42,289 bases of DNA from Eubacteriales bacterium (GCA_045634705.1 JAZRAU010000061.1:1-42289), one strand, 5' to 3'; positions 1 to 42,289 are shown, counted from the stretch's first letter. The notes: generated from the sequence alone by a model not told the origin. Numbers and translations are program-made.

Positions 1-123
1 CCCGATGTTCTCCGCAGGTTCCTTGCCCACACCAGCACCGACACCTCGATTGCCGGCTTCTCGGCCGACTGGAAGCGTGCCTTTGGCGATGTGACACTCC
101 TGGAGCTTCTCGAAAGCAAATAA
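1..123 (+). CDS. 3' end of an unidentified CDS (truncated by the window edge)
   Basis: Frame 1 is open from base 1 (PDVLRRFLAHTSTDTSIAGFSADWKRAFGDVTLLELLESK) to TAA at 121-123, with host-like codon usage and a hairpin downstream. Confidence 0.6.
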   Translation, partial: PDVLRRFLAHTSTDTSIAGFSADWKRAFGDVTLLELLESK

Positions 124-130
124 CCAAAAA

Positions 131-303
131 GGGGCTGTCACATTTAGGCATAACCGAAAAGGAAAAGGGAGTTATACGGCTTTTGCCGTGTAGCTCCCTT
201 TTTGGTATCTTCGTAGTTTGCTTTGATTTGTAGTTGAAAAACCGAGGTTTTTCTGCCGTTTTATTATAGTTCCTTTTCGGTTATGCCTAAATCTGCACGC
301 CCC
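131..303. mobile_element. MITE-like element with a 23-bp subterminal inverted repeat
   Basis: ATTTAGGCATAACCGAAAAGGAA (142-164) and its exact reverse complement (270-292); GGGGC...GCCCC termini; AAAAA on both flanks (126-130, 304-308); no ORF inside. Confidence 0.55.
163..202. terminator. Bidirectional intrinsic terminator-like hairpin
   Basis: AAAAGGGAGTTATACGGC-TTTT-GCCGTGTAGCTCCCTTTT, lying between convergent genes. Confidence 0.65.
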
Positions 304-407
304 AAAAAGGGGATCTCATTAAGAATTCGCTGCTCGCAATGATTTTGCTCTCTTTTTCTCGTTTTTTCTTTGATTTTCTTGAATTCTTAATGAGACACCC
401 CCTTTTT
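304..407. repeat. Second inverted-repeat element (IS-end remnant or MITE-like)
   Basis: AAAAAGGGGATCTCATTAAGAATTC (304-328) versus GAATTCTTAATGAGACACCCCCTTTTT (381-407); 15-bp perfect core. Confidence 0.55.
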
Positions 408-445
408 ATGATTGCCCCCCGGAGGGCGAGAACAAGATTTTCCCT

Positions 446-2968
446 TCACTCGGTGAGCCAGGCGGTGCCCTGCGTGATCTCCACGGTCAGCGGCACCGAA
501 AGGGCGGCGGCCCCCTCCATTTCCTCACGGAGGATAAGGGCGGCGCGCTCGGCGTCCTTTTTGTGCGCCTCCACGATCAGCTCGTCATGCACCTGCAAAA
601 TGAGGTGCGCGTCCAGCCCCTCCTCGGCAAGGCGGCGGTGGACGGAGATCATTGCGCGCTTGATGATGTCGGCAGCGGTGCCCTGGATCGGGCTGTTCAT
701 CGCCACACGCTTGCCGAATTGACGGACGGGATATTGCGATGCCGTCAGCTCGGGAATATAGCGGCGGCGCCCAAAGAGCGTTTCGGTGTAGCCGGTCTCC
801 TCGGCTCCCGCAACGGCTCTCTCCAGGTAGTCCTTCACACGGGGGAACTCGGCAAAATACGCCTCCATATACTCGCCCGCATCCTTGACGGAGATCGCAA
901 GGTCGGCCGCCAGCGAGAAGGCTGAGATGCCGTACACAATGCCAAAGCTGACCGCTTTGGCCCGGCTACGCAGCTCGGGCGTGACCTCGCTCTCGGGGAC
1001 GCGGAAGGCGGCTGCGGCGGTACGGGTGTGAATGTCGGCTCCCTCGCGGTAGGCGGCGATCATGGTTTCGTCCCCCGCCATGTGGGCAAGCAGGCGCAGC
1101 TCGATCTGCGAGTAGTCGGCATCGATGAGGAGATAGTCCTCGCCTTTTGTAATGAAATGTTTACGAAAACGGCTGCCAAGCTCGGTACGTATCGGGATAT
1201 TTTGCAAATTCGGCTCGGCGGAGGACAGGCGGCCCGTCTTGGTTTCGGCCTGCTTGAAGTCGCTGTGGATGAAGCCGCGCTCGTCTGCGGCCTTCAAAAG
1301 CCCCTGCGCGTAGGTCGAGCGGAGCTTGGTGATCTGACGGAATTTCAGCACGGCATCCACAATGGGGTGCAGGTGACGGATCGCGCCCAGAATGTCGGCA
1401 TCCGTGGAATAGGCGCCCGTCTTTTTCTTCTTGGGGTAGGGCAGGGCCAGTCGGTCAAACAGTACCTCGCCCAGCTGCTTCGGGGAGTTGATGTTAAAGG
1501 CAATGCCCGCCATTTCGGTAATGGTGTTGCCAAGGAGATCCGCGGCGGCGTGAAGCTCTTTGTCAAAGGCGGCAAGCCCCTCGGTGTCCACGCAAAAGCC
1601 CTCGGCCTCCATGTCGGCAAGCACCGGCACCAACGGGAGCTCCATGTCGGTGAGAACGTGTGCACAGCCCGCCTCGGCCAGCTTTTTGTCGAGGTGCGCG
1701 GAAAGTGCCAGAAGGTGGTGGGCGGTGGGAGCCTCGGGCGGAAGATCCGCGCCGAGATAAGCGGCGATAAGACCGTGCTCGCTAAGATGACCTCCGCTGG
1801 GATCGTCCACATAGGCCGCCAGCATCACGTCGTAGGGCGGCACGGCGGGACGGATTCCCTCGGCACGGAGGCGGTGGTACCAAGCCTTTGCATCGTAAAC
1901 GATCAGTGGCTGCGCAGAGGCAAAGAGGGGGGCAAGGTCGCAAAGCGGACCGCGGTACAGGAGGAGCTTATCCTCGGTGGCCACGGCAAGGCCCTTGGCG
2001 GTCAGGGAAAGCGCCACGCGCTCGCGGGGGAGGGAAAGCACAGCGGCGGCATCGCCCTCGGTGGCGGTAGGGGCGTCGTCCGCGGGGGCGGCACAGTCGC
2101 AAACGCTTTCAAGACCGAGCCGTGTGATGAGCTGAAAGAATTCGTACTTCACGCACACGTCGTGCATTCTGGCGCGGTCGGGGCCGCGGTACGCAAGGTC
2201 GGCAAGCGTCGTCTCGATCGGGGCGTGCACGTCGATCGTGGCCAAAAAGCGCGAAAGGTAAGCCATGTCGCGGTCGCGGAGTAGCTTTTCACGCACGCCC
2301 TTGGTAATGGTGGGCGAGTCAATGGCCTCATATACGCCGTCAAGTGTTCCGAATTCGGCAATCAGCCTGTGTGCTGTCTTTTCGCCGATGCCCGCAACCC
2401 CGGGAATGTTGTCCGAGGAGTCGCCCATAAGGGCCTTGGCCTCAATGAGGCCTGCGGGCGGGAAGCCGTATTTTTCAAAAAAGAGGTCGCTGTCGTAGCA
2501 GAGCGTTTCCTTATTGCCGATCAGGAGCACACGGATCTTATCGTCGATCAGCTGCAAGAGGTCGCGGTCGCCCGTCAGAATGTAGGCAGTCACCTCCTGC
2601 TCGGTGTGGGCAAGGCGAGCCAGTGTTCCTTGAAGATCGTCCGCCTCGTAGCCCTCCAGCTCCAGCACGGGGATCCCCATGGCGGAAAGGCACTCCTTTG
2701 CATAGGGGAACTGCTCACGTAGCTCGTCGGGGGCGGGCTTGCGGTTGGCCTTATAGGCCTCGTACGCCTTCTTGCGGAAGGTGGGGGCGGGCAGGTCAAA
2801 GGTCACGGCGGCAAAATCGGGGTGCAGGGCATCGATCTGCTTTTGTAGGATCGAGAGCATGCCGTACACCGCGTTGGTGTTTTTTCCGTCGCGTGTGGTT
2901 AGGGGGCGGATGCCGTAAAAGGCGCGGTTCAGGGTGCTGTTTCCGTCAACGATCAAGAGCTTCTTCAT
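446..2968 (-). CDS. polA: DNA polymerase I
   Basis: 5'-3' exonuclease N-terminus (LLIVDGNS, EADD, GDSSDNIPGVAGIG); polymerase motifs TGRLSSAEPNLQNIP, ADYSQIELR, FGIVYG, LQVHDEL; start moved to ATG 2968, which follows AGGAGG. Confidence 0.97.
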   Translation of the reverse strand: MKKLLIVDGNSTLNRAFYGIRPLTTRDGKNTNAVYGMLSILQKQIDALHPDFAAVTFDLPAPTFRKKAYEAYKANRKPAPDELREQFPYAKECLSAMGIPVLELEGYEADDLQGTLARLAHTEQEVTAYILTGDRDLLQLIDDKIRVLLIGNKETLCYDSDLFFEKYGFPPAGLIEAKALMGDSSDNIPGVAGIGEKTAHRLIAEFGTLDGVYEAIDSPTITKGVREKLLRDRDMAYLSRFLATIDVHAPIETTLADLAYRGPDRARMHDVCVKYEFFQLITRLGLESVCDCAAPADDAPTATEGDAAAVLSLPRERVALSLTAKGLAVATEDKLLLYRGPLCDLAPLFASAQPLIVYDAKAWYHRLRAEGIRPAVPPYDVMLAAYVDDPSGGHLSEHGLIAAYLGADLPPEAPTAHHLLALSAHLDKKLAEAGCAHVLTDMELPLVPVLADMEAEGFCVDTEGLAAFDKELHAAADLLGNTITEMAGIAFNINSPKQLGEVLFDRLALPYPKKKKTGAYSTDADILGAIRHLHPIVDAVLKFRQITKLRSTYAQGLLKAADERGFIHSDFKQAETKTGRLSSAEPNLQNIPIRTELGSRFRKHFITKGEDYLLIDADYSQIELRLLAHMAGDETMIAAYREGADIHTRTAAAAFRVPESEVTPELRSRAKAVSFGIVYGISAFSLAADLAISVKDAGEYMEAYFAEFPRVKDYLERAVAGAEETGYTETLFGRRRYIPELTASQYPVRQFGKRVAMNSPIQGTAADIIKRAMISVHRRLAEEGLDAHLILQVHDELIVEAHKKDAERAALILREEMEGAAALSVPLTVEITQGTAWLTE

Positions 2969-3884
2969 CGCTGTCCTCCTCCGCGTCCTCGGCGATCTCT
3001 CCGATCTCGGCGGCATTTGCGCCCGCGTCGGCGGTAAAGTCGGTAATGTATTGCCCCTCGGCTGTCTCGGCGCGCAGAGCCGAGAGGAACGCCGCCACAA
3101 GGCGGGAGGTGGCGTACAGAAGCACGCCCAGCATCACAAAGTCGGGCATCGTATGGCCGAGCAGGGGGGTACCGCGTACGGCGTGGTAAACGAGGTTCGG
3201 CAGACACAGCGCGGCCGTGAGGATCACGGTGACGGCCGTCACGCAGGTGTGAAGTGCCCACTTGGCGCGTGCAAGCGCGATCCGCGCCTCGCCAAGGAAG
3301 AAGAAGGAGACCGAGATCCAGGCGGCAATGGCCAGTGCCTTGTTCGGCTCATTGATCTTAATGGACGGATCCAAGTAGAGGCGGAGCGCATAAAGGAGGC
3401 CCGCCACCGCCACCGAGAGTGTCAGCATCGCCCGCAAGGTACCCACCGAGCTTCCGTCATTGGCACGCACCGCAAAGAGCAGAGCTCCCACAAGGGCGGC
3501 CACCGCGGTAAGGAGAGCGACCACCGTGGCGAGGGGGAGCGCTGCGGGATCGTAAAGGTCTCCTATGGCCGAAACGGTCACAGTCACCGAAAAGAATACC
3601 AGGGCAATGCCAAGGTAGATGCCCGAAAAGAGCGTGGGCAGGTCGCGGTAATCGGTAGCGGCCACAAAAAAGCCGCGCAGCTCATGCGTAAGAATGGCCA
3701 ACACCGCGATCACCGTCACAAGGATCGCCGCCAAGGCGATGGGGAGGGCGGGCCTATTAAAATAGCCGAGCGCGGCATCGTACTCCGTAAAGAGCGCCAC
3801 CGACCGCAGGACAATGGCCACCGCGGCAACGATCGGAGCGGTAAGAAGATACAAGAGATAGGTATGCTTTTGGTTTTTTGACAT
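2946..3884 (-). CDS. Polytopic membrane protein of unknown function
   Basis: 312-aa ORF with about 8 hydrophobic segments and an acidic tail; AAGGAAG RBS; overlaps the polA start. Confidence 0.8.
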   Translation of the reverse strand: MSKNQKHTYLLYLLTAPIVAAVAIVLRSVALFTEYDAALGYFNRPALPIALAAILVTVIAVLAILTHELRGFFVAATDYRDLPTLFSGIYLGIALVFFSVTVTVSAIGDLYDPAALPLATVVALLTAVAALVGALLFAVRANDGSSVGTLRAMLTLSVAVAGLLYALRLYLDPSIKINEPNKALAIAAWISVSFFFLGEARIALARAKWALHTCVTAVTVILTAALCLPNLVYHAVRGTPLLGHTMPDFVMLGVLLYATSRLVAAFLSALRAETAEGQYITDFTADAGANAAEIGEIAEDAEEDSDEEALDR

Positions 3885-4139
3885 AACAATCTTCCTTTTT
3901 ATTTATATAAGGGGAGCCTCTGCGCCCTTGATGGCTTGGAGGGGCCTTACAGTCTTACCCTTATTGTACTTTCCATTTGTGAACGGAATGTAAACAATAG
4001 CGCCGCGGTGACAAAAAAAGAGAAGAAATGACCAAAAAAATGCTCGTTTTCCTTGTTTTTGTTCAAGTTGCACAAAAATGGCGAGAAAAATTCTATGAAA
4101 TTTCTACGCACATTTTTCAAGAATTTTTTGCCTTCGGAC

Positions 4140-4168
4140 TTGCAATTTACGCCACTATTATGTATAAT
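4140..4168 (+). promoter_or_regulatory. SigA-type promoter of the S10 operon
   Basis: TTGCAA-17 nt-TATAAT. Confidence 0.8.
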
Positions 4169-4179
4169 AGTAGGGCTTG

Positions 4180-4372
4180 ATGTGCGATGAAGCGAAAGGT
4201 TGCTACCGCCCCTGGGTAGGGAATTTTCGTGGAGTATGTCCGAATAACCGGGCGAAGTCGATGTGTGAAGGGAACACACCGCCTTGCCGTTTCCGGAATT
4301 GCGTGAAAGCAATCCGGCTTCTTTCGGGAGGCCAAAGGAACGCGCGGCAGGGTGTTAACAATGACAGCCCTC
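4180..4372 (+). ncRNA. Structured S10 (rpsJ) operon 5' leader, putative ribosomal-protein leader
   Basis: GATGAAGCGAAAGGTTGC...TTTTCGTGGAG...GGGCGA resembles the Firmicutes rpsJ leader as I recall it; additional stems at 4281-4353. Confidence 0.55.
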
Positions 4373-4401
4373 CAAAATTATTAAAAGGAGGAAATCCAAC
4401 C

Positions 4402-4710
4402 ATGGCAAACGCAAAAATCAGAGTTCGTCTCAAGAGCTACGATCACACACTGGTGGACGCCGCCGCGGCTAAGGTCGTGGAGGTCGCCAAGAGAAACGGC
4501 AGCGCCGTTTCGGGCCCCATTCCGCTGCCCACCGAGCGCGAGATCGTGACCATTCTGCGCGCCGTCCACAAGTACAAGGACAGCCGTGAGCAGTTTGAGA
4601 CCCGCACTCACAAGCGTCTTATCGACATTCAGAACCCCCAGTCGAAGACGGTTGAGGCCCTGATGAGCCTCGAGCTGCCTGCCGGTGTCGAGATCGACAT
4701 CAAGGCATAA
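4402..4710 (+). CDS. rpsJ: 30S ribosomal protein S10
   Basis: [34 protein letters not shown]; AGGAGG RBS. Confidence 0.98.
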
Positions 4711-4795
4711 CTTAGTTTCTCTACCACTTCTTGTGGTCACGTTGGCGTTCCGCCCCGCGGAAAATTCAAACGTCAACCAATAACCAGGAGGAAAA

Positions 4796-5425
4796 ATGAA
4801 AAAAGGCATTATCGGTAAAAAGCTGGGCATGACTCAGATTTTCGATGAAGTCGGAAATGTCATCCCCGTTACCCTGATCGAGGCCGGTCCCTGCCCCATC
4901 GCGCAGAAGAAGACCGCTGAGGTTGACGGGTACGAAGCTCTGCAGCTTGCGTTTGCGGATTGCAGAGAGAAGGTCGTTTCGGCTCCCGAGCTCGGCCACC
5001 TCAAGAAGGCCGGCATCGGTGCGAAGAAGCACCTCAAGGAGTTCCGCCTTGACGATTGCAGCGCGTACAACGTTGGTGATGTCGTGTCTGTCGATACCTT
5101 CGCCGCAGGCGACAAGGTCGACATTACGGGCACTTCAAAGGGCCACGGCTACACGGGCGCGATCAAGAGATGGAACCTGCACAAGCTGAGAATGACCCAC
5201 GGCGTGGGCCCTGTCCACCGTCAGTCGGGCTCGATGGGTGTTATCGACCCTGCGAGAATTTTCAAGAACAAGAAGATGGCCGGTCAGTACGGTAACGAGC
5301 AGGTGACGATCCAGAACCTTGCCGTTGTCAAGATCGATGCCGAGAAGAACCTCATCGCAGTGAAGGGCGCCGTTCCCGGTGCTAAGGGCGGCATCGTCTT
5401 CATTCGCGATTCGGTGAAAGCATAA
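4796..5425 (+). CDS. rplC: 50S ribosomal protein L3
   Basis: GKKLGMTQIF, SKGHGYTGAIKRW, VKGAVPG; operon order. Confidence 0.98.
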   Translation: MKKGIIGKKLGMTQIFDEVGNVIPVTLIEAGPCPIAQKKTAEVDGYEALQLAFADCREKVVSAPELGHLKKAGIGAKKHLKEFRLDDCSAYNVGDVVSVDTFAAGDKVDITGTSKGHGYTGAIKRWNLHKLRMTHGVGPVHRQSGSMGVIDPARIFKNKKMAGQYGNEQVTIQNLAVVKIDAEKNLIAVKGAVPGAKGGIVFIRDSVKA

Positions 5426-5443
5426 CGGAAGGAGGAAGTTAGA

Positions 5444-6067
5444 ATGCCTACTATGAAAGTTATGGATATGACGGGTAAAGAGGTCGGCTCGATCGAGCTG
5501 TCCGAAAAGGTGTTCGGCGCCGAGGTCAACGGTGCGCTCCTTCATACCGCTGTCAGAACCTATCTTATGAACCAGCGTCAGGGCACGCAGTCCACCCTCA
5601 CCCGCAGTGAGGTCTCGGGCGGCGGTAAGAAGCCCTGGAAGCAGAAGGGCACCGGCAGAGCGAGACAGGGTTCCACCCGTTCTCCTCAGTGGGTCCACGG
5701 CGGTATCGCCCTCGGCCCGAAGCCCCGTTGCTACCGTCTCACGATGAACAAGAAAGCGAGAAGAGCCGCGATGTTCAGCGCCTTCTCCTCCAAGGTGGCC
5801 GCCGGCGAGATGATCGTTGTCAACTCGATCGCCGCTGCCGAGTACAAAACCAAGACCATGACCGCGATGCTTGAGGCCCTTGGTGCCGGCAAGCGTGCGC
5901 TCATCGTCCTTCCCGAGGTCGACAAGATCGTCGTGAAGAGCTGCGCCAACATTCCCGGCGTCAAGACCGCGGTCTGCAACGCGCTCAGCGTTTACGACAT
6001 CCTCAACTGCGATACCTTCATCGTGGCAGAGGCGGCCGTTAAGAAGATCGAGGAGGTTTATGCCTAA
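5444..6067 (+). CDS. rplD: 50S ribosomal protein L4
   Basis: RSEVSGGGKKPWKQKGTGRARQGS. Confidence 0.98.
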   Translation: MPTMKVMDMTGKEVGSIELSEKVFGAEVNGALLHTAVRTYLMNQRQGTQSTLTRSEVSGGGKKPWKQKGTGRARQGSTRSPQWVHGGIALGPKPRCYRLTMNKKARRAAMFSAFSSKVAAGEMIVVNSIAAAEYKTKTMTAMLEALGAGKRALIVLPEVDKIVVKSCANIPGVKTAVCNALSVYDILNCDTFIVAEAAVKKIEEVYA

Positions 6068-6360
6068 TGAAAAGCATTGAGAACGTCATCGTCAGACCTC
6101 TGATCACCGAGAAGAGCATGGCGGCCATTGCCGAGAAGCGTTACGTCTTCGAGGTGGCCAAGGATGCGACCAAGGCGGACATCGCCGCGGCCGTGGAAGC
6201 TATGTTCGGCGTTGAGGTTGCGAGCGTAAACACCATCAACATGAAGAAGAAGCCCAAGCGCCTCGGCGTCCACATGGGCTACACCAGCGAGTGGAAGAAA
6301 GCCATTGTCACCCTTACCGAGGGCTCCAAGACGATCGCCTTCTTCGACAGCATGAACTGA
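6067..6360 (+). CDS. rplW: 50S ribosomal protein L23
   Basis: RPLITEKS, WKKAIVTL; operon order. Confidence 0.97.
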   Translation: MKSIENVIVRPLITEKSMAAIAEKRYVFEVAKDATKADIAAAVEAMFGVEVASVNTINMKKKPKRLGVHMGYTSEWKKAIVTLTEGSKTIAFFDSMN

Positions 6361-6376
6361 GAGGAGGTAACGAAGA

Positions 6377-7207
6377 ATGGCAACGTTTAAGTACAATCCT
6401 ACCACTCCGTCGCGCAGACATATGTCGGCGCCCTCCTTTGAGGAAGTTACCAAGTTTGAGCCCGAGAAGTCGCTCCTTGCCACCAAGAAGAAGAACGCGG
6501 GCCGTAACAGCTACGGTAAGATCACCGTCCGTCACAAGGGCGGCGGAAACCGTCAGAAGTACCGTCTTGTCGATTTCAAGCGTCAGAACTCTTCTCCCGC
6601 CACCGTCGTTGGTGTTGAGTACGACCCCAACCGTACGGCCTATATCGCGCTCCTGCAGCACGAGGACGGCAAGAAGAACTACGTGATCGCCACCGCGGGC
6701 CTGCGTGACGGTGACGTCATCTACTCGGGTCCCGATGCCGACATCAAGGTCGGTAATACCCTCCCGATCGAGAACATCCCGGTCGGTACCTTCATTAATA
6801 ATATTGAGCTTTACCCCGGCAAGGGCGCTCAGCTTGTCCGCTCCGCCGGCGCCGCCGCCCAGCTGATGGCTAAGGAGAACGGCGTGGCTCAGGTTCGTCT
6901 GCCCTCCGGTGAGGTCCGCATCGTCCGTCTGGACTGCAAGGCGACCATCGGTCAGGTCGGTAACATCGAGCATGACACCGTCAAGCTCGGTAAGGCCGGT
7001 AAGACCCGTCACAAGGGCATCCGTCCTACCGTCCGCGGCTCGGTCATGAACCCCTGCGATCACCCCCACGGTGGTGGTGAGGGTAAGTCGCCCATCGGCC
7101 GTCCCGGCCCTGTAACTCCTTGGGGCAAGCCCGCCCTCGGTTACAAGACCCGCGACCGCAAGGCCAGGACCGATAAGTTCATCGTGAAGCGCAGAAATGC
7201 GAAATAA
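6377..7207 (+). CDS. rplB: 50S ribosomal protein L2
   Basis: [26 protein letters not shown]. Confidence 0.99.
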
Positions 7208-7225
7208 GCGGAAGGAGACAGAAAT

Positions 7226-7507
7226 ATGAGCAGAAGCTTGAAGAAAGCCCCCTACGTTAAGGCGGACCTTTACAACAAGGTTGCGGCCATGAACGAGAAG
7301 GGCGAGAAAAAGGTTGTCAAGACCTGGTCGCGTGCCTCCACCGTTTTCCCGGAGTTTGTCGGGCACACGATTGCCGTGCACGACGGCAGAAAGCACGTTC
7401 CGGTGTATATCACCGAGGATATGGTTGGTCATAAGCTCGGGGAGTTTGCTCCCACCCGTACCTTCAAGGGCCACGCGGGCTCCAAGACCTCCAACAACGG
7501 TAAATGA
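7226..7507 (+). CDS. rpsS: 30S ribosomal protein S19
   Basis: [20 protein letters not shown]. Confidence 0.98.
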
Positions 7508-7524
7508 AAGGAGAGCGACATAGA

Positions 7525-7875
7525 ATGGAAGCTAAGGTTGCAAAAGCATATCTCAAATATGTCAGAATTTCTCCTCGCAAGGTCAAGATCGTCCTCGATC
7601 TTATCCGTGGCAAGGACACCGATACCGCTATGGCGATCCTTCAGCACACTCCCAAGAGCGCTTCCGAGCCCCTTGTGAAGCTGCTGAAGAGCTGCGTTGC
7701 CAACGCGGAGCACAATTTCGGGATGGACGCGAACAGCCTCTATATCTCGGAGTGCTTTGTTTGCCCCGGCCCCACCCTCAAGAGAGTGATGCCGAGAGCG
7801 CAGGGCAGAGCGTTCAGAATTTTGAAGAGAACCAGCCATGTGACGATGGCAGTCAAGGAAAAGGAGGTCGGCTGA
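7525..7875 (+). CDS. rplV: 50S ribosomal protein L22
   Basis: [23 protein letters not shown]; start at ATG 7525 after AAGGAG. Confidence 0.97.
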
Positions 7876-7876
7876 T

Positions 7877-8656
7877 ATGGGACAGAAGGTCAATCCCCAC
7901 GGTCTGCGCGTTGGCGTGATCAAGAATTGGGATTCCAGATGGTTTGTCAGTGACGAGGAATTCGGCGATACGCTGGTTTCCGACTACAACATCAGAGAGT
8001 ATCTGAAGAAGAAGCTTCAGGCAGCCGGCTGCCCGAAGTTCGAGATCGAGCGTGACAGAAGCCGCGTGCGCGTCTTCGTCCACTGCGCCAAGCCCGGTAT
8101 GGTCATCGGTCGTGGCGGCGTCGAGATCGAGAAGCTCCGTGTGGAGCTTGAGGCGATGGTGGGCCGTCCCGTTATCGTCAACGTTGTCGAGATCCGCAAT
8201 CCCGACATCAACGCTCAGCTTGTGGCTGAGAGCATTGCCGCTCAGCTTGAGAAGCGTACCTCCTTCCGCCGCGCAATGAAGCAGGCCATCGGCCGCACCA
8301 TGCGTCTTGGCGCCAAGGGTATCAAGGTTTCGTGCAGCGGCCGTCTCGGCGGCGCTGAGATCGCCCGTACCGAGCATTATCACGAGGGCACCATTCCGCT
8401 TCAGACGCTCCGTGCTGACATTGAGTACGGCTTCTGGGAGGCCAACACCACCTACGGTAAGATCGGCATCAAGGTGTGGATCTACAAGGGTGAGTCCCTT
8501 GCCGAGGCCACCGACCGCGCCGAGCGCCCTGCGCGCCCCGACAGACGCCCCCGCCGCAACGATCGTGCCGGTGGCGGCCGCCGTCCTGCCGGTAACGGCG
8601 AAGGCAGAGGTCCCCGCCGCGACAACCGTAGAAGAGCAGAGGAGGGAACCAACTAA
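7877..8656 (+). CDS. rpsC: 30S ribosomal protein S3
   Basis: [23 protein letters not shown]; Arg/Gly-rich C-terminal tail. Confidence 0.98.
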
Positions 8657-9081
8657 TGTTGATGCCTAAGAGAGTAAAGTACAGACGCGTTCAGCGCGGC
8701 CGTATGAAGGGTAAGGCTACCCGCGGCAACACGCTGTCGCACGGTTCCTACGGCATTGTTGCTCTGGAACCCGCTTGGATCACCAGCAACCAGATCGAGG
8801 CTGCCCGTATCGCTATGACGCGTTACACCAAGCGTGGCGGTCAGGTCTGGATCAAGATCTTCCCCGATAAGCCGATCACCGAGAAGCCGGCCGAAACCCG
8901 AATGGGTTCCGGTAAGGGCTCGCCCGAGTACTGGGTTGCGGTCGTGAAGCCCGGCCGTATCCTCTTTGAGATGGACGGCGTTGCGGAAGATGTCGCTAAA
9001 GAGGCAATGCGCCTTGCTATGCATAAGCTTCCTATCAAGTGTAAGTTTATCAGCAAGAGCGACGAAGCAGTGGAGGGTTAA
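8656..9081 (+). CDS. rplP: 50S ribosomal protein L16
   Basis: [17 protein letters not shown]. Confidence 0.98.
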
Positions 9082-9084
9082 GCC

Positions 9085-9273
9085 GTGAAAGTAAAGGAAT
9101 TGAGAGAGCTTTCCGTCGAACAGCTCGAAAAGAAGCTTACTGAACTGAAAAGCGAATTGTTCAACCTCCGCTTCCAGCTTGCGATCAATCAGCTCGAAAA
9201 TCCGAACAGGATCCCCGAGGTCAGACACGACATCGCACGCGTTATGACTCTTCTCCGTGAGAAGAACGTCTGA
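9085..9273 (+). CDS. rpmC: 50S ribosomal protein L29
   Basis: ELFNLRFQLA, DIARVMT; GTG start. Confidence 0.96.
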   Translation: MKVKELRELSVEQLEKKLTELKSELFNLRFQLAINQLENPNRIPEVRHDIARVMTLLREKNV

Positions 9274-9288
9274 GGGAGGTAGAAGAAA

Positions 9289-9546
9289 ATGACCGAACGT
9301 AATCTTAGAAAAACCAGAGTCGGTAAGGTCGTCAGCACCAAAATGGATAAGACGATCGTGGTCGCCATTGAGGACAACGTCCGTCACCCCAAGTACGGCA
9401 AGATCCTGAAGCGCACCGTGAAGCTCCACGCCCATGATGCGGAGAACGTCTGCACCGTCGGCGATAAGGTTTCCGTGATGGAGACAAGACCTCTCTCGGC
9501 TACGAAGAGATGGCGTCTTGTCGAGATCATCGAGAAGGCGAAGTAA
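9289..9546 (+). CDS. rpsQ: 30S ribosomal protein S17
   Basis: [19 protein letters not shown]. Confidence 0.97.
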
Positions 9547-9604
9547 GTTCCAAAGTTAACAGTAGGTAGGTCAAAAAGCTTACCGAAGATAGGAGGAAAC
9601 GTAA

Positions 9605-9973
9605 GTGATTCAGCAACAGTCATTGATGAAGGTCGCCGACAATACCGGCGCCAAAGAGCTGATGTGCATTCGCGTTCTCGGTGGTTCCGGCCGCCGCTAC
9701 GCGGGCATCGGTGATATCGTCGTGGCGTCTGTCAAGAAGGCAGCCCCCGGCGGCATGGTCAAGAAGGGTGACGTTGTGAAGGCTGTCCTCGTGAGAACTG
9801 TGAACGGTGTCCGTCGTGCCGACGGCTCCTACCTCAAGTTCGACGAGAACTCCGCCGTCATTCTTAAGGATGATAACACGCCTAAGGGTACGCGTATCTT
9901 TGGGCCTGTGGCCAGAGAGCTCCGCGATAAGGATTTCACCAAGATCCTCTCGCTCGCTCCTGAAGTACTGTGA
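9605..9973 (+). CDS. rplN: 50S ribosomal protein L14
   Basis: [28 protein letters not shown]; GTG start. Confidence 0.98.
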
Positions 9974-9988
9974 TCGGAGGTATCGACG

Positions 9989-10318
9989 ATGAATACGCTT
10001 CATATTAAAAAGGACGATATCGTGGTCGTTCTCTCCGGTGACGACAAGGGCGTCCGCGGTAAGGTCATCGCCGTGTCCCCCAAGGAGGGCAAGGTCATGG
10101 TCGAGGGCGTCAACAAGGTTAAAAAGCACAACAAGGCTCGCAAGCAGGGCGATGTCAGCAGCATCGTGGAGACCGAGGGCGCGATCTACGCCTCCAAGGT
10201 CCAGCTTGTCTGCCCCAAGTGTGACAAGGGCGTTCGCGCCAAGGCAGAGATCGTGACCGATAAGGACGGCAAGTCCCTTAAGGTCCGCAAGTGCCCCAAG
10301 TGCGGCGCGGAAATCTAA
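9989..10318 (+). CDS. rplX: 50S ribosomal protein L24
   Basis: KOW motif [20 protein letters not shown]. Confidence 0.97.
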
Positions 10319-10335
10319 AGAGGAGGAGAGAAGAT

Positions 10336-10875
10336 ATGTCCAGATATAGTGAAATGTATAAGAACGAAGTCGCTCCTGCTCTGATGAAGAAGTTTTCCTA
10401 CAAGAGCCCCATGCAGATCCCGAAGTTTGATAAGATCGTTATCAACGTCGGCTGCGGCGATGCCAAGGAGAACTCGAAGGTGATCGATTCGGTGATCGAG
10501 GAGATCTCGATGATCGCCGGTCAGAAGGCCGTTCCCACCTACGCCAAGAAGTCGGTTTCCAACTTCAAGCTTCGTGAGGGCATGAAGATCGGTGTTAAGG
10601 TCACGCTCCGTGGCGAGCGCATGTACGAATTCATGGACCGTCTGTTCAACTTTGCGTTGCCCCGCGTCCGTGACTTCAAGGGCATCAATCCCAACGCCTT
10701 CGACGGCCGCGGCAACTACGCCCTCGGCCTGAAGGAGCAGTTGATCTTCCCTGAGATCGAGTACGATAAGATCGAGAAGATCCGCGGTATGGATATCGTG
10801 TTTGTCACGACCGCCGAAAACGATGAAGAGGCCAAAGAGCTGCTCAGCCTGATGGGCGCGCCCTTTGCCAGATGA
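10336..10875 (+). CDS. rplE: 50S ribosomal protein L5
   Basis: [24 protein letters not shown]; start at ATG 10336. Confidence 0.98.
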
Positions 10876-10887
10876 GGAGATTGAGGA

Positions 10888-11073
10888 ATGGCTAAAACAT
10901 CCATGATCCTGAAGCAGCAGAAAGCGCCGAAGTATTCCACGCGTGCCTACAACAGATGCAAGATCTGCGGCAGACCCCACGCGTATCTTCGTAAGTACGG
11001 CATCTGCCGTATCTGCTTCCGCGAGCTTGCCTACAACGGCGAGATTCCCGGCGTCCGCAAGGCCAGCTGGTAA
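10888..11073 (+). CDS. rpsN: 30S ribosomal protein S14 (zinc-binding type Z)
   Basis: 61 aa; RCKICGR and CRICFR zinc motifs. Confidence 0.97.
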
Positions 11074-11184
11074 TTCCACCCCTTTTCTGTCGGCAGGAAA
11101 GTCCGCGTCGGGCTTTTACCACCGACCAGCCGCCACCCCGTGTGGCAGCAAGAACCATGAACTTGCATAAAGGAGGATTTTACA

Positions 11185-11583
11185 ATGCAAATTTCCGACG
11201 TTATCGCCGATATGCTCACCCGTATCCGCAACGCCAACGATGCGAAGCATGAGACGGTTGACATTCCGGCATCCAACATCAAGAAGTCCATCGCTGAGAT
11301 TCTTTTCAACGAGGGCTACATCAAAAGCTACCAGATCGTTGAGGACGGCAAGCAGGGCATCATCCGTGTTACCCTGAAGTACGCCCCCGGCAAGCAGAAG
11401 GTGATCCACGGTCTGCGCCGCGTTTCCAAGCCCGGCCTCCGTATCTACTCCGACTGCGAAAACATGCCGAAGGTCATGAACGGTCTTGGCATCGCTATCG
11501 TGTCCACCTCCAAGGGTGTTATGACCGATAAGAAAGCAAGAAAAGAGAACGTGGGCGGCGAAGTCCTCGCGTTCGTCTGGTAA
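11185..11583 (+). CDS. rpsH: 30S ribosomal protein S8
   Basis: [24 protein letters not shown]. Confidence 0.98.
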
Positions 11584-11597
11584 GGAGGAGCAAAGAG

Positions 11598-12137
11598 ATG
11601 TCTAGAATCGGAAGAGCTCCCATTACCGTTCCTGCCAACGTTACGGTCACTCTGGCAGAGGGCAACAACGTTACCGTCAAGGGGCCCCTCGGCACCCTGA
11701 CCTCCACCTTCCTCCCCTCGGTCACCATCACGCTGGATAACGGCACTCTGCTCGTTACCCGTGAGAATGACGAGAAGGAAGTCCGCGCCGTTCACGGTCT
11801 GACCCGTGCGCTCCTTGCCAACATGGTAGAGGGCGTGACCAACGGCTATTCCAAGCGTCTCGAGATCGTTGGCGTTGGCTACCGTGTTGAGAAGCAGGGC
11901 AAGAAGCTCGTTCTCAACCTCGGCTACTCGCACCCCATCTTCTTTGAAGAGGGAGACGGCATCACCTTTGAGGTGCCGGACAGCAACACGATCGTTGTCA
12001 AGGGCATCGACAAGCAGGCCGTTGGCCAGGTCGCCGCTCAGATCCGCGAGAAGAGACCTCCCGAGCCGTACCTCGGCAAGGGCGTCAAGTATGCCGGCGA
12101 GAAGATCCGCCGCAAGGCCGGTAAGACCGGTAAATAA
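11598..12137 (+). CDS. rplF: 50S ribosomal protein L6
   Basis: MSRIG, LGYSHP, RPPEPYLGKG. Confidence 0.98.
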   Translation: MSRIGRAPITVPANVTVTLAEGNNVTVKGPLGTLTSTFLPSVTITLDNGTLLVTRENDEKEVRAVHGLTRALLANMVEGVTNGYSKRLEIVGVGYRVEKQGKKLVLNLGYSHPIFFEEGDGITFEVPDSNTIVVKGIDKQAVGQVAAQIREKRPPEPYLGKGVKYAGEKIRRKAGKTGK

Positions 12138-12155
12138 TGAAAGGAGTCCGAAGAG

Positions 12156-12515
12156 ATGGTTAAGAGAATCGACAGCAACAAACAGCGTCTTAAGAGACAT
12201 GCTCGTGTTCGCGCCAAGATTTCCGGCACCGCCGAGAGACCGCGTCTTTGCGTCTATCGTTCCAACGCCAACATCAGCGCGCAGATCATCGACGATACTC
12301 AGGGCGTTACGCTCGTTTCCGCTTCCACGCTGGAGGCCTCCTTTGAAGGCATCGGCTCTAACAAAGAGGCGGCCAAGAAGGTCGGTATCGCCATTGCCCA
12401 GCGCGCTATCGAAAAAGGCATTTCCGAGGTCGTTTTCGACCGCGGCGGCTATATTTACCACGGACGTGTATCGGAGCTGGCTGCAGGTGCCCGTGAGGGC
12501 GGCCTGAAGTTCTGA
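12156..12515 (+). CDS. rplR: 50S ribosomal protein L18
   Basis: [22 protein letters not shown]. Confidence 0.98.
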
Positions 12516-12565
12516 GTCCGGTTTGTACACACTCCAAAGATTTCAGAATGAATTAGGAGAAAAAC

Positions 12566-13069
12566 ATGGCAAGAAGAAATGACGCGATGGAGTCCGAGTT
12601 CCAGGAACAGCTCGTCGCATTGAACCGTGTTTCCAAGACCGTTAAGGGTGGTCGTATCGCTCGCTTTGCTGCGCTGATGGTGATCGGCGACGGCAAGGGC
12701 CGCGTTGGCTACGGTCTCGGAAAGGCTGCCGAGGTTCCCGAAGCGATCCGCAAGGGAATCGAAGATGCTAAGAAAAACATGATCACCGTGTCGCTTTCCG
12801 ACACTACCATCCCCCACGAGGTTACCGGCGAGTTCGGCTCGGGCCGCGTGCTTCTGAAGCCCGCCCCCACCGGTACCGGTATCATCGCGGGCGGCTCTGT
12901 CCGTAAGGTTCTTGAAGCTGCGGGTATCAAGAATATCCGTGCCAAGTGCCTCCGCTCCTCCAACCCCATCAACGTTGTTAAGGCGACCTTTGTGGGTCTT
13001 GCCGAGCTGCGTACGGCGGAGGAAGTGGCTGCTCTCCGCGGTATCTCCGTGGATGACATCAAGGCATAA
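12566..13069 (+). CDS. rpsE: 30S ribosomal protein S5
   Basis: [18 protein letters not shown]. Confidence 0.98.
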
Positions 13070-13083
13070 GGAGGACAAACGAC

Positions 13084-13263
13084 ATGGAAAAAGTGAAGGT
13101 TGTTCTCGCAAAGAGCCTGATCTCGGCAAAGCCGAATCAGAAGGCGACCGCTGCCTCCCTTGGGCTGAAGCGCCCGGGCGACAGCATCGTGCACGACAAT
13201 GACGCTGTGCTGGCGGGCAAGATCGCCGTCCTGCATCACCTCGTCAAGGTCGAGACCGTTTGA
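13084..13263 (+). CDS. rpmD: 50S ribosomal protein L30 (absent from the ORF track, 59 aa)
   Basis: MEKVKVVLAKSLISAKPNQKATAASLGLKRPGD...HLVKVETV between rpsE and rplO; AGGAGG RBS. Confidence 0.93.
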   Translation: MEKVKVVLAKSLISAKPNQKATAASLGLKRPGDSIVHDNDAVLAGKIAVLHHLVKVETV

Positions 13264-13288
13264 TCGGAATAAATAAGGAGGAAAAGAA

Positions 13289-13729
13289 ATGAAGCTCCAT
13301 GAACTTTCGCCCGCGGCCGGTTCCACGCAGGAATCCTACCGCAAGGGAAGAGGTCCCGGTTCCGGTAACGGTAAAACCGCAGGTAAGGGCCACAAGGGCC
13401 AGAATGCCCGTTCGGGCGGCGGTGTCCGTCCCGGCTTTGAGGGCGGCCAGCTGCCCCTCTACCGTAAGCTTCCGAAGAGAGGCTTCCACAACAAGTTTGG
13501 CAAGCAGTTTGCGATTGTCAACATTGATGCACTGAACAGATTTGAAGACGGTGCGGTGATCGACACCGCTGCGCTTTGCGAGGCGGGCCTTGTCACGCGT
13601 ATCGACGACGGCGTTAAGATCCTTGGTAACGGCGAGCTCACTAAAAAACTTACCGTGAAAGCGGCTGTCTTTTCAAATTCGGCAAAGGAGAAGATAGAGG
13701 CGGCAGGTGGAAAGACTGAGGTGATCTAA
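13289..13729 (+). CDS. rplO: 50S ribosomal protein L15
   Basis: [24 protein letters not shown]. Confidence 0.98.
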
Positions 13730-15106
13730 ATGCTTCAGACTTTGAGGAAGGCCTGGCGCGTACCGGAGATTAAGAATAAGATCCTTGTGGTTCTCTTTAT
13801 CCTTCTCCTGTATCGCATCGGTGCTGTTATTCCCGTGCCTTACGTCGATGCTTCGAACTTCAATGCACAGTTCGGCAGCACGATCTTCTCGTATCTTTCT
13901 ACGCTCTCCGGCGGTGCGCTGGAGCAAGCGACCCTGTTTGCACTCGGTATCTCGCCGTACATCACGGCGTCTATCGTTCTGCAGCTCCTGACCGTTGCCT
14001 TCCCGAAGCTTGGCGAGATCGCCAAGCGCGGTGAGGAGGGCAAGCAGTTCGTCAACAAGTGGACGCGTATCGTCACCGTCATTCTCGCAGTTGTGACGGC
14101 GATCGGCTACTATATCCTGCTTGCCAAGAACAACATGCTTATGCCCGAGGCGGTCTGGGGTGAAGGAAAGTCCTGGACGTGGTTCCTCTACGCCTCGGTC
14201 ATCGTGATCTGCTTCTGCGCGGGCGCATCCCTTGTGATGTGGCTGGCCGAGAAGATCAACGAGAACGGCCTTGGCAACGGTATCTCCCTGATCCTTTTCT
14301 TCAACATCATTCACTCCCTGCCCTCGACGCTCATCACCCTTGGCTCGCTCACCGTGGCGGCCTTCGGCTCGTCGGTCGGCAAGGGCTTCGGTGCTATCGG
14401 CCTTGCGCTCTTTGTGATCCTTGGCCTTCTGGCACTCACCTTCTTCATCATCTTCGTAACGGGCAGTGAGCGCAGGATCCCTGTGCAGTATGCCAAGCGT
14501 GTGGTCGGCCGTAAGATGTACGGCGGACAGAGCACCAACCTTCCCCTCCAGCTCAATATGTCGGGCGTTATGCCTGTCATCTTTGCGTCCTCGATCGTTT
14601 CGCTCCCCACCACGATCCTCGTGCTGTGCGGCGTGACGGAAAAGACCGAGAACTTCTGGGGCTGGCTCTATCGCGTCTTCGATGCGAACGGTTGGGTGTA
14701 TCCGATCATCCTCTTTGTGCTGATCATCGCGTTTGCTTACTTCTATATCACGATCTCGTTCAACCCCGTTGAGGTTGCCAACAACCTCAAAAAGAACGGC
14801 GGTATGATCCCCGGTATCCGTCAGGGCAGACCGACGGCAGAGTATATCAAGCGTATCCTTGGTAAGATCACCCTTATGGGCGCTCTTTTCCTCTCGGTCG
14901 TGGCGATCCTGCCGATCATCGTCCGTCCCCTCGTCATTGAGCCGATCCTCGGTGCCATTGCCAGCGCCGCTGAGGCCCAGTACCTTGCCCAGAGCTTTAC
15001 GTTCGGCGGTACCTCGATCCTCATCGTGGTTGGCATCGCTCTTGAGACGGCGCGTGAGCTTGAGGCCCAGCTGACGATGCGTAACTACAAGGGCTTCCTG
15101 TCCTAA
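13730..15106 (+). CDS. secY: Preprotein translocase subunit SecY
   Basis: LGISPYITASI, GLGNGISL, IPGIRQG, FGGTSILIVVG. Confidence 0.98.
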   Translation: MLQTLRKAWRVPEIKNKILVVLFILLLYRIGAVIPVPYVDASNFNAQFGSTIFSYLSTLSGGALEQATLFALGISPYITASIVLQLLTVAFPKLGEIAKRGEEGKQFVNKWTRIVTVILAVVTAIGYYILLAKNNMLMPEAVWGEGKSWTWFLYASVIVICFCAGASLVMWLAEKINENGLGNGISLILFFNIIHSLPSTLITLGSLTVAAFGSSVGKGFGAIGLALFVILGLLALTFFIIFVTGSERRIPVQYAKRVVGRKMYGGQSTNLPLQLNMSGVMPVIFASSIVSLPTTILVLCGVTEKTENFWGWLYRVFDANGWVYPIILFVLIIAFAYFYITISFNPVEVANNLKKNGGMIPGIRQGRPTAEYIKRILGKITLMGALFLSVVAILPIIVRPLVIEPILGAIASAAEAQYLAQSFTFGGTSILIVVGIALETARELEAQLTMRNYKGFLS

Positions 15107-15119
15107 GGAGTCGGGATCT

Positions 15120-15761
15120 ATGAAGATCATTTTTCTCGGTGCCCCCGGGGCCGGGAAAGGTACTCAGGCGGAGATCGTTTCGGATCGCTTCGGCATTCCG
15201 ACGATCTCCACGGGTGCCATTATCCGGCAAGCCGTGAAGGAGGGCACACCGACGGGAATTGCCGCCAAGACGTATATTGACAACGGTGCACTCGTGCCCG
15301 ATGACGTGGTCGTTTCGATCATTCGTGAGCGTCTGGCAGCCCCCGATTGCAACAATGGGTTTATCCTCGACGGTTTTCCTCGCACCGTGCCTCAGGCTGA
15401 GGCGCTGGAGCGTATGGGGATCCGCCCCGACGCGGTCATCTCGCTTGAGGTTGACGATGAGGTCATCGTCGGCCGTATGAGCGGCCGCCGCGTTTGCGGA
15501 GATTGCGGTGCTACCTACCATGTGGTATCACTGCCTCCCAAGTGTGAGGGCGTTTGTGATAAATGCGGTGCCTCTCTTACCGTCCGCCGTGACGATAAGC
15601 CGGAGGTCGTGCTTGACCGCCTCCGTGTCTATCACGAAACGACCGAGCCTCTGAAGGACTTCTACGCATCGCTCGGACTGCTTGTCAGTGTCTTTGGTGC
15701 CGATGACGTGGGAGAAACAACGGCACGGACGCTCCGTGCTTTGGGAGTCAAAAACGCATGA
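15120..15761 (+). CDS. adk: Adenylate kinase
   Basis: GAPGAGKGTQA, LDGFPRT, zinc lid CGDC/CDKC. Confidence 0.97.
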   Translation: MKIIFLGAPGAGKGTQAEIVSDRFGIPTISTGAIIRQAVKEGTPTGIAAKTYIDNGALVPDDVVVSIIRERLAAPDCNNGFILDGFPRTVPQAEALERMGIRPDAVISLEVDDEVIVGRMSGRRVCGDCGATYHVVSLPPKCEGVCDKCGASLTVRRDDKPEVVLDRLRVYHETTEPLKDFYASLGLLVSVFGADDVGETTARTLRALGVKNA

Positions 15762-16510
15762 TTCCGATCAAGAATACAGAACAGCTCAAGCTGATGAGGC
15801 AAGCTTGCCGAATTACAGGCGAGGCACTCCTCGTAGCCGAGGAGGCGATACGCCCCGGTATTTCAACCAAGGCGCTCGATAGTGTCATTCGTGCTTACAT
15901 TGAAAAATGCAACGCACGTCCGACCTTCCTCGGGTACGGCGGGTTTCCCGCTGCCGCCTGCATCAGCATCAATGACGAAGTCATACACGGCATTCCTTCC
16001 GATGACCGCTATCTCTCTGAGGGCGACATTGTGAAGATCGATGTCGGCGCTCACTACCGTGGGTTTACGGGCGATGCCGCCAGGACCTTTGCGGTGGGAA
16101 CGGTCAGCCAAGAGGCAGCCGCCTTGATTCGGGCGACGGAGGAAAGCTTCCGCCGTGGAGCCGCGGCCGCGCTTGTTGGCAACCGTATCGGTGATATCGG
16201 GAGCGCTGTGGAGTCTTACGTCCGTGAGTTCGGGTACTCGGTGGTCCGCAAGTTTGTCGGCCACGGCGTGGGTGCTGAGCTTCACGAGGAGCCTGAGGTT
16301 CCCAATTTCGGGACACCGGGGCGCGGCGTCCGGCTCTTTGCGGGTATGACACTCGCCATCGAACCGATGGTCAACGCGGGCAGTGCGGACGTACGCATTC
16401 TGCCCAATCGCTGGACGGTCGTAACGGTGGACGGCTCGCTTTCCGCGCACTATGAAAACACAGTGGCGGTGACGGCGGACGGCCCCGAGCTTATGACCGA
16501 TATCAAATGA
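15758..16510 (+). CDS. map: Methionine aminopeptidase type I
   Basis: EVIHGIP, GHGVG-LHEEP, AIEPM, SAHYENT. Confidence 0.97.
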
Positions 16511-16538
16511 GCTATTATGCAGAAGGGGAGGGATTTTT

Positions 16539-16760
16539 CTGCCGAAGGATGATCTTATCGAGTTTGAGGACGGCGTTGTCTTGGAAGCACTTCCGAACGC
16601 CACCTTCAAGGTCAAGCTGCCCAACGGGCACGTTGTGACCGCCCACATTTCGGGCAAGCTCCGCATGAACTATATCAAGATCCTGCCCGGTGACACGGTA
16701 ACGGTTGAGGTCTCGGTCTACGACCTCACCAAGGGCCGCATCACCTGGAGGAAAAAGTAA
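16539..16760 (+). CDS. infA: Translation initiation factor IF-1 (probable CTG start; absent from the ORF track)
   Basis: [22 protein letters not shown]...[17 protein letters not shown]...[13 protein letters not shown]; GGGGAGGG lies 6 nt upstream of the CTG. Confidence 0.93.
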
Positions 16761-16787
16761 ACGTACTGAAAGGAACGGTATACAAGA

Positions 16788-16901
16788 ATGAAAGTAAAGC
16801 CTTCCGTCAAGAAGATTTGCGAAAAGTGCAAAATCATCAAGAGAAAAGGTCGCGTCATGGTTATCTGCGAGAACCCCAAGCACAAGCAGAAGCAGGGCTA
16901 A
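16788..16901 (+). CDS. rpmJ: 50S ribosomal protein L36 (absent from the ORF track)
   Basis: [37 protein letters not shown]. Confidence 0.97.
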
Positions 16902-16942
16902 GCCTTTCACGGTCAAATTAAAACAAAAGGAGAGTAATATCC

Positions 16943-17311
16943 ATGGCTCGTATTGCTGGTGTTGATATTCCCAACAACAAGCGCATTGAGATCGCCCTGA
17001 CCTACATCTACGGTATCGGGCTCAAGAGCGCACAGGACATTCTGGCCAAGACCGGAATCGATCCGAATACCCGTGCCAAAGACCTCAGCGAGAACGAGGT
17101 TGCCAAGCTTCGTGACGTTATCGAGGCCGACTACCACGTCGAGGGTGACCTCCGCCGTGAAGTCGCTATGAACATCAAGAGCATGGTCGAGATCAACTGC
17201 TATCGCGGCATCCGCCACAGAAAGGGCCTGCCTGTCCGCGGTCAGCGTACCAAGACCAATGCAAGAACCAGAAAAGGTCCGGCGAAGACGATCGCCAACA
17301 AGAAGAAATAA
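16943..17311 (+). CDS. rpsM: 30S ribosomal protein S13
   Basis: [28 protein letters not shown]. Confidence 0.98.
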
Positions 17312-17324
17312 GGAGTGACGAAAG

Positions 17325-17726
17325 ATGGCTAAAGCTAATGTCGGCAAGAAGATTGTCAAGAAACGCCGCGAGCGCAAGAACGTTGAGTCGGGCGCCGCAC
17401 ATATCCGCTCCACCTTCAATAACACCATTGTGACCATCACCGATACCAAGGGCAACGCGATCTCGTGGGCTTCGGCCGGCGAGATGGGCTTCAAGGGCTC
17501 GAGAAAGTCCACGCCCTACGCCGCCCAGACCGCCGCGGAGACGGCCGCCAAGGCTGCCGTTGAGCACGGCATGAAGACGGTTGAGGTCTATGTCAGAGGT
17601 CCCGGGTCGGGCCGTGAGTCCGCGATCCGCGCTCTGCAGACCGCGGGTCTTGAGATCACGCTCATCCGTGACGTGACCCCCATTCCCCACAACGGTTGCC
17701 GCCCGCCTAAGCGCCGCCGTGTTTAA
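17325..17726 (+). CDS. rpsK: 30S ribosomal protein S11
   Basis: [27 protein letters not shown]. Confidence 0.98.
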
Positions 17727-17747
17727 TTCAAGGGAGGTATAAAGAAA

Positions 17748-18374
17748 ATGGCAAGATATACTGGTGCTAACTGCAAGCTCTGCCGCAGAGAAGGTAAGAA
17801 GCTTTATCTGAAGGGCGACAAGTGTCTCTCCTCCAAGTGCCCCGTTGAGAAGCGCGGCACGGCCCCCGGCCAGCACGGCGCTGCCCGCAAGAAGGTTGAG
17901 GACTACGGCCGTCACCTCCGCGAGAAGCAGGCGACGAGACGCTACTACGGCGTCCTTGAGAGACAGTTCAGAAACTACTATGAGATCGCCGCTGCCAAAG
18001 AGGGCATGACGGGTGAAAACCTGCTCGTTCTCCTTGAGCGCCGTCTCGACAATGTGGTGTACCGTATGGGCATGGCCGAGAGCCGTAAGGAAGCCCGTCA
18101 GCTCGTTCTGCACGGCCACTTCACCATCAACGGTAACAAGGCCACCATTCCCTCCATGCTCGTTAAGGCCGGTGACGTTGTCGCTGTGAAGGAGAGCCGC
18201 CGTGACGGTGCCAAGATCAAGGCCCTCGCTGAGAACGCTCCCTCCAGAGTAAAGCCGAAGTGGCTTGACTTCAACGAGCAGGATCTCGCGGCCAAGGTCG
18301 TTGCTCTCCCCACGAGAGAGGACATCGATTTCGACTTCGAGGAGCAGCTCATCGTCGAACTTTATTCCAAGTAA
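17748..18374 (+). CDS. rpsD: 30S ribosomal protein S4
   Basis: [33 protein letters not shown]. Confidence 0.98.
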
Positions 18375-18497
18375 GCCTCCGCGTGTCACGGCCCACCCCC
18401 CGACACAGCGGGGTGCTTCGGCGTGGCATTTCAATGAAAGACCTATCCCCTCTTTTGGGGATAGCCAACCGAAATATTGTTTAGGAGGAGCATTACG

Positions 18498-19466
18498 ATG
18501 TTTGAGAAACCCAATATTATCACCACTGAGCTGAACGAGGACGGAAGCGAGGGTGAATTCGTTGTAGAGCCCCTGGAAAGAGGCTACGGCATCACGCTTG
18601 GTAACTCTCTGCGCCGCATTCTGCTCAGCTCGCTTCCCGGATATGCCGTTACCTCCGTTAAGATCGAGGGCGTTCTGCACGAGATCTCCACGGTGGCGGG
18701 TGTCAAGGAGGACGTTCCCGAGATCATCCTGAATGTGAAGGGCATCATCGCTAAGCTGTATTCCGAAGGTCCCAAGACCGTCCTTATCGACGTCACCGGT
18801 CCCAAGGTCGTCACGGCGGGCGATATTTCTCCCGATGCGGACATCGAGATCCTGAATCCCGATCACGTCCTTGCCACGATCAACGATAACTCGCGCTTCT
18901 TCATGGAGTTGACCTTTGACTCCGGCCGCGGCTACGTTTCCGCCGACAAGAACAAGCAGAACTACGTTTCTGCACTTGGCGCCGGCGCCAGCGCTCCGCT
19001 CGGCACGATCTTCACCGATTCGATCTTTACCCCTGTGTACAAGGTGGAATACAAGGTGGAGAACACCCGCGTGGGTAACATCACCGATTATGACAGACTG
19101 ACCCTGCACGTACTGACCAACGGTACTCTGAGTGCGAAAAAAGCGATTTCGCACGGTGCCAAGATTCTCAACGAGCATCTCAACCTCTTCGTTGACATGA
19201 CCGACGAGGCGAAGAACGCCGTCATCATGGTCGAGAGAGAAGAGACCAAGAAGGAAAAGGTCCTTGAGATGACCATTGAGGAGCTTGACCTGTCGGTCCG
19301 CAGCTTCAACTGCCTGAAGCGCGCCGGCATTGATACTGTCGAAGATCTGATCAACCGCACCGAGGAGGATATGATCAAGGTTCGTAACCTTGGTAAGAAG
19401 TCCCTCGAAGAGGTGATCCAGAAGCTTCATTCGCTGGACCTCGACCTGAAATCGGTTGAGGAATGA
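18498..19466 (+). CDS. rpoA: DNA-directed RNA polymerase subunit alpha
   Basis: [22 protein letters not shown]; alpha-[21 protein letters not shown]; start at ATG 18498 after AGGAGG. Confidence 0.98.
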
Positions 19467-19492
19467 CCAATAACTGTTAGGAGGATAGAACA

Positions 19493-19858
19493 ATGCCCGG
19501 AACGAGAAAGCTCGGCCGGCCGACCGCTCACAGAAACGCCATGCTTCGCGGTATGGTCACGTATCTGCTTGAGAACGGCAAGATCGAAACTACGCTCACA
19601 AGAGCGAAGGAAGTCCGCGCTGTTGCGGAGAAGATGATTACCCTCGGCAAAGAGAACACGCTCGCCTCTTACCGTCAGGCCCTCGCCTACATCACCAAAG
19701 AGGACGTTGCCAAAAAGCTCTTTGACACCATCGCCCCCGGCTACGAGAAGAGAAACGGCGGTTACACCGCTATGTACAAGCTCGGCCCGCGCCGCGGTGA
19801 TGCCGCTGAGATGGCGCTCATCAAGCTGGTCGAGGCCGACGCCGACGACGCTGAGTAA
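19493..19858 (+). CDS. rplQ: 50S ribosomal protein L17
   Basis: [30 protein letters not shown]. Confidence 0.97.
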
Positions 19859-19865
19859 TCGCTTT

Positions 19866-19942
19866 TATAAGAAAAAGAAGGGTTTTTGACCCTTCTTTTT
19901 CTTATAGCAAAGTATCCCCACCGCTATGCGGTGGGGATACTT
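19866..19942. terminator. Two tandem hairpins, likely bidirectional terminators between rplQ and aroF
   Basis: 18-bp stem at 19866-19906 and 15-bp stem at 19910-19942. Confidence 0.7.
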
Positions 19943-20075
19943 ATTTTGAAGATACAGAAGTTGCGTTTTTGCCAAAACGCTTCTATAAACATAAACAAAA
20001 CCTTACTTATTTTGGGTTTTTAGCAGTACGTCGGCGGTGTTGAGGTCCTCTGCCTTGCCAACGGGCTTTGTTGGA

Positions 20076-21104
20076 TCAAAGCATTTCGGCAAGCTGCAGC
20101 ACGAGGCGCTCGGTCTTTTCCCAGCCGAGGCAGGGGTCAGTGATCGAACGGCCAAAGACGCCCTCCTCGGCCTTGCCCGCGCCGTCCTCGAGGTAACTCT
20201 CGATCATCAGCCCCTTGACCAGGCGGCGGATATCGGGGTTCTGACGGCGGCTCTCGGCGATCTCCCTGGAGATGCGGATCTGTTCGTTGTATTTCTTTCC
20301 GGAGTTCGAGTGATTGGTATCAATGATCGCAGCAGGGTTCTTGAGCTCCCGCTTCGCATACAGCTCGGAAAGACGGGAAAGCGTCTCGTAGTGGTAGTTC
20401 GGGTAGGAGTTGCCCAGCTCATCCACGTAGCCGCGCAAAATGGCGTGAGTGTAGGGGTTGCCCTCACTCTGCACCTCCCAGCCACGGTAGATGAAGGCGT
20501 GGGAGTGCTGGGCAGCTGTGATCGAGTTCATCATGACCGTGAGGTCACCGCTGGTCGGGTTCTTCATGCCGACGGGGATGTTAAGGCCGCTGGCCGTCAT
20601 ACGGTGATGCTGGTCCTCGACCGATCGCGCGCCCACAGCCACGTAGGAAAGAAGGTCGTCAAGGTAGCGGTGGTTTTCGGGATAGAGCATCTCGTCGGCC
20701 GAGGTGAGGCCCGTCTCACGGAAGGCGCGCATATGCAGCTCACGCACTGTGACGATGCCCTGCAGAAGATCGGGCTTGCCCACGGGGTTCGGCTGGTGGA
20801 GGATCCCCTTATAGCCGTCTCCTGTCGTTCTCGGCTTTCCCGTATAGATGCGCGGGATCATCACGATCTTGTCCTTCACGCGCTCGCCAAGGACGGCCAA
20901 ACGGTGGATATACTTAAGCACGCTGTCCTCGTTATCGGCAGAGCAGGGGCCGATGATCAGCAAAAATTTGTCACTCTCTCCCGTAAAAATGCTCGCGATC
21001 TCGGCGTCGCGCTCGGCCTTTTTTCGCTTCAGCTCGTCGGTCAGAGGATACTCGGCCTTGACCTCCTTCGGAACGGGAAGCTTGCGGATAAAATTCATAT
21101 TCAT
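20076..21104 (-). CDS. aroF: 3-deoxy-7-phosphoheptulonate (DAHP) synthase, class I-alpha
   Basis: IIGPCS, KPRT, VGARS, VGMKN, HAILRG, DTNHSNS, GLMIES, SITDPC. Confidence 0.93.
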   Translation of the reverse strand: MNMNFIRKLPVPKEVKAEYPLTDELKRKKAERDAEIASIFTGESDKFLLIIGPCSADNEDSVLKYIHRLAVLGERVKDKIVMIPRIYTGKPRTTGDGYKGILHQPNPVGKPDLLQGIVTVRELHMRAFRETGLTSADEMLYPENHRYLDDLLSYVAVGARSVEDQHHRMTASGLNIPVGMKNPTSGDLTVMMNSITAAQHSHAFIYRGWEVQSEGNPYTHAILRGYVDELGNSYPNYHYETLSRLSELYAKRELKNPAAIIDTNHSNSGKKYNEQIRISREIAESRRQNPDIRRLVKGLMIESYLEDGAGKAEEGVFGRSITDPCLGWEKTERLVLQLAEML

Positions 21105-21124
21105 GGTAGGTACTCCTTTGGGGG

Positions 21125-21988
21125 TCAGCGTTTTTTCTTGTCAAAGAGGGCGCGGCGCGCCGTAGAGTGGCGCATGATCTCGCGCAGGGCCTCGCGGTTT
21201 TCGGTTGCAAGGTAGTGGCGGATCTTGGCCATTTCGGCCTCAAAGAGGTCGATCTGTGCCAAAAGGGCGTCCTTGTTGAGCAGGAACAGCTCACTCCACA
21301 TCTCGTCATTGAGGCGTGCAATGCGCGTAAGATCGCGGAAGCTGTCGCCCGTGTAATCCTCAAGATTGTCATAGGACTTGGCCGTCATCAGCGACACCGC
21401 AATGCAGTGGGTGAGCTGGGAAACGTACCCGATGATTTCGTCGTGCTCGGTCGGCGAGAGCGAGGAGATGCGGGCAAAGCCCAGCGTGCGGCCGAGATCC
21501 TCGCAAAGCTCAATGGCGCCCGCGGTGTTCCTCTCCGAGGGGGTAACGACGTAGTTTGCGCCCGTAAAGATCGCTTCGTCGCTGTATTCAATGCCGGAGC
21601 GCTCGCGCCCCGCCATGGGGTGCGCCGCAATAAACTCCACATCGGGGCGGAGCATGGCCTGGATCTTATCGACAATGCAGGACTTGACACCTGTCACGTC
21701 GGTGAGGATCGCGCCGCTTTTGAACAACCCCTGATGCTCCTCGATCCAGCGGATAAAGGTACCGGGATAGAGAGCAAACACCAAAAGGTCGGCTTCCCCC
21801 ACAAGGCGGGGATCGACCTCGGTCGTGCCCTCGGCGATAAAGCCGCGAGAAAGGGCGTAATCGACCGTCTTTTGACTTCTGGTAATGGCCTTCACCGTAA
21901 AGCCCTGGCGCGTGAGCGACTGCGCGTAGCTGCCGCCGAGAAGTCCAAGACCGACGATGAGAATGTTCATATCCTTAGTTAACTTCAT
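21125..21988 (-). CDS. tyrA: Prephenate dehydrogenase
   Basis: GLGLLGGS Rossmann motif, DVTGVK, HPMAGRERSG, EHD, SFRDLTRIA. Confidence 0.93.
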   Translation of the reverse strand: MKLTKDMNILIVGLGLLGGSYAQSLTRQGFTVKAITRSQKTVDYALSRGFIAEGTTEVDPRLVGEADLLVFALYPGTFIRWIEEHQGLFKSGAILTDVTGVKSCIVDKIQAMLRPDVEFIAAHPMAGRERSGIEYSDEAIFTGANYVVTPSERNTAGAIELCEDLGRTLGFARISSLSPTEHDEIIGYVSQLTHCIAVSLMTAKSYDNLEDYTGDSFRDLTRIARLNDEMWSELFLLNKDALLAQIDLFEAEMAKIRHYLATENREALREIMRHSTARRALFDKKKR

Positions 21989-23186
21989 AAGTCACCTCGG
22001 CTCCCAATTGTGTTAGGATTTCAAAGTATTCTGGTAAACTTTTCTTTACAGCCTCGGCCCCCTCAATGACGCCCCCAAGCACCGTCAGGAGGGTAGAGAG
22101 CGCCATAACGATGCGGTGGTCGTTGTGGCCGTCGAGAGGACAGGTGGGCGCACGGAGCGTGCCCCCCTCCACCGTGATACGGTTTTTCTCCACCGTCACG
22201 CAGACGCCAAGCTTTGAAAGCTCCTTGGCCATAGCCGCGCCGCGGTCGCTCTCCTTGATCGAAAGGCGCGCGGTGTCAAGGAACACGGCGCCGTTCTTTG
22301 CGGCCGCCACGGCCATGAGAACGGGGCCAAGGTCGGGGCAGTCGGCCAAGGAGAGCGTGGGGGTGCCTGCCGCCAGGGCGAAAAAATGCTCACGGTACAC
22401 GCGGTCCCCCTGACGGCTGTTGGGGTCCAGCCCCTCCACCGTCACATCGTGACCGAGGACGCGGAGCGCCTCAAAAAAGGCGGCGTTTGAATAATCGCCC
22501 TCCACCGCCACGTCACACGGGGTGAGGGCGCGGACAGGCTCTGCGTACAGGACATCACCCTCGGCGCGCACAGGCGCCCCGAAGCGTGAGAGCATTTCCA
22601 TGGTCAGATCAATATAGGAACGGCTTTCGACCGGTGGCAGAAGATGGAGCGTGCCGCCCTCCTCGGTCAGGGGGAGAGCAAACAAAAGCCCCGTGATGAA
22701 CTGACTGCTGACGTCGCCGCGGACGGCGTACTCACCGCCGGACAAGCGGCCGCCGACCGAGAGAGAGCCGCCTGAGAGGCAGAATGGAAGGCCATGCCGC
22801 TCGGCGATCTCTTGGTAGACCGTGAGAGGCCGCGAGAGCAATCGCTCACTCCCCATAAGGCGCGCGCCGTTTCCCGAAAGCCAGCAAAGCGGCAAAAGAA
22901 AGCGGAGTGTGCTGCCGCTTTCGCGGCAGAGAAGGGGGGCGGTTGGCTGTGCCCTTCGTATGTCAAAGCCGCTGACGGTGGCCACACCGTCCGAGATCTC
23001 GATCCCGGCACCGAGCGCACGGAGGCAGTCCACCGTGGCCTGAATGTCCTCAGAGGCGGCAACGCCGCAGATGTGGGAGACGCCGTCCGCAAGCGCGGCT
23101 GCGATCAGTGCGCGGTGGGCCATGCTCTTGGAGGGTGGGGCCTTCACAACGCCACCAAGGCTCCCCGGTGCGATCCTAACGGTCAT
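21975..23186 (-). CDS. aroA: 3-phosphoshikimate 1-carboxyvinyltransferase (EPSP synthase)
   Basis: PPSKSMAHR, ESGSTLRF, SSQFITG, KESDR, DHRIVM. Confidence 0.95.
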   Translation of the reverse strand: MTVRIAPGSLGGVVKAPPSKSMAHRALIAAALADGVSHICGVAASEDIQATVDCLRALGAGIEISDGVATVSGFDIRRAQPTAPLLCRESGSTLRFLLPLCWLSGNGARLMGSERLLSRPLTVYQEIAERHGLPFCLSGGSLSVGGRLSGGEYAVRGDVSSQFITGLLFALPLTEEGGTLHLLPPVESRSYIDLTMEMLSRFGAPVRAEGDVLYAEPVRALTPCDVAVEGDYSNAAFFEALRVLGHDVTVEGLDPNSRQGDRVYREHFFALAAGTPTLSLADCPDLGPVLMAVAAAKNGAVFLDTARLSIKESDRGAAMAKELSKLGVCVTVEKNRITVEGGTLRAPTCPLDGHNDHRIVMALSTLLTVLGGVIEGAEAVKKSLPEYFEILTQLGAEVTYEVN

Positions 23187-23620
23187 GCCTTTCCCCCCTT
23201 AGCAAGGAGAAGGTCAATGGCCTCCAGGTAGCCGTCGGTGCCGTGGCCCGAGATCGTGGCGATGCAGGCGGCGCGGATATAGCTTAAACGGCGGAAGTCC
23301 TCGCGCGCATTGACGTCGGAGATATGCACCTCGACCGTTGGAAGTGAGACCGCCTTAACGGCGTCAAGGAGCGCCACGCTCGTATGCGTGTATGCGCCCG
23401 GATTGATGACGATGCCGTCGTAACGTCCCAGAGCGCGCTGAATGGCCGTGACAAGGGCGCCCTCACAGTTCGACTGTACAAAGCGCACCCGAGCGCCCCT
23501 TGCCCCCGCGTGGGCGCGGATTTTCTTCAAAAGGTCACGGTAGGTCTCCCGACCGTAATGTGCTGGCTCGCGGATGCCGAGCATATTGAGGTTCGGACCG
23601 TTAATGACGAGTATCTTCAT
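23183..23620 (-). CDS. aroQ: Type II 3-dehydroquinate dehydratase
   Basis: NGPNLNMLGIREP, NPGAYTHTS, VEVHIS. Confidence 0.95.
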   Translation of the reverse strand: MKILVINGPNLNMLGIREPAHYGRETYRDLLKKIRAHAGARGARVRFVQSNCEGALVTAIQRALGRYDGIVINPGAYTHTSVALLDAVKAVSLPTVEVHISDVNAREDFRRLSYIRAACIATISGHGTDGYLEAIDLLLAKGGKA

Positions 23621-24899
23621 GGAAAAAGTCCTTTCGTATCAGAAGGGCGGCCTCCTCGGCGCTCCCCACGTTCGGAATGCGGACGTCGGAGGTGGCCAAA
23701 TAGCGCCCGTAGCGCTCCTCGTAGCGGCGGCGGATCGCCTCGCGGGAGGCGGCCAGCGGGCGGTCCTCGGTAGGTAAGAGGGCCGGGAGCGGTCGGTCAA
23801 GGAAATAGCGCCGTCCCGTGCGGCCGAGGGCGCGGACGCTCGCATCGTCAAGGATCGCGCCGCCGCCCGTGGCGATCACAGCCCCGGTCGTCCCGTTGGC
23901 GATTTTCATGACCACCTCGCGCTCTATGGCGCGGAAGCCACTCTCACCGCGCTCGCGGAAGATCGTGGGAATGTCGCAGCCCGCCGCCTTTACGATCTCG
24001 GCATCGGTGTCGATAAAGGGGCGGCCAAGTGCCTCAGAAAGGAGGCGGCCGACCGTGGTCTTGCCACAGGAAGGCATGCCCGTCAGCACGAGATTTTCCT
24101 TCTCGCATGCGGCCGCATGAAAGATGCGCGCGGTCTCGGCATCGGTGGCGGGATCGGCGGCCACGGTGTCAAAATCCTCCCCGAGGAACACGCGCGAGGC
24201 CAGCACCGCCTGACCGACCAGCATATACAACCCGCCCTCGGCGGGGATCCCCACGGCACGGGCCTCGGTCACAAGGTTGGTGCGGAGGGGGTTGTACACC
24301 GCATCCACAACGCCAAGAAGGCGTGGGAAGCGGGAAATGTCGATCGGCACCGCCGCAATGTGCGCGGCACCGTCGGCATAGGGATACATCCCCACGGGGG
24401 TGGTGTTGAAGATGACCTCGGCATCGCTGTGGTGCGTGAGCGCCTCCCCGTAGGAGACCGAGCCGTTTTTCGGTCGGCGCTCGACCGTGACAATGGCGGC
24501 GGCCCCCTCGGCCTCGGCTACCGCGTGCGCGGTGCGCGCCGTGCCCCCGGCGCCAAGGATCATCACCTTACGCCCGGAAAGCGACACGCCGATGCGGCGA
24601 ACGAGTGCGAGAAGCCCGTAAAAATCGGTGTTGTAGCCGTAAAGGCTCCCGCCGCGGTTGACCACAGTATTGACGGCGCCAATGCGCCGCGCCGCCTCGT
24701 GGATCCCCGAAAGATAGGGGATCACGGTCTGCTTGTAGGGAATGGTGACGTTGATCGCCGTAAAGTCGGCCCGTTCCATAAAGGGGCCGACCTCCTCGGG
24801 GGATAGCTCTGTGAGCCGATAATCGTAGGAGGCGCACTTCGCGTGGATCTCCTTGGAAAAGCTGTGCGGCAAATGCTCGCCGATCAATCCGTACGTCAT
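23601..24899 (-). CDS. aroE: Bifunctional shikimate dehydrogenase (AroE) / shikimate kinase (AroK) fusion
   Basis: N-terminal HSFS, NVTIPYK, GAVNT, NTD, GAGG; C-terminal GMPSCGKTT, DTD, FRAIE, ATGGG, RPL. Confidence 0.9.
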   Translation of the reverse strand: MTYGLIGEHLPHSFSKEIHAKCASYDYRLTELSPEEVGPFMERADFTAINVTIPYKQTVIPYLSGIHEAARRIGAVNTVVNRGGSLYGYNTDFYGLLALVRRIGVSLSGRKVMILGAGGTARTAHAVAEAEGAAAIVTVERRPKNGSVSYGEALTHHSDAEVIFNTTPVGMYPYADGAAHIAAVPIDISRFPRLLGVVDAVYNPLRTNLVTEARAVGIPAEGGLYMLVGQAVLASRVFLGEDFDTVAADPATDAETARIFHAAACEKENLVLTGMPSCGKTTVGRLLSEALGRPFIDTDAEIVKAAGCDIPTIFRERGESGFRAIEREVVMKIANGTTGAVIATGGGAILDDASVRALGRTGRRYFLDRPLPALLPTEDRPLAASREAIRRRYEERYGRYLATSDVRIPNVGSAEEAALLIRKDFFHEDTRH

Positions 24900-24941
24900 A
24901 CGGTGGCCTCCTTTCGCGAAAAATGCAAAGTTTCTTTTACC

Positions 24942-26033
24942 TTACGCTCTCAGATAGTCGGTGCCGAAGCGCAGAGCGAGAAGGTCGCAAAGTGCCAGCG
25001 CCACAGCGCTGTCCACCACAACGCGCGCGCGGTGGACGATCGCGGGGTCGTGCCGTCCCTCGATTTTTAGCGTTGTCTCTGTCATAGCGGTAAGATCCAC
25101 CGTCGCCTGCTCCTTGTAGATCGAGGGCGTGGGCTTGACGGCGGTGCGGACGATGAGGGGAGCCCCTGTGGTGATGCCGCCGAGAATGCCACCCGCGCGG
25201 TTGGTAGCTGTGGTCACACGGCCGTCCTTTAGGGTAAAGGCGTCGTTGGCGGTGCTGCCGCGCATCCCGGCAAGGGCAAAGCCGTCACCGAATTCCACGC
25301 CCTTGACGGCAGGAATCGAAAAAAGAATGTGAGAGAGCACGCTCTCCACCGTGTCAAACCACGGCTCACCGACACCGCCGGGAAGTCCCAAAACGGCGGT
25401 CTCGAGAACGCCGCCCACGCTGTCGCCCTCAGCACGCGCCGCCTCGATCGCGGCACGCATCCCCTCACCCGCGGCCTCGTCCAGCGTGGCAAAGTCGCGG
25501 TCCTCAAGGGTGGCGAGGTCGTTGAGCACGTCGCCAAAGCGGCGGTCGGAGATGCCCCCGCAGGCGGCAATGTGCGTGCCGATGCGGATCCCGCGGGCCG
25601 ACAGCGCCGAAAGCGCCACGGCCCCCGCGGCTACGAGACCCGCCGTGATGCGGCCAGAAAAGTGGCCGCCGCCGCGCTCATCGGCAAAGCCGTGATACTT
25701 GAGAAGCGCGGTGTAGTCGGCGTGTCCCGGTCGGGGAAGTGTGCGGAGCTTTTCGTAGTCGCCGCTTTTTGTATCGGTGTTTTCGATAAGAAAGGTGATG
25801 GGAGTTCCCGTGGTCAGGCCGTCCTTCACACCGCTGACGATCCTCACCTCGTCGGGCTCACGTCTCTTTGTGGAAAGGGCGGCCGGTCCCTGCCGCCGTG
25901 CCATCTGACGGCAGAGAAATTCCCTGTCGACCGGGATCCCCGGGGCCATGCCGTCGAGAACAGCACCGATCGCTTCTCCGTGGCTCTCGCCAAGGAGCGT
26001 AACAGTGACTGAGCTGCCAAACGTATTTTTCAT
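24942..26033 (-). CDS. aroC: Chorismate synthase
   Basis: GESHG, RPGHAD, GGGHFSGRIT, KPTPSI, GRHDP. Confidence 0.96.
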   Translation of the reverse strand: MKNTFGSSVTVTLLGESHGEAIGAVLDGMAPGIPVDREFLCRQMARRQGPAALSTKRREPDEVRIVSGVKDGLTTGTPITFLIENTDTKSGDYEKLRTLPRPGHADYTALLKYHGFADERGGGHFSGRITAGLVAAGAVALSALSARGIRIGTHIAACGGISDRRFGDVLNDLATLEDRDFATLDEAAGEGMRAAIEAARAEGDSVGGVLETAVLGLPGGVGEPWFDTVESVLSHILFSIPAVKGVEFGDGFALAGMRGSTANDAFTLKDGRVTTATNRAGGILGGITTGAPLIVRTAVKPTPSIYKEQATVDLTAMTETTLKIEGRHDPAIVHRARVVVDSAVALALCDLLALRFGTDYLRA

Positions 26034-27043
26034 CGTGACATCTCCTTTTTGACAAAGTTGCAGAATTCGGAGATCGGGGAAATGCGCTCCTCAAAGGCTC
26101 CGATACGCGGTACGTAAATGTAGCGGATCTTGTCGCCGCTGGCCTTTTTGTCGTGGTAGACGGGGGTCAGTATCTCGTCGGTGGGGAGATCGGCCGTGAT
26201 CGGAAGCCCCGCCTTCTTAAGCAGCGGAACCAGCCGCCCACGCACCTCCTCCGAGGAGAGGGGAAGCATACCGAGCGCCACGCACTCACCGTGAAGGAGG
26301 CCCGAAAGCGCGGCGGCGCTCTCGTAGCCGTGGCCCAGCGTGTGGCCGAAGTTGAGAACGCGGCGCAGGGAGCTTTCGCGCTCGTCTGCCTCCACGACGG
26401 CACGCTTGATCTCAAGCGAGCCGACAATGATGTCATCGAGGATATCGGAAAGGCTTTCGCGCTCCATTCTCTCAAAGAGTGCGGCATCCGAGGTGGCGGC
26501 CATTTTAATGGCCTCGGCAAGCCCTGCCGAGATATGGCGGCGCGGTAGGGTAGCCAGCACCTCGGGGTCGATCAGCACGGCTCGCGGCTGGTGAAAGGCT
26601 CCCACCGAGTTCTTGACGCCGTCAAGATTTATGGCCGTCTTGCCCCCCACCGAGGAATCCACCTGTGCGAGAAGTGTTGTCGGAACGTTGTAAAAATCAA
26701 TGCCGCGCATATAGGTGGCGGCGGCAAAGCCTGCAAGATCACCGACCACCCCGCCCCCGACTGCCACCACGGCGTCGGTGCGCGTAAAGCCCTCGCGGAG
26801 CATGGTGGAGAGGAGAAGCTCAAGCGTCGCAAGGCTCTTGCTACCCTCGCCCGCGCTCACGCGCACGAGCGTGGGAGCCGCGGCCGCTCTCGTCACCGCC
26901 TCGGCATAGGCGGCGGGCACGCCCTCATCTGTCACCACCAGCACGCGGCGGTCGAGGCGGAAGATCTCTCCCACCGAGCCGAGGAGCCCGCGGCCCACGT
27001 GAATATCGTAGCTCTTGTCTTTAAGACTCACGGTCAGCTTCAT
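26030..27043 (-). CDS. aroB: 3-dehydroquinate synthase
   Basis: GGGVVGDLAGF, PTTLLAQVDSSVGGK, LNFGHTLGH, HGECV; start at ATG 27043. Confidence 0.96.
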   Translation of the reverse strand: MKLTVSLKDKSYDIHVGRGLLGSVGEIFRLDRRVLVVTDEGVPAAYAEAVTRAAAAPTLVRVSAGEGSKSLATLELLLSTMLREGFTRTDAVVAVGGGVVGDLAGFAAATYMRGIDFYNVPTTLLAQVDSSVGGKTAINLDGVKNSVGAFHQPRAVLIDPEVLATLPRRHISAGLAEAIKMAATSDAALFERMERESLSDILDDIIVGSLEIKRAVVEADERESSLRRVLNFGHTLGHGYESAAALSGLLHGECVALGMLPLSSEEVRGRLVPLLKKAGLPITADLPTDEILTPVYHDKKASGDKIRYIYVPRIGAFEERISPISEFCNFVKKEMSR

Positions 27044-27056
27044 AATGATCTCACTT

Positions 27057-28148
27057 TCAAAGAGTGGCGGGGTAGCGGAAGCTGCCAAGGACCTTCAGTC
27101 GGTCGCAGCAGCGCGTCAGCTCACCGAGCATGCACTTGCCGTCGTCGGTGTAGAGGTCGCCCTCCAGCTCTACGTAGAAGTAATATTGCCAAAGCAGCTC
27201 CTTCATCGGGCGTGAGCGCAGGCACCGCATGTTGTAGCCGTGAGCACCGATGATGTTGATCGCTTCGGCCAAGGAGCCCGCCTCGTTGCGGACGGTGAAG
27301 AGAAGGATCGAGTGCTTGTCCTTGGCGGTGTCAGCGGCCGCGGCGCGTGAAAGCACGGCAAAGCGCGTGGTGTTGATGCCTGTCTCGTTAATGTGACGCG
27401 CAAGCACGGTGAGACCGTACAGCGCGGCTGTCTCCTCGCTGGCAATGGCGGCTACGTGAATGTCGTTTTCCTCGGCCACGGCCCGTGCCGCCAGCGCGGT
27501 GTTTTCGGCCTCTCGGGTTTTGTATCCGTTGCCGCGCAGAAAGGAGGCGCATTGTGCAAGGGCCTGCGGGTGGCTGACCACCTCACGGATATCGGAAAGG
27601 GTCGCGCCCTTCGGCGCCAGGAGATGATGCGTAATGCTGAAATCGTAAACGCCGTTCACGGCAAGGCTGCCCGAGAACAGACGGTCGATCACCTGACCGA
27701 CCTCGCCCGCCGTGCTGTTTTCAATCGGAAGCACGGCCACGTCACAGTCACCCAAAAGGGCGGCATCGTAGGCGGCGTTGAAATCGGGGTACGGCACACA
27801 CTCGGCATCGGGGAAGATCTTATGCGCGGCAATTGAGGCAAAGGCCCCCTCAATTCCCGCAAAAGCCACCCGCATGCCGAGAAGGCGGCGGCGCTGATAA
27901 TGGCGCGAGGCCTGCATGGTGGACTGCAAAAATTCCACGTAATAGGAACGCATGTCGGCATCCTGCACGAGGGCGGAGTTCTTGCGGATCACCGCCTCCT
28001 CCCGCACCGCATCAAAGATCGGCAGGCCGTGGGCCCTCTTGTAGTCGGCCACGTCCTCCACCGCCCGCATGCGGCGGAGAAAGAGCGCCGCCATTTCGCG
28101 GTCGACCGCATCGATCTCCTGTCTCGCCTTTTCCAACTTGTCCGTCAT
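27057..28148 (-). CDS. pheA: Chorismate mutase / prephenate dehydratase (P-protein, with ACT domain)
   Basis: N-terminal chorismate mutase (RQEIDAVDR), PIENST, SHPQALAQC, NTTRF, C-terminal ACT; GAGGTG RBS. Confidence 0.93.
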   Translation of the reverse strand: MTDKLEKARQEIDAVDREMAALFLRRMRAVEDVADYKRAHGLPIFDAVREEAVIRKNSALVQDADMRSYYVEFLQSTMQASRHYQRRRLLGMRVAFAGIEGAFASIAAHKIFPDAECVPYPDFNAAYDAALLGDCDVAVLPIENSTAGEVGQVIDRLFSGSLAVNGVYDFSITHHLLAPKGATLSDIREVVSHPQALAQCASFLRGNGYKTREAENTALAARAVAEENDIHVAAIASEETAALYGLTVLARHINETGINTTRFAVLSRAAAADTAKDKHSILLFTVRNEAGSLAEAINIIGAHGYNMRCLRSRPMKELLWQYYFYVELEGDLYTDDGKCMLGELTRCCDRLKVLGSFRYPATL

Positions 28149-28195
28149 AAATGTCACCTCACGTGCGCGTACATTGAATTTAAGATTTTTACAGT

Positions 28196-28224
28196 ATTAT
28201 ACATCAAAAGCCTCCGTTTGTAAA
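28196..28224 (-). promoter_or_regulatory. SigA-type promoter of the aro operon
   Basis: TTTACA-17 nt-TATAAT on the minus strand, about 50 nt upstream of pheA. Confidence 0.7.
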
Positions 28225-28498
28225 GGGGAAAGGAGAAAAAAGAAAAACCGAAAATGGTGGCGAACCGTGAGGACAGACACATTGAAAATCTCGCGCGTAC
28301 GGCTTTGACGTTTGTAGAAGAAAATAATTACTTCCCCGACGGTAATAGAGATAAATGCAAGGTTTTGTTGTCGTTTTTTCTCGCAAAGAGCCGAAAAAAG
28401 AATGCACGTGGCGGCGGTGGGCGGCCGGTGCACATCACGGCCTGTTTGTTGAATAAAACACAATGAGGGTGGAAAAGGACGAAAATTGAAGCTTTCTG

Positions 28499-28527
28499 TT
28501 GACTTTCACGCGCGCGTGTGCTACAAT
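28499..28527 (+). promoter_or_regulatory. SigA-type promoter of uraA-upp
   Basis: TTGACT-17 nt-TACAAT with a TGn extended -10. Confidence 0.75.
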
Positions 28528-28590
28528 GATTGGCGAGATGCCGAGGGCACCCTCGGTGTTCGAATAAACGTCTTTTAGGAGGAAACATCT

Positions 28591-29973
28591 ATGGAGTCTA
28601 AGCTTATCTATGGCGTGCAGGACAGACCCGGTCTTTGGAAGACCATCGTCTTTGCACTTCAGCAGGTGCTTGCGATCCTGGCGGCGACCATCGTAGTTCC
28701 CGTCATCATCAACGGCAACACAGCGGAAATGGCCGTTCAGGCGCACATGTCGCAGTCGGCGGCGCTTCTTGGCGCCGGCGTGGGCACGATCGTGTACCTG
28801 CTGTTCACCAAGTTCAAGAGCCCCGTGTTTCTTGGCAGCTCGTTTGCCTTCCTCGGCTCGATGACTGCGGCCTTTGCGGGCGCCGTCAGCGCAGCGGGAG
28901 GATACCTCGGCTTGATCATCGGCGCTATCCTTGCCGGTCTTGTTTACGTGATCATTGCCATTGTCGTCAAGTACGCAGGCGTTAAGTGGATCAACAAGAT
29001 CATGCCTGCCGCCGTCATCGGGCCGACGGTTGCGGTCATCGGTCTTTCGCTGGCGGGTAACGCTGTTGGCGATCTTACCAAGGGTACGCCCTCTACCAAC
29101 CCCTACATTGCCCTCCTTTGCGGCCTTGTAACGCTTGCCACCGTTATCTTCTGCTCGGTTTACGGTAAAAAGATGATGAAGATCATCCCCTTCATTATTG
29201 GTATTGGCGCGGGCTATGCGGTTGCGGCCATCTTCACCCTCATCGGTGAGCTTGCCGACGTTCCTTCGCTTGTCGTTATCAACTTCAGCCTGTTCAAGGA
29301 TATGAGCTGGCTGCCTGAGTTCACCTTCATCGAGGCATTCGGCGGCTTTGGCGATCTCACCCCCTCGTACTTCGTCACCGTGCTCGTGGCTTACGTTCCC
29401 GTGGCCTTCGTCGTGTTTGCCGAGCATCTGGCCGACCACAAGAACATTTCGTCCATCATCGGTACCGACCTTACCGAGGACCCCGGCCTTCACCGCACCC
29501 TGCTTGGTGACGGCGTTGGCTCCATGGTTGGCGCCTTCTTCGGTGGCTGCCCCAACACCACCTACGGTGAGAGCGTTGGTTGCGTGGCCATTTCCCGCAA
29601 CGCCTCGGTCATCACCATCTTCACGGCGGCTATCATGTGCATCGTTTCGGCGTTCTTTGCCCCCTTCGTCACCCTGCTTGCCACCATTCCGTCTTGTGTC
29701 ATGGGCGGCGTATGCTTCACGCTTTACGGCTTCATCGCCGTTTCGGGTCTTAAGATGATCCAGAAGGTGGATCTCAACAAGAACTACAATCTCTTTACCG
29801 TTTCCGTTATCCTGATCGCAGGTGTTGGCGGAATGGTCCTCAACATCGGCAAGGTTACGATTACCTCGGTTGCTTGCGCGCTGATTCTCGGTATCCTCGT
29901 GAACCTCCTCACCTCGAAGGCGGCGAAGGCGGACGCTGACCGTACCGCCGAGGATGCTCCCTCGGAGGAGTAA
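28591..29973 (+). CDS. uraA: Uracil/xanthine permease (NCS2 family)
   Basis: SPVFLGSSFAF, FAEHLAD, PNTTYGES; multi-pass hydrophobic protein next to upp. Confidence 0.88.
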   Translation: MESKLIYGVQDRPGLWKTIVFALQQVLAILAATIVVPVIINGNTAEMAVQAHMSQSAALLGAGVGTIVYLLFTKFKSPVFLGSSFAFLGSMTAAFAGAVSAAGGYLGLIIGAILAGLVYVIIAIVVKYAGVKWINKIMPAAVIGPTVAVIGLSLAGNAVGDLTKGTPSTNPYIALLCGLVTLATVIFCSVYGKKMMKIIPFIIGIGAGYAVAAIFTLIGELADVPSLVVINFSLFKDMSWLPEFTFIEAFGGFGDLTPSYFVTVLVAYVPVAFVVFAEHLADHKNISSIIGTDLTEDPGLHRTLLGDGVGSMVGAFFGGCPNTTYGESVGCVAISRNASVITIFTAAIMCIVSAFFAPFVTLLATIPSCVMGGVCFTLYGFIAVSGLKMIQKVDLNKNYNLFTVSVILIAGVGGMVLNIGKVTITSVACALILGILVNLLTSKAAKADADRTAEDAPSEE

Positions 29974-29974
29974 A

Positions 29975-30616
29975 ATGAAAAGCTATGACAACGTGGTCAT
30001 CTTTGACCACCCCCTGATCCGCCATAAGATCGCCATTCTGCGTGATGAGAACACCAGCATGAAGGAATTCCGTGAGCTGGTGGAGGAGATCACCACCCTT
30101 ATGACCTACGAGTGCCTGAAGGACGGCGTTCCCACCACCGAGCGTGAGGTCAAGACCCCCCTTGAGGTCTGCACCCAGCGCGTGGTCAAGGACAACGCGA
30201 TCGTCATCGTGCCGATCCTTCGCGCGGGCCTCGGTATGGTCAACGGCATTCATGTGCTGTTCCCCTCGGCGCGCGTCGGCCACATCGGCATGTACCGTGA
30301 CGAGGAGACCTTTGAGCCGCAGACCTATTACTGCAAGCTTCCCGACGGTATTGAGGACAAGCTGGTCCTTGTCGTTGACCCGATGCTTGCCACGGGCGGC
30401 AGCGCGTGTGACGCCATTCGCCTTCTGAAGCAGCGCGGCTGCAAGCACATCAAGTTCATGGCCATCATCGGCGCGCCCGTGGGCGTTGCCCGTGTGGCGG
30501 AGGAGCACCCCGACGTCAACGTTTACGTATCGACCCTCGACCGTGAGCTGAACGAGAAGGGCTACATTCTCCCCGGACTTGGGGATGCCGGCGACCGCCT
30601 CTTCGGCACGAAATAA
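29975..30616 (+). CDS. upp: Uracil phosphoribosyltransferase
   Basis: HPLIRHK, PILRAGLGM, VDPMLATGGS, YILPGLGDAGDRLFGTK. Confidence 0.97.
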   Translation: MKSYDNVVIFDHPLIRHKIAILRDENTSMKEFRELVEEITTLMTYECLKDGVPTTEREVKTPLEVCTQRVVKDNAIVIVPILRAGLGMVNGIHVLFPSARVGHIGMYRDEETFEPQTYYCKLPDGIEDKLVLVVDPMLATGGSACDAIRLLKQRGCKHIKFMAIIGAPVGVARVAEEHPDVNVYVSTLDRELNEKGYILPGLGDAGDRLFGTK

Positions 30617-30628
30617 GCTCGGTGATTT

Positions 30629-30804
30629 TTGGCATAACCGAAAAGGAGCGACTGCGGTCGCTCCTTTTCTATCGCCGTTCGTCCCCCTTGACGTATTCTT
30701 ATACGCCGGCGGGTGACGAGCGCCGATTTCTGCTCAAAAATCCCTCGGCCTTGCCTTCGCTTGGCACAACCGAAAAAGGAGCAACCGCAGTTGCTCCTTT
30801 TTCT
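30629..30804. repeat. Two direct-repeat GGCA(T/C)AACCG+hairpin units, also likely bidirectional terminators
   Basis: Units at 30629-30670 and 30761-30804; hairpins at 30640-30669 and 30772-30803; between convergent upp and the acyl-CoA synthetase gene. Confidence 0.7.
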
Positions 30805-30806
30805 TT

Positions 30807-33320
30807 TTACTGTTTGCCGGGGCCCGCGGTGTCGGAGCCGTCGCCCACAAGGCCAAGGCGGCGCGCGGCGTCCTCGCGCATCTTGTATTTGAGGACCTTT
30901 CCCGCCGCGTTCATTGGGAAGCTGTCAACAAATTCGATGTACTTCGGTACCTTATGCCGCGCCATGCTGGCACGGATATAGGCCGACATCTCGTCAACCG
31001 TAATGCTGCCTGGCTCCTTGAGGATGATGCACGCCATGATCTCCTCGCCGTACCGCTTGTCGGGAACGCCGATGACCTGAACGTCCTTGGTCATGGGGTG
31101 GGTGTAGATGAATTCCTCGATCTCCTTCGGGTAGATGTTCTCGCCGCCGCGGATGATCATGTCCTTAAGGCGCCCTGTGATGCGGTAGTTGCCGTCCTCA
31201 TCGCGCGAGGCCAGGTCCCCCGAGTGGGGCCAGCCATCCGCGTCGATCGTACCCTTGGTGGCACCGGGCATCTTGTAATAGCCCTTCATGGTGTTGTAGC
31301 CCTTGGCGCAGAACTCGCCGTTCACGCCGGGGCCGACCTCCTCACCCGTCTCAGGGTCGATGACCTTGCACATCACGTGCGGGAAGGCATAGCCGACCGT
31401 CTCGGTACGCACGTCAAGGGGATCGGTCCACGAGCTCATCGTGTTGCCGGGGGCGCACTCGGTCTGGCCGTAAACGCTGACAATGCCCGTCATGTTCATC
31501 TCCGAGGGATCGGCGGCGCGGCGCATCAGCTCGGGCGGACACCCTGCCCCCGCCATGATGCCCGTCCGCATATGCGAGAAGTCGGTCTTGCGGTAGTTCG
31601 GGTGGTTGAACATCGCAATGAACATGGTGGGAACGCCGTTAAAGCAGGTGATCTTCTCCTCGTTAATGCAGGCCAGCGAGGACTTGGCGGAGAAGTAGGG
31701 CATCGGGCACATGGTGGTGCCGTGCGTCATCGAGGACGTCATGGAAAGCGTCATACCGAAGCAGTGGAACATCGGGACCTGGATCATCATGCGGTCGGCC
31801 GTGGAAAGCCCCATGCGGTCGCCGATGCACTTGCCGTTGTTGACCACGTTGTAGTGGGTCAGCATGACCCCCTTCGGGAAGCCCGTGGTGCCCGAGGTGT
31901 ACTGCATATTGCAAACGTCGGAGGGGCGGACGGCCGCGGCCATACGCGCCACCTCGGCGCGGCTGACGAGAGACGAGCGCGCCATGGCCTCCTCAAAGGA
32001 GAGACAGCCCTCCTGACGGAAGCCCACCGTAATGACGTTGCGGAGGAAGGGAAGCTTCTTGCAATGCAAGGGCTCACCCGGCACCGTATCGCGGATCTCG
32101 GGGCAGAGGGTATTGATGATCTCACGGTAGTTCGAGTCAAGACAGCTTTCGATCATCACGAGGGTATGCGTGTCCGACTGACGGAGCAGGTACTCCGCCT
32201 CGTGGATCTTGTAGGCGGTGTTGACCGTCACCAGAACGGCGCCCAGCTTCACCGTCGCCCAGAAGGTGATGTACCATGCGGGCAGGTTCGTGGCCCACAC
32301 AGCCACCTTGGAGCCGGCCTTGACGCCCAGCGAGACGAGCGCGCGCGCAAAGCGGTCCACATCCTCGCGGAATTCGGCGTAGGTGCGGGTGTAATCGAGC
32401 GTCGTGTACTTGAAGCAGTATTGGTCGGGGAACTCGTCCGCCACGCGGTCCAGCACCTGGGAGAAGGTCAGATCGATCAGCTCGTCCTTCTTAAAGACGT
32501 ACTGTCCCGTGCCGTCGTGGTTAAAATAGAGCGTCTTCTTCATATCCCTTGTCGAATGGAAGCGGGACATGTAGTTGACAAAATGCGGAAAAATGATCTC
32601 GGGGTCGTCAAGGCCTGTGAGCCACTCGGGCTTCCATTCCAGCGAGATAAAGGCATCGTAGTTTACCGAGGACAGCGCCCGCACCACGTCGTCGATCGGC
32701 ATCGTACCCTCGCCGATCAGCTGGTAGGCCCCCGCATCGTCCGAGTCGCGCAGATGCACGTGTGCGACGTAAGCGCCAAGGTTCTTAATGGTGTCATCGG
32801 CCGACTCGCCGTGGTCACGGTACGGGTGGTGGACGTCCCACAAAGCGCCGAGGCTGTCGCTTGCAAAGCGATCAAGCATCGCGCGCAGGCGTGCGGTGTC
32901 GGCATAGATGCCGCTCGTTTTCAACAGCACGCTGACCCCCGCTGCCTCCGCCGCGGGGAGCAGGGCGGTGAGGGCGGCCTCCACAGCCCCCTCATCCTCG
33001 TGCAGGGCGCACACCGTCACGTATGGCACGCGCGTGTTGCGCGCCACCTCGATAAGCCCCAGCGCCGTCGCTGTGGCCTCGGCATCGGCCGAGATGTCCA
33101 GCGAGGTGTCAAAGCAGGGGATCGAAAGCCCTCTCTCGCGCAGCTCGCGCGCGGTGGCGGCGGTGTTGTACTTATGGAAGGGGCCGCCGCGCTCCATCAT
33201 CGGATCAAAGCGGGGAAGGTTGTAGACCTCAACGCCCGCAAAGCCCATGGCAACGGCGGTGTCCAGCATCTCGGAAAAGGAGAGGCCTGGCCACCCTCTG
33301 GTAGAAAAGGAAAGCTTCAT
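30807..33320 (-). CDS. Fusion of a xylose-isomerase-like TIM barrel and an AMP-forming acyl-CoA synthetase
   Basis: About 255 N-terminal aa with GFAGVE, WDVHH, HVHLRD, GEG, SLEW; C-terminal ANL motifs YTSGTTGFPKG, YGQTE, SGD, GRLKDMIIRGGENIYP, GKVLK. Confidence 0.88.
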   Translation of the reverse strand: MKLSFSTRGWPGLSFSEMLDTAVAMGFAGVEVYNLPRFDPMMERGGPFHKYNTAATARELRERGLSIPCFDTSLDISADAEATATALGLIEVARNTRVPYVTVCALHEDEGAVEAALTALLPAAEAAGVSVLLKTSGIYADTARLRAMLDRFASDSLGALWDVHHPYRDHGESADDTIKNLGAYVAHVHLRDSDDAGAYQLIGEGTMPIDDVVRALSSVNYDAFISLEWKPEWLTGLDDPEIIFPHFVNYMSRFHSTRDMKKTLYFNHDGTGQYVFKKDELIDLTFSQVLDRVADEFPDQYCFKYTTLDYTRTYAEFREDVDRFARALVSLGVKAGSKVAVWATNLPAWYITFWATVKLGAVLVTVNTAYKIHEAEYLLRQSDTHTLVMIESCLDSNYREIINTLCPEIRDTVPGEPLHCKKLPFLRNVITVGFRQEGCLSFEEAMARSSLVSRAEVARMAAAVRPSDVCNMQYTSGTTGFPKGVMLTHYNVVNNGKCIGDRMGLSTADRMMIQVPMFHCFGMTLSMTSSMTHGTTMCPMPYFSAKSSLACINEEKITCFNGVPTMFIAMFNHPNYRKTDFSHMRTGIMAGAGCPPELMRRAADPSEMNMTGIVSVYGQTECAPGNTMSSWTDPLDVRTETVGYAFPHVMCKVIDPETGEEVGPGVNGEFCAKGYNTMKGYYKMPGATKGTIDADGWPHSGDLASRDEDGNYRITGRLKDMIIRGGENIYPKEIEEFIYTHPMTKDVQVIGVPDKRYGEEIMACIILKEPGSITVDEMSAYIRASMARHKVPKYIEFVDSFPMNAAGKVLKYKMREDAARRLGLVGDGSDTAGPGKQ

Positions 33321-34726
33321 TCTACTTCTTCCTCATAAACGATTTTGTTGAGCGCGGAAAGGTAGGCCTCAATGCCCGCCCCCACGATGTCGGTGGAAAT
33401 GCCGCGGCCCGAATAGACCTTGCCGCCCGAACGGAGCTTGACAACGGTCTGTCCCATGGCCTCGCGGCCCTCGGTCACGGCCTGCAGCTGGAAGTCGTCC
33501 AGCTCGTAATGACAGCCCGTGATCTTCTCAATGGCCTGAAACGCCGCGTCGATCGAGCCGTCACCGATGTAAACACCCTCCGCGGTCACACCCCTCTTCG
33601 AGAGCTTGATGTGGGCCGTGGCGGAAATGGTATTGCCCGAGGTGATGACGTAGGTATCCAGCTTATAGGTCGAGGGCACCTGCATGGCGGAGGAGGCCAC
33701 AATGGCGTCCAGCTCCTTAAGGGTTACCCTCTCCTTTTTCTCGGCGATCTGACGGAAGGCGGCAAAGACGCTGGCAGTGTCCTCGGCCGAGAGATCGTAG
33801 CCAAGCTTCTCGGCGGCGGCGCTCACAGCGGCCGCATCGTCATGCGCGGTCAGAAAGATGTCGGCTCCCTCATGCTCGGAGAGGGGCGCCGCGGCGGTCT
33901 TGCCCTTGCCCGCTTGGCAGAATCTTGTGATCTGATCAATGATGCGGGAGAGCTGCGTCGTGCGGATCGTCGTGGCGACTTCCAGCGCCTCCCCCTTGGC
34001 AGACAGAACGCGTGCCACGTTGGAGAGCGAGGCACAGGATATTGGATGCGCCGCCGCGCGGAGCTGGCCCGCGCCTGCGGTCAGGGCGGCGATCGCACAG
34101 GCGTCCGCCATGGCAATGGTGTTGGCGGTGGCAACGCCCAGCGTGACCTCCGAGAGGGCAGGGAGGACGGCGTACTGCGCCCTGATGAAGTCGGCAAGCT
34201 CGGTGGGGAGCATGGTGCCCGCCGTATCGCAAAGCGTGACGGTGGCGGCCCCCGCCGCGATCGCGGCCGCTATAACCTCGGAAAGGAAGGCGGGCTCACT
34301 GCGTGTGGCGTCCTCGGCGATGAATTCCACGTCGGAGCAGAGGGCGCGCGCGGCGGCCACCGTTTCGCGGACGGCCTCGATCATCGCCTCGGGCTTCTTG
34401 TGAAGGAGGTACTCCACCCCCACGGTGCTGGTCGGCACCGTGACCTGCAAGCGCGGGTGACGGGCCTTCGAGAGGGCGTTCCACGTTCTCTCAACGCTCT
34501 CTCGGTTTAGCTCCACGGGAACGGCCACTGTGCTCTCATTCACCGCCGCGGCGATCGACTTGATCTGCAAAGCGTCGGTGCGGGCGTCCTTGATGCCCTC
34601 AAGCTCAATGATGTCGACCCCCAACCTGTCAAGAAGCTTCGAGAGCTCGATCCTCTCCTTAAAGGACAGGCGGAACTCCTCCGAGGTCTCCTTCATGGTC
34701 GCATCGCTGATCCGTATCGGCTTCAT
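33317..34726 (-). CDS. LeuA (2-isopropylmalate synthase)-like protein with a degenerate catalytic site and intact C-terminal regulatory domain
   Basis: LDRLGVDIIE, VEFIAEDATRS, CDTAG and C-terminal GDGSIDA, STDIV..AYLSALN are retained; RDGEQ and HxH are absent. Confidence 0.85.
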   Translation of the reverse strand: MKPIRISDATMKETSEEFRLSFKERIELSKLLDRLGVDIIELEGIKDARTDALQIKSIAAAVNESTVAVPVELNRESVERTWNALSKARHPRLQVTVPTSTVGVEYLLHKKPEAMIEAVRETVAAARALCSDVEFIAEDATRSEPAFLSEVIAAAIAAGAATVTLCDTAGTMLPTELADFIRAQYAVLPALSEVTLGVATANTIAMADACAIAALTAGAGQLRAAAHPISCASLSNVARVLSAKGEALEVATTIRTTQLSRIIDQITRFCQAGKGKTAAAPLSEHEGADIFLTAHDDAAAVSAAAEKLGYDLSAEDTASVFAAFRQIAEKKERVTLKELDAIVASSAMQVPSTYKLDTYVITSGNTISATAHIKLSKRGVTAEGVYIGDGSIDAAFQAIEKITGCHYELDDFQLQAVTEGREAMGQTVVKLRSGGKVYSGRGISTDIVGAGIEAYLSALNKIVYEEEVE

Positions 34727-34756
34727 AACTGTCGTCTCCTTCGTATCTACTGAATT

Positions 34757-35021
34757 AAAGAAAAAAGCCCTGAGCCGCCAAGCGGCCTCAGGGACGAATT
34801 TACATTCGCGGTACCACCCTGATTATCCCCCCAAAAAGGGAAATCACTCATAGGCCCCCACCAGGGCCCCGCCCGATCACGGGGGCTGCCGTGTCTTATT
34901 ACTCGCTTATCGCTTTGACAAGACCGACTCGGGAAGGAGATCGCCCTGACCGTCCGCATCGGCTCGCACCAACCGCCGACTCTCTGTGGCATCCGAAAAG
35001 GGTGAATTTTCCGTCAACGTC
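34757..35021 (-). promoter_or_regulatory. T-box riboswitch with Leu (CUC) specifier and terminator
   Basis: Stem I with AGAGAG and GGTGCGAG apex; CTC at 34939-34937; T-box AATCAGGGTGGTACCGCG (34824-34807); terminator stem 34768-34793 followed by a U-tract. Confidence 0.88.
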
Positions 35022-35047
35022 TTTTATTCAAGGTAATTAACACGAAT

Positions 35048-35076
35048 ATTTAAGCATAAAACCGCGCCGTTGTCAA
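35048..35076 (-). promoter_or_regulatory. Possible promoter for the Leu T-box transcript
   Basis: Perfect TTGACA, 17-nt spacer, weak -10 (TTAAAT). Confidence 0.4.
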
Positions 35077-35172
35077 TAGAAAATGCAAAGAAAGAGCCAA
35101 ATTTGAAACAATTGCACAAAAATATGGAAACAAAAAACATTTTTTTCTACATTTTGATGAAGAATAAAGCGG

Positions 35173-35201
35173 TTGACATTTTTGTGGGCGCGTGGTAAAA
35201 T
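35173..35201 (+). promoter_or_regulatory. SigA-type promoter for the Ile T-box transcript
   Basis: TTGACA-17 nt-TAAAAT with a TGn extended -10. Confidence 0.8.
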
Positions 35202-35222
35202 CCATATATAATCGAATAGAAA

Positions 35223-35479
35223 GACTGTGACGAAGACGGTACGGCAACGCAAGCTTTCAGAGAGTCGGCGGTTGGTGTGAGCCGATATCTTGGTGCCAAG
35301 TACCCATCACTTCCGAGTCGAGGGCCTGAGCGTTTGTTAGGGCACTCCGTTTCCCGCGTTAAGGGTGAGGGCTTGCTGGAGTCCAAGAGTGGCGGTCATT
35401 CCGCAATTTGAGTGGTACCGCGGGTATGTTATACTCGTCTCAAGAATTTTTTCTTGGGACGTATTTTTATTTCATTTTT
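35223..35479 (+). promoter_or_regulatory. T-box riboswitch with Ile (AUC) specifier and terminator
   Basis: Stem I at 35223-35319; ATC at 35306-35308 in the loop between the GTAC and CTTC helices; T-box AATTTGAGTGGTACCGCG (35405-35422); terminator 35436-35461 followed by a U-rich tract. Confidence 0.9.
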
Positions 35480-35502
35480 ATTAAACGAAAGGAAAGTCGC
35501 TT

Positions 35503-37764
35503 ATGGAAAACGGAAGAAATCAGCTGCAAAAGATCGCGCTGCGTATTCGGGAGATGCGTGAGATTATTGGCCACAGCGAGAGCGAAATGGCGGCACTTAC
35601 CGACGTTTCCGTGGAGGCGTATCGCTCCTACGAGTCGGGGGACGTGGATCTTCCCTTTACCTTTGTGCATAAATTCTCCAAGGTGTGCGGCGTGGAGATG
35701 ACCGACATTTTGGAGGGCCACAGCGCCAAGCTCAGCGGCTACACGGTGACGCGCCGCGGCGAGGGGCTGACCACCGCCAGCGAGGACGGCATCACCATTC
35801 AGGATATGGCCCCCCTGTTCCGCAAAAAGCTGGCCACGCCCTACTGGGTGACTTACCGCTATTCCGAGGCGCTGCAAAAGGCGCCCATTCATACCACGAC
35901 GCACGCCGGCCAGGAGTTTGATATGGTCGTCAGGGGCGCCATGCGCATCCGTATCGGTGAGCGCGAGGAGATCCTGCGCGAGGGCGACAGCATCTTCTTC
36001 AAGTCCTCCACCCCCCACGGTATGATCGCCATTGACGGTGAGGACTGCGTTTTTCTTGCGATGATCATGGCAAGCGATGCCACCGATCAGCCGATGTACA
36101 TTGGTGAGCGTGGAACGCTCGCTTCGGAAAAGTCTCTGCTTTGCGAGAAGTTCATCGAGCCGAAGGAGGACGAGAACGGCGCGCTTGTCGATATCTCCTT
36201 CAAGAATGCCGACAGCTATAACTTCGCCTTTGACACGGTGGATGAGATCGCTCGCCGTGAGCCGGAAAAGCTCGCTATGGTCCACGTGGCGAACGATATG
36301 ACCGAGCGCCGCTTCACCTTCAAGGACATGAAGGACGCCTCCTCCCAGTGCGCCAACTACTTCAAGTCGATTGGCATCAAGCGCGGTGATCGCGTGATGC
36401 TGGTGCTGAAGCGCCACTATCAGTTCTGGTTTGCCATTCTCGGCCTTCACAAGCTGGGGGCTGTGGCCATTCCCGCCACCAACCAGCTAATGGAGCACGA
36501 CTTCACCTACCGCTTCCGCGCGGCGGGCGTCAACGCCATTCTCTGCACGGCAGACGGTGAGACCGCCCACCAGGTGGAGCTTGCCGAGCGCGAATACGGC
36601 GCCCCCCTCACCAAGGTGCTTGTGGGCGGCGAGCGTGAGGGGTGGCACGCCTTTGATGGGGAATATCCCCTTTTCAGCCGCCGCTACGTGCGTGAGGAAA
36701 ATGCTCCTGCGGGCAATGACCCCATGCTGATGCTCTTTACCTCGGGTACCACGGGCTACCCCAAAATGGCGATGCACTCCTACAAGTACGCCCTCGGCCA
36801 TTACGTCACGGCGCGCTATTGGCACCTTTGCCGTCCCGACGGTCTGCACTTCACGATCTCTGAGACGGGCTGGGGCAAGGCACTCTGGGGCAAGCTGTAC
36901 GGCCAGTGGCTCCCGGAGGGGGCGGTGTTCGTTTACGACTTTGACCGCTTCGATTCGCAGAAGATCCTGCCGATGTTTGCAAAATACGGCATCACGACCT
37001 TCTGTGCTCCGCCCACCATGTACCGTATGCTCATCAAGCAGGACCTCAGCCAATACGACCTCTCGTCGATCCGCCATGCCACCACCGCAGGCGAGGCGCT
37101 GAATCCCGAGGTGTTCTACCAGTTTGAAAAGGCCACGGGCCTCCGCATCGCCGAGGGCTTCGGTCAGACCGAGATGACGCTGGGAATCGCAAACCTCTTT
37201 GGCACTCAGCTCAAGCCCGGCGCTATGGGCAAGCCGGTTCCCGGCTACGGCATCGACCTTGTGGATACCGACGGCAACCCTGTGCCCGACGGCGTGAACG
37301 GCGAGATCGTTATCCGCACCGAGCGTGGGCAGTCCTGCGGTGTCTTCCTTGGCTACTATCTCAACGAGGAGGCCACGGCGAACGTTTGGCACGACGGCAT
37401 GTACCACACGGGCGATCTTGCGTGGCGCGATGAGGACGGCTATTTCTGGTATGTCGGCCGCGCCGATGACGTCATTAAGTCGTCGGGCTACCGTATCGGG
37501 CCGTTTGAGATCGAGTCCACCATCATGGAGCTGCCTTACGTCCTTGAGTGCGGCGTTTGCGCCGCGCCCGATGAGGTCAGGGGCCAGGTCGTCAAGGCGT
37601 GCATCGTCCTTGTGCCGGGCACCGAGGGCACCGAGGAGCTGAAAAAGGAGATCCAGAACTACGTCAAGCTCCATACGGCTCCCTACAAGTACCCCCGCAT
37701 CGTCGAGTTCCGCAAGGAGCTGCCGAAGACGATCAGCGGCAAGATCATCAGAAATAAGCTCTGA
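35503..37764 (+). CDS. Fusion of an XRE HTH-cupin domain and a medium/branched-chain acyl-CoA synthetase (paralogue 1)
   Basis: HTH (IREMRE...YESG), cupin (HAGQE...GDSIFF..STPHG), ANL motifs FTSGTTGYPK, GWGKALWGKLYGQW, GFGQTE, TGD, GRADDVIKSSGYRIGP, PKTISGK. Confidence 0.9.
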   Translation: MENGRNQLQKIALRIREMREIIGHSESEMAALTDVSVEAYRSYESGDVDLPFTFVHKFSKVCGVEMTDILEGHSAKLSGYTVTRRGEGLTTASEDGITIQDMAPLFRKKLATPYWVTYRYSEALQKAPIHTTTHAGQEFDMVVRGAMRIRIGEREEILREGDSIFFKSSTPHGMIAIDGEDCVFLAMIMASDATDQPMYIGERGTLASEKSLLCEKFIEPKEDENGALVDISFKNADSYNFAFDTVDEIARREPEKLAMVHVANDMTERRFTFKDMKDASSQCANYFKSIGIKRGDRVMLVLKRHYQFWFAILGLHKLGAVAIPATNQLMEHDFTYRFRAAGVNAILCTADGETAHQVELAEREYGAPLTKVLVGGEREGWHAFDGEYPLFSRRYVREENAPAGNDPMLMLFTSGTTGYPKMAMHSYKYALGHYVTARYWHLCRPDGLHFTISETGWGKALWGKLYGQWLPEGAVFVYDFDRFDSQKILPMFAKYGITTFCAPPTMYRMLIKQDLSQYDLSSIRHATTAGEALNPEVFYQFEKATGLRIAEGFGQTEMTLGIANLFGTQLKPGAMGKPVPGYGIDLVDTDGNPVPDGVNGEIVIRTERGQSCGVFLGYYLNEEATANVWHDGMYHTGDLAWRDEDGYFWYVGRADDVIKSSGYRIGPFEIESTIMELPYVLECGVCAAPDEVRGQVVKACIVLVPGTEGTEELKKEIQNYVKLHTAPYKYPRIVEFRKELPKTISGKIIRNKL

Positions 37765-37801
37765 TGCCGAATTTTGGCCTGCGGTGACGCCGAATTGACT
37801 A

Positions 37802-37831
37802 TTGACAATTCTTGCTCTATTCTAGTATAAT
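37802..37831 (+). promoter_or_regulatory. SigA-type promoter for paralogue 2 and the vor genes
   Basis: TTGACA-18 nt-TATAAT. Confidence 0.7.
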
Positions 37832-37876
37832 GTATATTATACGACAAGGACCGCAGTTTGTTTTTTGAGGTGTAAC

Positions 37877-40165
37877 GTGAACGAAAACCTGAATGGTATG
37901 GAAAAAAAGCTCCATGCGATCGCCGCCCGTGTGAAGGACCTGCGTCAGATCACGGGGCTTTCGGTGGAGGAAATGGCCGCCCGTACGGGCATCAGCGCCG
38001 AGGAGTATGAGCAGTGTGAGGCGGGCAACCGCAACCTCAGCATTGCGTTTCTCTATCACTGCGCGCTGAGCTTTGGCGTGGATATGGCCGATATCCTGGA
38101 GGGCCGCAGCCCCACCCTGCGCTCCTATGCTCTCACACGCCGCGGCGAGGGCCAGCGCTTTGAGGAGGCCCACGATATGGTGGGCTTCAACCTCGCGTCG
38201 GGATTCCGCAACCGTATCGCCCTGCCCCTTTACATGGAGCTGAACTATCGGGAGGGCGCGGAGAATGAGCCGATCGAGCTTGTGACTCACGAGGGCCAGG
38301 AGTGCGACATCGTCATCCGCGGCAGAATGAAGATCAGGATCGGTGAGCACACCGAGGTCCTTTCCGAGGGCGACTGCATTTATTACGATTCGGGCACGCC
38401 TCACGGCATGGTGGCTGTGGGGGGCGAGGATTGCACCTTCTATGCGATCGTTCTCCGCAACCAGGCCGCCCGAGAGGGAGAGCCTGAGGCCGCCGCGCTT
38501 TCGATCACCACCAAGCGCCGTGGCGAGGACGGCGAGCGCCGCATCTATCAGGATTTCATCATCCCCACCGAGGAGAACGGCGTTCTCACAAAGATCGCCT
38601 TCAAGAACGAGGAGTCCTTCAACTTCGCCTTTGACGTTGTCGATGCCCTCGGCAAAAGAAAGCCCGATAAGCTGGCCATGCTGCACGTCAGCGCTGACGG
38701 CACCGAGCGCCGCTTCACCTTCGCGGATATGAAGAAGGAGTCGGCGAGAGTCGCCAACTACTTCAAGTCGATCGGCATTGGCCGCGGCGACCGCGTGATG
38801 CTGGTGCTCAAGCGCCATTACCAGTTCTGGTTCTCGATCCTTGCCTTACATAAGCTGGGCGCCGTGGCGATCCCTGCCCCCAATCAGCTTCTTGAAAAGG
38901 ATTTTGCCTACCGCTTTGCGGCGGGGAACATCAAGGCGATCGTCTGCACGGCGGACGGTGAGGTCGCGGACGCCGTCGACAAGGCCGCCGTTGGCTGTGA
39001 GTGCCTCTCGCATAAGATCCTTGTGGGCGGCAAGCGTGACGGCTGGCGTGACTTCAACGAGGAATACGGCATGTACAGCAGCCACTTTGCCCGTACCGCC
39101 GATACCCCCTCGGGCAGCGACCCGATGCTGATGTTCTTCACCTCGGGCACCTCAGGCTACCCGAAGATCGCCGCGCACAATTACAAGTACCCTCTCGGAC
39201 ACTTCATCACTGCCAGGTATTGGCACCAGGTGAATCCCGAGGGACTTCACCTCACCATTTCGGATACGGGCTGGGCAAAGGCCATGTGGGGCAAGATGTA
39301 CGGCCAGTGGCTGTGCGAGGCTGCCAACTTCGTCTATGACTTTGACCGCTTTGATGCCGAAAAGATCCTGCCCCTCTTCAAGAAGTACAACATCACCACC
39401 TTCTGTGCGCCTCCCACCATGTACCGTATGCTCATCAAGCAGGACCTTGGCCGCTTTGATCTTTCGAGCATCGAGCACGCATCCACCGCGGGCGAGGCCC
39501 TGAACCCCGAGGTCTTCCGTCAGTTTGAAAAGCACACGGGCCTTAAGATCATGGAGGGCTTCGGCCAGTCCGAAAGCACCCTGATCGTCGGCAACCTCGC
39601 GGGCGGCAGCCATAAGATCGGCTCAATGGGTAAGCCCGTTCCGCTGTATGACGTCCGCCTTCTGAACACCGAGGGTGAGGAGGTTGCCAGCGGTGAGAGC
39701 GGTGAGATCTGCATCAGCATCAGGGAAGGCCTGCCCTGTGGCCTTGCCTACGCCTACGAGGGCAATCCCGAGATCACGGCCGAGACCTGGCGTGACGGCT
39801 ATTACCACACGGGGGACCTCGCGTGGCGCGATGAGGACGGCTTCCTCTGGTACGTCGGCCGTGCCGATGACGTCATCAAGTCGTCGGGCTACCGCATCGG
39901 TCCCTTTGAGATCGAAAACGTCATTATGGAGCTGCCGTACGTCCTTGAGTGCGGCGTGTCCGCCGCCCCCGATGAGATCCGCGGTCAGGTCGTTAAGGCC
40001 AGCATCGTGCTTGTCAAGGGCACCGAGGGCACGGACGAGCTGAAAAAGGAGATCCAGAATTACGTCAAGTCCCGTACCGCTCCCTATAAGTACCCCCGCA
40101 TCGTGGAATTCAAGGATACCCTGCCGAAGACCACCAGCGGTAAGATCATCCGAAAATTGCTGTAA
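37877..40165 (+). CDS. Fusion of an XRE HTH-cupin domain and a medium/branched-chain acyl-CoA synthetase (paralogue 2)
   Basis: Same architecture as paralogue 1 (HEGQE, TPHG, FTSGTSGYPK, GFGQSE, PKTTSGK); GTG start after GAGGTG, with ATG 37898 as an alternative. Confidence 0.9.
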   Translation: MNENLNGMEKKLHAIAARVKDLRQITGLSVEEMAARTGISAEEYEQCEAGNRNLSIAFLYHCALSFGVDMADILEGRSPTLRSYALTRRGEGQRFEEAHDMVGFNLASGFRNRIALPLYMELNYREGAENEPIELVTHEGQECDIVIRGRMKIRIGEHTEVLSEGDCIYYDSGTPHGMVAVGGEDCTFYAIVLRNQAAREGEPEAAALSITTKRRGEDGERRIYQDFIIPTEENGVLTKIAFKNEESFNFAFDVVDALGKRKPDKLAMLHVSADGTERRFTFADMKKESARVANYFKSIGIGRGDRVMLVLKRHYQFWFSILALHKLGAVAIPAPNQLLEKDFAYRFAAGNIKAIVCTADGEVADAVDKAAVGCECLSHKILVGGKRDGWRDFNEEYGMYSSHFARTADTPSGSDPMLMFFTSGTSGYPKIAAHNYKYPLGHFITARYWHQVNPEGLHLTISDTGWAKAMWGKMYGQWLCEAANFVYDFDRFDAEKILPLFKKYNITTFCAPPTMYRMLIKQDLGRFDLSSIEHASTAGEALNPEVFRQFEKHTGLKIMEGFGQSESTLIVGNLAGGSHKIGSMGKPVPLYDVRLLNTEGEEVASGESGEICISIREGLPCGLAYAYEGNPEITAETWRDGYYHTGDLAWRDEDGFLWYVGRADDVIKSSGYRIGPFEIENVIMELPYVLECGVSAAPDEIRGQVVKASIVLVKGTEGTDELKKEIQNYVKSRTAPYKYPRIVEFKDTLPKTTSGKIIRKLL

Positions 40166-40174
40166 GAGATCGTT

Positions 40175-40843
40175 ATGGAAGATAAGCGCCTAACCCTGTT
40201 TGCAGGACACTACGGTAGCGGCAAAACCAATATTGCCGTAAACTATGCTTTGCATCTTGCGAAACAGGGACACAAGGTCTGCATTGCCGACCTTGACATC
40301 GTCAACCCCTATTTTCGCACCAAGGACAGCGCTGCCGAGCTTTCGGCGGCGGGGGTGCATCTCATCTCGCCGCAGTACGCCAACACCAACGTGGATCTGC
40401 CCGCCCTGCCGGCGGAAAGCTACCGCCTTGTGCAGGATAAGTCGATCTACGGCATCATGGATATCGGCGGTGATGACAGAGGCGCCTTTGCGCTCGGCCG
40501 CTTTGCCGACGCTGTTCGCGAGGAGGGGAATTACCGCATGGCCTTTGTGGTCAACTGCCACCGTCCCCTCACAAGCACGGTCAGCGATACCGTGGAAATC
40601 ATGAGAGAAATCGAGGCGGCCGCAGGCCTTGCCTTTACCGCCATTGTCAACAACTCAAACCTCGGCCCCGAGACCACGGAGGGGACGGTGCGCGCATCGC
40701 TCCCGTTTGTTTTTGAGCTGTGTCGCGTGACGGGGCTTCCGCTTTGGATGCACACGGCGATGCCCGCGGTAGCGGAGAAGCTCACGGAGCTTCCCGTGTT
40801 GCCCCTCACCCTGCAAAAGAAATACTTTGACCTGCCCGGCTGA
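40175..40843 (+). CDS. P-loop ATP-binding protein (MinD/ParA/SIMIBI-like), function unknown
   Basis: GHYGSGKT, IADLDIVNPYFR, DIGGDDRG. Confidence 0.8.
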   Translation: MEDKRLTLFAGHYGSGKTNIAVNYALHLAKQGHKVCIADLDIVNPYFRTKDSAAELSAAGVHLISPQYANTNVDLPALPAESYRLVQDKSIYGIMDIGGDDRGAFALGRFADAVREEGNYRMAFVVNCHRPLTSTVSDTVEIMREIEAAAGLAFTAIVNNSNLGPETTEGTVRASLPFVFELCRVTGLPLWMHTAMPAVAEKLTELPVLPLTLQKKYFDLPG

Positions 40844-40886
40844 CAGGATTGCCGAAACCGACAGGCTAACACAAGGAGGAGTATCC

Positions 40887-41093
40887 ATGCCAAAAGTAAC
40901 GTTCAAAACCGACCTTTGCAAGGGCTGCGGACTGTGCGTCAATGCCTGCCCGAAGGGCTGCCTTGCCATTGCGGAGGATAAGCTCAACCAGAAGGGCTAT
41001 TCCCCTGCGTTTATGAAGGAACAGGAAAAATGCATCGGCTGTGCTTTCTGTGCCACTATGTGCCCGGATTGCATCATCACGGTGGAAAAGTAA
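40887..41093 (+). CDS. 2[4Fe-4S] ferredoxin-like delta subunit of a 2-oxoacid:ferredoxin oxidoreductase
   Basis: CKGCGLCVNACP and CIGCAFCATMCPD; AGGAGG RBS. Confidence 0.9.
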   Translation: MPKVTFKTDLCKGCGLCVNACPKGCLAIAEDKLNQKGYSPAFMKEQEKCIGCAFCATMCPDCIITVEK

Positions 41094-41103
41094 GGAGACT
41101 ATC

Positions 41104-42165
41104 ATGGCAGAAAGAATTTTGATGAAGGGCAACGAGGCGATTGCCGAGGCCGCGATCCGCGCGGGTTGCCGTCACTATTTCGGGTATCCCATTACCCCCC
41201 AGACCGAGATCGCCGCGTACATGGCCAAAAAGATGCCGAAGATCGGCGGCGTGTTCCTTCAGGCTGAGAGTGAGATCGCGTCGATCAATATGGTGTACGG
41301 TGCCGCCGCCGCGGGTATGCGCGTGATGACATCGTCGTCGAGCCCCGGAATCTCCCTGAAGGCCGAGGGCCTCAGCTACATCGCCGGCTCGGATATCCCC
41401 GCCCTCGTTGTCAACGTTCAGCGCGGTGGCCCCGGCCTTGGCGGTATCCAGCCCTCGCAGTCGGATTATTTCCAGGCCACCAAGGGTGGCGGCCACGGCG
41501 ACTACCGCATGATCGTCCTGGCGCCTGCCTCGGTGCAGGAAATGGCCAGCCTGACGATCAAGGGCTTTGACCTTGCCGACAAGTATTGTGTCACCTCAAT
41601 GATCCTTGCCGACGGTACGATCGGCCAGATGATGGAGCCCATCACCTTTGAGGATGCCGAGCCCACCGTCTATGAAAAGCCCTGGGCCCTCACGGGCACC
41701 GAGGGGAAGCGCCCCCACAACGTTGTCAACTCGCTCTACTTGAAGCCCGATGAGCTGGAAAAGAAGAACTTTGAGCGCTTCGAGAAGTACAAGACGATCG
41801 AGGAGAACGAGTGCCTGTACGAGGAGTACATGATGGAGGATGCCGAGATCTGCGTTGTCGCGTTCGGCATCGCCTCGCGCGTGGCCAAGAACGCGGTGGT
41901 CGCCGCAAGAAGCGAGGGCATCAAGGTCGGTCTTATCCGTCCGATCACCCTTTGGCCCTTCCCCAAGGCGCCCCTTGCCAAGGCCGCCGATAAGGTCAAG
42001 GCGTTTGTCTCGGTCGAGCTCAGCATGGGCCAGATGATCGAGGACGTTCGCCTCGCCACCCAGTGCAAAAAGCCCGTGGCCCTCTGTAACCGCTGCGGCG
42101 GTATGATCCCCGGTCCCGATGAGGTGCTGGCGTCGATCAAGAAGGCCGAGAAAGGAGAGTTCTGA
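41104..42165 (+). CDS. vorB: 2-oxoacid:ferredoxin oxidoreductase alpha subunit (3-methyl-2-oxobutanoate dehydrogenase VorB-like)
   Basis: MKGNEAIAEAA, FGYPITPQTE, QAESE, TSSSSPG, RGGPGLG, QSDY, ELSMGQM. Confidence 0.85.
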   Translation: MAERILMKGNEAIAEAAIRAGCRHYFGYPITPQTEIAAYMAKKMPKIGGVFLQAESEIASINMVYGAAAAGMRVMTSSSSPGISLKAEGLSYIAGSDIPALVVNVQRGGPGLGGIQPSQSDYFQATKGGGHGDYRMIVLAPASVQEMASLTIKGFDLADKYCVTSMILADGTIGQMMEPITFEDAEPTVYEKPWALTGTEGKRPHNVVNSLYLKPDELEKKNFERFEKYKTIEENECLYEEYMMEDAEICVVAFGIASRVAKNAVVAARSEGIKVGLIRPITLWPFPKAPLAKAADKVKAFVSVELSMGQMIEDVRLATQCKKPVALCNRCGGMIPGPDEVLASIKKAEKGEF

Positions 42166-42168
42166 GCT

Positions 42169-42289
42169 ATGGCAGTCGTATTTGAAAAACCCAAGGCTCT
42201 GACCGATACTGTATTCCACTATTGCCCCGGCTGCCCCCACGGCATCATCCACCGTCTTGTGGCGGAGGTCATGGATGAGCTGGGCATCG
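42169..42289 (+). CDS. 2-oxoacid:ferredoxin oxidoreductase beta (TPP-binding) subunit, 5' part (truncated)
   Basis: [34 protein letters not shown]; CPGC motif; directly follows the alpha subunit. Confidence 0.85.

Follow-up and report, generated by a model that had tools for sequence, protein, structure and literature searches.

What does a LeuA-like protein do once its catalytic residues are gone and its regulatory domain is kept? The window that raises this question, a stretch of 42,289 nucleotides from an Eubacteriales bacterium, carries such a gene on the minus strand (33317..34726), with an ATG start and an intact ORF of 469 aa. The first-pass annotation had the coordinates and the 469-aa frame right; the strand must be corrected to minus.

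A LeuA fold without catalytic parts

By fold the protein belongs to LeuA, as Pfam, an AF2 model and Foldseek all return a DRE-TIM barrel and a C-terminal LeuA_dimer domain. The Pfam matches are HMGL-like (PF00682, residues 16-260, E 7.6e-32) and LeuA_dimer (PF08502, residues 334-462, E 2.4e-30). The degenerate barrel spans residues 1-270 (33917..34726, minus strand), and the AF2 model shows a (beta/alpha)8 pattern at a mean pLDDT of 87.8. It is followed by a variable linker of residues 271-333 (33728..33916, minus strand), placed by alignment, which takes the place of subdomain I and then begins helical subdomain II; pLDDT falls below 50 at residues 275-288. The LeuA_dimer regulatory domain occupies residues 334-469 and the stop codon (33317..33727, minus strand) and is almost invariant within the clade. 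The best Foldseek matches are 6e1j, 3hps, 1sr9 and 3rmj, and the aldolase-dehydrogenase pairs 1nvm, 4jn6 and 8ih7 are also among the fold matches. A profile of the C-terminal domain found a single solved chain, the regulatory domain of Leptospira citramalate synthase (CimA; 3f6g/3f6h, E 1.7e-4).

To compare motifs, we aligned the protein with solved LeuA and methylthioalkylmalate synthase structures (3rmj, 6e1j, 3ewb) and with canonical LeuAs. The DTTLRDGEQ motif of LeuA reads DATMK--ETSE, so that the Arg is Lys12 and the metal-binding Asp is a gap or Glu13. HCHND reads VATAN, with both metal-binding His replaced (Ala199, Ala201), and G(I/L)GERAGNA reads PI----SCA, a four-residue deletion. About 27 residues of subdomain I, the F.HESGIHQDG stretch with the general-base His, are missing, a deletion common to all six family members that we aligned with four canonical LeuAs. 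Identity to four canonical LeuAs is 38-41% in the regulatory domain, where the alignment is gap-free, and 29-32% in the barrel. These alignments bear out the earlier claim that the catalytic motifs were lost and the regulatory domain was kept.

In the homologous Brassica methylthioalkylmalate synthase (MAMS), Asp90, His288 and His290 hold the essential metal, replacing Arg89 by Ala, Lys or Gln inactivates the enzyme, and His388 is the general base, according to an extract of PMC11532901. Catalysis by 2-isopropylmalate synthase needs its accessory domain, as stated in an extract of PMC9860122. Judged from its sequence, the window protein is LeuA-derived and most likely a non-catalytic paralogue of 2-isopropylmalate synthase.

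Short-form LeuA (TIGR00973/PRK00915; 3rmj, 3ewb, 3eeg) has the same order of HMGL-like barrel, helical subdomain II and LeuA_dimer, and its structures rank among the top matches, in both sequence and fold, of the LeuA-like protein, which differs from it in lacking the Arg-Asp pair, His-x-His, four residues of the GERAGN loop and subdomain I. The LeuA-like protein also scores about half of the curated cut-offs: it falls far under the cut-off of every NCBIfam LeuA model (best, 300.5 bits against 532) and does not reach the curated LeuA cut-off of the TIGR00973 and PRK00915 models (264.3 against 598.7 for TIGR00973). MAMS (6e1j), the top structural match, is likewise a LeuA descendant by module loss, but there the regulatory domain is gone and catalysis remains (PMC11532901, in extract), the reverse of what is seen here. 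The warning that a leuA label would mislead proved apt, as JGI names some homologues "2-isopropylmalate synthase", while NCBI calls them "hypothetical protein".

A family under purifying selection

All 76 orthologues (459-470 aa) have an unbroken frame. Clustering at 50% gives more than 100 representatives, 453-497 aa long, with the same losses, and the architecture is retained down to 29-55% identity across more than 100 clusters. Eight of the 114 full-length rows examined are longer (497-516 aa) and of the canonical type, six with all three motifs and two partly altered. The window protein shares its losses and its downstream fusion with this family of HMGL-like plus LeuA_dimer proteins of 453-497 aa in Clostridia.

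The aligned orthologues, whose analysis the first-pass annotation had proposed as a check, are under strong purifying selection. Over the 76 sequences, among which synonymous sites are saturated, dN/dS is 0.10 overall, 0.13 in the barrel, 0.23 in the linker (271-333) and 0.04 in the regulatory domain. The regulatory domain, with a mean pairwise identity of 90%, is by far the most conserved part of the protein. Within the barrel, residues D8, T10, F22, S100, E105, Y106, K111, D139, R142 and D167 are invariant or nearly so and specific to the family, and the former metal-Asp and His-x-His positions vary across it. Random decay without conserved pairing, the pattern that had been named as contrary evidence, was not seen, as dN/dS is low and the pairing described below is kept.

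Strict pairing with an acyl-CoA synthetase fusion

Directly downstream on the minus strand lies an 837-aa ORF (30807..33320). The 4-nt overlap between the two genes, noticed at first pass, is an ATGA that 73 of 76 orthologous loci retain. Residues 1-262 of the partner (32535..33320, minus strand) form a xylose-isomerase-like TIM barrel (PF01261, E 2e-19; AF2 pLDDT 93), whose Foldseek matches are Art22, UlaE, AsbF and tagatose epimerases at TM ~0.75-0.8; in the window's clade the first metal-site Glu of this barrel is changed to Lys (LVKTSG). Residues 281-837 (30807..32480, minus strand) form an AMP-forming acyl-CoA synthetase (PF00501, E 1e-89, and PF13193), for which the best NCBIfam model is PRK12583 (644.7 bits against a cut-off of 832). 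The adenylate-forming core motifs YTSGTTGFPKG, YGQTE, GRLKD and GK are invariant in 45 partner orthologues, and dN/dS of the synthetase part is 0.03.

The suggested pairing with a co-translated synthetase holds widely. The fusion lies directly downstream of the LeuA-like gene in 78 of 80 close loci, the remaining two being at a contig edge, and in all 30 distant loci, which are the best ones obtained by scoring 399 Clostridia genomes. In these close and distant loci the LeuA-like gene is never adjacent to leuBCD and always precedes the fusion. The fusion itself occurs at E <= 1e-120 in 202 of 400 genomes and the LeuA-like gene in 78 of 399, and all 18 of the fusions fetched from Clostridia without the LeuA-like gene are full-length. 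Since the fusion is common without it in many Clostridia, the ligase does not need the LeuA-like protein, which is an accessory rather than an obligatory subunit. The putative metal site of the partner barrel is intact in 18/18 fusions without the LeuA-like gene versus 9/17 with it.

A leucine-specific T-box leader

The pair was first described as lying under a Leu T-box, and the leader does score over the gathering threshold (RF00230, 106.8 bits against 93; 34787..35026, minus strand), directly upstream of the LeuA-like gene. Its specifier is CUC (Leu), read at a position that we calibrated against five further T-boxes in this genome, including those of thrS (ACC), valS (GUC), trpB (UGG) and a PaaK-like gene (UUC). 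The T-box bulge is UGGU, which would pair with discriminator A. An intrinsic terminator read from the sequence (34757..34793, minus strand), a G+C-rich hairpin followed by a T run, overlaps the 3′ end of the T-box. These features place the pair in a Leu T-box regulon.

In 75 related loci the specifier position reads CTC (n = 33), CTT (n = 16) or CTG (n = 15), and no T-box lies within 600 nt in the other 11. A Leu-specific T-box heads the pair in the window's clade and also in two further families of its order. In distant loci, 2 of 20 pairs with the LeuA-like gene have a T-box in front, compared with 10 of the 18 fetched fusions without it, all 10 with CUC or CUU (Fisher p 0.0045, which overstates the difference because the loci are related). 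This distant-locus pattern fits two alternative ways of sensing leucine. T-box and LeuA-like gene occur together in 64 of 75 loci of the window's clade, so they are not simple alternatives.

Candidate genes for branched-chain acid use

A second, divergent T-box (35218..35445, plus strand; RF00230, 93.1 bits against 93) has the calibrated specifier AUC (Ile) and precedes separate, MbcS-like ligases. These are two HTH-cupin::acyl-CoA synthetase fusions on the plus strand (35503..40165, comprising 35503-37764 and 37865-40165; Pfam HTH_3/HTH_19, Cupin_2 and AMP-binding), whose best NCBIfam model is NF047394 MbcS at 420 and 419 bits, under its cut-off of 850. Further along the plus strand lie a P-loop protein with weak ParA/CbiA matches (40175-40843) and the alpha subunit of a 2-oxoacid:ferredoxin oxidoreductase (41041-42165; Pfam POR_N 4.9e-49, PFOR_II 2.2e-25). 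The contig ends at 42289, shortly past this gene.

The operon that holds the pair in relatives also includes a branched-chain aminotransferase, a 2-oxoacid:ferredoxin oxidoreductase and MbcS-like ligases. One genome (G159) carries, on one strand, the LeuA-like gene, the ligase fusion, Aminotran_4, a ParA-like gene, oxidoreductase alpha, beta and gamma genes, an HTH-cupin gene and a ligase. Oxidoreductase and MbcS-like genes lie near the pair in 7 of 16 distant loci, where the P-loop gene is linked to it as well. Family-model scoring found no leuA, leuB or leuC over cut-off in the window's own genome, which has one class IV aminotransferase. Among five genomes examined that have the LeuA-like gene, one (G017) also has a long-form LeuA with leuB, so the module is not always a substitute for the de novo route. 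The hosts of the pair are rumen and hindgut Clostridia.

Rumen bacteria carboxylate isovalerate to leucine, as physiological work by Allison and co-workers established (1962, 1966; extract of PMC7356843). The genes around the pair, namely acid-CoA ligases, 2-oxoacid:ferredoxin oxidoreductase and branched-chain aminotransferase, fit this route, which was described from physiology. In Staphylococcus aureus, MbcS (NF047394) takes 2-methylbutyrate and isobutyrate and hardly takes isovalerate (KM >500 uM; extract of PMC10026030). Isovalerate is thereby left to the third ligase, the unrelated enzyme whose gene lies behind the Leu T-box. For both ligases behind the Ile T-box, MbcS is the best-matching family; the partner of the LeuA-like protein is of another ligase subfamily (PRK12583-like), ~25% identical to these MbcS-like neighbours. 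In S. aureus MbcS supplies lipid synthesis, not amino-acid synthesis.

A candidate leucine-sensing partner

Loss of the catalytic parts, retention of the regulatory domain and the constant position ahead of an acid-activating enzyme point most readily to a leucine-sensing helper. We propose with moderate confidence that the LeuA-like protein lacks catalysis and probably senses leucine as the partner of an isovalerate-CoA ligase, adding a second layer of control to an isovalerate-to-leucine route. Uncharged tRNA-Leu would switch the pair on through the Leu T-box in an organism without de novo leucine genes, and translational coupling would co-produce the LeuA-like protein and the ligase fusion. 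The fusion most likely turns isovalerate into isovaleryl-CoA, which the 2-oxoacid:ferredoxin oxidoreductase would reductively carboxylate to 2-oxoisocaproate, and the class IV aminotransferase would convert the latter to leucine. At the post-translational level, leucine would bind to the regulatory domain, and the protein, in contact with the ligase, would throttle the ATP-consuming entry step. We infer leucine binding, contact with the ligase, the direction of the effect and isovalerate as the substrate. Acyl-CoA binding, which the first-pass annotation had offered as an alternative function, finds no support in any of our results.

The CimA regulatory domain has been made into an Ile biosensor, so that a LeuA-type domain can sense a branched-chain amino acid alone, as an autonomous sensor (extract of PMC13381585). 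In CimA the domain governs its own catalytic barrel in cis, unlike the present case, where the barrel is inactive and any control must therefore be exerted in trans on another protein. HisZ, an inactive histidyl-tRNA synthetase paralogue, is a regulatory subunit of short-form ATP phosphoribosyltransferase. Its working logic is the one that we propose for the LeuA-like protein: an enzyme recognising the amino acid of the pathway has a dead paralogue, which serves as allosteric partner of a committed-step enzyme. Fold and partner are unrelated, and HisZ is required by its partner, whereas the LeuA-like protein is not required by the ligase fusion.

Several other readings account for part of these data. 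The protein could, though we think it unlikely, be a structural partner with no ligand switching, either a scaffold or assembly factor that holds ligase, ferredoxin oxidoreductase and aminotransferase together or a stabiliser of the ligase. The strict, translationally coupled pairing, the operon shared with aminotransferase and oxidoreductase in G159, the selection on a barrel with conserved residues of its own, and the channelling complexes formed by other DRE-TIM enzymes (e.g. aldolase-dehydrogenase 1nvm, 4jn6, 8ih7) agree with such a role. Conservation nevertheless peaks in the amino-acid-binding regulatory domain and not in the barrel, only 7 of the 16 distant loci have the oxidoreductase and aminotransferase close to the pair, and the ligase fusion manages alone in many genomes.

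That the regulatory domain binds Ile, Val or 2-oxoisocaproate, or several of these, in place of leucine seems to us quite improbable. Citramalate synthase uses this domain to bind Ile, a sign of plastic specificity, and many lineages have operon enzymes that serve all three branched-chain amino acids; against this, the T-box over the pair is Leu-specific in the window's clade and in two further families of its order, and the Ile T-box belongs to the separate MbcS-like ligases.

There is a slim chance that the protein is still an enzyme, with a new metal-free chemistry on an acyl-CoA or 2-oxo acid or a composite active site with the partner's barrel. The family-specific barrel residues listed above would suit this, and the metal-site counts (18/18 and 9/17) hint at a functional link between the barrels. 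However, the former metal-ligand and Asp positions are variable, unlike those of a remodelled active site, the general-base region is deleted in all members aligned, and many genomes have the ligase without the protein. Finally, the idea of a leuA pseudogene in decay, a remnant of a lost leucine pathway, which the small genome (1.41 Mb) without leuB and leuC might suggest, is already refuted by the intact frames, the low dN/dS at saturated synonymous sites, the architecture kept across divergent clusters and the conserved gene order and translational coupling.

The leucine-sensing partner remains our preferred reading. The selection on the barrel (dN/dS 0.13) and the conservation of F22, E105, Y106 and K111 are unexplained by a pure picture of a sensor domain plus inert stalk. 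A broader view, which we advance tentatively and rather doubt, is that a LeuA allosteric domain freed from catalysis acts in trans on an unrelated adenylate-forming ligase as a leucine-gated entry valve, that this valve and the Leu T-box are partly interchangeable across Clostridia, and that the LeuA-like protein took over a ligand-sensing or catalytic task of the ligase's N-terminal barrel. The last point follows from the metal-site counts, since the site would be free to decay where the LeuA-like protein is present and had assumed the barrel's task.

Implications

That bacteria of the rumen and hindgut make leucine, isoleucine, valine and phenylalanine from fermentation acids has been known since the 1960s. 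Our literature search found no paper that assigns the genes of the activation step or their control, or that names a LeuA-like partner. The locus provides a full candidate gene set and, with it, an unusual candidate regulator: a pseudoenzyme descended from the enzyme by which carbon is ordinarily committed to leucine. Where automated annotation or genome-scale metabolic models read this gene as leuA, they would predict a false leucine prototrophy if the de novo pathway is absent, as it is here. If leucine sensing holds true, the family would be a new case of a pathway enzyme recycled into a sensor and would offer a ready-made leucine-binding module.

Loss of catalytic residues in a LeuA homologue

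The minus-strand ORF at 33317-34726 encodes a protein of 469 residues with an HMGL-like barrel (Pfam, residues 16-260) and a LeuA_dimer domain (residues 334-462). All NCBIfam LeuA models match it at about half of their cut-offs (best 300.5 bits vs 532). Alignment with solved LeuA and MAM chains and with canonical LeuAs from a 50%-clustered library placed DATMK--ETSE opposite the canonical DTTLRDGEQ and VATAN opposite HCHND, and revealed a deletion of 4 residues in the GxGERAGN region and the absence of the subdomain I segment (~27 residues) that contains HESGIHQDG. The protein, denoted here as dead LeuA, is a LeuA homologue that every catalytic membership test applied to its sequence excludes.

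In the AF2 model of dead LeuA (mean pLDDT 87.8) the barrel is followed by a disordered linker at residues 275-288, then by a helical subdomain and a domain of beta-beta-beta-alpha repeats; in the PDB the model matches MAM and LeuA best. The C-terminal domain alone had no phmmer match in the PDB, whereas a profile of this domain reached 3f6g. Names attached to the matches in the ESM Atlas are automatic and domain-based only. The first-pass annotation had described lost catalytic motifs alongside a retained LeuA regulatory domain; the ORF, the Pfam domains, the alignments to LeuA and MAM and the AF2/PDB matches confirm this.

The lost residues are exactly those that matter in the homologous enzyme MAMS. 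Sections of PMC11532901 report that Asp90, His288 and His290 of MAMS bind the essential metal, that changing Arg89 to Ala, Lys or Gln abolishes activity, and that the general base is His388, located in the region deleted from dead LeuA. The accessory domain of IPMS is reported as essential for catalysis in a section of PMC9860122. In MAMS itself it is the regulatory domain that has gone and catalysis that remains (PMC11532901, in part), so that dead LeuA is its mirror image. A literature search of open-access article texts found no description of isopropylmalate synthase pseudoenzymes.

Conservation of the family

A word-indexed search listed 120 clusters that are 69-84% identical to dead LeuA, nearly all of 458-470 aa (two at 478 and 485 aa). 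NCBI labels the homologues 'hypothetical protein', and JGI labels them '2-isopropylmalate synthase'. An exhaustive search of 1.84 billion representatives returned 5398 hits, with 114 full-length rows among the best 150. Short forms sharing all of the losses make up 106 of these 114 rows (453-497 aa, 29-55% identical); the other 8 are longer, canonical-type proteins (497-516 aa), of which 6 retain RDG(E/D/A)(Q/S), HxH and GERAGN, exactly or in closely similar form, and the remaining 2 show partial changes. The former metal-ligand positions vary within the dead-LeuA family, as expected of an abandoned site.

Purifying selection on the orthologues, which had been proposed as a check, is borne out. 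Nei-Gojobori estimates from 300 random pairs among 76 orthologues on genome contigs, with synonymous sites saturated, give a dN/dS of 0.10 for the whole protein, 0.13 for the barrel, 0.23 for the linker and 0.04 for the regulatory domain. Mean pairwise identity among the 76 is 90% in the regulatory domain and 64% in the barrel. Dead LeuA is thus a conserved family and not a product of decay, in which a dead barrel is joined to an intact, extremely constrained amino-acid-sensing domain.

Pairing with a barrel::ligase fusion

The downstream ORF (30807-33320, 837 aa) encodes a fusion of a xylose-isomerase-like TIM barrel with a complete AMP-forming acyl-CoA synthetase, the adenylate-forming motifs of which show no variation across 45 orthologues. 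The first-pass annotation reported a 4-nt overlap between the two genes; it is the sequence ATGA, and an overlap of this length is kept in 73/76 loci. We also looked for random decay lacking conserved pairing and found pairing instead. A homologue of the fusion lies downstream of dead LeuA in 78/80 close loci, the remaining 2 stopping at a contig edge. The short form is present in 78/399 scored Clostridia genomes, and in the 30 best loci from these genomes (40-50% identity, many families) the fusion is directly downstream in every case. Dead LeuA is predicted to be obligatorily co-expressed with a leucine-regulon ligase. Complex prediction for whole dead LeuA and partner residues 1-265, using paired 45-row alignments, gave a score of 0.02 (mark 0.32), which weighs neither for nor against contact. 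A search for longer proteins fusing dead LeuA to the partner, itself weak evidence, found none at E <= 1e-20.

T-box leaders upstream of the operon

The T-box leader of dead LeuA (106.8 bits) has the specifier CUC, with the specifier position fixed on five other leaders of the genome that read ACC, GUC, UGG, UUC and UCC for known genes. In 64/75 relatives the specifier is CUC (33), CUU (16) or CUG (15); drift among synonymous triplets marks this position as a Leu codon and bears out the earlier placement of the gene under a Leu T-box. The other 11/75 close relatives have no T-box within 600 nt upstream of the dead-LeuA operon; these loci (L009, L010, L016, L019, L021-L024, L028, L029 and L038) do carry the divergent T-box that belongs to the neighbouring operon. 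A hairpin and T run follow the dead-LeuA T-box.

Other T-boxes of the host genome are located upstream of serS, thrS, valS, a trpB-like gene and a PaaK-like phenylacetate-CoA ligase (UUC). The last of these is a Phe T-box directly upstream of the ligase gene (L086, contig 28 of the host genome, 1501-3133), which matches TIGR02155 at 518.9 bits, under the 646.3 cut-off; it is a parallel case of acid-to-amino-acid salvage, for phenylalanine. A ribosomal protein region makes up the left part of the window, with an S10-Clostridia ribosomal protein leader at 4178-4255 on the plus strand (RF03136, 43.5 bits).

Salvage genes in the neighbourhood and the host genome

A divergent Ile (AUC) T-box and its downstream genes occupy 35218-42165 on the plus strand: two HTH-cupin::ligase fusions (best family MbcS), a ParA-like gene and 2-oxoacid:ferredoxin oxidoreductase alpha, with the contig ending before beta and gamma. 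This operon likely provides a pathway that makes Ile and Val out of 2-methylbutyrate and isobutyrate. ParA-like, oxidoreductase and MbcS-type genes adjoin the dead LeuA-ligase pair in 7/16 distant loci (14-17 kb each). In the Clostridia genome G159, a single strand carries dead LeuA, the ligase fusion, a class IV aminotransferase, the ParA-like gene, oxidoreductase alpha, beta and gamma, HTH-cupin and a ligase, as would be expected of a pathway that runs from acid through acyl-CoA and 2-oxo acid to amino acid. Rumen physiology papers, as cited in PMC7356843, describe such a route. MbcS accepts 2-methylbutyrate and isobutyrate and hardly isovalerate, according to part of PMC10026030; this specificity fits an arrangement in which the Ile T-box controls two MbcS-like ligases and the Leu T-box a third, unrelated one, for which isovalerate would be the substrate. 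Searches of open-access article texts on T-boxes, branched acids, ferredoxin oxidoreductase and isovalerate found nothing on these genes.

The HTH-cupin is a separate 183-aa ORF ahead of the ligase in G159 (L132, 16203-17408), and in the window (35503-37764) it forms one protein with the ligase; a DNA-binding and cupin module joined to an enzyme is unusual. The small ParA/CbiA-like P-loop protein (window 40175-40843; L132 12925-13605) is encoded immediately upstream of oxidoreductase alpha in the window and in 7/16 distant loci, following the aminotransferase gene in G159. Delivery of iron-sulfur clusters might be its role; its Pfam matches are weak.

In the host assembly (1.41 Mb, 96% complete, 101 contigs) we found no leuA, leuB or leuC above cut-offs, and one class IV aminotransferase. 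Weak hits on contig 6 are to citrate-synthase-like DRE-TIM, aconitase-like and isocitrate-dehydrogenase-like genes. The second DRE-TIM protein (L003, contig 6, 1360-2790, 476 aa) best matches homocitrate synthase at 151 bits, far below cut-off, and this cluster appears to be a glutamate branch of the Re-citrate-synthase type rather than leucine genes. The pair sits in a salvage-pathway neighbourhood, in a host genome with no de novo leucine pathway. A family profile that misses long-form LeuA gave a single match at E <= 1e-40 in 74/78 dead-LeuA genomes. Among five dead-LeuA genomes checked, one has a long-form LeuA and leuB (G017) and two have citramalate synthase (G065, G292); we therefore dropped the general claim that dead-LeuA genomes never have a true LeuA and keep its absence for the window's own genome only.

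Ligase fusions in genomes without dead LeuA

The ligase part alone has a match at E <= 1e-120 in 202/400 Clostridia genomes, compared with 78/399 for dead LeuA, which is thus an add-on. The best 150 ligase places are 62-74% identical, the window's own copy aside; for 146, the surrounding open frame is at least 784 aa long. All 18 loci fetched from genomes lacking dead LeuA encode the full barrel::ligase fusion, and no dead LeuA, oxidoreductase or aminotransferase was found within ~4 kb of them. A T-box is directly upstream in 10/18, all ten CUC or CUU, and the fusion is therefore a widespread leucine-regulon member in its own right. Only 2/20 distant loci with dead LeuA have a T-box, both from the window's order. 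This partial complementarity between dead LeuA and T-boxes fits a sensing role.

We considered the xylose-isomerase-like barrel as a docking platform existing only with dead LeuA and rejected this, as the fusion occurs without it. The putative metal tetrad of the barrel (ETxG, WDxH, xVHxKD, LEW) is intact in 18/18 fusions without dead LeuA (L145-L162) and, with dead LeuA present, intact in 9/17 and degenerate in 8/17 (L126-L141 and window 32535-33320), counts drawn from related genomes in which events are not independent. Lys replaces the first Glu of the tetrad throughout the window's clade.

Proposed role of dead LeuA

Uncharged tRNA-Leu would open transcription through the T-box. The regulatory domain of dead LeuA may still bind leucine and, when leucine is plentiful, dead LeuA would contact the ligase and restrain its ATP-consuming entry step. 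According to part of PMC13381585, a LeuA regulatory domain is able to function as a sensor by itself. A scaffold that does not sense is an unlikely alternative; it would accommodate the pairing, and has to be set beside the constraint on the regulatory domain. That the domain senses a different effector is somewhat less likely again, with Leu specifiers upstream of the operon and of fusions elsewhere. A remodelled enzyme would be compatible with purifying selection on the barrel and is improbable beside the varying metal-ligand positions. A decaying gene is refuted by the conservation of the family.

HisZ-type proteins are dead-enzyme regulators, and we think, by analogy, that dead LeuA works like them. 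Dead LeuA is very probably a non-catalytic functional partner in the leucine salvage pathway, and its specific action could plausibly be that of a leucine-binding restraint on the entry step of the ligase.
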